A DNA stretch of 64,000 bases from Microthyrium microscopicum (lineage: Eukaryota), in assembly GCA_010405405.1 (NCBI GenBank), contig MU004242.1:915769-979768 (forward strand), in the 5' to 3' direction. Made by a program: the position numbers and the translations under genes. Of the stretch, positions 1 through 64,000 are shown piece after piece; the first letter of the stretch is position 1; every line of letters starts with the position of its first letter. The notes below the pieces were generated by a model, which saw only the letters and a list, made by a program, of their open reading frames with translations, did no database searches and was not told where the DNA came from.

Positions 1-1
1 G

Positions 2-388
2 GACCTTGTTCAAGAAATAAGTGAATATTCCACGCCAGATGTGAGATTTCTGGTAAATCTCAAAACTCTATATAGCAAACTCTGGACAGCTTGCAACAAG
101 ATTGAAGAGCTTAATGACCCCCAAGCGGACGATAGTGTTATCGTAACGACGTTCTTGCGCACTCTGAAGCATGCAAAGGACAGTATCATTCTAGCCAGGC
201 GGCTATTGACGGAAGCAACGCCTCCTGCCAGAGTAATTATTTATACAATCCCGCATCCAGATGCGACGAAGATATGGGACACGGATAATTTCAGCAGTCC
301 AATATGTCGTTCGAACAACGGCGAGCTGTATAATATTGCCGGAGATTACATAACCAGCTTGAAGAAGTTTCAGCAAGTATCTGATTGA
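2..388 (+). CDS. 3' end of an unknown protein-coding gene (runs in from the window edge)
   Basis: Frame is open from base 2 (DLVQEISEYSTPDVRFLVN...) to TGA at 386-388; no recognisable motif. Confidence 0.4.
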   Translation, partial: DLVQEISEYSTPDVRFLVNLKTLYSKLWTACNKIEELNDPQADDSVIVTTFLRTLKHAKDSIILARRLLTEATPPARVIIYTIPHPDATKIWDTDNFSSPICRSNNGELYNIAGDYITSLKKFQQVSD

Positions 389-1048
389 ATAAAATACTCG
401 AAGATCCAGAAACCTGTTGGTGGCATGGTCATATATTTCTTGTGCAAACTAATAAATAGCCTATGGCCATTGGCCTGGTTGCATCAGATGCCCAATGTTG
501 TACTAAAGATAAACCTGGAAGTTCCAAGGTTGGGAATGAGGTACTCGCCACCCCCTGAATTCATCTATCACGACGCTGACATGAAGTGTCAACCAGTGGA
601 CAAGAAAATAGCACCCCCCATCGATCAAGATGCTTCCGATCGTAGCTAGTCACAGGATGGTGCTTTATTATCCAGCGAATCCCAGAAATCGCCAGTTACT
701 CATGAATGTCTTTGGGCAGTAAAGTACACGGTGATAGAACGAAGGATATGGGAGCCAGCGAAGCTTGATGGGAGCACGTTAGGCATTTTATCCTTTGGTT
801 GAGCAGTCCTGTTACTCTGATAAATATAAACTCTTGAAAACTTGCATCCGATCCGATCATTCAGATATTGCTATACCCATAGCGAATGTCGGGTTAAATG
901 AAGGCTTTTCGGTCCTGATTGCACATGGCGAAAGTTGTCTTCATGATATAGACTTCATTGAAACATATCTGCGTATCCACATCAAGTCTATCGATCAAGC
1001 TCGAAGGATCAACTACCCAAGACCGTCCAACAAATCCCCGTCACCAAT

Positions 1049-3851
1049 CTAGTGACTAATATACTGGAACACAGCACTAATATCCTTCTCCTCAGTCTCC
1101 TGCCGCAGCAACAAATCCTCGATCTTTCCCATAGGACCTTTTGGTCCATCGTTGATGAAATGGTTCCACGTACTTGTATCTCCAAGAAGCATGGCACTGC
1201 TCTTGACAAACTGATGACCGTCTGGCTTACATCTTTTGCATCTGAACTTCTCGTGGGTATCAGACAGCGTTTCAGCTTGGTACTGGAATAATTCTCGCAG
1301 TGAGTCAAGGCTGAAATGCCGCTCCACGTCTTCAGCGCAATCAACAACAGCGTTACTTAGCGAAGCCTTGTGGCCTTGACGCTGGAAAATCTTCTCTTCA
1401 ATGGTACCCGTCGCAATGAAGCGGTAGACGAAACAGTCTTTCTTCTGCCCATCACGCCATACACGCGCAAGAGCTTGTTGGTCGGCAGCGGGATTCCAAC
1501 TGGAAATTGGTTAGTATAAGCTCATCGTAAGACATACGGTTTTGGTGAAATTCCTTGTTGAACAGTTGCTGCTCTGCTGAAACGCAATTTATTGGTATCC
1601 CACCAAATTGATGTTCAGCAAATCATGAAAGGTATGGATTTGGGGAGGTTTAATGCGGGTGAACTCACTCTGGGTCGAAAAGAATCAATCGGTTCGCGCC
1701 GATAAGATTGAGGCCGCAGCCTCCAGCTTTGCTACTCAACAGGAAAACCGACTCGGTCCCGGCTGGGTCGTTGAATTTGTCCACGAGCTTCTTGCGCTTG
1801 CTGGTTGTCATGGTGCCATCCAAACGTAAACAGCCATAGCCACGAGTGTGACATAGGCGACTAAAGATGTCCAGAGTCTGCGTGTAATTGCTGATGAGGA
1901 CAATTTTGTCATTGGTGTCGGCGTGAATTCGAGCAAGCATGCGGTCCAGAACTTGCATTTTTCCAGAGTACCAGGCTTTGACATCTCTATCGCGCCCTCT
2001 CGAGTCTTTTGGTACGAAATCATCCGGGAAAATGTCTTCGCAGCCGGGGAGATCATGAGGGAGATCTAAAAGATCGGGATGGTTGCAGAGCTTCTTCAAC
2101 AAGCCGATGGCTTTGAGAGGCTGACTACCTTTGCCACGAAGGAGGCTCTGGATTTCAGGCGATTTAATGAAATAATTGTAAAGGTCTTTTTGAAAAGGCG
2201 CTAAGTGACAGAACACAACGTGCTCGTACTTGCGAGGAAGATATTTGGACAGGATGGTGTTAGTTCGGCGGATGATAAATTTGTTTCTGCGGTTTATCAG
2301 TAATTGTACAGCTGAAGTATGGATGATAACTGTTGACATGCTAAAATGCCACTCTGTGGTACTTCGCCAGGATGGAGTCTAAGGATGATATTGCATGGAA
2401 AGACTTACACTTTAGTTAGCAATTCTGCGATGCAGTCATCGCCACGTTTCCGATCAGCCTCGGACGCATCTGAATCGCGGCCCTTGAGAATTGGAAGTTC
2501 GTATTTTTTGCGGAATTCCATGCGTGTGCCTAGATAATTTGGATTGGCGAAGTTAAGCAAGGCAAAATATTCGGATAAATCGTTTTGAATGGGTGTTCCA
2601 GAAAGAATGACACGCTTCTGTACATTCAACGAATTGAGCGCCACAAAAGTCTGGCTTTCTCCGTTCTTGAGACGATGCCCCTCGTCGCAAAGTAATAGTC
2701 CGATGGGAGTATCCTTGAGCTCATCGACATACATTCGAAGAGTCTCATAGGAAACAATAAGAACGGGTCTAACAACAGATCGTCCTGTAGACATTGCCCA
2801 TTGTCGCAGCTGCTGAATGAGCTGTTCTTTCGTAGCCTTGCCATCTATAGCAAAGGGGTGGATGGTACCTTTGCCCAGCCATTTGATCAGCTCATCAGCC
2901 CAGTTTCCAACCAAACTAGCTGGGCAAGCAATGACTGTCTTCTGAATAGTTGATTTTCCTGCTTCCGGTGACTGCTTGAGGAGAGTCCACATGAGAGTAA
3001 TGCATTGCAAAGTCTTTCCAAGTCCCATTTCGTCTGCCATGATACACCCATGTGCAGTGGAATCGATCAGTCCAGTGGTCGCGCGGTACATAAACTTGAC
3101 TCCTTCAATTTGATGTGGGCGTAAAATCTTTGAGAGGCGTGGATCGATAACGACCGGTACGCGTGGATTCTTCTCCTCGACCTTTTTCTTGATACCGAGA
3201 ATCTCTGACAATGTCCGATGGACGAGCGGAACATCCATTTCGATTTTCTTTTCCGGCTCGGGCGCTTTCAGCTCTTCTGGTGTTGCATCCGGCTTGTCGT
3301 CGATGGTTGGGTCATATAGAACTATAGCGAATTCTCCGCTAGGGTCATGAAGGGGCTTTGCCACCAGAACTCGACCTATTCGCATTCCAAGTAATGGGGC
3401 GGACCGGCCGGCATTGTAAGCACCAGTGTCCTTGTTCAATAGTGGAACAGAGAAGCGGGCGCGAAAAGCGGAATCCTTGTCTTTGACTTTGAAAACGGGA
3501 AATTTGTTGACTTCTCGAGAGGCAATGGCCAAGCGGTCGTCGTTGGTATACGGCTTATCTTCATCTGAAGCCTCATTCCCATCGGCATCTTTGTAGGATA
3601 TTCTTCTTCGTTTTCGAGCCGGTCTATCAGCATTGACTCTGTGGGTGGCGGATCCAGGACATCGAAAGGGTTTAACGAGACTGTCTACGGATCTGGGTGT
3701 TCCTCCATAGAGTCGAACGGGTTTTAGCGGAGTAACGTTCTCTTTGTTTTCCAAGCCATCAGCACCGAATGACTTCGTAAGCCGCGCCTTTGGACGATGC
3801 CTGCAGGTTGTTAGAACTTGAGAACAAAAGTGGCTGAGGCTGGACTGACAT
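1049..3851 (-). CDS. RAD54: DNA repair and recombination protein Rad54 (SNF2-family ATPase)
   Basis: Rad54 N-terminal [16 protein letters not shown], motif [14 protein letters not shown] box, [40 protein letters not shown]-terminus VFQYISH. Introns 3801-3849, 2287-2408, 1500-1668. Confidence 0.97.
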
Positions 3852-3986
3852 GGCGGTCTAAGGCGGAGGGAGAGGAGGAGCAATCTCGCAGGAATGTTAT
3901 GATGGGAGTCTGGACTTGGTGATGCTGGATTGGGGTCAGGGAAATATGCGTATTTCTGAGTAGATGGAGTTTGAATGTTTTCGGGA

Positions 3987-3992
3987 ACGCGT
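3987..3992. promoter_or_regulatory. MCB element (ACGCGT) upstream of RAD54
   Basis: Exact MluI cell-cycle box about 135 bp upstream of the modelled start, with a near-match CCGCGT at 4003-4008; MCBs are typical of fungal DNA repair gene promoters. A short motif could occur by chance. Confidence 0.4.
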
Positions 3993-5044
3993 CGACGTTG
4001 GACCGCGTTGAGTTGATCATTGAATCGCCACTGGCGCCTGATTGCCACGTGTTCATGTGACCGATAAGATCCCTCTCCAAATCTTATCTTAGCGCCGGAA
4101 TGACCCTATCTTTATTCTTCAAATGGTCGCTACTTCCCCTCTTCATCCTTAATTTGTGCCAGATAATTGGCATGCGCCCATCAAGTGCGATGTCTGCCAA
4201 CTACTACGCTTTCTTAGAGAGTTACCCGTCTCCCATCACGGGCGTAGATATTCGCTCAGTTGGTAGATTGAGATGGAGACCTCAGGTACACCTTCGTTAT
4301 AAACTGCAGTGGTAGCCATTGCCTCTGGTGAGAGCGTGCCATTCATTCTGTTGTCCAGTTGTCTGTCTATTGTTTAGGTGCGACGCGCTCTCTTCCAAGG
4401 TTCGTTTTCGTCTCTTCATCCTTCAGCTTATTACAACATTGTAGAACAGTACATTTAGGAACACCTTACCTGATTGTTTACTTTGAGGCTACCCCAGCAT
4501 GTCCAAATCTTAGCCGCCAAATCATGCCCTTTTCTCCCACCATGAAACCTTCACTCTTCCCCTGCATTATGTCCTTCAACAACAGTTTCAGATCCAACTG
4601 GCAGAACTCGATAATTGCTACTGGACCTGATCTACTCCAGCACTCCTTGAGATTTTTGCATGCTATATCTGTTCGACCCTGGCGTCTAATCCGCCTCATG
4701 CCGCAAGGCCAATCGCATATCCGGTTAAGGAAACAAACGGACATGTCAGAGGCTCGCATGTTACTTCTTCCCCAAAGAACACCTCGTGTAATAGATTGAT
4801 TATAATCAAGTCTCATTCCTACAAACGGATAACTGTCCCCAACTAATCTACAGACCTTTTCCATCTCTTTCATATACCTCTCTCGCCATCAGTTGCCAGA
4901 TCTTACTGACATCTTATCCATCGAAGCTATCGGTTGCCCTTCCCCAGAACTTGGATCATAGTCTGCCATCGGTCCCAACCCCAGATCGACACATGCATTA
5001 TTTCCCGTGAATCGCTCTTAGACTCTCTTCCAGTCTTTTAGACC

Positions 5045-6596
5045 ATGTATATTTCAACAACAATCATATTAGCCTTCGCCTATCGTGCTTTCGCAGACTC
5101 TGGCGCTGCCTTCCTTCAAGATGGCTCTGCATTATACTCCAGCGATCCCGTATCACTAACCACAGATGCCAACTGCGTCGAGAACGGAAACTGCGACGCT
5201 CTCGACATCAACTCCGACCATCTCTCATCCACTCTAACCAACTACGCCAAAGATTGGGCCCACCCCCCGAAATGCATACAATCTCAAAACGGTACAGACA
5301 AATACTGTCTCTACACCCACCATGCCTTCGCCAACAGCCGCGGCATATCCATTTTCACCACACCAGACAAGGCTGCCCGTCTACTCGAACTACCAGCATT
5401 TACCGATGAAACCGCACATACCAAAGTGAACAGCGAACCTGACCCACCGTATGAAGCACGCTCACTACCAGGCCGTGGAATTGGGCTAATCGCAAACCGC
5501 ACGTTACACAAGGGCGACCACATCTTCTCTAACACGCCAGTGATAATGGTCGAAGAATGGATCTTCAGCGAATTCGAAGAAGCACAGCGTCTTCCACTGC
5601 AAGAAGCAGCCATTCTCCAACTCCCCAAAGGCGCTCACGACAAATTCATGGCTCTCCATGGACACTTTGGCACAAATCCATACGATGACAACTTCAACAC
5701 CAATGCCTTTGCCATTGAAATTTGGCCAAACGATGAAGATGAAACTGCCTACAACGTCGTAATGCCCGAAATCTCCGTACGCAGCCCTCCCCATCCAAAC
5801 GATTTGCCGTACTAATATGAATCCATAGCGTCTGAACCACGACTGCCGCCCCAATGCCCACTACTACTTCGACCCACACACCCTAACCCACCATGTCCAC
5901 GCCCTCCGCACAATCTACCCAGGCGAAGAGCTCACAATCTCCTACATCGACCCAGCCCAAGCACTAGTTACCCGTACCACCGCCCTCAAAACATCCTGGG
6001 GCTTTGACTGTGCATGTTCCTCCTGTACCGCGCCACCACCACATGCCGCTGCCTCTGATGCACGCATCGCGCAACTACTAGCGCTCCAAAACAGCCTTGA
6101 GGACCACGCGCCCCTGACCAATCCAGGTGACGGCGTAGGCGCGGCAGAGCTGTTGGTGAGCTTGTATAAACAGGAACGCATCGAGGGACCGGTGTGTGAA
6201 GCGTATTCGTTGGCGGCGCACGAGTATGCTAGCGTGGGCGATGAGTGGAGTGCAGTGAAGTATGCAAGGCTGGCGGTCGAGAGTGGGTTGTTGTATGCGG
6301 GGCCGGACGGGGATGATGTTGTTGATATGCAAGAATTGTTGGCGGACCCAAAGGCGCATTGGTCATGGCGGTTTAGAGAGAGAAAGGGGGCGGAAAGTGA
6401 TGAAGAAGATGAAGAAGCGGATGAAGACGAAGATGAAGAAGGTGCTGATGAGGTGGAGAAGATGCCGGTGGAGGCGGAAAAGGAGAACGAGGAAGGAAAA
6501 GAGGGCCAATTTGAGGGAGCTGCGAAGTTGATGCAGAGGTTGGAGAGCGAGAGGCAGCGGTTGAAGCGAAAGGAAAGAGCGCTGGATGAGCTATGA
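5045..6596 (+). CDS. SET-domain protein with N-terminal signal peptide and C-terminal LDEL
   Basis: GRGIGLIANR, FNTNAF, RLNHDCRPNA, GEELTISY, post-SET WGFDCACSSC; intron 5777-5828 (gtacgc...actaat...tag); acidic tail. Confidence 0.9.
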
Positions 6597-6745
6597 ATTT
6601 TTACAGTGGTTAATGTACAAAATTTTGATATGGGCGCTTCATGAATGGATCACGTAAAAGGACTTGACTTTTAGCGTATACCTCATTATTTTGTTTGGTC
6701 CATTTAAATGAAGGATGTCTAACTTGTCACATCTGCTGGCTATGT

Positions 6746-8911
6746 CTAACTGGTCATATCTAATTTCTTTGGACGCGGTAAATGGACTTCGCCATCCTTC
6801 AAAGGAATACCTGCCTCTTTCCTAGCCATGTCATAGATCCATCGACTCTCTGGTTGAACCTTCTTGCCACTTACCAATTGATCTGCCAAAAACATCCAAT
6901 TAACAGCATTGCCAACAGTGCTAACCTCATCACTGACATGGCGCTTGGCATAATCACTCATTGTGTCCCGAAGCTTCTTGTCCTTGAACAGATCATCGAG
7001 GTGTTTGGCGACAGTCTTGTAGTCGCCGACCTCAACCAAGAAGCCACTCTTCTCATGCTCAACTTGCAATGGAATACCACCTGCTTTCGAGGCCACCACA
7101 GGTACTCCGTGATGGAGAGCTTCGCTGACTTTGACTTCAAAGCCTTCTCTTGTTGAAAGCTGCAGTGCTACATGTGCTTTGCCGATCAATACGTTCAGAG
7201 TCTGGTCTGCAGGGCCGACGCGGAGCAGAACGACATCTTCCTTGAGATCTGGATATTTTTCATCGAGTAGCGTCATCGTTTCATCGAAGACGATCGAAGC
7301 ATCCGGGTCATCAACACTTCCATGGCCAGCTAGTAGTAGCTGTGGTGTTTTGTTTTTAGGAGTATCACGCATGTACTCGCGGCGAAGATAGGCATACGAG
7401 GCTAGGACATCTGGAAGGCCTTTTGAAGGATCAAATCGTGCAATCTGTGCGATATATGGGCGAGCAGGGAATGCCAGCGTCGTCATGCCCGCACGATGGC
7501 AATCGTCGTTAAAGAGCTTCATGTAAAATCGTGCCGACCACTCATCCAGTGGCTTGTTCAGCCCATCTAGCCAGTCAGTGGTGGCAGGCATATATCCAAC
7601 TTTCGCGATCGGTACAACAGCTGGTACAAACTCGCGGACGGGATGACTAAGGAAGACGTCGGCGTGTTGAGCGGATTTCCAAACCCAGTTCCATACTTCA
7701 GCGGTTGGCGTGGAGGAGTCGTTGGCAAGATCAGAGCGAACTTGAATGTGACTGCGGAACAGAACAGGACGGTTTGGATCTTGCTCTTTGGCGATTCGTA
7801 CGAGAGACGGCATTTGAGGGTCGTCTACGATGATGATATCTGCGCCTCCTTTGCGTAAGGGGCCGTCTGCTGTGAGCCAGAATCGCTCAGCGTTTGAATG
7901 GACCCATTCTTCGAGTACTGCTTGTTTGTCCTCGGTGAGCCGTTCCTTTGGATCAGCTACGCCTTGGAGAATATTGTGATTTGTTTTTGTGATGCGAAAG
8001 ACCTCGGGCTTGGGTCTGGGGACATACCTACACCTTGTCAGCCTCGATCTACATGCTATCATAAAATTCTAAAGCTTACCATTTGCAGTCCACGCCCATA
8101 ATCGTAAAAAACCGAACCAATGCATGGCGCATCAAAGCGACTCCACCACCTTGCGGCGTACTGCTAAAGAATGCAATCTTGACCTTATCCTTCTTCAACC
8201 GGCCCACATACTCCAAAGCCGCCTCCCATGTCTCCTTCCGCACAGAATCCTTATATTCTGCCACATCAGCAATCTGCGCCCGCCCAGCACAGTCAACCTC
8301 AACCACGTTACGATGCCCCACCTGCAATCTTGGCTGTCCCGTCGGCCCAAAGAACATAACCGCCTTCCTTGACATCGCGTCTGCCTCTTCATCCAAATGC
8401 AACTGTGTATGATGCTCAATAGGTTCCAAAATCAAAGGTACGATATCTAAAGCAAGCCAAAGTCTCGCCGAGATCGAAGGCGCAAGCTCGGCCAGGCGCG
8501 TAGAAATTCCAGCGCCAGCGAACTTGTAGCAGTGCTCTTGGGCATATTTGCACAGGCGATCGATGATGTGGTCGGCAACGGCAGTGTCAACGGAATTGGT
8601 GGTTGCGGGCAGCGTTTCAACGGCGAAGTCGATATTGTAAGTGCCGTCGTGAGCGCTGAATGCTAGATCTATGCCGCCGGACTTAGCTTTAGCCGCAGAA
8701 ATGCCGAGATAGAGAGTCTACGATGTGTTAGTATGGCCTTTGGCATAGGGGACGAGTTCGTTACCTCGAGGGTGAGGCCATATTCTTCAGGTCTGCTTTT
8801 TACGCGCTCGAGGGTGGAGGCTGCGGTGACGGCTTTGAATTCGTGCTTTTGATGGCAGTTCAATGGTGATGCATCTTCTGGACTCTTTTTGTCTTTCGAT
8901 GATTCAGCCAT
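6746..8911 (-). CDS. Trehalose phosphorylase / trehalose synthase, GT4 family (Neurospora ccg-9-like)
   Basis: FFSSTPQGGGVALMRHAL, THNILQG-like motif, QIARFDPSKG, EGFEVKVSEAL; two introns near 8718-8765 and 8028-8079. Confidence 0.92.
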
Positions 8912-9154
8912 GGTCAGATTGTATTTGTTGTGTATTTTATTTTTCAAGTCTTCCACTTGATGCGAGGTTGTTGAAGCAAGGCGTAAAAGTGACCAAAGCA
9001 CGGTTACACAACAGCTATTAGGTAAGATCTAGTCTTTTAGACACTGCGACAATATCGTGATGGTAATTATTGGTAAGTAAGTTCAATTGGCATTCAAAAT
9101 GAGTCCGCCATCAGCCGGGTATAACACATGACAGAGAGAAAGTGGGCCACCACA

Positions 9155-9162
9155 TACGTCAT
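9155..9162 (-). promoter_or_regulatory. Possible ATF/CRE site (ATGACGTA) upstream of the trehalose gene
   Basis: Motif about 245 bp upstream of the ATG of a gene class that is usually stress-induced; short motif only. Confidence 0.25.
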
Positions 9163-9728
9163 GACAGAACTAGGAGGTGGCGAATATCGCAGCTTTTCAA
9201 CCTCATCCTTCAGCCTCACGCTTCAAAATCCTATCAACGCAAAATAAGTAGACCTTTGGAAACCACTCATTGATTTCATCTCATATGCTGTATATGACTT
9301 TACCACAGGTTCAACAAGCAGAAGAGGTCTAATTCGTTTGATAAGTGAAGATGTACTGAATCTTGCCTTGTCGATCTTCTTCATCGACCATAGTTCGTTC
9401 ATAGTTCGTCCACGGTGCCAGCATTGCGGCATTTGAGAGCAGCTGTAGAAAATGACAACATCGCCAATGTAGCCAGTAAAGAACATGTGGTGTTTGACAT
9501 CGCTTGGGATAAGCAATCTGCAGTTGCCATGGTGAGAAGAGGAGAAGGATAGAGTACGAAGAAGAGGGGAGAGCACAATCGATCTTTTGAAATTGTATGA
9601 TACTTTTAGAAGCAATTATCTCCAGAAAGAGAGGAGTAACCCCGAACATGTCCAAGATAGGGAAGCAGCGATCATGGTGGTGTAAATTTGTAGATTCCTT
9701 CAAGCCTCATCAAAGGTTCACTCGTAGC

Positions 9729-10379
9729 TCAAACATAAAATGCCTGATCCCAATCCTCTGCCTGCCAGTCATAATCGGGACTATCAGGCATCTCGTCACT
9801 ATCGTCATAATCCGGAAAACTAGGCTCTTCTCGGTTCTCCGTTCGCTCAGCTTTTTGTAATGCTTGCTTGCGCCGTAGCCTGTTCAGGTTATCCCTTTCG
9901 AAATCTGCCAGACATAGCAAACACTTTGATTGTGTCTTATCCTCCGTAGCACCTTTCTTGAAAATCCCACATCGAAAACAGATAACATGACAAACACCTC
10001 CAATGAAGATCTGCGAGCCACGAGAGTACCGCGTTGAGCCTGGCACAGATTGTATGCCACATCCGATGCAGAATCGTCTGTGTACATCGCCGCCATATCT
10101 GCTTTTCCGTCTCTTGAGCATATTGTCCGCGAACTTGGAGGCCGGGCGTAAACGCAAACAATAACGGCATGCATAAGAGTCGGTTTGCTTGCATATATCG
10201 GTCTCCTCTGCATCTAGAAGTTGTTGGTGTGTGAGCGGTTTAATGATACCATTGAAGTAAGCGCAGGTCATCTTGAGAATTACAACGGCCGGGAAGGGAA
10301 GGTGTCCGATTATTTCCTCTTGCAGCTCGAGTGGCAAGGCCAGTAAGTACGAAGTCGAAGGCATGGTTGTGATCAGCAT
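9729..10379 (-). CDS. F-box protein with Cys-rich C-terminal region
   Basis: LLALPLELQEEIIGHL...LKMTCAYF F-box; YACRYCLRLRP..KFAD, RFCIGCG and further CxxC pairs; intronless. Confidence 0.8.
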   Translation of the reverse strand: MLITTMPSTSYLLALPLELQEEIIGHLPFPAVVILKMTCAYFNGIIKPLTHQQLLDAEETDICKQTDSYACRYCLRLRPASKFADNMLKRRKSRYGGDVHRRFCIGCGIQSVPGSTRYSRGSQIFIGGVCHVICFRCGIFKKGATEDKTQSKCLLCLADFERDNLNRLRRKQALQKAERTENREEPSFPDYDDSDEMPDSPDYDWQAEDWDQAFYV

Positions 10380-11139
10380 ACAAAGAGAGCAAAATGGGCT
10401 GCTGGATACCAGAGGGCGTCTTTTGGGAGTTGTCTCAAGATTGCCTCAAGATTGAAGAACAGGATACGCAAGATGGGGATAGAAGAATGACGCTCAACTG
10501 AGCAACTGAGGTATATGAGGACCTCTTGACCAACGATTTGTGTAGCCGCAGCACACGTTATGGAACTGTGCCGCAAGACATGCAAACAAGCACTACTGTA
10601 AAGAAGACTTGAACAGCTTGTCCCACCCAATCAAGCGGCATATCCTACACTAACCAACAGGTACAAGGCAGTGCCAAAGATGTCAGCCCAAAGTCTATGG
10701 CCCATGTCTTCCTTTTCAAGCACTTGATGTTTCCTGCACCCCAGAGCCTGATCAGCATGCAGGATAAACGTGTTTAAACAACCTGTAATGTCCGAACAAT
10801 TGCAGGAAATCTATTTGCCGAACGAGACCAAGACGAAGATGGTTCAGAGATAGATAGAAAGAAAAACCAAAAAGATCGTATTAAGCTAGTAATCATGTAC
10901 ATCATATCATACCCACGCTACTCTGCCTCGTTAATGATCGTAAAATATGGTTGTGTATGAGGCCGGAGGAGACAAATTTCGATCGACGCCAGGATAATTC
11001 CCACCCCTGTGGTCCTGCTCATCTCTTCAGCCTTGCAAGCAATCATCCCACTACTGTATATCAATCCTCTCGTTGCCTCCAAGTATTTCGATAGTCCAGT
11101 TCCCCGCTGCAACTGCTCATGTTTCGTTCCTAACATGGT

Positions 11140-11533
11140 TCACCGTCTCCAGTTTCCAATGCTTGGAAATGGATTGGTTCCATCCCATTGACGACTCCAA
11201 CGGGAATTTGACCTGTTTGTATTCTGTGAAGATGTTGACGTTGATGCTGAGTAGCTCGTGTCCCGACTCGAAGATCGTTTGCTCGTTCTTCCGGGGCGGG
11301 AAGTCGTTTGGCTTCTTAGGCTCGCGGCACTGGGGTCGTAAGGGGGCGCATAGACATATTCGCCGTTGACGTATGTCGCAGTGCTTTGGTAGCAGACTCT
11401 ATCTTTCCGGAGTATATATTTATCCTCTAGCTGACGCAGCTCGAGGCCTATGCATTTTGTTAGGCTTGCGAAATGTAATTAATGTAGTCCGCAACTTACG
11501 AGATTGTAGCTTTTCGAGAATATTGCGAATCAT
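11140..11533 (-). CDS. Small fungal hypothetical protein (113 aa), absent from the ORF track
   Basis: ATG at 11533, intron 11448-11499 (gtaagt...ctaac...tag), giving MIRNILEKLQSRLELRQLEDKYILRKDRVCYQSTATYVNGEYVYAP followed by a Ser-rich tail. Confidence 0.7.
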
Positions 11534-14149
11534 CGTCGTGAGATTGACCAGAGATGATGAAGATTACGAAGGAAAGTGATTTAGTTGATGTTGTTGTTTT
11601 TGTCCAAGGGCAAAGATTGTAAATATATTATCGAAGGAGCGAGAATGCCTCAATATTAGGAGAAGTCTTGCCACTTATGGTGTGCCTCATCGAAGTAGAG
11701 AAATGATCGAGCTCAGGTCAAACAAGATATGTGTGAGATGTTGCGACACCAATGAGGCTCAATGCGGGCAGGTCTCCAGAAACATCCGTGAAAATGCAAG
11801 ATGCCGCTGGGGCCGTCGGACGGCAATCGCACAGGTGGTCGACTAGAAACAAAAGAAATGAGAAATGATAGTCTGAAAATAGCGAGGGCCTTGAATGGAA
11901 ATGTTGAAGACCTTCATATGGTTGCTGCCACCGGGACGAGCATTGAACAGGAACAACCGAGAAACTAGGTCCATAATCCAAGGGGTTGAGCCCTTTTTAT
12001 TATGTCCTAACTTCTGAGAGTCTAAGACAGCCTTTTCGAGTACACAATGTAATAATGCGCCTCTCGAAGGATTATTGACGAATCCATAGATGGCTTCTGT
12101 AGTCATCTACTTTGACCTGTCAATTCCACACAGTTGGGAATTAATAACGCCTCTGAAGGGCGGGGCAACCAAATTTCTGGATGAAAAGGAGTTTGGCGTC
12201 TAACGTGGCGTTCGATGGCGCTGCATGTCAAATCTTAAAATTTAGCCGCGAGCACCCTCCTAAATTTGCGCGTGGTTAGCAACGGTGGTGCTGCACAACG
12301 CAGTGTCAAAGGGATGACGCAGTAAGCAGGAATGAACAATTATTGCCAGTAAGTAAGAGTCCCGAGGATAAAGCAAAAGCAGATGTTGGAACAGCTGGGC
12401 TTAATCTTAATAGCAGCAGTCTCAAAGCCTAGAGAACTCAGAAGATCGCACCAGTCGAGGGGGAAAAAACAGATTTTCAAAGAGGCATTCTGATAAGCAA
12501 TACGCAGTTATTGACAGCGTCAGCTTTTGATCTTGAAGGATCAGGATTCGAGATCCTGAACGCCTGAAGGTTGACTATTGATGACTTGTACAAGACACAT
12601 GACAAAGATAGCTAGGTACTAGACATACCGATCTAGAGAATCGGCAATCCGAGAATCCGGGATTGCGTTTAATCTCTAGCTCATACCAATTATCGATAAC
12701 TATCAAGCCTTCAATTCACTGATTTGCCTTCTAAACTCGATCTTCATGACATTGTTCTTATTGACCTACAATTGAATTTCTCATAAGTTCTCACTCATTA
12801 AAGTCTTGAATTCAATCATACCGTGCCGAAAACATGTTCTTATTTCACCAATTTTTTGTTCTGTTGACGTCGTGACGAGGTGACAAGCACAAGTTCGTGG
12901 TTGCCAAAATTGAAAGCGGCACGGTAACGGCTACTAGTGCCCGCCACACCCGCAGGCGCTAGCGACTTTGGCATCCCACTTTCCATTTTCGATCACCTGC
13001 TATCGAAATCACAATTATACTCAGGTGTCTGTCGACCCGAGAGCTGAGTACACAGAGCACATGAAGTAGGATTGCGGGTGAGCCACGTTGAGGCTGGCTT
13101 GCAAGCTCCAAGAGATGATTTGAGTTTGATGTTGAAGTATTTGTGCGAGCATCATCGCCATTTACAATTGACGGGAGTGTCGAAATAGACAGCTTACCGG
13201 TGAAAACGCCCATAGACCAGCTATTGTCGATGGATCTATATTTCAGAGCCATCTTTTTGGATCATCTTCTAAGTTATACCGCCTACAATGACAGTTGTTT
13301 GCAAATCAGCTGCCAAATTAGATGTGTACTTGCAGCTGACAATGAGTAGCGACATGAATTTGACCAGTAGCTCTTCCTCAGAATAACACGAGTGTCAAGC
13401 CCGCGATTGAACGTCGCATTGATCCAGATCAACCTCGCTTCAAGTTCTCCATTTCCTAATCCCCTCGAAAGCTTGCCTCCTTCGACCTCTCTTTCTCTCT
13501 AAATCAGCAGGCCTTCACCATCTTGAAGTACCTGAAAAGCTCCCATGTTAGGAAAGCATATAAGACCTGTCGCTTCCTTCAGCCCTACTGATAGCATAAG
13601 GCCATCGAGCGTGTGGCGCTCAAGTAAAGGTACGAAGGTCGATATCACAGCGTGGAAACAACGTCTCCGTAACTCTTTACATCTTCAACGTTTAGAGGAT
13701 CTTAAAATTGTCAGAATGGTCACTTTGCAAGAGTTTATGCCGAGGTAGGCCGTCGTGGTTGGACATATTAAACTAATCTACTGAAAGCAGTTTTGACAGT
13801 TCGTTTTGAGAGCCGGTTTTGATTGAAGCTTTTGGCATCTGGAGATTACTCCGGGGCCTAGACTCACACCTCGCCCCATCGCGTTAAACCTTCCCTGTCT
13901 GCCATGTGCGGCTAGGTTGGACTTTCTTTTGTTTAAAAGTTTATGGCCCTACCTTATGCGACGGCTTATTCGATCCCTGACTTGATCACTAACCGACGAA
14001 TCACATTCTACTCCAATTCAGCCTCGCCTTCGTCCATATTACTGACCGAAATGTGGTATCATTCTGGAGGGTCGGCAACCCGGATCCGTAATAATAAGAA
14101 CCTGATCCGTCGCTTGATCAGGTAAGGTGTTACTCAACAATCGGTGGTA

Positions 14150-14188
14150 ATTATATAGCGCTAATGGATTACGTTAGCGCTATATAAT
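14150..14188. repeat. Perfect 15-bp inverted repeat with 9-nt spacer
   Basis: attatatagcgctaa (14150-14164) and ttagcgctatataat (14174-14188). Confidence 0.85.
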
Positions 14189-16049
14189 AGATTTAAGCCT
14201 CAAAACTGCTTGGTTCCTTAAGTTCCGTATAATTTCCTTATGGTACAACGACGGGAAGTGGATTAGCTATTCCTTTATAAGTAACGTTAGCTATCACGAG
14301 CCTGAATTTACTTGGTACGCTTTATAAAACGCCGAAGGGGTTATCAAACTTTAGCTTATCAAAGATTCCAGCTGCCGACCCTGCAGATTGGAAGAACTAG
14401 CATATCAAGCGAGGGGTTGACCCTCCGATTTGCAGCTTGCAAATTACCTGGAGTTTCTCACCGCCAATCAGGAATTGGTGGCAGGCTACTCGGACTGGCC
14501 CCAAGGATAACTCCTGACCATAATTACATCACTTGCGGTGAACGATTTAAAAGAATTATATCGACTATCCAAGCACTCAACACTTTCAACTCCACACATT
14601 GCCGGTTCCACGGGCAAGAAAGCCCTTCTAGGTTAGAACACAGGCACAGCTCACGAGCCTTTTCGGTTTTAGCTCCAATCAAGATGGATACTTGCTCCGA
14701 CATGAGGGTTCTCGGGAGTTTACGGTTCGATTTCGCAGCGCACCTCCAATTCTCGACAAATGAAATTCCAGCATAGGATGCATACATACGGTACTAGATT
14801 TCGGCTCCTCAATAAAACCAATGAGACAAAAGACAAGTTTATTGTCTTCATTGTCAAGGGAAAGGAACATCATACCGAGGACTTTGCCTCTTCGGTGTCT
14901 GCTCGAAACGACCAAGAACGGATCCTGGTTTTAGCCTTGCAGGATGCAGATAGTTGTCCGTGCAGACTTTATTCCAACATGAGCCTCACACTTGCCTCTG
15001 TCGATCTCTCTATTCCACATGTCTGAGCAGGGAATCTCCAGTAAGGCAGCCGCCCGGCGATTACAGGGTAATTTGGTACTTTGGCCATTGGAATTATGGA
15101 CCAACGAACAAATTTTTGGTTGCGATCTGGAATTCAACATATAGAGAGAAGCAAACACTACGGAAATAGTTTACTTCGAAAACTGGATTAGGCGTATTCC
15201 CACCGCGAAAAGTGGATTGGTGGCTGGTGGTTAGCATATCTGACAGCATGTGAATTTCTCAGGAACATCGCACACATCGGAAGAAAATGGAAATACATAG
15301 GCAAATGTCAACTACTCAATCATCACTACTGTATTGGGAAGACGATCTGTGCATCATGCCCTTGATTTCTAGTGGGCAGCAACCTACCATTGAGCAGTGC
15401 TTGACGAGCATCATAAGTCGTAAGGTCTCAGCCAGGACCCGACGCTCTGGATCCGTCAAAGCTCTTCCAGTCTTCATGAATCTGGACAATGAACTAGAAG
15501 ATAAATAGAACGGTACTAGAACTGCGGAATATTGTTCGCTAAACATCTTTCTGTAATATTACCACGCTGCTTCTGCGCCATTCAAGGGGACTCTTTTCCT
15601 TATCTTTCAGCATCCGACCAGGTTTCGCCTTTCTTCATTCGTATATTTGGGAATCACCTACCTAGTATCCAGTATTTGTGGTGTTTTCGTGGCGGGCCTT
15701 GCTTTCCACATCGACCTTGTTCAATTAGGCTGGACGCTCGGCATAACCTTTGGAATCCCGTAATCTTCGCACTGGACAACATCAAGATATTAGTTTTCCT
15801 GGAGGCGCTTCCACTAATATTTCTTGCCAGCTCACCTGTACCACGAGCCCAGCAAAGCCGTTTGAACATCTTATTTCTCATAAGTGGTCTTATCAGGAAC
15901 CTTGCCTCTGAGGCGAATCAAATTTCAGGCCATATCTTGTACTACATTCCCTCAAGACACACTGCAGTCTCGTTACTCTTAAAAAGCAGCAACAACTTCG
16001 TCAATCCTCAATTCGGCTAAAGTTAGGCCATATTCCTCTCATAATCATC

Positions 16050-17069
16050 ATGGCGCCGCATGTTGTGTCAGACGCTCCATCTGCTGGTTCATCATACCTC
16101 GACTCAGCTTCCACACCGCCAAGCAGCCTGTCTGTTGGCCCACCACCATGTTTTGCAGATATCAATAAAGCTTTAGAGCGATGTATGATTGCAAAGCTAG
16201 ATCTTGAGGAGATCAAGAACTACATGATCGATCTTGCGAAAAAGGGAGGGATCATGATGAAGTCAGTCAACCCATCCGTCGATGACAGCTGCGAAAAGAA
16301 CAACTCAGCAGACAGAGTGACTGCCACCGACAAAGCTATAGAAGCAATGGTCAAATCGGGCATGGCGATCAAATACCCAGACATTGAATTTCTCGGCGAA
16401 GAAACTTTCAAAGATGGACAAAAACTTACCGACGAGCCAACACTTGTGTGCGATCCAATCGACGGTACTCTCAACTTCATTCACGGCTTTCCAAACTACG
16501 CTATCAGTCTGGCACTTACCGTCTGCAAAGCTCCAATCATTGGCGTAGTCTACAATCCGGCGCGCGGAGATCTTTTCACAGCTATAAAAGGACGTGGTGC
16601 CTTTCTTACCCGCTGGGACGGCACTGAATCCGCACTTCCTATCCGACCCCAAGCAGACCCTATCAACAAACTCGCCAGCTGTCTATGCGCGCTAGAATAT
16701 GGCAACGACCGCCAATCACACAAATGGGAGCTAAGAACTCACATGGTGGATAGATTACTGTCTAAAAACGGAGGAATGGCACATAGTTTGCGAAGTTCCG
16801 GATCTGCAGCTCTCGACTTCTGCTATGTCGCCGCTGGCTGGCTCGATATCTTCTGGGAAGGAGGATGTTGGATCTGGGACGTTGCTGCAGGATTCGTCAT
16901 TGCGCAAGAAGCTGGTGGAATAGTGGTTGGCGCGAATCCAGGTGACTGGAACCCTAGTCTTGAAGGAAGAAGTTATTTCGCAGTACGAGGAGCAGCAAGT
17001 GGACAGAGGGAGGTTGTTGAAGAAGTCTGGGAGCTAATGGGAGATAGACGGTTTACTTTTAATTCCTAA
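16050..17069 (+). CDS. Inositol monophosphatase family protein (QutG/Qa-x-like)
   Basis: VTATDKAIE, FLGEE, DPIDGTLNF, RSSGSAALD, WDVAAG motifs; intronless ORF. Confidence 0.93.
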   Translation: MAPHVVSDAPSAGSSYLDSASTPPSSLSVGPPPCFADINKALERCMIAKLDLEEIKNYMIDLAKKGGIMMKSVNPSVDDSCEKNNSADRVTATDKAIEAMVKSGMAIKYPDIEFLGEETFKDGQKLTDEPTLVCDPIDGTLNFIHGFPNYAISLALTVCKAPIIGVVYNPARGDLFTAIKGRGAFLTRWDGTESALPIRPQADPINKLASCLCALEYGNDRQSHKWELRTHMVDRLLSKNGGMAHSLRSSGSAALDFCYVAAGWLDIFWEGGCWIWDVAAGFVIAQEAGGIVVGANPGDWNPSLEGRSYFAVRGAASGQREVVEEVWELMGDRRFTFNS

Positions 17070-17373
17070 GCTGGGATTTACGGAAGCGAGCGTTGAGAAC
17101 TTATGCTTTATGATACCAATCTGGCGGCACTACACTTGTATTAGACGTTTTTTTCGCTGGTGTTTAAACCTTGGACTTTCGAGAGCTCTTAAGATATTTA
17201 CCAGGTGTGTTGCGGCATGTAAGTCTTGAGGATTTCGGTTACACGTCAACTGATAGCTAGAGCTTAAATTGTTATCTTAATATAGATGTCATTTCCTCAC
17301 GCATACAAAGATACCTGTGAAGCTGCTCCGATGGAAAAGAGTCATCGCAAGTTCGAAGAGTCTTTTGTGTTAT

Positions 17374-18259
17374 TTACGACACATCCTGAAAAGGTTGGTG
17401 ATGGTCCACTTTGTTGTTCTCGTAAGAGCTTCGTTTTCGAGCCTTCAGCCAACATGTAAAGATTGCCATAGCACCCAGTACGAAGACAAGAAAAGCCAAT
17501 GAACACATAGCCCCCTCTTGATTGTCCCACTTCGCCTTCATATAACTCGTTGTGGAATCCGGGAGCATTCCAATACTGCCGTCCATGGCAGGACTTGGTT
17601 CGATCAATTCGATGACTGTTTGCCTCTTAGGTTGCCAACGGCCAATGAATTGTAAATTCCAATGTTGTCCGGAATGGTCTTCTGAGCCCATAAATGGCTT
17701 CAGTGTATCTGCATACACGTCCAAATGTCTCGACGAACTGGTGAAATTATTACTGAGGCGATAAGTGCCGTCATCCCAGGAATCGACTCGCCAGTATTGT
17801 CCTGAGAAGCTCCCTCCTGGTGCCATGTGGACACCTGTATCCTGCAGTACTCCGTTATCGATCATTATGTCGAGAGCCCATTCCTGTCCTTTTCCCTGTG
17901 TATGCATGTAATAGAAGCCGGAATCACCTGTCGAGCTGAAATACCTATGTGTCATTTAGCTCGAGCGAATTTCACGTAATGCTAGAGAGCCATCATCGAT
18001 CCGATGTCAACTTTAGCAGCTCCGGCTCAACTCATAGAGATCCGTATTCGAACGAATCATCAACAGGACGAGCAATGAAACCCTTAGATCAATGAAGGAA
18101 ACAAAACACAACGTACCATTGATGGTGTAAGTCTGAGCCATTCTGATTTTGCAAGACAACTGAATCGTCGGCAGTCGTAGAGAGCTCCTTATAGAAACCA
18201 GTGTAGGTGTTTGTGAGATGAAAAAAGCTGCCTTCTAGATCGCCAGTCCCGCCGCTCAT
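17374..18259 (-). CDS. Ricin B-type beta-trefoil lectin-like protein with a C-terminal transmembrane helix (237 aa)
   Basis: Exon 1 18117-18259, intron 17945-18116; three subrepeats ending HQW, GQYW, GQHW, with FHLTN and YRLSN; hydrophobic AMCSLAFLVFVLGAMAIFTCWL followed by KARKR. Confidence 0.75.
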
Positions 18260-18703
18260 GATGCGAGATGTTCAATCACTGAAAGGACAAACAGATGATT
18301 ATGCATAAAAAGTTGGAAATTAGAATTGTGAGGGAAGCGTCAAAAAACCATTTGACAGATGGTTCCTCGGTTTTGAATAAAAAAATAAAATCATGACTCT
18401 GCAGTGGTGATACCTAACCATTGAACTCCGTTACATCTAAATCAGTCTATGCTCTGCGCAATGTAACACACAACGAGCACGATGAGGGGAAAGCTGCTGG
18501 TAGCCACCCGGGAAGTCTCTGTCCAACAGCAAGATGCATAAGACTCGCACTTTAGAGCACGCACTTGCAAGCATAACATGAGACTCAAAAGAAGTTGTGA
18601 CATGAGGCTTTTAGTCATCTCGTTACACTGTGAATCATTATAGCAATCCGCAACCGCTCGTGCTCCGAGGCTATCTCTCGTAATCTATGGTGTCTAAAAA
18701 TGC

Positions 18704-20059
18704 TCAGAATCTAACTCGAAGGAACTGATTTGGCCATGCAACGTCAACGTCTAGCTTGTGTGCGACTCTGAGAACCCACTCCGGTTCCCTCATGAATTGT
18801 CTTGCAACAAGAACAACATCAGCCATTGGCTCCTTGCCATCTTTTGCATCTGTGATTTTCGCTGCAATTGCAGCTTCTTCCCCAATCGTCCGACTAGCCT
18901 CGACGATGTCCTTAGCTTGCTCTGCTTCCGTAATGAGGCCGACTGCTCCGACGAAGAGGTTTAAGCCTTCAGCTTTCGTTTCTTGGCGAATCCGTCCTGC
19001 CATGTCGGTTTGATAGTTTTTCGTTTCGAATGGGTTAAGACGTTGTTTGGGGTGATTTCCTCCACTTGAGCAGTCTAGTAAATCAACTCCTAGACCGGGC
19101 AAAATCTTGGCCAGCTTGATGGTGCTCTCCAAGTCCCAAGTGCCTAGCTCTTTGCCGATATCTGTTTCCTCCAACCATTCCGTTGAGCTCAGTCGTACCC
19201 AGAGAGGCATGCCTTTTGGAATTACCTCTCGAATGGCCACCACAATATCCCGAAGGAACTTAGTCCGTCCTTCAAAGCTTCCACCATACTCATCAGTTCT
19301 GCGATTAGTAATCGGACTCAAAAATTGATGCACCAAATATCCATGAGCGCCATGGATCTCAATGATATCAACACCCGCTTTCACAGATCTCTTCGCCGCG
19401 TCCGCAAAAGCCTTAATCATCTCCTTCACATCCTCGGTACTAGCTGCTCTAGGAGGCCAGTATCCTTTGGCCCCTTTGCCAGGCACATAGTCCCAGGCCT
19501 CCTCTTCACCACCCATTGGACCGATTACATTGTCTGGCCAACCACCCACATCTGTATCGGCTCGCGTGCTCAGATTGCCTAGCTTTTTCGATATCCAGGG
19601 TGCAGTTGTACTTGATTTGCGCCCAGCATGCGCTAGCTGGATAGCGCAAAGGCCACCCTGACTTTTTATGAAATCCGCAACGCGCTGGACGCTAGGAATT
19701 TGAGCATCGCTCCAGATACCTGGGCAATTGGGACTGATACGACCGTTTGGTTGGACTCCTGTAGCTTCAATGAAGACCACTGATGCTCCTTTCAAGGCAT
19801 AGTGTCCAAGTGTGGCAACGTGGTAGTCGGTTAGAGCTCCAATGTCTGGGCCTTCATGAGCAGTGCTGTATTGGCACATGGGTGCGACGACAATGCGGTT
19901 ACGAAGAACAGCATCGCGAATTTTGAGCGGACTAAAAAGTGTTGGTGTTGAGTCTTTTAGTCCAATAGCACTACCTGGTGAATTTGTATGTCTTGGTGTG
20001 AAATAAGGAATGCCAGAGACAGCTTCATTGAGCGCCGACTTTTCTTCCGCGGAACCCAT
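18704..20059 (-). CDS. NADH:flavin oxidoreductase / Old Yellow Enzyme (YqjM/NamA-like)
   Basis: NRIVVAPMCQYS, IQLAHAGRK, EIHGAHGYL, NRRTDEYGGSFEGR; intronless. Confidence 0.95.
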   Translation of the reverse strand: MGSAEEKSALNEAVSGIPYFTPRHTNSPGSAIGLKDSTPTLFSPLKIRDAVLRNRIVVAPMCQYSTAHEGPDIGALTDYHVATLGHYALKGASVVFIEATGVQPNGRISPNCPGIWSDAQIPSVQRVADFIKSQGGLCAIQLAHAGRKSSTTAPWISKKLGNLSTRADTDVGGWPDNVIGPMGGEEEAWDYVPGKGAKGYWPPRAASTEDVKEMIKAFADAAKRSVKAGVDIIEIHGAHGYLVHQFLSPITNRRTDEYGGSFEGRTKFLRDIVVAIREVIPKGMPLWVRLSSTEWLEETDIGKELGTWDLESTIKLAKILPGLGVDLLDCSSGGNHPKQRLNPFETKNYQTDMAGRIRQETKAEGLNLFVGAVGLITEAEQAKDIVEASRTIGEEAAIAAKITDAKDGKEPMADVVLVARQFMREPEWVLRVAHKLDVDVAWPNQFLRVRF

Positions 20060-20857
20060 ATTCGCCGCTTGCCTCAATGACTTTGCCTGTCAATTGTTTG
20101 CTGATTCAGAGGAAGGGTAGAAGGTGACTTGTTGGGGATCTGGTGGAGTGTGGACGTTGCCGAGGATAAAAGTTGTTATATGTATGGTGTATGTCTGATT
20201 TCTAAGCTGGTAGTAGAGTAAGTTGTAGCAACCGACCAGATCGGAGAATTAATGAACTATCGAGCCAATAAAAGGTTGCGCAAGATAAGTTGTGGATGAG
20301 ATTAAATAACCCTCGTCTTGTTTCCTATACCCGAAGATGTCGCAATTTGCTTACTAAAGTTGATTATGGAAACGTTGGCTATCCATTTCATGGTGTTCAA
20401 TACGCTGATTGCGTTATAAAATTTATTATTGCAGTCTTGATATTCCCAATCATTAAGATCTTCGTACATCTGAACGGGGTTGCTGAAGTCAGAGCCGAGT
20501 GTTTGCCCAAGGTGCTTGTTGCATATCGTTCAAATGAGAAACATGATGATTGATGTGAACAATCCAGTTTTGGAATAACTATTTCTGCTTGCACCAAAAA
20601 TCTCAAAATGAGTATTGTGTCCAATGGGAGCATATCCTTATTTCGTCTGTTTTTTGATAAGTTCCACTTAAGATCAAGAATTCATTTCAATTGATCCAGA
20701 GACATCACCAACAAAAGTGGCTACGTCGACCAAGCTAGGTCCGAATCTACCCAAACATTCGCACCAAATAATGCTATTTACAAAAAGGTATCGTGCATGC
20801 AACATCCAAAAAGAGACTGTCAAAAGCGACAGGTCAAAGAACAACGCTATCAATGCT

Positions 20858-22821
20858 TTATATCCGCGATCCATTCACCAAATGCGAAAATCCCGCTTCC
20901 CGTACAAACATGTCTTTCGCTGAATCGCTGGCAAATGATATTTTGAGGTATTTCATCTCCCTGATCCGGCCGTCCAGCACATCGCGTAGCATAAACACCA
21001 ACTTGCCTGACCGGCCTTCCTTCTCTGGCGCTCGTAAACAATTCACGTCTAGTTCTACTACCTGGCTTGCAACGTGTGCGTTTTTATTGCGGAAAAATTT
21101 GACTGTTCGCGCTGGTGCGGCTGATTCGTGAGACTCCCATACTTGTATTGTTTGACAGCCGGCTTCCGCGGCGTGGCCATGAGTGAGCGCGCTTTTGAGC
21201 GTGGATATGTCGACGCTGGCGATGAGGGTTTTGCCGACGACCATTTGTAGAAAGTCCCAGCAATCAGTCCGGCTTGCGAATGAGTATTGCGGGTGACGGG
21301 CTGTGTTTGGTGCGAAATGGACCAGAGCGGTTATGGATGTGTCGTGCTGGTCTCGCATGGCAGCTTCGATTTCGGCATTTTCGAGAAATGGCGATGCATT
21401 GGTTTGTAGACTCGATATCCAGAGATCCTGTATAATATCTTGGCCTTTTGAAGTTCTTAAGATCAGTACGATGCCGTCGCCGCCAGGCCGGGATGTTTGT
21501 CGAACTTCAATATGCGTGATAGTGACTTGTTGTAGCGTGACGCCGCGGTGGTACCAGAGCTTAACACTGCCCTCTGTGAAGGCCCGGTCGTGAGAGGCGG
21601 TAGAAAGGATTGAGCCGTCTCGCAGGGAGGAGCGGATGCTGTTGGCGGAGCTGCCTGTGGCGACGCTGGACCCACTTTCCCAAGTATCTGCAGACGAGGA
21701 TGCGGTATTGGTGGCTCGTTGTTTGCCCTTAACGTTAGGACGGGGCGGTATGGACGGGAGGGAGGAGTGTAGGTCGTCCAGGGACCACGTTGGATATTCC
21801 CTGTCATCGGCGAGCCCTTGCGGGTGAAGACGGGGTAGAGAGGGAGGGTATGATGGTGGAGGTGTAGTAGATTGTTGTAAAGGACTTCCGTTTGGTGGGA
21901 AGGGTGCATTCGCAACTGGTGACTTGACGCCTTCTGGTCGGGAATCGCAACCGTCTCTCTTGCGTTTTATTCCAGCTGCCATTGTGCCACCATATTGTTG
22001 GTCTAGCATCTGTTGGACTCTTCGGTCTGCTAATGTATTTCCTGGCCGCCTCGTTCGCCGTATTCGAGCTGACGCGGGGAGGTGTCCTAATGTGTCGCCA
22101 TTCGGAAGTATAATGGGGGAGGGAGCTTGAGTACCAGACATAAGGTTTAGGAGGGTCATTGGGGTGGCAGCTTGAGGTCCCATTGCCGGCGATGGCATGG
22201 GACTCAGCCGTATTGGACTCATGTCTGGATTTAGGAGAGGAGAAGACATCGTGGAGAAGGGAGATTGTAAGAATGGAGATGGGAGGATAGAAATTGGAGG
22301 AGTGAAAGATTGAATCATTTCTTCTTTAGCGGCTACATCTTTGCGGATGAGGTATTTGCTGTAGAATACGAATCAGATAATGCCCCCACGTATACGGAGA
22401 GTACCTACGGGTCGAACGTCAAAAGTATTTCTAGACACTGGTCGTCTAGGTTTAATAGCTTTTCTTCGTAATTCTTGCAGTATTCCACCATGCCGGGACC
22501 TTCAGGCCCATTCCAAGGTACTGCATTTTCAGCACGACTACCGAACCCACTACGTGGTAGTATCTGCTGCGGGTCAATGTACAGCTCCAAGTCCAGAAGG
22601 TTGCTTCGGAATTTTTTGAGAGACAAGACATATCTATCAAATAGGATGCTGATATCTCGAGCCGCTAGTTGTCCACCAAGTTCGATAAGGCAGCTGTATG
22701 TTGTGTTTAGCCGCTGAAAGAGTAGCTCGACTTCCTTGGGAGCTCCGGAGATCTGCTGAAACAAGCGATGGAGATTATCAATATCAACAATCAAAGAATG
22801 AACAGCTCCGGCAAGACTCAT
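20858..22821 (-). CDS. Hypothetical protein: helical N-terminal domain, Pro/Ser-rich middle, globular C-terminal domain
   Basis: ORFs 22405-22821 and 20858-22318 join in frame through intron 22359-22409 (gtaggt...ctgat...cag). Confidence 0.7.
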
Positions 22822-25115
22822 GCTGTCTTGGAGTCGATCACTCCAACTGCGATCTAGTAATCCAGTGGTAAACTCAACAGAGAAGAAAGCATAATGTGCT
22901 GTGCGCCCACCCGATCTAAAGTAGGCTCGGCGACGATCTCAAGTAGCAAAGCACTAAGAGGGACCGTTCACCGTTGAGCCGGAGAAGCTGCGTCAATAGT
23001 AGGATTGGTACTGGCGGAATAGATGCAAATAATAACGTGCAAAGAAGGTAAGGCCAAAACCCTTCGCTCACTCCGAAGTACAGGATGGGATGTGGTCTCA
23101 AAACTGCAATTCTCCTTTGCTGTTACGTGATGTGGAGGGCCACGATGCGCACACTTGTGTCCGTGGTACTTGGCTCGCGTATTGGACAAGGTTGTTACAG
23201 CTGTCAGGCTATGGAAGAATTCTAGCACGGCTCGGAATGGCTATGAGCCTATGACAGTTTCCTTCAGTGGGTGGTGACAGCTTTCAACACCGGATTTGGC
23301 CCGGATGCGAGCACACGCAGCAAGGCGAAGCATCAACGGCGAATTCAATGGTTCCTGAGCACGTTGTCCATCAAGAGGCTGTTGCAGTTGAGCCTCTGCT
23401 TACCTCCGTTCCAGTCAGGATCAGACGCTGGTCTATGCCATTCAAGGCGAGAAGGTAGCCGAAGCACGAGATGGAGTTCAGGAGAGGAGACGTACGACTC
23501 GGCTGGTGAAGAAAAAGAAAGGCGAATGTACGATGACAATAGGAAATTGCGAATGCAGTAGGCAATGAGGCAGAATGCTGAAAAGCGTGGTCATGATATT
23601 CCTGGGCGGACATGGATGCAAAAGAGAAGAAAGTCACAACCTACAAGTCGCGACAAACCCCTTCTGACATTTGCCAGTCGCTGTTGGAGTGGAACGCACG
23701 TGTGAAAATCTTTGGATCTTACTGCAGAGATTCTCGTGGGGGAACTGGGGAAGGGGGCGAGATGCTGCATTCAGGGGTTATAAAAATTATATTGGCTTGA
23801 CTGCTGGGCAGTGGGAACAATCCATTTTCTTAACCCCTTCACCTTCTCCAAGAACAGGAAAAAGAAATTGACCGTTAACAACATGTACGGATACACATAC
23901 TTACCGTCTCAAGTCTTTCAAACAGAAAAAAGAAGCAGTGAGTGGTACTTTGTAAAGCCAGTCAGATCTCCACAGTGACCTCGTGGTTGAGTGATGACTG
24001 TTGAACGAGAGGTAGATCTATAGCATTATCGTGCTCAAATCACAAATTGAATTCTCGAATTGGTGGTCGTAAGGCTGAAGCCTGAGCCCTGAAGTAACAT
24101 ACTGTACGTAGCAGAGTAGTCACTTCAGGGACTTTGCTCCGTAAGCTTTGGGGCTTCAGTTCTCCGCTAGCTATCCAGTACTCACCTAGGTTCTTCTATC
24201 CGTAGTTAGGTACCATATTCGTGGTTCAATTTGTCACAGATCCCTAGGACCAGGTTTGCGTAAGGCAACGCTGGTCCCTTTTCTTCATCATGCATTGGAA
24301 TCTGGAGAGCCGCATCCATGATCCAGCGATGAAGATGGAGGTCATGATCAAAAACAGATTACTGGGTAGGGGCAAGGGGCTAGGGAAATGGCTTGTGGCT
24401 TGCTGGGTCGCATTGTTCGCCAAGGTCATGCCAACACCTTCTTCAATCTCAATTTCAACGGCGGTCTGCGCGGCGAGACTTGAATACTGCAACCGCGATA
24501 TAGTGTACAGTAATGCCATCTCATATAATGTTTTATGTCCTTCTGTTATGATTTCACGTCAACTCTCGGTGGTTGTTTGTGTATCATCAGACTTCGTCCA
24601 CTTTCTATAATAGTACAGTTACTGGCGACCGGCCTGCCTACACTCTGCGATATCAAATCAGACACTTTCCAAACCCGCAGGAAACTCTTGCTAGCGCGCA
24701 GCCTTGTTCGTCCGGATATATCAGACCAGAAAAAGCCACCTCCAACCACTGAGCCAATCTTGAGGAGGCATCACGTCAGCCCCTCGAAATCGCAACAGCA
24801 TTTGGTGATCATCTGTCTCCCCAACTCTTTCTTTTCGCTTGTCTCTCTTCTCCAAACTTTTGGCGGTGGGGCGATCCATACCTGATATCGGTTTCATTCA
24901 TACTTTGTGACTGGGCGAGCCTTGGTGCAGAGTCCGGAAGCCGTTGGCTGAATAATAGGTCATTCTTCTGTGTACTGGTATCCACTTGACCCCAGACTCA
25001 GTTATTATCTCGCACCCTGCAGCGGATTTCGCAGGCAATATACAAACCAACTACAACTCTCCATAAGAGTCGTATCCATGAGCATAGCAGATAGAGCCAT
25101 CGCCCTGCCTCTGGG

Positions 25116-27386
25116 ATGAAAATATCGAATATCATCAAGGCGCCTCTCTGGAAGCTGAGACAACCTTGGGCCGACCATGTCCGTCAATTCGAGTACCTGG
25201 TGCGCGCGGACCATGTTCCATTGCTTGCACACCTTGATCGCTAACTTGTGCTTTCTAGGACTGGGAGACCCAACGTCGGTTGGTTTATCAACAGATTGAT
25301 AAAGGTGGTTTTGGTTACTGGACTGTCGGGGTCGCTGGCATAGGATTTCTAACCGATAGCTATGATGTACGTCGAAACCCACCATGTCACCTTCCAAAAT
25401 AGGAAGTGATGGCCCTTCATCAAGAAGCCCAACTAACGTAGCAATCAGTTGTTTGCGATCAATACCGTTTTGCCCTTGTTGGAGCTCGTCTATTGGGATG
25501 GAGCCATGCCGCAGCAAGTGCGCGCTCTCATCGGCCTCTCGGTCTTGGTGGGAACTTTCGTAGGACAGTTATTGCTTGGAGTTCTGGGGGATCGCTTCGG
25601 TCGACGAAAGCTCTACGGTATAGAGCTGGCCATCGTCACCCTTTCTACCATGCTGATGGCCATCGCGTCCAAGGGAGCTTTATCTGGTGCCAACAAAGTT
25701 GCTTGGATCAGCTTTTGGCGGTTCTGCATGGGAATAGGAATCGGTAGAGTGTCTTCGCCCTCTCTCAAAAACAACAATTCTAACTATATCCAGGGGGCGA
25801 TTATCCATTATCCGCAGTGATAACATCAGAGTAAGTGCTCCCTTGTGTGAGCCCCTTCTCGTTGTTTTCTGTGATCTACGTGAGCTCTGTCTTGTGCTAA
25901 ACCTAGCTACTTTGTTTGAACCTATTGCAAGTCAGACACTGACATGGATACGTTAGATTCGCGCCGCGTAAGCACAGAGGACGAATGCTTTCCGCTCTTT
26001 TCTATATGCAAGCGGTAGGAGCCTTCTTCGCCAACATCATCACCATAATAGCGATATATGTAGCTCGTAAACATCTCCCCATGAACTCCTCGACATGCGG
26101 ACAAGAATGCAAGGATTCACTTGATGTCGTCTGGCGTTGGATCGTAGGTATAGGCGCATTCCCTCCTGCGCTGGCGGTGTTCTTGAGATGGATAATCCCC
26201 GAATCTCCAAGATACACCATGGAGGTGGAAAAGGATCCCGCCAGGGCTAAGAAGGATGTTGAAGAGTACTTTCGACCCGAAGAAGGCCTACTGCAGTCAC
26301 CGCAATCCCGTATGGAGCGTGCAACAGGATCCACTATTGTGGCTGGTGATTCAAGCCGTAGATCATCCAACCAGCCCGCTCTTACCTTTGGAGAAGGATT
26401 GGACCCTATGGAGCTGAAAGACCTCACACTATCAGAACCTGCTATTCCTCTACCCGAACCGCATCGAGTGATCTTGAGAAAAGAGACCTTCCGAGAATGG
26501 ACCCAGGGATTCTACAAATATCTGCTCACTGATGGTAACTGGACCGACTTGGCGGGAACTTCTTTATCGTGGCTGGTCCTGGATTTTGCGTACTATTGCC
26601 TCTCAGTCAACAATCCCAAGATTCTCAACAAGTTATGGGGAAACGAAAGCAACATGTTCGTATATGGCGCATTGATGGCTAACGGCTATCGAGCATTGAT
26701 CGCCGTCTCTGTTGGCTCGATTGTCGGAGGCGCTTTATTTATACTATTAGCCCGTCACAGATGGGCTATACAACTTTATGGCTTCTGGATCCTAGGTGGA
26801 ACTTTCGTCATTATTGGTGTTTGCTTCGTTGCGTTAATTGGCACACGATACTTCGCAGCAGTTATTGTGCTTTACTCTATTTGTAGTCTTGTATTTGATT
26901 TTGGTACGTTGATTCCGTCTTGGTCGTTGACTATCGCTAAATCCTTTCAGGTCCAAATACATCGACATATGTCATAGCGGCTGAAGTATTTCCCACAAAG
27001 TATCGCTCAACCTGCCATGGGATATCAGCAGCGGCTGGCAAAGTTGGATCTATTATTGCCCAATTGTTTTTGATGTATGCCAAGTTTGGCTCACGAGGAG
27101 TTAATGATCCCGAATCAACCTGGCTAGGCTGGGTTCTTCTTATGTAAGTTTTGTCCGACAGCAGTTCTCCATTGACATTTTCGCTGACACGGTTTCAAGA
27201 TTTGCTGTCTGGATGGCTTGTGGTGCAGTAGTCACGAAGTTCTGGGTACCAAAACCAGTCGACATATGGGGTCGAAGTCGGAGCCTGGAAGATCTTGCGC
27301 TCGGCAAGGCTGCGAGAAAGCAGATGGAACAAGACGACCTTGATACATGGCGTGCTCTAGCACCTGGCAGTCCGCGAGATATATGA
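25116..27386 (+). CDS. MFS inorganic phosphate transporter, Pho84-like
   Basis: VAGIGFLTDSYDLFAIN, GDRFGRRKLYG, GIGIGGDYPLSAVITSE, PESPRY, GPNTSTYVIAAEVFPTKYRSTCHGISAAAGKVG; about six introns; exon 1 is the least certain. Confidence 0.9.
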
Positions 27387-27936
27387 ACGAATAATTCACG
27401 AATTTCTCAGCAACTTATGGCCTCTTCCTTGATGCTCTACCTGCCTGATCTGGGTACTCTACTTGATGCTGCATTCGCCTTACTTACAGTTGCCGTATCC
27501 AATGCCACGCTCTTCAGAGACAAGTCACGGGTGGCCAAGGTAAACAGCGGCTCAACGACACCTTGGGAGATATATCACTCGAGGAATAAGCGCAGCAGAT
27601 GGTAAAACATCGTATTCGACGGGCCAAGAATAATACAACAAAAATCTGTGAAGCCGACTCAGTGACTGGTAGATTGCATTCAAGAGAAAACCCGATTCTT
27701 TGAATCGCCAGGCAGCAGAGCGGGTTTGCATCGCCGCAGCGGCTATCCGCAACCCAACTATCTTCATTGCTCTCACACCACCTTCTTCCATCTCTTCACG
27801 TCGGCTCCCTACATAGACATCATCATGACTCGAAATTTTAAAGAAAAGGTTGTCGAACCTTTTCCATAACAGCCTCATCGACTTCGAACATCGGAATCAG
27901 CACAATTTGGCCGTGGCTGCCTGTTCCCACCTGAAA

Positions 27937-29106
27937 ATGTCATCTGCTCCTAGTCGAGGCCGTTTGCTATCTCTTATCATTGTTCTATCCATTTTCTCAT
28001 CGCTTACACATTGTGTGCACTGGCATAAGATTCCAGATGATATGAAGTCTGTTGTCACAAAAAGGTATCCGACAGGAGGAATTAGCTTGCGCAATGAATA
28101 CGCGTAAGTGCTTTTCTGCAAGTTCTTACCAGCATCAAGCTAATAAATCAGATCATCCGTCATTCTGCATTCGAACCTCACCAGTGAATACCTCGACATC
28201 GTGAGGGGTGATGCAGAGTATCAAAGAGTTATGCTATCATTGACTCGTGCGCTGGAAAACGCTACTGTAGGTGGGCAGCCTTATCCATACGAACCGCCGT
28301 ATTCTATCGGTAATGCCAGACTCGACCGCATTTTGTCTAATATAGAGAACTTCCTGGGATTTTCATTCACATCAGAACGTTCCAAGTTCAACGCAGATTG
28401 TAATCCTGTCCATAACATGTTGTCAATGGTGTCGCAAGGGTCTCTTCAAGAAGCCGACATGAAATGGGGAATAAGCATTCCCCGTAGGACTTCAGGATGG
28501 TACAACTGGATCTTGACGGCCGCGCTCCGAAGAGCTGGTCTTCAAAATGTGCAATTCCCTGCCTTGTCTGCAACTGTCGCTTCAGTATATGCTGAAGGGT
28601 TCTATGACGAAGCTATCATCGCAGACAATGAGGACGATCCGGGTAGGTTCATCCTCGCCATCAACTACGACAAAACTGTTCTTCAACTCTCTCTTTGCCA
28701 AGCCGCGACTGGAATTATCGAAGAGGTTCGATGGAAAACATATTTCAGAAACAATAATACTTGGGAAACAGATGACTTGAAAGAAACAGGCTTTCTAGGC
28801 CAGGAAATAGGCTACATCGCAGGACCTTTGAACCGAGCAGACCAGCGGTATTTCGACGCCATGGGCCATCTTGACAATCAGCCGGCCCAGCAAATTGTTC
28901 TTACAGGCGAGGATTCTTCGAGCCCGGATTTACGAAGATCTTTGGAGTCAGTGTTCTCTGACCATGTCATCCAGAGTTTGTACCAGAACATGTCTTCAAG
29001 AGACCCAAGATGGTCTCCCCACTCTGGTGCTTTAGGTCCAGCTTTGATGGTGCAAAGAATCTACCAGGAATACGATCATGTGAAGAAGGATAAAGATGAA
29101 TTATAG
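27937..29106 (+). CDS. Signal-peptide protein with a degenerate Hsp70/actin-like ATPase fold and C-terminal KDEL
   Basis: Hydrophobic N-terminus, intron 28104-28151, segments GISLRNEYA, GISIP, AALRRAGL, ILAINY, QIVLTGE collinear with the Hsp70 nucleotide-binding domain; ends KDKDEL. Confidence 0.65.
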
Positions 29107-29204
29107 GATTGCAAACGTTCATGGCAGAAGCTCATAATGGCGACAGCATAGAAGACACTCGTTTCAACTGCGATACACAACTTAGGTACACTCTGTTGTG
29201 GTTG

Positions 29205-29283
29205 AAGACGTACGGAAGCGCATTGCGGCCTGCCCTACGGAAGCGGGTAAGCCGGTAAGCCGCAATGCGCTTCCGTAAAGACG
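29205..29283. mobile_element. 67-bp palindromic MITE-like element with flanking direct repeats
   Basis: 19-bp perfect inverted repeats tacggaagcgcattgcggc (29211-29229) and 29259-29277, flanked on both sides by aagacg (29205-29210, 29278-29283). Confidence 0.5.
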
Positions 29284-29622
29284 TAGAAGACAGGAGCGAT
29301 CAGCAAACACAGGTCGTACCTTCCTCCTTCTCCAACGCAGACAGTCCTTCCTCAGAATTTTCCACGTGGTTTCCTCCGGTCCAGCCTCATATAAGTCGCT
29401 CTTTCCCTTCAACGGACCACGCGCTTATGGCTCGTGGCAGCCGTCGCCGTTTCAACCACAAACCCATCTTTACTCCCACTCATTCCACAATTCGACACAC
29501 TTTCTGTCGCTATAATAACTCTACTCGGCCACAAGAGCTCCTGTTATTGACAGCTCTCCTTCTTTCCAACCTTTTTTCCCCTGCCCTTTGCCATAACTTT
29601 CCTTCACAAAGCGCACTTCGTC

Positions 29623-30907
29623 ATGTCTGAAAAGTCTTCTCGTCCAGTCTGGTTAATGTTTACGACTTACCGAATCCAACAAAGCTGCTGTACAACACCC
29701 ATCTTGACGCTTACGAATTCAACGATTTCCCTAGAGATCACACTTTCATCCGCTTAAATGCCCAAGGTTTCAACAAAAGTTCCCTTCATTTTGCTCGCGG
29801 AGAAAACAGTGTCACGACGAGCCAGACTGAGGCATCATTCCACACCGCCCATTCTCTCGACAAGATTGCTCTACTCGTCGGCGTACGGCTACCATCTTCT
29901 CAATATTTCAGACCTTCCTGGAACCAACCCAAACCAACTGAACAGGATAAAGTTCCGTCCCAAGCAGGAAATCGCACCAACTCCGAACTTTTTCACATTC
30001 AAGACATTACGAAAGTCAACATACTGTCTCACGACCAGCACGCGCTAAGAGTTGTTTGTCGAGTTGTTCCTGTCGCGGAACGCAGAAAAAATTCGCAGCA
30101 TGAATCAGAGTTCTACGCATTAGTTAATCGAACGGCCGATGGACTGAGCGAAGCCCGTCGAGTGGATCCATGTGACGTCTTCTTTGCTCCTCAATATCGT
30201 GACGATTTGAGTTGCGGCAGTAAAAACAGATTAAAAGTCTGGCGCAATATCTGTGAATCTGCTATTCGAGATTATTCACCAGTATCATTGTCGCAGAGAA
30301 CAGGTCAGAAAGGCCACATTTCAACCATTTCGCCCGCCTGGCACATTTCGATAGATGATCTGATCCCTCCCATCGCATCTGATCGCGCCCACAGCACACG
30401 CTCTGAAAATTCCACACGAAGCCTTGCGACCCTCAACACTGCATCTCCAGTGTTACTACAGCATGGGGGTTCATTAGATGTGTCATCTGAGCGTGCTGCG
30501 ACTCAACAATCACCAATCCCTGCCAGCAGCGATCGCTTGACAGATTCTGAAAGTCTAGGAGGACTCAAAAGAATGTTGGATATATCAGATTTCAGTGCCT
30601 TTGATGCGGCGAAGGCCATAGCCGAACTTGAGGTATGTCTCTTATATCATGGGACCGCTCGAAACAAGGTGCTAATAATTGTATACAGGAGCACTGGCCA
30701 GGATTGAAATCGTTTCCAGGTCTAACGAATGACTCAATCTTCTTGCTTCACTGGGTTTTGCGAGAAACCAAAACAAGCGTGGAATGGTGCAAGCTGAAAG
30801 TTTTGCTTCTCGCGTGGGCACAGAATTCTTTCATGCCGGGCGACAACAGCGACGTCGCGGTACGAAAGCAACGACTCCAGAATGTTCTCATGGTCCTCAA
30901 TTCTTAG
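29623..30907 (+). pseudogene. Unknown family paralog 1; 5' end out of frame (pseudogene, sequence error or non-AUG start)
   Basis: Coding frame is open from 29631 (KLLYNTHLDAYEF...) but ATGs at 29623 and 29656 are in another frame; intron 30633-30688; homologous to the two following genes. Confidence 0.6.
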
Positions 30908-31500
30908 GGGTACAAACAAACAGCGATGTTCATGGGAAAGAGGCGTCGCTAATGGCCACCAGTGTACGAGGCTGGTACCGTTGCCAGGGACTTACTCTAA
31001 GGAGTACGTGCAGAAGAATCATCAACGAGGACTTAATATACTGGTAGAGAGAATTCACAAGTTGAGTTGTTAGAATAAATACTTTGTACCAATAGAATTG
31101 ATAAGTACATCCAGTTTTCCAGCCGGAAGTAAATCCAAGAGGCCTCACCTGATTGTCTGTACAACCTGACAGCCCGTCGATGCTATAGAAACCCGTGCCC
31201 CCCTCTCTGTCTCTTTCGTTGTCACGATTACCAGATGGCTCCTTAGCCATGGTAGTAGGCTTCGAAACATGGCCTCCGAAGATATTCGAGGTGAAAGGAT
31301 AACGTTGAGGTGGGCCTGCCGTTCTAGGCAAGGGCGATCGTCTAAACTGCCCAACTGCCTCGCGGCTTCCCCCAGTATCTAAGGCTCATATTACGTTGTC
31401 TATCGCGCTTTATGCGATTTTCGAGAAGCACATCCCCACCCCAGCATATCAACCTTCACTCGAATTTTTCATTTTTAACATTCCCAATTAAACACTCGGC

Positions 31501-33552
31501 ATGAATACAGCTGTCCCACCATATGTAAAGCCCTCGAGCAACAAACATGCTTTGGCCAAGCTCTTCTATAATTTCAACCTCGATGCTTATGCTGTGCCCG
31601 AGAAGAAGGACCAGCACATATACCTCCGCGTGCAAGGCTTCGTCAGCCAATTTCAGCACAAGCCCAACGTATACACAGTCCCCGATATTGAACCAAATCA
31701 AGCAGAGCTTGAGGCTCATGGAAGCTATGTCCAAGCACTTTGGGTGGGTGTGCGGCCAACACCTGCGCCAGGTTTGCAAAGAGGAGACCTGAGTTCTCAA
31801 CTCCTTGAAAGCCAAAAGAAGAAGGGTATCGGCAGCAAAAATTCAGTCAGAGACCTGATTGAATCTGAAGAAAGTGAGGCCATCAATATCATTGATCATG
31901 ATAGCAGCGCATTGCGCGTGGTAGTCAACCCTAACAGCCAACATGTACAATTCTTTGCGCTGGTCAATCCGAACAGCATTGGAATCTGCGAGACTATTCG
32001 GGTGCTCAGCGAAGAAGTTTTCTTTGATCCTCTGTATCGTGAAGATGCCTTGACCTCGCGGCATTCACGCGCCTTGCTATGGCCCGCTTTGACACTTGCG
32101 AGCTCTATGACTGAGGCGGCACAACAATTATTGATCCAGGAGATGGCGATTGGCAAACGACGTGAGGGGGACGATTTGAGAAGAGCCGAAGTCATGAATT
32201 GGAAGAAAATGCGCGAAGCCCAGCATTTAGAGCGTCGAGAAAGCCGAAGAGCTTCTACAACCCAGAAAGCTGCCCAAGAAAAAGAACCGGCTCGAGTAGA
32301 GAGACAGAGACTTGCTGAACAAAAGAGAGTAGCTAGCGCCCAACAGGCTACTGAAAAAGAGCGATTGGCTGAGGCTCAGAGGGTGAAATTTGCCGAATGG
32401 AATAGAGCTGCTCGAGCACAGCACACTGCTGAGAAGATGAAGATGGCTGAAGCACAAAATGCCCTTAAGGCTCATAAAGCGGCTGAGAAAAGGGAAATAG
32501 CTAAAGCGCAAAAGGCTCAGAAAATGGCGGAGAAGCAAACAGCTGCTACATCACAAATAGCTATGCTAGCGCAGATAGCTGCTAAGAAAGAGCAGCTTGC
32601 TACAGTACAAGAGGCTGCTAGAGCCCAAAAAGCTCTTGAAGATCAGAGAGCTAAGCTAGCAAAGAGAGAATTTGAGCTTGAGCTTCCGCAGCGTTTGAGA
32701 GTCAGCCAACTGGCAAAGGCTATGAGACGCGATTCAGAAAAGAATGCACGGCTCGTTCTGAAGGTACCTGAAAATTTCGACTTGTTCAGACCGCGTGATA
32801 CAAGCCAGGTATATGAGCTCCAGCATATCTTAGAATACTATGAGAGCAGGCCGACCTTGGAGTCATTTTGCAACATTCTGATCGATATCACTTCCTGTGA
32901 GAGTTCACTTCAAGGATTCGGTGGCTTCAAATATTTCGATGACCTTCAGCTTCTGCATCTGAGCTCTGATGCAGAAAAGATACTCCAAGAAATAGAAGTA
33001 AGTCATTTCCTGATTGCACTCTACTTTGGTCAGCCATTCACTAACAATTGTTAGCAAATTTGGCCTAGATTTCCTGGATCTCAAAACCTTGATCTGCAAA
33101 GTTTAGGCTCGCTGAGCTCTGCATTCAAAAGTCATCGTGAGTTTGTGCCATGGGACCAGATGAGAGCCGCCTTACTATTATGGGCAGTGTTATCTATCTC
33201 CCTACGAGGCAATGAACGGCGCATCATGCATAAGAACTGGCGACGAAGCCTTCTTTTGCTGATGCAAAGTCTGAATTCACTGTCACTGGTGTCTTTCTAT
33301 CACATGCGTGATATATTCAGTGGCATGTTCGAGCAAGCGGAAGCATGGGAGCATCTAAATGTCCATGATCGGCCTGAAAAAGACCATGAGCTCCATGAGG
33401 ATGAGCACCCTTCTGAGAGGAACGACTGCAGTGAGAGTGATTTTAGCAGCGAGAATGACGATGCTAGTGATGGTGATAAGAATAGCGAGAGGGAAGAGGG
33501 TAACGAATCTGAGGATGGTAGCGAGCAAGACGAAACTGTTGGTCTTGGATAG
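31501..33552 (+). CDS. Unknown family paralog 2, with long Ala/Lys/Glu/Gln coiled-coil linker and acidic tail
   Basis: KLFYNFNLDAY, FFALVNP, EVFFDPLYRED; intron 32998-33054; WP...VPWDQMRAALLLWA. Confidence 0.85.
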
Positions 33553-34051
33553 AACGATATCACCAATTGCTAAAAGTCCAGGAACACCATATGATTGAAT
33601 AATGGTGTGGAGATCAAGGGGGATATGTAGAGGGAAGCTGTCAACCCTGTTAGTTCATAGTAGTATGCATATGAGACAGTTAATTCTGTCAAAGTATCAA
33701 TATCTGCATATTTCTGTATCGTCACGGCGTAGTTGCTTGAAAGTTTTGCAGGACTCGATTGATTTGCTAAAATTTTGGGTGATTTATCATCGGGCATTAC
33801 AAAGTATATTTAACGACCTCCCCAGGTCCTGAGCTTGCCAAATCTATCTCACTCATTCCTAATCCGAGTTGTCTGCCGTCTTCCATGATATACAAATCCG
33901 TTTCCAAGAGCATGAGGGGTTTTCCAACAGTGTTGATAAGTCCAGCCATGCTTCATGCTCACCACCGCTAAGTAGCACAAGCTAATGTCTCAAGGTCTGT
34001 TTCCATCCGTCCATCCAATTCATCCGAACTCATGTTGTGCACTGGTTGCAA

Positions 34052-35302
34052 TCAAGACGCAATCCCTTGAGTCACCCGCTGCACATACTGGAGACGCAGC
34101 TTTCGCACTTCTGGATCAAACAAATTCTGGCCGTACTGCCGAGACGACCATTCCCATGCCAGAATGGTAGACTTCACGTCAGGCCACTGCAAGGTGATGC
34201 CATTCTCCCCCAGAGCAACGTGGAGATAGAGGAGGGTATTTGCATTCAGACCCTCTATCTCTCTAAAGGATGGCCAGCCAGCCTGCGAAATATCAGTATC
34301 GGGTGAACAAAGAGTGAACAGACATGAACGAACCAGGAATTCATCCAGTGCTTTGACAGCGTCAAAGATGGGTGAATTGATGTCGTATGGATTCGAGCCA
34401 AGTTTGGCCAGCTCAGTAAAATTGAGAGGAATGGCTATCTGGGCCTGCAACGCAACCACCTGATTGCGTAAAGTGTTATTCTGGCCTCGCACAGCATCTC
34501 CTTCATGTCGTGCGCTGTCTCTCTCATCTCGCAGACGGCCAACTTCGTCTTGTGCGGCACGTTCCGCGTCCCGCGCGCGAATAAGCTGAGCTTGAAGACG
34601 AATGATCTTGATAATCTGTTGGCCATATGTCGGGCTTGGCAAGGATATCTTCCAAGCGTCTGCTGCTATGCGTAGCCAGATATTAGCTCTTTGAGTGGTC
34701 CCCACGACATTATCATCGCGATACATTGGTAGAAGGAACACGTCCTCAAAGTCGAGCAAGCTAACAGTGCAAATGCCTCCAGGAGTTATTGGATTGTGCA
34801 AGGCGTATATGTAGAGATGGCCTTCGATTGGCAAGCACACTACCCGGCGCACTCGTTGTTGTGTGTCTAGTACGTTGGCAATCGTGATATCGGCAACGCT
34901 GAAGAGTCGAGGGTCTGACAATGACCCTGAGGATGAATCGATCTTCAGTGGTGATCTCAAGCTCGGCACTGAGGGTGGGGATCGTGGTCGACATTTGTTT
35001 GAGTCTTCCAGGGTCAGGCCGATGAGGTATGCAATTGAGCCCGGACCTTGCAGATTCCGCTCCGCTGCATTGAGAGGGAGAGGTGGATAGACATTGGTTG
35101 TAGACTTCAGCTTAGCATGACTGATGCGCAAGTATGTCATTACTGTGGGCATATGAGGCCAATCATACGCGTCCAGATTGTTATTGAACAGGAGGTTGCC
35201 AGCGATTCGACCATCTGACAGCACCCCATTAGTCACTGCCAGCTGACGAGCTGGGACTAGTGCAGCGGCTCGTGTTCGAGGCGTTATTCTGAGCTGTGCC
35301 AT
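34052..35302 (-). CDS. Unknown family paralog 3, with short coiled-coil linker
   Basis: LLFNNNLDAYDWP, IYALHNP, DVFLLPMYRDD; in-frame 51-nt intron 34283-34333; WP...LQWPDVKSTILAWE. Confidence 0.85.
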   Translation of the reverse strand: MAQLRITPRTRAAALVPARQLAVTNGVLSDGRIAGNLLFNNNLDAYDWPHMPTVMTYLRISHAKLKSTTNVYPPLPLNAAERNLQGPGSIAYLIGLTLEDSNKCRPRSPPSVPSLRSPLKIDSSSGSLSDPRLFSVADITIANVLDTQQRVRRVVCLPIEGHLYIYALHNPITPGGICTVSLLDFEDVFLLPMYRDDNVVGTTQRANIWLRIAADAWKISLPSPTYGQQIIKIIRLQAQLIRARDAERAAQDEVGRLRDERDSARHEGDAVRGQNNTLRNQVVALQAQIAIPLNFTELAKLGSNPYDINSPIFDAVKALDEFLVRSCLFTLCSPDTDISQAGWPSFREIEGLNANTLLYLHVALGENGITLQWPDVKSTILAWEWSSRQYGQNLFDPEVRKLRLQYVQRVTQGIAS

Positions 35303-36154
35303 GGTATTGAAGTTCCAGTGGCAGAGTATGAGGGAATAGGGGAGTGTAGGGAGAATAGAGCACTCTTGCAAATAAAATGGGTGTGAGAATCTAGTTAAGT
35401 AAGTTAGAGACGAAGGGCTGAAATTAAGGTGCAAAAAGTAGGCAGTTAACTTCTTTTACCTTCGAAATATTTCTAAGGCTATTTGTGCTAAATAATCCAC
35501 GTGCCTAGGTATGTATGCATGTGGCTCTTTCCTTTAGTATGGAAAGAGGAAGGGAAGGAAAGAGCCTAGCAACATTAGCCAAGCATAGAGTTGGAAGGTA
35601 CGACGAGTCTTCGTACCAAGTGAGGGAGTAGCCACCGGTGGGCACCAGTTCTGGCAGGAACTGTGGGACTGTGCTTTAAGGTCAAATATCGAAGATATTT
35701 TGGCCATGTCATATCAATGCAGGTTATGTGATCCTCATCCTGGAATGAGGTTGGCAGAGGCAGGGGAGATTGAGGTTTTCTGTGAGATGGGCTGAGTTGC
35801 ATGAAGTGAGGGTAGAGACCCGAGAAGTGTGGGCTGTGATGATCGTTAGCAGATGGTTGAGACTCGAATAGATAATACATCACAGACTTCATGTTGACTG
35901 TTGAGCACGGCCAATATAGCATCCTCTAGGCGATCATAGTGGACACACACCGCTGACACTGGCTATTTTCTGTAGCGAGCGTCCATGAGAAGCAAAAGAC
36001 TGAAGAGCAACAAAGTCTTCTCGGAGGAAGGAAGATGGGAAGAGAAGTGTGGTAGAATTAGAGGAGCAAAGGCCGTGGTGATGTAGCATTGTGAGCCTAG
36101 AGGTTCTTTGAGGCAGTGAGAATTAGGCATCTCTACTCCGTCACTTCAACTCAG

Positions 36155-37873
36155 CTACTGAGGATCCCGTGAGGTCTTGGAAAGCATCCCACTCCCATTT
36201 GAAAAGCTGAACAGACTGTCCCTCGACTTTGAGAACTCCTCACTCTTCCTATCCGTCCACGCCATCAGCCCAGGTAACGGATTCGGGACCAGAGACTTCT
36301 TGAATACCGTTTTCCTCAACTTGATATTAGCAACGTGCATTACGGCGGCCATGTGGCGCCACCCAGGTATTCCAGGCGGAAATACCAAGTACAGACGTTG
36401 CTGTTGGTCTGGATCGGGCCGAAATTTGTCGTGATACACTTTCTTGGACGCAACGTGCAGTCCCTCGAAGATACGTTTGTGTACTTTGCGAGAGATGCTT
36501 TGAAATGCCTTGGGTATTCCTTCGATCTCTTGTAGATCGTCGAGAGGTTCGTAGCCCAGTGAGAGGTAGCTGACTTTGGCAGTGTTGAGCAGGGACATTG
36601 TTCCGTATATGAGCAAGTCAGTGATACCTTTTGGTGATCCTGGAGCGGCAACGTATGGGTCCAGATGGTAGCCCTTTTCTGCGCCGAGTAATCGCAAGGC
36701 CGCAAAGCCGTTGGGAAGACCACATCGATCTGTGGTATATATGTAGGTCATGAGCTCTGGCAATGCGAACGGATCGTATACCGTGATGTAAGCTTGTGGG
36801 CGACCAGACTCATTTCTTTCTTCCCGCCAGGCGTCGTATACATCAACAAGCTGTTGTTGTAGAATTACATCTTTTCCAAGAGCGGGTGTATAGACTTCGA
36901 GTTTGAGGCCGTCTCTTTTTGAGTCCAGGAGATTTCGAGCGGTTCTCGTTATTGATTTGCCAGCGTTGCTGTGAAGAACGGGATTCGTCATTGGATTGAG
37001 AACTCGCTCGAATGCGAAGCACATGGTGGTATACTTCTGGGCTCTCGCATACTCGACAAAAGTCTTTCCAGCTCCAAGGAATGCGAGTCCTAGGCCTGCC
37101 TTCTTCCGAAACTTCTCGAATTCTGCAAGGACAAATGGGAAGAGACTTGGAGGGCAAAGTGGATCTCCTCCAACGACCGCGATCTTGTTTTTGATCTTGT
37201 AATACAACGCAGCTCTTCTGTCTTTGGTGATAAAGAATACATAGCTCGGATCCAGGATCCCCATATGAGATACGCGACCATGTTTGAAAATCAATTCTTG
37301 AAGTGAAGCCAATGCAGTGAAATCGTTCAAGTCAAAAGTCTCCCGGCTTAGGTCCTTGGGTTTTTGCTCTTTCATTGACTTCTTCTCTTCTTTAGAAAGC
37401 TTTGGAATTGTCTCTCCAGCCTGCTCAAACTCGTTAATAAGACTGGGATCTGGTGATTCATCTTCCTCTTCTTCGATTGGAATGTTAGCAGCTTGGGGGA
37501 GCTTGACAAAGGCCACTCGATCAACCAAGTTGAGAGAATCCCCATACCTCTTTGGGTCTTTGACTAAGCCATTAGCCAAATCGCCACCTAGCTGTTCATG
37601 AAAGAGCTTTGCTGGTGCTTTTGGAGGCTTTGGGGCTTTGGGTGTTTTGACTTTGGCTTGCTTCGATGCTTTGGTACCATTTGTCGGTGTTGGGCTAGAC
37701 TCGGTCTTGGTATCCGAAGTATAAATTTTTGGGTCTTCAAGCGTTCCTGTGTCGTTGCTTGTAGTTGTAATCGAAGTGCTCTCCAGGTCAGAAGGGTTTG
37801 TGATAGTTATAATTGGAGCAGGAAAGGCAATATCAGGAACGATATCTTGGATACTAGAATCAGGCATTGACAT
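36155..37873 (-). CDS. ergS: Free-standing DUF2156 / LPG_synthase_C aminoacyl-tRNA transferase, ErgS-like (putative ergosteryl-glycine synthase)
   Basis: HGRVSHMGILDPSY, AVVGGDPLC, GFAAL, GITDLLI, LSLG, K..YHDKFRP; disordered N-terminus and no fused AspRS domain. Confidence 0.7.
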   Translation of the reverse strand: MSMPDSSIQDIVPDIAFPAPIITITNPSDLESTSITTTSNDTGTLEDPKIYTSDTKTESSPTPTNGTKASKQAKVKTPKAPKPPKAPAKLFHEQLGGDLANGLVKDPKRYGDSLNLVDRVAFVKLPQAANIPIEEEEDESPDPSLINEFEQAGETIPKLSKEEKKSMKEQKPKDLSRETFDLNDFTALASLQELIFKHGRVSHMGILDPSYVFFITKDRRAALYYKIKNKIAVVGGDPLCPPSLFPFVLAEFEKFRKKAGLGLAFLGAGKTFVEYARAQKYTTMCFAFERVLNPMTNPVLHSNAGKSITRTARNLLDSKRDGLKLEVYTPALGKDVILQQQLVDVYDAWREERNESGRPQAYITVYDPFALPELMTYIYTTDRCGLPNGFAALRLLGAEKGYHLDPYVAAPGSPKGITDLLIYGTMSLLNTAKVSYLSLGYEPLDDLQEIEGIPKAFQSISRKVHKRIFEGLHVASKKVYHDKFRPDPDQQQRLYLVFPPGIPGWRHMAAVMHVANIKLRKTVFKKSLVPNPLPGLMAWTDRKSEEFSKSRDSLFSFSNGSGMLSKTSRDPQ

Positions 37874-39366
37874 TGTGTGAAGAGATAGAATGAGCTTGAA
37901 CTTGTCTGAGATAAAATAGGCCAGTAAGCTTGCAGAGATGCGATGGCAAACAACGGTAATCCTGGATTTGTGATGATCCGAATTATAGTTGTTACGCGGT
38001 TTATATAAAAACGACCTACTAGTAGGTAGTACACGTGTGGTTATTTCGCTTGGAGACTGCAAATCTTACATTGAGGCTGAGTTCGGAACAGCTGTTGTAA
38101 TAATTGGTTGGAATCTCCCAATCGTCTATAAAAAGTGTTAAACCTGGTGCCTATTTGACTCCTACAATGGCCAAATAGGATAAAGTCTGCGCCAGGATTT
38201 CCAGGCAGATTTAAACACGAGTGTAAGGGGAAGCGTACTAAGCCAAACTGGTGGCAGTTGACGAATTGCTTGCCGCAGCAAGAAATTCTAGCTTACATGC
38301 ATGAAAACACCAGGATTGATACGCTCCTGCTATCCCGATTTGTCGCTTTAGACGAAAGCATTGCCCGTTGCTACAACGTTGATCTAGAAGAGGGAAGTTA
38401 TGTGTAGTAAGACATGATATGAGCTGCATTGCGCCATTTGCGCGTCGCCCATCCAAAGCGCTGGAAACTATAGCCACTTCTCGTCATAAAATGCGATGGG
38501 AGACATCACATTTGATGGGGCCACGACATGTATTATCGACCGAATACAAGGCTTTATTCGATCACCAGCGCTGCTGAGCACCTGACAAGTTTTCTTGTAC
38601 TTGTTAATGTAGACCTGCGGACTCGGTTTTCCTTTGGGCTAGGACTTCACTGTGAACCGGGTCTGGGTGTTTTTGGGCCAAAGAAGATATGCATTAGAGA
38701 AGTCTATTTGGAGGGAAGGTAGCAGGTCTGACGATAAAGGAGGCGATTCACAATGAGGAGCAAGAGTGAAAGGATGTCTACACTTGGAGTTGAAGCAGAT
38801 TTGTAGGTTGAAGACTGGAGAGTCGAGAAACTGAAAACAGGAACGAAGCAACAGGTCAACTGTCAACAGCTTGTAGCGTGCATGGGCCACATCAAAGTCT
38901 GTGCGTGTGTTGTTCTTGGGTAAGCGCTTTGCCGCTGCTCTCTTCTTGATTGTTCAATCTTTCTTCGATATTTCTTGCAATCCTTCGAATCCTGCCCAGG
39001 ATAATGGATTACAGTATCAACGGATCGCAAAGCAACGGTCATCCCTTTGATAGCTTTGATCGCCATGGGTCTTGGGAGGGGGAGTCGAGTCTTGTCTGGA
39101 GCATACATCCCCTTTCGCCCAAAGCGGTTACCACTGGAGGTAGGCAGAAGCCATCCAGGCTTCACAGCCACCACGTCTTACCGCTACTCTAGGCTACTTA
39201 TCGTGACTCGATAGTCATGTCGAAATCATTCCTTCTGTTGCTATCTTGTGCATCGAATAGACGTATAAAATGATCCCCGACCCTTGGTCTTGGTTACTTC
39301 TCTGATTCAACTACTGCTACTCCCACTTGTAGCTTTAGCATTGTCCTATCTTCTCTAGAACTCGCC

Positions 39367-42300
39367 ATGCCTTCGATTCAGCTGAATATCTCAAGAGTCC
39401 GTGATGGGAAACCATCCGACTTAATCACATACTTCAATGAGCTTCGAGAGGATCATTCCGACACTGCTGTCTACCAATCTTTTTCCAATGCTGTGGGAAA
39501 TGAAGAATTGCGACCAGGACTCTTCAGTATCATCTTTTCCTGGATGAAATCCATCGAAATCGTCGCTCTTTGCCTTCAATCCGAGAAATCGCAGTTCATT
39601 CGCAGGCAAGCCATCAAGCACTTTGGAAGAGCACTCGCCAAGCCTAAAGAATGGGAATCTGCGTGGCGAGCAGTTGGTGGATCTCAAGGTTTGGTAAATC
39701 TTTTTTCCAGAATCTCTGTTCTAGAAGTCAAGGCCTTGTCTGGCGCCATTGGTCGTTGCAACCGAGGCCAACATGACCTGACCAAGCGTGAGACGGTGAT
39801 AGAGGAACTTGTACATGCTCTAGTTCCATCGCATTATGGATCGCGTCTTCAAAGTCAGGATAAGCGACCAATTCAGCATCACTATGGCCGTATGGTGACA
39901 GCTTGCTCTTCTTTATTTGTTGAGACCTTACTCAAGACGGAGGACAAATCCAATCCCTTGTTCCAGAAATTACCAACGCAAAGACTTATCAGAACTCATC
40001 CCAATATTTTACAGGAGCGAATCCTTGAAACCATCACTGGGTCTGGTCCATCAGATCGGAATATCAATGATTATGTGATAGCATTCACTCATACGGAGCC
40101 ACCAAAAGCAACAGCTGATCCCAAAATATCTGCCTCCATGGCTTTTGCTGAGAAAATGCTACATATTCGTCTGGAGAGACTGGAAACTGTCCCTGAAGAT
40201 AAAAGCTGGCCTACCTTTTGGGGATTTTCGGAAACCGATCTCTTCAAGTCTCTCTTCCGCCGTTACACCAAGAAGAAGCTTCCTGAAGCTAAGATTCATG
40301 GACTCATTCTTCTGACACTGCGTTACATTGAACTCAAGCCAGACAAGAAACAAGACTTCAACTCAGGATATCCTGTTACTTCTCTGTGGCACACCATTCT
40401 TGAAAAGTGGAAAAGATTACCCGAGTTCTATGGCGATGCACTACAACTTGCTTTTCGACTTGAATTGGGCGGATCCCAAAGGTCACTATGTCAAGACTTT
40501 TTACGAGCCTCCCAACATCTCAAACTAGAAGGAGAGCGAAGATGGACACTCTTCCAGCTATTTTGTCTTCGCACCCCCAAAGTTGAGATCGACTTAAGCA
40601 CCACGAAGAGCTTCAAACCATTGGCAAAGATTCCTTGGTCTGTCGAGTTTTTCTACTACCTAGAGAAAGATCATTCCCTCGCTATATTAAAAGCTCTTTA
40701 CGCCATAAACAAGGAGTTCTCTTTCCTTAATGCTTCACACAGGAATACCATCCTCACCACCCAAGACATTCAATCACAAAGAAACTTCAACGCACTACTT
40801 CTCATCACAATACTTGAACGCGGATCGTATCCATCTCTTGAGCGTGCGGAGAACATGGTCAATGAACTGAGGAAGAAGGCCGCAACCTCCAAAGAACAGC
40901 CAGACAGAGCCGAGTTTGCAAAGGCCGCCGCGGATCTCGCCATAGCAAGCGGCGACCTGGATCTGTATGGCGATCTGATCACATGGCAGCAACGATATGT
41001 GAGAGACCCACTCACAGTGAAGGCAATCTTCTCACACAATGCTGTCGCGACCGCCGAAGGAATAGAGCTTTTGTCCGGCATGCCAAAGCCGCTGCCGCAG
41101 GATCTCACGCTGTCAGAGGCTGCGACCACAGTCAGTAAAGCCAATGAGATACTGCTCGAGTTCCAAAGCATAATGAAATTGGCCAAGAAGGAGCCATCTT
41201 TTCAGGCATACGACTGGCACGGGGTGTCGTCATTATTTGGATCGGCCCTCAGTGAAAGACTCGTGCAGACTCAGGAATTCCAGAAGAATATCAAACATTC
41301 AGAGTTAGACCTATACAGTGCCATATGGGTCGGAACACTTGACATGCTTGGAAGTGTAAATTCCGATTTCCTCCACCAAGCTCGCGGCACGATGAACGCT
41401 ATTTTCAAGACTTTGCCGCCTAGCGCTATAGCTACTGCTAGCAAAGCAATGCTACAAAACGGTAGCGAGCGTCGCAAGAGACAAGATCGACAGCCTGAGG
41501 ATGATACCCTGGAGATCATTTCCTACGAGATTCTCCTACAGCTCGCCAAAAGCGATAAGCCTGAACTGGCACAGCGACTAGTCCTTCAAACCATTCTCGA
41601 TCGACCAGATGCTAGCTCTTGGCACCGGTTGTTGCTTTCACCAGGATTCATGAAGAAGCTCTCGGCCAACGATGCACAGCGAATGTTGCTGGCCTTCGCC
41701 ACCGCTATCGGGGAGAAACTGGAAGAGCAATCATACGTTAAAGTAGGCGAAGCAGCCCCAGCTCGCTCTGCACCGCCTCAGTCTTTGGTCAAAGTCACGA
41801 CTGTCAAGTATCTTGCACAACTTCTGGACAATGCCGAGTTCATTTCGGCCGACGCGGCAATCGATGTTCTGGTTGAATTGTTCAAAGCTGGCACTCATCG
41901 AGATATCCGTCTTGCCACTCTCGACAGTCTTCTTAGCCTGCTCAACAACATATGTGGTGGATCGGATGACAGCTGGAAATCGAATCCACAAATGGAAAAG
42001 ATCTTATTCGCCTTAGATACCGTTGTGCCTGTAATCGGTAGCATCAACGAAAATCGGCCACCTAGTGCCGCGGATTGGGCCGAAGCTAAGGAAACAGGGA
42101 CTCTTCCTAGCATTGTTGATGCCTCGCTGGTCATCCCGCCTTTGATGAATGCCGTATTTGCTGCTTGTTCCAATCATTCTAGATACAAGAATCTGGCGAA
42201 GCTAGCTGATGTTTTCGTCTCCCGATATATCGTACCCACGGTTGCTCACTCCAAAGCAGAACATACGAAGTGGCTCACCTTGTTCCTAGTCAAGTACAAT

Positions 42301-43392
42301 CCCCACCTCACCGTGAAGGACATCCCATCAACTCCGCTCAGTGTAGAGATCTGGCACTGGTCTCTGCAAAACTACTGGAAATACATGCCTCAGACCGTGC
42401 TGGACGATTACAACAAGCACATTGTCATGACTATCGCACCATCGTCCTCTCTCACTGAGTTTAATCGTTCCCTAAAAGATGACATTGATGTTCGAAATAC
42501 GCCCGAAGTCCAACACTGGCTCTCTGTGTACGGCCAAGATTCATCCACCGCATCCTCCCGCGCCACGGAAACCCAATTCCTGCTAGAGCACGCGCATTTT
42601 GGCTACGAATCGTCTGTAGTAACCGATGGCATCTCTTTCAACCATGTGCGAGACATTATCAATTCCCATGCGGAGCTATTTCTTGACGGACCGGAAAGGT
42701 TTAGGCGTGTCTGGTCTATACTTGCCGAAGACTGCTCGCCTTCGAAGAAAGGTATTTTCCAAAACGATAGAGTACTATCTCGGACTCATTTTGCGGCGTG
42801 GCAAACAACCGGGAAAGTCATATTGGAAGATCTAATTGAGCTCGTGGCCACTCGCAAAAGAAAGGATCCGCGTAGGATCCTTCCATCAACGCTTAAGCCA
42901 CGATTGCATCTGTTACCGTACCCGTATCACCCTGAGCCGGCGCAGCTTGAACAGGAGTGCAGTGCGCTGGCAGGCGAGCTAGAAGGCTTGTTAGTTGAGC
43001 TACTCAAAGGCCAAAATAACGCCCTTCGCTGGCCAAAGATTGCCGAGGACGCTCGTACTGTTTCTAGCTTTCTCGTGACAGATGAGGAACGTATTCAGGT
43101 TGCAATTTGCCTTGGGAGCTCGATTGGGAGGCTTGATACTGAGGCCAGTTCGGAGAGAATTGCTCTTGACCTGGTCAAACTTTCGGTCGCTTTCTCGCTC
43201 ATGGAAAACCGCACACAGTACTTCAAGAAGACACCTCAAGCTAATTTCTCTCCAGCCAAACTGAAGCTTATCGAACAGTTAAAGGAGTGTGCGAGGCTTT
43301 GGGAGAAGCACTCTGATGAAGGCGTTCGAGACATGGTATTCAGATGGAAGGACGATCACCAAGATCTCTGGACTAAACTCATGAAAGCTTAG
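39367..43392 (+). CDS. Large intronless hypothetical protein (1341 aa), probably alpha-helical solenoid
   Basis: 4-kb stop-free ORF with gccATG context and upstream TATAAAA at about 39264; Leu-rich helical pattern; no catalytic motif recognised. Confidence 0.85.
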   Translation: MPSIQLNISRVRDGKPSDLITYFNELREDHSDTAVYQSFSNAVGNEELRPGLFSIIFSWMKSIEIVALCLQSEKSQFIRRQAIKHFGRALAKPKEWESAWRAVGGSQGLVNLFSRISVLEVKALSGAIGRCNRGQHDLTKRETVIEELVHALVPSHYGSRLQSQDKRPIQHHYGRMVTACSSLFVETLLKTEDKSNPLFQKLPTQRLIRTHPNILQERILETITGSGPSDRNINDYVIAFTHTEPPKATADPKISASMAFAEKMLHIRLERLETVPEDKSWPTFWGFSETDLFKSLFRRYTKKKLPEAKIHGLILLTLRYIELKPDKKQDFNSGYPVTSLWHTILEKWKRLPEFYGDALQLAFRLELGGSQRSLCQDFLRASQHLKLEGERRWTLFQLFCLRTPKVEIDLSTTKSFKPLAKIPWSVEFFYYLEKDHSLAILKALYAINKEFSFLNASHRNTILTTQDIQSQRNFNALLLITILERGSYPSLERAENMVNELRKKAATSKEQPDRAEFAKAAADLAIASGDLDLYGDLITWQQRYVRDPLTVKAIFSHNAVATAEGIELLSGMPKPLPQDLTLSEAATTVSKANEILLEFQSIMKLAKKEPSFQAYDWHGVSSLFGSALSERLVQTQEFQKNIKHSELDLYSAIWVGTLDMLGSVNSDFLHQARGTMNAIFKTLPPSAIATASKAMLQNGSERRKRQDRQPEDDTLEIISYEILLQLAKSDKPELAQRLVLQTILDRPDASSWHRLLLSPGFMKKLSANDAQRMLLAFATAIGEKLEEQSYVKVGEAAPARSAPPQSLVKVTTVKYLAQLLDNAEFISADAAIDVLVELFKAGTHRDIRLATLDSLLSLLNNICGGSDDSWKSNPQMEKILFALDTVVPVIGSINENRPPSAADWAEAKETGTLPSIVDASLVIPPLMNAVFAACSNHSRYKNLAKLADVFVSRYIVPTVAHSKAEHTKWLTLFLVKYNPHLTVKDIPSTPLSVEIWHWSLQNYWKYMPQTVLDDYNKHIVMTIAPSSSLTEFNRSLKDDIDVRNTPEVQHWLSVYGQDSSTASSRATETQFLLEHAHFGYESSVVTDGISFNHVRDIINSHAELFLDGPERFRRVWSILAEDCSPSKKGIFQNDRVLSRTHFAAWQTTGKVILEDLIELVATRKRKDPRRILPSTLKPRLHLLPYPYHPEPAQLEQECSALAGELEGLLVELLKGQNNALRWPKIAEDARTVSSFLVTDEERIQVAICLGSSIGRLDTEASSERIALDLVKLSVAFSLMENRTQYFKKTPQANFSPAKLKLIEQLKECARLWEKHSDEGVRDMVFRWKDDHQDLWTKLMKA

Positions 43393-43881
43393 AGGAACAT
43401 AACGTTAGTTCTTATCAAGGGGCGATTTTCCCACACTGATCGATTAAGCTCCATGCAAATGAAGTAACTTCCCCAGAAATGTGCCAGGGCCATTGAGCAG
43501 CTGAGCTTTGTCAACTTCTCAATGCGTACGAAGCAATCGCTTATATGACAGGCACATATGGAATACCCTAATGCTGATTGGTGGGGAGTATTTCTTATTC
43601 TAAACTCTAATATGGCATTTCATATACCCTAGTGCCCTTCAATAATTATTCGATGCGCTGGGGCTTCGGGCCCTTATCCTGAGATTTGTAGAAACTCAAA
43701 TGTAGACCACGATTGCTTGGAGGACTTCTTTTCTTACTACCGACCATCTGGCTTGCCATATTCTAACTCCATACGTTCTTTAATCGGTGGTCACAGAGCT
43801 TCCTTCATTTAGCATTCCTTTCTAGTAGATTGGCGAAACGAAAGCAACTCTATCGCTCGAACGAAGTCCTTCATAGTCGCG

Positions 43882-45368
43882 ATGTACTCCTCATTACTTT
43901 TTGGCTCGCTCTGGGCGGCTCTGTCTGCGTTTGCACAAGACGATGCCGCTCCTGTCGATATCACTTCTTCGTTTACGGAACCTAATACTGGAATCCAACT
44001 ACAAGTTTCTGCGCCGCATGGAACGTCGGGTATGAAGTTTGGTATTGCGCTGCCGAAGACTGGTGGCAAAAGCTTCATTGGATTCTTTGTAAGCCTTTGG
44101 GCCTGGTAACTTGTTTTTTGACACTGAGCTAATGTGAAGTGATACAGAGCGGATCCGCAGAGTCAGCGCCATGGGCGGGTGCGTCGTTAGGTGGTCCAGT
44201 CATGCTGGGAAATGTACGTACAATCCATCGCGGACACCTCGACTCGTCAATAAATATATTGTGTTGTGGATCAGACATCAATCTATCACCACATGCGAGC
44301 AAAATCTTTACATTCGAATCGATGAACTGACTGTTTTGCAGCTATTGGCAGTAGCCTTTCCCTATAATTCAGTCAACAAGGTGAAATCAGACGCATGCAA
44401 AATACCTATTGGCGATGTCCGAACAGCTACGTAAGTTGTCATAGAACTTTCGTTTATCAAAACTAACCTTGGCAGTGGATACACAAACGACGATGTCCAA
44501 GTATACAAGGGAGAAGGCGCTGCTAAGGTTGTTAACAAGCCGATCAAGAAAGGCACATTTGCCAAGGGGAGCGACTGGCAATACATGTTTTTATGTGAAA
44601 ACTGCATGGTCAATTCTTCTTTAGTCTTCGACCAAAAGGAGCAGCGGGTCCAGATAGGCTATGTTGCGGTATGTTTGTCCAGCTATTATCACTATCCTGG
44701 CATCAACTGGGGACATACTTGAAGAGGTCAGCGCTGACATTTTGTTCATTATATAGGGACCAGCAGCTCCAAGTGCCCATTTCTACGGAGCCAGGCTCGT
44801 AGAACATACAGGTCGCGCCGCACTCTCCTTCGGTCTCAACATCACCGCGTCTAAAAGCGACAAGTTTGACGAATGGGCAAAGCTAGCAGAAGCACCATCC
44901 GCAGACTGTGCTCCAACTCCAGAGCAAGAAGAGGCACTCAAGCCAAAACCTCCAGCTCCTATAACAGATGAGCCAGCGCAGCCATCCGGTCCTCAGGGGC
45001 CTATGCCTTGGGAAATTCAGGCGTCCGCGACTGAGGCTCCAACAGAAGCTGCGACCTCTGCGCCCGCGGCTGCAGGTACTGCAAGTGTATCTACAAGTGC
45101 TCCAAGTGCTCCCACACAGGCTCCAAGTCCTCCAGGTGCGGCGCCTTTTGGAGGTGCAATGGGCGCAAAAAGTGGAGGCAAGGGAGGAAGCAAGGGCGCA
45201 AGGTCCAATAGAGGTGGAAACAAGAGCGGAAACCGAGGACAGCTGCCAAAGAATTATGGAAAGGGTAGTTCGATGAGAGGTGCCCCGAAATCTGGATCTA
45301 ATGGTCAATTCAATGGCTTTCCGAAGGGAAGCTTTCCTCAGGCCGGTGGTAAAGGATTTGGGCACTAG
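43882..45368 (+). CDS. Secreted stand-alone cellobiose dehydrogenase-type cytochrome b domain protein (AA8) with Pro/Ala linker and Gly/Lys tail
   Basis: Signal peptide, FTEPNTGI, FGIALP, WAGASLGGPVM (Met ligand), FLCENC, LVEH (His ligand), FDEWAKLA; introns 44089-44147, 44214-44341, 44431-44475, 44669-44756. Confidence 0.85.
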
Positions 45369-46152
45369 ATGAAGGAGCTTCTTCCAGAGATATCTCCCGT
45401 CATTGTCTAGATTAGAAATAAAGTAAAAAAAGGAGGAGGCGAAAAATGTAAATGAATGACAGGGGCTTGACCTCGCAGTGCATCTGAAAGGATGGTGTGA
45501 TACACAGTAGCTGTGTAGGTATAGAATATACATTCGAGTTCGATGTTGAATCACTACTAGCAGACATCCATCTCTAGATACTATGCGCTAAGTTGGAAGC
45601 CGTTTTCCAGAAATCATCATTCAGGAGTGTGAGAATACAAATTTGTCTGCATTGTTACAGATAGTCGAGTTTAGTTCTGGACGCAAACTTACTCCAACGT
45701 CAGCCTTTTCTTCTAATACTTCTGTGCCGCAAATACGAGCTGGTATGTTATGTTGCTTCGCTCCGGACCGGATCCTGGTCAAGTTCTCAGGCAAGTATTT
45801 ATATGTTTTTCTAATATATGTGTCAGTTTTGTGCAACGAGGTCTTCCTGCGGCCACCTTTATGGTTGCATTGATCAGTGAGATATATTTTGTGGAACATT
45901 TCGAGTTCCTAAATTGTACTATAAGTTCTATTTTGTTGATCCTATCGAGGTCATTGTTCCATTGAGGATTCATAGGGCAAGGAATCAGGATTTTGTTCTA
46001 GAGATCAAAAGACTATGGACACTAACTGGTATGGCGGCCCCATAAAAACCTTCCGTGAAGGATTTGATCCACTGTGAATATTTCGGAGGCGAGGACGTTG
46101 ATATAGATACTGTATATAAAGAAGCAGAATGTCTTGATTTTATGTCCAGCTC

Positions 46153-46193
46153 AACCAAACAACCAACAAACAAACAAACAAACAAACAACAAC
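46153..46193 (+). repeat. (CAAA)n-type microsatellite in a 5' UTR
   Basis: aaccaaacaaccaacaaacaaacaaacaaacaaacaacaac immediately before ATG 46194. Confidence 0.85.
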
Positions 46194-46831
46194 ATGCATT
46201 CTTCTCTTATCTTCGTTCTCGCTCTCGCCAGCGCTACCTTTGCTGCTCCATTCAGCAATAGTACTGCTGCTTCTACTTTCCGGCCAAATGATATCTGCGA
46301 ATATGCCCAACTTGGACCACGAGTGACTGGAGGGGTATGTCAATAGTATACATTCCCTTTGTTCAGATATACTGATCTTTCCATAGTACTGCGAGCAGGG
46401 CGCCGGCGAACACGGTGAAGGTCGATGCATAATTGACGTTCTGGGCGGTAAAATGGCAGGCGCGTGCGACTACAGGTATAGGTAAGGATCCTTGTGAACT
46501 TGAGCTCACTCAATTGGAATTGGTGGCATACCCTACTGAAGTCATCTCGACTCTCTTCATTGTTCAGAAGCGGAATGCCAGACTGCTCTGTTGGCTCATG
46601 TCGTTTTGTTTACGTTCTCTGTCCGGGATACTAACTATTGATTAGACATGATTTACCCGGTGATCCACCTTGTGGAGAGGATCCTGCCAGACAACCAGTA
46701 GCTGTAAGTTTTCTAGTCCTACTTTATGCAACATTAGGTCTAACTCGTTACAGTGCTCACGAACTGGAAATCCATGTGAGGTATTTGAAGCTGCTGGAAA
46801 CCCACACAAGCATGTCGCGCGCTGTACCTAA
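46194..46831 (+). CDS. Small secreted cysteine-rich protein (8 Cys), effector-like
   Basis: TATATAAA at about 46113, signal peptide MHSSLIFVLALASATFA; introns 46335-46386, about 46482-46645 and about 46704-46753 give an open frame ending HVARCT. Confidence 0.65.
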
Positions 46832-47317
46832 AGAGAGTCATGTAACAGTCACTCATTGTAATACCAGATGCTTTTCCGCTACCAGAGAATCAATCTTTTA
46901 AGATCGTGAATTTGTCTCAGAACGTGATGTGGCCGTGCCAGAGTGGGTAGCGCGGCGGCTACAACATAATACTGCACAATAGGAACATGTTTGTGCGGAG
47001 TCCTTTAGTTCATGTTCATACAATAAGAGAACTTATTCTCTGCCTTCGTGAAAGATTCATAGGTCTATATTCTGCTGCCACAATGCTGAACATACAATAC
47101 GTGATACTGGTGCGTTGACCCTAGCATCTACCAACCAGACATTAATTAATCGCCCGGCCAATCTCGTTGTTGGCCCAATCAACTTTCTAGCATTGATTAT
47201 AGTTATTTTACGTCTAATTATGGTCCTTCAATATGGGAGGTACTGTTCCAACTACTCCATCAAATAGGTTTGCCATCTCGACACATCCTGCTTCTCAGCT
47301 ACAGTCAATACATGAAA

Positions 47318-48229
47318 ATGAAGACAACTATCTACGCAGCATCGCTACTCCTGGCTGGCTCAGTGTCAGCTCATGGAGGAGTAATTTCTTACACTATCGA
47401 TGGAAAAACCTATGCCGGGTTAGTTGATGTTTCACTTGTCAGCCTCAGTCACTAATCGAAAGAAGATATGGCGTTGGCGGAGCTGGAGGCAGGTTATCTA
47501 CCTCTCCTCCTCCAGGAGGAGCGGCTAACACCATACAACGATCATGGGCCAAACTTGATCCTATTCGAGACCCAAACAGCCCAAATCTTGCTTGCAACTC
47601 ACCAGGCGCCCCAGCAAAACTCTCAGCCACTGCTACCGCCGGCGCTACCATCACTGCCAAATGGAACAACTGGCCTCACAACAGCGGGCCTCTACTAGTC
47701 TGGATGACTGAGTGCAAGGGCGACTGTTCAACATTCAGCCCTGCTGGTGCTGACTGGTTCAAGATTTATCAAGAAGGCCTGCTTTCTGGCACCATTGGAC
47801 ATGGAAAATGGGCTACCCGACAAATGATTGAAAACAACGAGAGCTTGTCTGTCAAAATACCCGAGTCTCTAAAACCTGGCAACTACTTAATTAGACATGA
47901 GACTATTGTAAGCCAGCTACGTCCTTTGTGTAGAAGCTTCTTTAACTGACAAACTTTGAAGAACCTCGCTAGAGCTCCGGCCGAGTTCTACCCCGAGTGC
48001 GCGCAATTGAAGGTAGTAGGAAGTGGCTCTGCATCACCTAGCGAGCAATTCCGTGCTAAACTACCAGGAGCATATCATAAGTCTGGTAAAATAGTTCCAA
48101 ACTTTTACACACAAGTCTGTTGGCTAACAATTCCTAGATTCTGCCTTCGCTCATGCTTATAGCGATGCTGCGGTTTCCTCCAATACCAAATACGTGATCC
48201 CAGGGCCACCAGTATGGACCGGCAACTAA
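47318..48229 (+). CDS. AA9 lytic polysaccharide monooxygenase
   Basis: Signal peptide followed by His1 (VSA-HGGV), WPHNSGP (second His), DWFKI, PGNYLIRHE, EFYPECAQLKV, YVIPGPPVW; three introns; no CBM1. Confidence 0.93.
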
Positions 48230-48387
48230 CGTGTACACTTTGCCTTTCTATATCAGAAATGAATACTTCTTTAAACTCAATTTGTTGCTTGAATTTGACA
48301 TCAGATGTAAACTGTAAAAAGTCGATCAAGGTTATATTTCTTTACGACATATCTCTCACAATACGCCAACTACTACTGCCGTCGAGA

Positions 48388-51044
48388 TTATGGAAGAGAT
48401 AAAAATAATGCTTCCAATTTGGGGTAAACTGGCGTACCAAGTCCAGAGACAGGATCCCACCTGTGAGAACAAACTGATTAGCTTCATTATTCACTAGAGG
48501 ATTCTCTTAATATCTTAACTTACCCTGGTACTGCCTTGAAACCTTCAGAATGGCATCCTGGATTTGACCCGTTCTTGATATCGGTGAAAACCTGGGGGAA
48601 TGTGTACAATACTGGATTCACAAAGCCAACGGGGCCTTTCCCTACGGTAAATCGTGCCTCATTGACCTAATCAGAGTTAGTCAACGTGTCTAACGCGTTA
48701 CATGCAGACCATCAAGAAGTATATACCAAAGTGATGATAGCAGCCCAGAGAGGAGCTGCGAGACTTGTGCCGTACTCGTGGTAATGGCCTCCTCCGACCG
48801 TGATACCCAGGGAAGCACCGTTTGCCGAGACATCTGGATAGCCTCTACCATCACGGTTGTCTGGATTAACGTGTTAGCATGAGAACAAGATAGTTGATGT
48901 TGTGATAGCCAACACAGCTGAGCAGTGACTAATTCGCTGAACTGCTACTGAGTGGAGGTCCACCAATACGACAATTGAGCAATCATTAGGCAGTGGCAGT
49001 CCATTGCATAAGTTGATAGGAGATGATACTTACAAATACCGCCGTCAGCACCAATGTTATCCCCATCTCCATATGAAGGGAAGGATGGTGTAGCGGTGTC
49101 GAAGTAGTAGTCTAGAGCTCGGTTTTGATATCCAGGTCTAGTAAAGACATTGGAGAATCCGCCTCCGGTTGAGAATAGTGGCGCAGATGGCAGATCAACT
49201 TGCATGACACTTTCTGGGTCTAGAACCGTCTGCCCGGGGTACAGACGTGTAGCGCCGACGCTTGTAATATAGGGACAGCTGTGGAAGCATCAGTGACTTG
49301 CTTCTGGCAGTTTATAAGGGCCATACATGGGAGTTGACGGGTTGTAGATATTCTCGCCTTCTCCAAGACATCCGATCGGTGAGTCGCTGTCTCCTGGGTA
49401 CGATGCTACGCCGTAGTCGCCCTACTTTTCGTTAGTCTGTATTTCTCCCGGTAATTTTAGAGTAGATTTTGAATCGCGTGATCGTCTGACACTTCCAATC
49501 ATATGATAACTTACTGAAGATATGAAGACTGAATGGCCCTGCAGAGCTAGCTTCATCCACTCATTGCACTGACGTTTGATATAATTATCCGGAAGGTCAG
49601 CCTCTGCTTCGCCATACGAGATTGAAATGACATTGGTAGGCTTGTAGACACCACATTGAAGCTTTCCTTTATATCCTCCAGCATTAGGATCAGGATAAAT
49701 CGGGTCGTTAGTAGGATCGTTTCCTGTTTCGCCATATGCCGAATATGTGCAGTAAGACTTGAATCTTTCATTAGTATATCTATTTGAACGACCCGAAGTT
49801 GTCCACTCACCCCGTCCAGTGCATCCAAGAAGGTGTTCAGAAATCCATCAAGTGTCGAGTTCAGGCTAAACGCCGAGTATACTGGATCATCAGTTTGGAA
49901 CAGTGTAATAGTCTGTGGATAAACAACAGAAAATATGATGTCCATATCGACATCGGATTCACCAAGAATGAGTGGGCTAGTCTGTGGAGCTTCAGCAACT
50001 CCGCCATCAACTGACGCGAGCTTTGGTGCGGTCCCTTGGGGAACCCAGGGCGCATATGTCGCGAAGAAATCGTTGAGATCTGCTTGACTGTAATAGTCTC
50101 CACCTTCATAAAGACCAACAGAGTTTCCTGGAGTTGCCCCTTTGGCGTTGGGTATCTTATACAGTGCTTTGAAGCAAGTAGGTGTCATCGTCGTGCCACA
50201 GTTTTGCAGAGCTGGTGGCAATTGAGTTGCATTGGCAGACAAAGGCACCGAAAGAATGCCGCCGTCTGAAATTGGTACGCCGATGGGACCGATCGGCTTC
50301 CTGGCTGGTGTTCGAGCTCTAGACTTGGATTTTCGAGCTCGCGGGACAGCACGTTTGGCGAGTGGAGAGGACATCTTTACTCCTGGAGTGACATAGTCAA
50401 TGTGTCTCTTCACCTCCGAAGGTAGATGATATCTAATGAGGATTAGCCTATCTTCAAATTTTTTAGAGAGTTCTCGGGGACAGTGAAAAGATAATCACAT
50501 ACTCATCAGAGCCTATTCTGACGTCTCCAGTCTCAGAATGATGGTACTCGGTATATTTCGTGTTGAATAGCCGCTCCGCTTCATGCGAGTATGCATCGAA
50601 CGCCAGCCATCCTTTATTTTCCGAGTGAACAACCCGACTAGTGGCAATACCTGACCGATTCAACCAGGCTTTCACTTCATCTACAGATTCTTGTGATGGC
50701 GAAAAGGCTTTATGGACCTGATCTGGTGTCCAGTATTTACCATAATCTGGAGACTGTGGGTCGCTAACTGACATAACGTATTGGTAGCCATTTTCGAGAT
50801 TATTTTGTACTAAGCCGATCCGCACTGGCAAAGGGTGGTCTCTGTGAATACGATCTCGCTTGACCCATTTGGATGGTCGAAGATCTCTTTTCTCATGTAA
50901 AGTATGCGATCTGTGTGGTGGTGAGCAAAATTTCAAGAAGAGAGAAGTTCATAATCAAAAAACATACCCAAATGTGATTGGAGTAGTATTTCCAAATTGC
51001 ACAATACTGGCGATCGCCAGGCACACATGCACTGTACCTTTCAT
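48388..51044 (-). CDS. Sedolisin / tripeptidyl-peptidase, family S53 (aorsin-like), secreted
   Basis: Prodomain VSDPQSPDYGKYWT, catalytic GESDVD, SGDYGV, GGGFSN, GTSLAAP, WDPVSGLGTP; many introns. Confidence 0.93.
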
Positions 51045-51764
51045 GGTGTCGATATAGCAGGGGTTAAGTTGAAACTTAGAGGTTAATAACCTACCAAAAT
51101 TCCGGGCAAACTGGAAATAAGGTAGACCATAAAAGGTGCTTCTTCAGAACCTTTATTGGTTTTATCTTCCAGTATTCTCTTTCTTGTTGCCTCTCTTCAT
51201 AGTCTTACCTGCCAAACAACGTTGCTGAACATCTGCAGACCTTCCAATCTTGGTCTTTTAGAAGCAGGCCGTACCCATGCGTTCGCATCCCTACCGCAAG
51301 TCTTTACGGAAACTAACCATTTGCTCATTCCCCATTCAGCGAATGGATTCAAATTCCTGCTTCCTACTGCTAGTTACTTGGGGAGGTTGCAATTTTGCAG
51401 CCCGGTATGCCTTCAAATACTTTCCAAGTATGGGAAATTGGCACTAACGGACTTATGCGATTACAGTGTTATAACAATTACACCCTGATCTTGAGGTCAA
51501 TTCTGCTAACCCATGATGTGATTACTGCAACGGCAAAACCAAAAATAGTTGTCATCCCCTGCTTGTATAATGAGCCCTCGTGCAAGTTGAGCTTGAGCGG
51601 TCGTTCCTTCGCCGCTTGAAGATGCCCATGGATCAAAATTTGGCCATAAGAGCCATAAGGACGCGACGAACGTACACTACGTGATCTCATTCCATAAAAG
51701 GTGAATTGCTCAAACACAAAGATAACATATTTTTACACTGAACACCATAGTGAAAGATCAAAAA

Positions 51765-53593
51765 CTAAACAATCTCACTGTTCGCTTGCCATCGTGACTT
51801 TTCGTCATCTTCGGCCCTTCTCACAGTAGGAGTCGGTTCTGTAAACCTCACAATACGACCGGGCTCAAGAATCGCCGTTGTAGGACCTACAGTGGCTTGA
51901 GCGCCCCAATGTGTGATTGCTGGAAGTCCAACATATGCATCGCTGATGGGAATATATGTCAATTGATGAGCAACATGCCGGCCTGAACATCCTTGAAGTT
52001 CCGGAAGTATCTCACCCAACGGAGGAAGGGAAAGTGTTGGGCGATAGCTGCCTTGCATGGTCTTTGTACAAGACGAGGCTGATTTGCCTGCTGTACCATT
52101 CACAGTTGATGAGGAATTGACGATAATCATTGGATTGGATGTGTTGCCCATCGGTGGTCCTGGCTGGAACTGGCCACCTGGAAAGAACGGGCGGGGAGTA
52201 ACAGGCCGACCAGAATTTGGTCTGAAATAACAACTGTCTCCAAAACGGTGAAGATCGAGAGGTACCTGCGAGTAATCAAGGTCGGCGAGGTCAAATGGGT
52301 GCGGTATACTGGTAGTTGTGTAGCGAGTGGCCCACGTCTTGGATTGTCGAAACGTCGTCACGGATTGAGAAGTGATCTGGTATGTTGTGAGGTTCTTTGG
52401 GTGCACTAGAAGCGTTGCGTCGTAGCGTAAACCACATTCTCGAAAACGAATATCGGCTTCATTATCGACCAGAGATGCTGGAGGTTGGATATTTTTCGTT
52501 ATGCTAGGAAGAACAATAACAGCAGTTGGTGAAGTAACTGTCGTCCCTTTATAAACTGCAGTATTTGGTGCTCCTTGAATGGTATCCGAGTTTTCGATGG
52601 TAGTTTTCGAACCACAAAAGTCATTGAGCCGAGTAGGCCAATAGAACACAGTTCCCAGGAGGACATCAAGTTCACATTTGTCTACCTCGGACTTTGCCGG
52701 ACAAGCAGCAAATGGTTGTTGACATGGAGGTCTCATGGTGCGAAAGTCAATTTCTCCTGGCATGTTGGTGGCACGAGCTGCAAAATGAGACGAATAAACT
52801 GACGAAAGGTAGACATATGTAGTGGTTGAGTAGGCATCCCATACAGCACCGCAGTCTTTCTCTTGTACGGTACATGTAGGTGATGGATAAGGAGTTATTT
52901 GATGATTCGTGGAGACCCACGTTGTCTGAAACGTTAAAATAACCAGTGTTTCTGTCGCGGTGGGAGGAAATAGTAGGCCATCGCATCTTGTGGATGTTTT
53001 AACAGTTGTATTGGTAAAAACAGTTGGCACCTCTCGTGTTGGCAGAACAGTTGTGGGGAATGTGTGGGTATAGCTATCGTTGGCATAAATCTGGGTCCAA
53101 AGTGATTGATGAGCTCGGGACCACGATATTTTTGAGTTGTAACACCCGAAAGCAGATGAGTCGCCAGTGCCGGTGACAGTTGTAATATTGGCGGTCGTGG
53201 TTTTAGCAGCTAAAAGATTGTTAGAGTTATAATCCTTGGTCTATAGGCACTAATCAAACAAGGAAATTGAAATTTCTTAGATCTGTTAGGCATCATACTT
53301 ATATCATAAGGCATTCCTCCCTGTTTTCCAGTCGCCATGGGTCTTGCCCCTCCGGCTCTCGGTGCCATGGCCGCCATCGAATTCAAACTTGCTATTCCCC
53401 ATGCTAGATCAGAAGGGGGTGCTTGAAGTTCTAAAGAGCCAGATGGAGGAGACTGGGCCTGCGACGGAGGGAGCTTCGGTGGCGGAGTTATCATAGACGG
53501 CGCAAGTCTGGTAGCAGTCACAGGACCTGGAGATTGATCGAGTCCATCTGCCAAAATGGCTTGAAGGAGGATATAAATCAACATTGATCTCAT
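51765..53593 (-). CDS. Secreted Thr/Ser/Pro-rich hypothetical protein with several Cys
   Basis: Signal peptide MRSMLIYILLQAILA, branch site and acceptor near 53210-53226, long downstream ORF containing VFYWP and YRPTLSLP. Confidence 0.65.
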
Positions 53594-55221
53594 GTTTGAG
53601 CACGATCGTTCAAAAGAGCGTAAAATTTAGCGTCTAGTGAAAGAGGCCCAACTCATTCAGCAAAGTTGGGGATCACAAAAATAAATAGAAGGCAACCGTA
53701 ATTCTTCTCTTTCACGCCAATACTACGGTGAAACTACAAGAGTGGAAGTGGTGTTGATGGGGGCTATTTCGAAAGTAGAAATACGATATTAATAAAAATG
53801 TGGTACATGAGTAGGATTCTATATGAAGATTGAATAGTCTATATTACCCAATCATGTAAATTCTAGGTGGCAAACCATCATTGCTCCATTGTGAGCGATA
53901 CCTGCCAAGGAAAAGTTTGATACCAATGCCTCTTCCCAGTAGTGTGTTAAATGAGCGGCCCCATAGCACCCATAATGGAATATCTGAGCACACGATGCTT
54001 TTGGGGCAATGTTGACGTGCAGCAAATACTAACCCGGAGCCATCTTTAATTACATAGCATCAAGATTGCATTCCAAGTCCTCAGACAATAGGTTGATTTT
54101 TCTCTGCAGTTATGCAAAGAGTGGGACCGGTTAATTTAAGACCACGGTAACTAGCAATAGAACCTTGACTTGATTGGCTGAATGCTCCAGAAGCTCGATG
54201 ACACAACAGGGAAAGATTGTCGCGAAAGGAGCTGTTTCGAATGTGCAATTGGAAGCCGCGTATAGTTTGCTGCCAATATTCCTCAGATGTTGGACGTAGC
54301 AATACTTGAGCTGTAGCTTGCAGCAATTCCATTACCTCCAATTGCTTTTGGCTTTATTCGCCTGATATTCCGCTTTTCTGAGGTACAACTTATGTGGCGT
54401 TCAATTTCATCCGAATCTGATCAAGAGCGGAAGTGACTTTCAGCGGATTACTGTAACTCAGATGGATGTAAGTTCACCGTGTCTGAGATGTTCCATTATA
54501 GCATAGACTAAATTATTGTAACAGCTATGCCATCCTCAAACTATAGAGTATCATGGACGTCGGTTGATTGTACATCACAGGAGATGTCAACGCCTGGGTC
54601 GGATCCTCGGCGATTGCTAAGCTCTATTTAGACAAAGTATCTTCTCGCTAATCTGATATTCAGCATATCTTTGGTGGAATCAGCAGGCAGCAATCCGAAA
54701 TTGGCAATTGGAGGCGAAAATATCTATCTTCGTGGTGGCTTTTGGGGGCTGAAAACCAGATCTGAGAAACACGGCCTATTGGAAAAGTATATCTTATAAT
54801 ACATTCCCCAGCCAGAATCAATTAGGTGATGATTCCTAAAACCGAACAAACTGGAAGCACTTGTTGAATTGCTGATTTCACTGGAAAATCGAGAAGCCGC
54901 ATTCCCCTTGGAAGGCGATTAATACTCCATCCCTCTTTGAAGGTGACTAATACTCCATTTCCCATCAAATGCGCCAGAACTCGAAGCATATTTATATTTT
55001 GACTAATGGAGCGCAACATCTTTTTGTCGCCCAATCATGTGTTTACTAACAAGTGAATAGGGGGCTTGTATGAACGGAAAGAACCTCCTGAAGAGCGAGA
55101 AATCACAACACCTCGACCTTCAGCAACTGCCCTCCATCGACCCCCCCACAAACCCACTCACCCTCAACCCAACTCAACTCGCCATCACCTCAACCAGCGC
55201 AACGGGGACGCATCTATCACA

Positions 55222-56862
55222 ATGGTCATCGACTCCTCAGTTGTCTTAGAGATTGAAGCAAAGAACGCTACTTCCAGCGCGACTAGGCACCAGGATCCTC
55301 TTCCGCGTCTAGAGCTCAACCGTAAACACCGTCTTACCAAGGACCTCACGCAAAAATGGAAGATATCACCGAGACAAAATCGGACACCCTTCTTCTTCCA
55401 TGTATCTAATGAGACCGGCCAACAATGCCCCGCGAATTCAATTGACCAAGGGTTCCAATTTCAGCGGCTACCGATCGAAATACAGTTTGAAGTCTTCAAA
55501 ATGTGCGACCAGCCAACTCTCTTTCAGCTGATGAGAACGTGCTCTTCGATAAGACCGGAAGCTTCAAGATTGTTCTGGTCGAATAAAGACGTTTGGTACG
55601 AATGCTCCTTCCTGTGGCTTGAGTACGAAGGGGCAAAGACTGGTCCTGCGCTGCACTGCCCTGACTTCGCAAAAAATGTTCAGGTAAGCTTAACATTCAT
55701 GTCTTCGCAATATTGGCCCGGCCGGCATTGAATTTAGAATGGTGTTTACTGCCAGCGCGCTAAGGTTTCTCTTGTCAATTCAATATGAACGGAAGAATCA
55801 GAGCTGACGAGTGAACAGCAGGTTGAGATCAAAGTTGATGGGAAGACACACCCATGTCCCGGGCTTTTTGAGCAGGATGACTCGCCAATACACGAAGATG
55901 ATGACGATATTCTTTGCTTTCACCGACGACTGCTAGCTACTACAGAACAAATACGCTTTTTCTGGAGCTCATTCAAACGCGTCTTTCCTTCATGTCGAAG
56001 GGTGATTTTTGACCAGCGAAGTCAAGCTTGCTGTTTGGATAGCTACATTGAGGTCATATCCGAACGACCGCCTACCATTGATTGCCTAGTGTCTACTTGG
56101 CCTTGTAGGGTTTCAGCAAGTAACCGCCGGCGTGCTAAGAAAGTGCTTTGGACCTTCAAGCCATGCGACCCCACATGGTATGCACTTTCAGGCTCATGGG
56201 AAAACAATCTTGTGGTGATGCCGCCAAAATTGTTCCGTGGTATAATGGGAAACTTTCAACACCAGTTATACTTGGATGATAGAATATGGAATGAGCGAGC
56301 TGCTCTTCGAATGCTTCGCTTGAGACGACATGAATGGTTCTACCACAGAGAACGCGGGCCGCAACTTGAGACATCCGAGAAATGGGGAATCGAGTGTCCC
56401 AACCCAGACTGCGACTTGTTTTTCGAATGCATTGGGCAATGGACCCAGCATGCTTGTGAGACAAGCCATGACCTTGACTATTCTCAAAAACCCTTGCGGT
56501 ATCTCGATATTTCAGGGTTTCCCGGCGATTGGGAAGCCACACTACGATTAATTTCGGAAGACCTTTTAAAGGTCGAAGTGCTCATCAGGCGCCAGGACAT
56601 CAAGAATTACTTGCTACATTTGGGACATGCAGCCAACGAGGCTATTACCTTCCAGGCTATGCAGCAACAGTTTGACACTGACCCAATATATGCGCACGAG
56701 ACATCGGCAAGAACGTCTCTGCTTGCGCAAGATTGGGCAAGCTCGTGGCTAAAGAGCCCAGAGGAAGTTATAGAGAAGCATTCTGATTGGCTCGACAAGG
56801 ACTTCCTACATTCCATCTCAGAGCGTTGGTCGAGACTGGTTTCGCCTGAGAAAGGAGTATAG
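55222..56862 (+). CDS. F-box-like hypothetical protein with a C2H2-like motif
   Basis: FQRLPIEIQFEVF...LFQLMRTCSSIR, intron starting 55684 (gtaagc) and ending near 55821, CPNPDC...WTQHACETSH. Start codon uncertain. Confidence 0.7.
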
Positions 56863-57846
56863 AATGAATACAATAAGGAGAAAGCTGGCCGCTGGGGCTA
56901 AGTTAGGTCTGTCATTGTAATGCCATAAACATCAATGAGTTCAAACGAGGGTCGTTGTTGTCCAGCTCCATTACCTGAGTCTCTTTTCCATCTTTTTGAT
57001 GGCTTTATAGATTATGAACTGTGGTGCAAGATAGATCTTATAGCATTATCTAAACTGTATCTAATTATTCTCTCTCAATGATTGGCTCTCGAAGAATGAC
57101 ATCGAAACTTGTGAAGCCAGTGATACTACTGGTAGATTTCGTGGGATCCCGTTTCTCCATTCAACTGTATGCGTGGTGCTGATTTTTTCAATATGCGACT
57201 GTCGATCCGTTGACCTGGAGGTACTAAACTATCATCTTTGCCCACTTTGACACTGTTAGTGGCCAGTTAGTGATGTTGATCCTGACTGTATATCACGAGC
57301 ACGGCTCGTATGTTCCCAGAATATCTACCCGCTTGATTCTAATAGCTTTTGAAGCGGCTTCTAAGCCTTGCTATAACCGCATCTCCCGTTGGCAATCCTG
57401 GCATTCCATCCGGGTTCAAGGCACCCTTGTTGTTTGACGATCTGTGTTGCTTTCTGTATAGTTGCACTTCATTGGACGATCGGATCTATTAACAGAGCTG
57501 ACAGCGCTTCTACTTCATACCCGGCTTCCACCCTGGCCTTTCATGGTAGTATCCTAGTCTCTCTTTTAAAATAGATTATGCGTCCCGGTACACTCGATTC
57601 GGCTGGCTGGAAATAAAGGACTTGATTTTTGTGTATAGCCATGACTCTGGAAAACTGAACTGTTGTTTGACTCTGATATAAAGTCTGAGTAACACTATCA
57701 CATTCTCAAATTTTCTCATCAGCTCATCAACAACCGACAGCTCGAAAAACAATAGGCATCCGCCGCAAATTATTCAAATTTACACCTTTTAATTCCTCAT
57801 CAGCAAAACAAGTCTTGTCCTAAACATTCGAAATCCTCAAAACAAC

Positions 57847-58038
57847 ATGTACTTCTCATCCATCCTTCTCGTTGTCACCGCAATTCTCACCTACGTTCCA
57901 TCCATTGCCGGAGCTCCGCTCGCTGCCCCAGAACCCATTTCATCTCAGATCGAAGCTCGCGAGCCGAAGATCATCGGCTCGCCATGTTTTGGCTCTTCAG
58001 CAACAGGATGTTCATTGAGAGGCGGACCCAAAGCATAA
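57847..58038 (+). CDS. Small secreted prepropeptide (63 aa, 2 Cys)
   Basis: TATAAA at about 57677, A-rich start context, signal peptide, pro-region APLAAPEP...IEAR-EP, then KIIGSPCFGSSATGCSLRGGPKA. Confidence 0.7.
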   Translation: MYFSSILLVVTAILTYVPSIAGAPLAAPEPISSQIEAREPKIIGSPCFGSSATGCSLRGGPKA

Positions 58039-58689
58039 GAGCGAGATCGACTACCGTTACTACCATACAACACTCGATCTCTTGGCGTGGTAGGACGTGA
58101 CCTGGAGCTTTGCCACTGCCATAAAATTATTGTAGTAGGGAAGCAAATTGAAAAACCCAAGATCTCAAAATTACGATAAAAAGTCATAAAGGATCTTTGA
58201 CTGATGTTTTGATGATTAAGATTTTTCCAAGGTGGCGCTACTTTATCGCGACATGCTATGAAGATCTAGTTTCCTGACCGTGTAGCGAAATACTTACCTA
58301 CTTCGGGTAATGAAAATCAAGTTGATCTTCAGAAACCGACGAAGCACTCAGTAATAGGAAATGTATAACATTGCTTACAAAGTCACTTTTGCACTTCAGT
58401 GAAGTTCCAATGACATGATCGAGTCTACCTGCTGCTCTTCGACAATCTAGCATACAAGAGTATCCTGGATCATAGCAGTAAAATCACCATGACCAAGACG
58501 GGAAGATTACGCTGTCTATACTGAAACGCTGGAGCTAGAGCAGACGAACTTGTGGCCAATATCTTTGGGGGCATCCATGCCATAAATTTGAGTTTGAACT
58601 TGAAAGAACAGGTACTAAAACAGAAAGGTTTAAACTAAACGAGTGTGTGTGTGACCAGAAACAACTGTTACCTTGAAACATCAACTAAC

Positions 58690-59401
58690 CTAGCAGTTGT
58701 CTTTTCGCACTACCACATTCCAATTGTCTGCATTGAAAGCTTGACCACCAGTGTTTCCGTTGGGGTTGATACAGTGGTCTACAATACGCTGAGCGCCCTC
58801 AGCAATGGCGTCCCAACCATTGACGGCAAATGCCTCGGTATGCTACGTCCTCTGGCTCAGTGTTTTCCTTTTTGCAATTTGCAGATTCATTGGGAAACTT
58901 ACATCATTGCACCACCAGATCGCAGAATCGTATGAACAGCTCACCCGGCCACAGTTCCCAGGTCCTGGCCCGTTTTGCGGATGGTCGGCTGCAGGAAGAC
59001 TGCGCAAATGGTTGATTCCATCCCTGATTACTCCAGTGTTGGCGTAATCCCAGCCGTGTCCTGGGTTGCAGTTCACGTTCCATTCTGCCCTTGCAACCAG
59101 ACGTGAGGGAATAGAACGCTTAACGCTATCTTTCCAGCTTGGGTTCAACTTAACAAGCTGAGCGGTCACATTTTGGACTGTGCCATGAAAACTCGCTGCT
59201 TTTCCATCTTGGGTCGCCGGAAGAGACCATTTGATCTCCTCGACTCCATATCCTGGAATCGGAGCTCCAGCATTTCGGGTTGTTAGAGCCGCTGCCTATG
59301 AAAGCATACATGAGTTTGAGTTGACATCTTGATGAATAAGTAAATACCTGTACACAAGCAATGAACGACAATAGCGCTGTGGCGTGGGTGATTACAACCA
59401 T
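58690..59401 (-). CDS. Secreted Cys-containing protein of the fungal GPGNCGRVSCSY..AIWWCND family
   Basis: Signal peptide, IPGYGV, GTVQNV, GPGPGNCGRVSCSYDSAIWWCND, GQAF..DNWNVVVRKDNC; introns near 59296-59347 and 58843-58902. Confidence 0.85.
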
Positions 59402-60399
59402 TGTAATAGAAAGACTGTTTTTGTGAGTTTATGTACTAAGATATTGAAAGTCTGAACTTGTCGGGGCAATTGTTCTGTGATTTCTCTCTTCCTTCGAAGA
59501 GGCTCCCATGCCTTTTATATCCACTCCAGCATAGAGAATAGGAGTATCCTAACGAAAACGGTCGTATTTCCAGAACAGTTGGTTGTACCGCGAGAATGTT
59601 CGTGGCAGTGCCAAAACTTGGCAACAAGATATCGTGAAATTCTAAATTGTGCAATGTACAATCTGTTATGTGGTGATACTGCTGTTAAATTTGTAGTAAT
59701 ACAATTGTTCAGCCTTGGCACGGTTTGTTCATCAAAAACTATTTTATATCAGGACATACACGCTCCGGACAAGTAAGCACTAGAATATGCGTGGTAATAT
59801 CCTGCATGACCTGAGCACACAGATCAATATACACTCTTGAGCGCATAGGTCTCACAATTATCGCCTTCGGCTTTGACAAGAACATGTTGCTCTATATCTG
59901 CCTTGCTTACCTACCTACCTAGCACAGAGGAAGTCACGGCACTATGCACAACATGCTAGACAATTCTACTCGAGGGTAGTACAATTACGGTACAGCCCAG
60001 CTGCCGCTCTTGTATGTCGTTGTAAAACCCGATGGCCAGTTTGTGTATAGTCCCAATTCAAAGAAATTGTTTTAACAGCGGTAGGTACATAGTACGTAAA
60101 TTGTTCTATACGTTAAAGACATTCCAGACTTTTGAACAGGTAGTTGATTCTGAATGTCCGGCACTATATCCCATCCTGGTATCCTGGTATAGATCTTACC
60201 AGCATTAGGCCTATATCCCTTGCAATGTAAATGACAACAGGCTCCCGTGCCCCTTTCTTATCAGTACCCCTGAATGAAGGATTCATCCATCCTTTATTTA
60301 AGAACCTGCTTTCCTGCTCTTTTAGCCTCTTCCCAATACCTCATCAGCATTCATCCCAAAAAGAAATTCCATTTCATAAGCGCTAGAAGCAAAAAGAAA

Positions 60400-60518
60400 A
60401 CGTACAGCAGTAGGGATTCTCACGTGGTCACCCACCGCAATACTAATCTACCGGTTCGAAGCTTAAATAGGGCGGAGCGGACGGGACGCCTTGTATTCTT
60501 CGACCTATGGCCGTACGT
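60400..60518 (-). rRNA. Dispersed 5S rRNA gene
   Basis: 119-nt ACGTACGGCCATAG...CCCGTCCGCTC...TTAGTA...GGGTGACCAC...GAATCC...CTGTACGT with paired ends, followed by a T-rich Pol III terminator. Confidence 0.96.
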
Positions 60519-61464
60519 GAAGGACAATTGTAAGTCGGAAGTACATATACCAGTTAGCAATACCAATGCAGGATGACAATCTGCCATTCTGAAAGATAGT
60601 ATATGTCTCGCTCGTCTTATGTTATGTGCAGCAGCTGTAAAATTCCCTTTCAAATACATTGAACGATTGGGTCTTACTTGCTATAAGTGCTACTTTGTCT
60701 ACAATCATGCTATGTTTATTATATCCGCCCAGGTACTACCTAACGTGTATTTGTTAATGCATTGGTAACATCCCATTTTGCTCAGGAATTGTTGCATGCA
60801 GGTACTGTCATGAAAAAGAGAGATAGACTTAAACTATAATCTTGGTTATAATTTGTTAACTAATGCTACCTAGGTAGATTTTTAAACTAAGAGCCACTTT
60901 AGACCTCTTGATTATGCCCAGAAGATCGTGCACATATAAAGATAGGCAGAAGTACGGAAATGCCTGCCAGTAGTTCATAATAAACCGATCATCTGCTTCC
61001 TATACTAAGATATATTAGCTTATACCGACAAACGGAGCCATCATGAACTTATGGTCCTATGAGATCCTGTAACACATTATGTACGATCAAATCAAAGGTT
61101 AGTTAACAGGAGGTCAGATAAATGAATGGCTGAGAACATGCTTGCCTACCATCTACCTCAATCTAGGTGTCTCCTGCGACACTTTTCCATTGAAGATATC
61201 AAAATATCATGAAAATACATAGTTGTAATTCACGCAATGAACATATGTCTACATATAACCAGAATATGGGGTTGTCAACATCATGCGACTAGTTTAATTC
61301 ACAACTAGAAAGAAAGCAAGTATAAAAACGAATGTTCTCTCCTGATATGCGGTTTTCATTTCCACCATCTTCTTCCTTCCACATCTGTTCCGACAAGTAA
61401 TTTACAATACTACACTCTCCATACCGCCTCTAAGACCCTTAGAACACACAGACAAGCTCTAGAT

Positions 61465-61836
61465 ATGGCGGACTACGACGACGATTACGAGCATGACGGT
61501 GGCTACGACTATGGTGATGATGATAACAATTATGACGGCGATAACAACGAGGGCAGCTATCAGGACGAAGAATACGACTATCAGGGCGAGGAGGACGACT
61601 ATCAAGAGGAAGAACACGACGAGGGAGAAGGAAGCAACGAGGAGGAAGAGAACAACGAGGAGTATAACAACAACGAGGAAGAAGAGAACAACGAGGAAGA
61701 AGAGAATAACGAAGACGAAGAGAACGAGGAGGAAGGAGACGGAGGAGGGCATTGGGATCTTTACTCAAGACAAAGGTGAGAATGAAGCTCATTTTCTTTC
61801 CAAACGACCATCTAACCAGTTATATACAGACCATGA
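61465..61836 (+). CDS. Small hyper-acidic low-complexity protein (Asp/Glu/Asn/Tyr/Gly-rich)
   Basis: TATAAAA at 61321, ATG 61465, repeated GAG/GAA/AAC codons, intron 61776-61829 (gtgaga...ctaac...cag) just before the stop. Confidence 0.65.
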
Positions 61837-62582
61837 GGATAGTTAGGAACTTAACAAAGTTCCCCTATTCCGCAGCCAGCAGCCAACAAGCACAGCAGTG
61901 TGGCCAAACGGATTGTCTCCCTTTATAGACCAAGATAGGCTTAGATATAATGAACATTGTCACCTAGATCATGCCTGATATATGAGTGAATGCCGTAGTC
62001 ATCAAACAACTTTAATCATAACTACAAGCAAAATTGTGTAAGATTCATCTTGTTCTACGAGATATCAACAACAATTTGATTCAACATCCGTTAGTTCAGG
62101 AAGCCGTAGCTTCATAGAACTGCCAAGGACCATGTTTGACAGATAGGCATGGGGCTCTGAGCTACTGGATCAACTTGGGGGCGCCATTCAAGAGATGTCT
62201 ATCACTCAGGCCGCGTAACTCTATTTACCTTGATGGTATCACTTGCTATCATTGTTTTTAGACTCACCTTCACAGTAAAATAGGCCTTGGTTAAAGGTGC
62301 AGTCTTTAAACACGGGGCTTGAGTCACATCTTCGCCTTGTCAGAAAGTCACTGTATGCCTGATTTGCAGACCATTGGCAGGTATAAATTCCAAGCAATTC
62401 TAGCGCTGGCTTTTTGTTCCTAAAAAACTTTACACACATTGCCATCCGGTCTTTCCAACATCTTCTTCATGCAAACCACGAGTGCGACGCTCCTTGGATA
62501 TCACTTTCAAGCAGCTGAGATGAGTTGCAGACATGGATCTCGTCATTACAAAGATTCATTCCTCCGGTCATCCTCAGCATGA

Positions 62583-62601
62583 TAGGTAGGTAGGTAGGTA
62601 G
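62583..62601 (+). repeat. (TAGG)n microsatellite
   Basis: taggtaggtaggtaggtag; the complementary (TACC)n form is at about 59908-59920. Confidence 0.8.
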
Positions 62602-63368
62602 CATATTATGGCGCAGGAAGTCTTTCGCACTTATTTTATATATAAATGCAAATCTTGACTGACCACTGAGCGACTGGCCAGTTGTCCGAATCTAATTGAC
62701 TAAAAGCATTCAATTGCAATTTGCTCCATACGAAAATACAATTGCCTTCTTTTCGCATTGCATAACTTACACTCTTTTCTAGCACCTAACAGACTATGTA
62801 AATCAAAATTAAATCAGCCCTAACTACCTAGGTACTCAGAGAAGCAGCACTACGGAAGCAGAGAACAACATGCCTACCTAGGTACTGAATCAGACTGCCG
62901 TCTGCAGCATCCATCTGGTTCTATATATTATCAAATTTCAACTCCCCTATATACGAATGGAGCATTCTCAGACGCCTCACAACGAACATGCGAATATCCG
63001 ACCGCATTCCTTAATTTCTTTCGGAGTGTAGGTCACGGTTTGCCATGCTCATGTCGACATTTCCCACCAAAGACAAGAGCATGTAAGTTCACCTCATAAC
63101 TCAGCAACAATATCACCTAAAAAGATTCGGAGTTGCTTCGGCAAATCATCCCGGAATCAATACTCAAGTGACCTTACTAACAGGTACAATGGTCTTTGAG
63201 CGGCGACAGCTGTGTTATGACTAGCGCCTTACCTTCATAATTTTCTTTTCTCAACCACCGTGAGACCTACATCACTCCAAACACCAACACGTCCTTCGAT
63301 TCAAATTTCAAGACCGCAAAAAAAGCTCTGGTGCGGGCCACCATTTCCATCAAATTTCACAAGACAGC

Positions 63369-64000
63369 ATGGCCTCCGAAAACTCAGATTTACTCCATAG
63401 CGATGGCGACAACGTCATGCCGAGCGACACGACTCAAAGCGGCGCCGTGATTCAGATCGCTCCAGTCAGCTACCTTCGAAACAAAGTCCCTCCCGAGATA
63501 AGGCTGATGATATTTGAGCATCTCCTGGTCAGCAATCAGCCTCATACCGCAGCCTTTCTTCAACTATTTACCGGTTCCTATATCGCCGCAGTCAATACGA
63601 AGAACGGATTCCTCCGTCACGATCATGCCAAACCGGAACAAAGCGAACAAGCCAGCACTAAGGATCCCATAGACCACTTTCTGCTGTCAGCGGGAGGACC
63701 GCTGTATGGGTACAGCGATGTGCTTGATAATTATGGTGTACATCCGCAAATCTTAGCCACGTGTCGTTTATTCCACGATGAAGGATTGCCCATTCTTTAC
63801 AGCAACGCGACATTCAAAATCGAACAAGTATTTAGGCAAACATTAATGGATGTCGTAGAGAGCGAATGGTTTCCACGTGCGGTCACCTATTCCATGCAGA
63901 AGCCATTGACTCCTAACTTTGAGAGTTTTGTCACCCGTGTCAACATATCAACAATGATGCACATTCCGCCTCATCGGCTTGACCTCCCATCCGAATGGCT
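63369..64000 (+). CDS. 5' part of an F-box-like fungal hypothetical protein (truncated by the window end)
   Basis: Open from ATG 63369: YLRNKVPPEIRLMIFEHLLV ... HPQILATCRLFHDEGLPILYSNATF. Confidence 0.7.
   Translation, partial: MASENSDLLHSDGDNVMPSDTTQSGAVIQIAPVSYLRNKVPPEIRLMIFEHLLVSNQPHTAAFLQLFTGSYIAAVNTKNGFLRHDHAKPEQSEQASTKDPIDHFLLSAGGPLYGYSDVLDNYGVHPQILATCRLFHDEGLPILYSNATFKIEQVFRQTLMDVVESEWFPRAVTYSMQKPLTPNFESFVTRVNISTMMHIPPHRLDLPSEW

Follow-up and report, generated by a model that had tools for sequence, protein, structure and literature searches.

Three diverged paralogues in Microthyrium microscopicum and an apparently undescribed, fast-evolving gene family of filamentous ascomycetes

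The greenbeard locus doc-1/doc-2/doc-3 of Neurospora crassa consists of linked, highly divergent paralogues, mostly without known domains, that are associated with inversions and duplications and whose alleles are polymorphic in populations (PMC4831770). The same account gives the DOC proteins a length of 828-920 aa, with transmembrane segments predicted for DOC-1 and DOC-2 and an OmpH-like domain in DOC-2. The antidote of a Neurospora spore killer, RSK, is reported as a protein of 486 aa without a characterised domain (bioRxiv 10.1101/2020.12.30.424869).

The window analysed here is a stretch of 64,000 nucleotides from the Dothideomycete Microthyrium microscopicum (contig MU004242.1, positions 915,769 to 979,768), and at 29623-35302 it carries three neighbouring spliced genes that are paralogues of one family. 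Gene 1 lies at 29623-30907 (+), gene 2 at 31501-33552 (+) and gene 3 at 35302-34052 (-), and every shared motif quoted in the preliminary description was found where it had been located. A single coding intron interrupts each gene at an identical codon boundary (56, 57 and 51 nt in genes 1, 2 and 3). All three introns, with GT..AG ends, were skipped by the contigs of run X5 and kept in the DNA runs X1 and X4. The RNA status of X5 was a guess by software; removal of the introns in this run and not in the DNA runs shows spliced RNA, though neither its level nor its condition. The three-gene cluster is real and transcribed.

Pairwise comparison of the N-domains gave 29% identity over 196 aa for genes 1 and 3 (E 3e-19), 30% over 193 aa for genes 2 and 3 (E 3e-15) and 32% over 190 aa for genes 1 and 2 (E 1e-14). 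The C-segments were compared with a profile built from 16 full-length homologues outside the genome, and genes 1, 2 and 3 scored 27.2, 16.4 and 16.7 bits against 1.4, 2.2 and 0.5 for the best of 100 shuffles each; a broader profile of the C-region scored genes 1 and 3 and missed gene 2. Both results uphold the earlier claim that the genes are diverged paralogues. That claim had also included a separate C-domain, of which the homology among the copies stands and the self-standing domain does not, the segment being a piece of a helical family region of about 290 aa. The linkers in the window were judged by composition alone, from which their oligomerising or coiled-coil character is a prediction.

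Gene 1 presents a problem at its start. Its likely ancestral ATG at 29623 (+), preceded by a pyrimidine-rich leader, opens a frame of only 44 codons (29623-29757) that is offset by one base from the N-domain frame. The main frame of exon 1 (29631-30632, 334 codons) contains the N-domain (about 29667-30269), a linker that is Ser-rich by composition (30270-30602) and the beginning of the C-segment; it is followed by the phase 0 GT..AG intron at 30633-30688, in the family's common position, and by exon 2 (30689-30907, stop at 30905-30907) with the remaining helical C-segment. The main frame reaches its first Met at codon 315, after 314 codons that lack one; a CTG in the same frame, at 29649, is flanked by A at -3 and G at +4. 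No indel was seen in gene 1 in runs X1, X4 and X5, and a contig of X5 spanned, unspliced, the 5' intron proposed by NCBI. The gene is probably a recently frameshifted copy; initiation at the CUG of 29649 appears rather unlikely, and so does the use of an unseen upstream exon. The preliminary description had missed this mismatch of frames.

The second gene begins with exon 1 at 31501-32997 (+), comprising the N-domain (about 31531-32106), a long linker and the start of the C-segment at 32968. A phase 0 GT..AG intron at 32998-33054, spliced in X5, separates it from exon 2 (33055-33552), in which the C-segment runs to about 33270 and an acidic tail follows. The linker is rich in Ala, Gln, Lys and Glu, a composition that suggests a coiled coil. 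The product is P0002, a hypothetical protein of 664 aa in NCBI.

In gene 3, exon 1 (34334-35302, -) has its N-domain at about 35203-34652, a short helical linker at 34621-34430 and the start of the C-segment at 34363. The intron at 34283-34333 is in frame and free of stops and was spliced in X5, and exon 2 (34052-34282) supplies the remaining C-segment and the stop. The spliced product is 399 aa long, and the database protein P0001, which keeps the intron, has 416 aa. Three further spliced, non-coding introns were found on the same strand at 35391-35459, 35566-35616 and 35834-35887, and they belong either to the leader of gene 3 or to the trailer of the upstream gene. They lie between the LPG-synthase-like gene and the ATG of gene 3, in a stretch that, once spliced, contains 11 upstream ATGs but lacks any long frame.

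The neighbours of the cluster are a sugar-transporter-family gene, an unnamed ORF, an LPG-synthase-like gene and an unnamed ORF of 1,372 codons. The LPG-synthase-like gene, a long single ORF upstream of gene 3 (36155-37873, -), has a C-terminal phosphatidylglycerol lysyltransferase domain (PF09924, E 2e-20), whose family is more familiar from bacteria. The 1,372-codon ORF (39274-43392, +) had no Pfam match at E<=0.001. Elsewhere in the window, two adjacent long ORFs of 224 and 357 codons at 55057-56862 (+) look like a single unannotated gene, and 41 bases at 38478-38518 have matches in other contigs of three DNA runs, as a short repeat or a conserved element would be.

Searches for further copies used five single proteins and a homologue from outside the genome; in addition, the window and 11 loci of 10 kb were scanned in six frames with a profile. 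The genome has at least nine open N-domain frames, namely the three of the window, four in tandem at C4:1,488.8-1,496.7 kb and one each at C4:765 kb and C2:1,780 kb, and at least two broken copies, at C2:522 kb and C4:1,407 kb. The second tandem array consists of four single-ORF paralogues (C4:1,488,783-1,496,731; L034 1284-9232), to which a dispersed copy is added (L044 4073-5647). Each of these five C4 copies is one long ORF in which the N-domain precedes low-complexity tracts, acidic and basic, and a common beta-rich tail of about 35 aa; none of the other proteins among the 150 scanned, outside homologues included, has this tail. In the broken copy at C2:522 kb (L038 3115-5300, -), a TAG stands at a conserved Trp, and the C-segment is retained along with additional helical sequence; the copy adjoins an AT-rich block whose dinucleotide indices are of RIP type. 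In addition, a piece of about 300 bp, 68.5% identical to gene 1, lies directly after a DUF6589 ORF within a repeat of at least 8.7 kb that also carries tandem arrays of about 84-98 bp; four copies of the repeat were examined (L039 980-4927, L040, L041 and L042), of which three are heavily RIP-like. DUF6589 presumably marks Academ-type transposases. The available part of PMC5751038 gave no confirmation of that mark. With birth-and-death in the genome, a second tandem array and broken copies, the proposed rapidly diverging array of paralogues is borne out; the cluster is real, but the family is not confined to it, as copies occur elsewhere in this genome and in other fungi.

A nine-sequence profile was searched against 1.84 billion 50% representatives and gave 263 matches at E<=0.001, 133 of them at <=1e-10; the family comparisons rest on the best 150 of the 263. 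Thirty matches were looked up, species names were present on 13, and 12 of these 13 were species other than the source. The genera are Westerdykella, Neocucurbitaria, Pyrenophora, Alternaria, Polychaeton, Ramularia, Aureobasidium, Bogoriella, Saxophila, Cyphellophora, Chrysothrix and Pyricularia, which we take to span four classes of Pezizomycotina. The usual protein has about 490-510 aa. Full-length identity over about 440 aa was just 21% between Pyrenophora and Alternaria, two genera within one fungal family, and 28% between Pyrenophora and Cyphellophora, and 27 of the 30 looked-up 90% clusters were singletons. The shared intron is old: a linked C-region is present in 60 homologues, of which 37 terminate no more than 100 residues from the intron column, and 33 of these 37 continue with Val as if reading into a GT donor. 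Quick and poorly resolved trees (128 of the 150 rows in one, 26 rows in the others) made genes 1 and 3 sisters (SH-aLRT 99), and in AU tests monophyly of the nine local copies was not rejected (p 0.53), and neither was the grouping of the Pleosporales members into clades (p 0.09-0.61); outside this genome, these trees are compatible both with one very fast single-copy gene and with several old paralogues. In the Pfam scan no family exceeded its cut-off in any of the 151 family proteins, in agreement with the earlier statement that neither domain could be assigned. A literature search found no description of the family, which subscription papers or supplements may hold under another gene name. 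Together, sequence comparison supports an old, fast-evolving, widespread and undescribed family of filamentous ascomycetes. A secreted effector was considered and rejected, a simple hydropathy rule having flagged a hydrophobic stretch at the N-terminus in 2 of 157 proteins; none of the window proteins ranks among the most hydrophobic of the family set.

The structure prediction for the N-domain was confident and its likeness to known structures faint. Most likely, the modelled domain is a small SH3-like beta-barrel, a term used here for five strands with a beta2-beta3-beta4 meander, a short 3-10 turn and a beta5 that pairs with beta1. The topology inferred from the model would place strands at 77-85, 138-142, 151-155, 163-168 and 174-175, with a variable insert of about 50 residues after the first and a short helix turn before the last, and an N-terminal arm and a C-terminal helix would wrap the barrel. 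The structural matches were weak: the PipX N-terminal domain (PDB 2xg8/3n5b) and the Eaf3 chromo domain (PDB 3e9g) gave identities of 4-11% at noise-level scores, and the Tudor/SH3 rows of Foldseek were below threshold. Compared with the PipX and Eaf3 barrels, the N-domain is about three times larger, with an N-terminal arm of about 60 residues, the insert and the C-terminal helix. The long C-terminal helical hairpin, which the window proteins lack, matched WXG100/EsxA-type and other helical hairpins generically, under the software bar for helices (13).

Tentatively, we favour a non-enzymatic intracellular binding or scaffold protein multiplied by birth-and-death with tail exchange. The three genes would be old local duplicates of an unnamed filamentous-ascomycete gene, whose usual product of about 500 aa would be soluble and intracellular, with an N-domain of about 190 aa, a helical bundle and the hairpin. 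The N-domain may bind a partner, either protein or nucleic acid, and assembly into a larger complex may fall to the helical parts. During the expansion in this genome, surviving copies would have kept the N-domain and swapped the parts that follow: a Ser-rich, long or short helical linker with a bundle remnant of about 60 aa in the window, and an acidic/basic disordered region with the 35-aa beta-rich tail in the C4 copies. An enzyme of undescribed fold, with an active site of invariant Cys, Arg, Asp and Glu and helical regions for targeting or regulation, is very unlikely. Such a site could draw on the top conserved polar residues of 150 sequences (C163, R139, E69, R180, D181/D182, R190, D134, S115 and N24), and an insert-rich, loop-rich domain could house a pocket, but the N-domain has no conserved His, gene 1 has Ser at the Cys (C163) position and Leu at the Trp81 position, and the noisy covariation pairs E69-R139, R190-G83/V140 and R180-L154 suggest structural clamps instead. 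Fast evolution and a terminal helical hairpin are typical of chromosome-structure proteins, and together with the weak Eaf3, PipX and Tudor/SH3 matches, the mildly basic insert (net charge +1.95 on average and above zero for 74% of 77 matched sequences) and the alternating acidic and basic tracts of the C4 copies they speak for a derived Tudor/chromo-barrel-type reader or nucleic-acid binder of the meiotic axis, kinetochore or telomere type. We consider this unlikely: hhalign against the BAH, PWWP, Tudor-knot and chromo domains of this genome gave probabilities <1% (shallow templates of 1-7 sequences), the positions that would form a Tudor cage under our own strand mapping carry no aromatic residue, NLS-like motifs (34 of 157 against 15 expected) were no more enriched than in control ORFs (11 of 47 against 4.2), and one AT-hook-like core was found against 0.31 expected.

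The preliminary description had seen in the cluster the pattern of an allorecognition, meiotic-drive or defence locus. Its premise of old, fast-diverging paralogues holds, and the extreme divergence with mostly singleton clusters (21% against 28% identity; 27 of 30), the two tandem arrays with broken copies and shifting architectures, and the precedent of linked, highly divergent doc-1/2/3 paralogues without known domains (PMC4831770) are compatible with a locus of non-self recognition, spore killing or defence, the N-domain giving specificity to copies diversified by balancing or arms-race selection and perhaps forming heteromers. Such a role is nevertheless doubtful. The ORFs scanned around the window cluster include no HET, NLR, toxin-like, patatin or gasdermin gene, and HeLo, SesA/SesB, HET, patatin, gasdermin and STAND domains, NACHT/NB-ARC included, were over cut-off in none of the 151 family proteins; Atlas feature matches to SesA/PigL_N clusters reached 0.77, below the bar of 0.9. 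A SesA-NB-ARC-TPR NLR (L035 1-3585, -) does lie about 8 kb from the C4 array, but several genes lie in between, among them an rRNA dimethylase and an AP-endonuclease-like gene, and X5, the sole second sample over the region, has zero listed differences from the window. It is improbable that the N-domain fold is new to the PDB and, jointly, that the family is a subphylum-wide, fast-evolving class of non-self recognition or drive, its copies a specificity array with interchangeable assembly linkers and gene 1 CUG-initiated or recently silenced.

The discovery is the family and its domain; a conflict function is unproven. Hundreds of filamentous-ascomycete proteins carry the N-domain without a name, a Pfam family or a clear solved relative, and defining it would add a new domain family and an inexpensive structural target, which should prove to be a new fold if it is not a far-derived SH3-like barrel. 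Because a confident model meets faint likeness to known structures, the N-domain is a good target for a new type of binding module, and very fast evolution with a fixed gene structure makes the family a candidate player in recognition, meiosis or chromosome biology, areas in which new players can be expected. The remodelling of one gene is visible here in nine open copies, varied tails, a lost hairpin, RIP-type decay and transposon capture. Two database gene models were corrected, that of gene 3 for its retained intron and that of gene 1 for a 5' intron unseen in RNA contigs.

Compared by description, RSK shares with the family only its length (486 against about 490-510 aa) and the lack of domains. 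The DOC locus, likewise compared by description, resembles the cluster as a set of linked, highly divergent paralogues with inversions and duplications and largely without known domains; the window proteins differ in being soluble and 399-664 aa long, against 828-920 aa for the DOC proteins and the transmembrane segments of DOC-1 and DOC-2.
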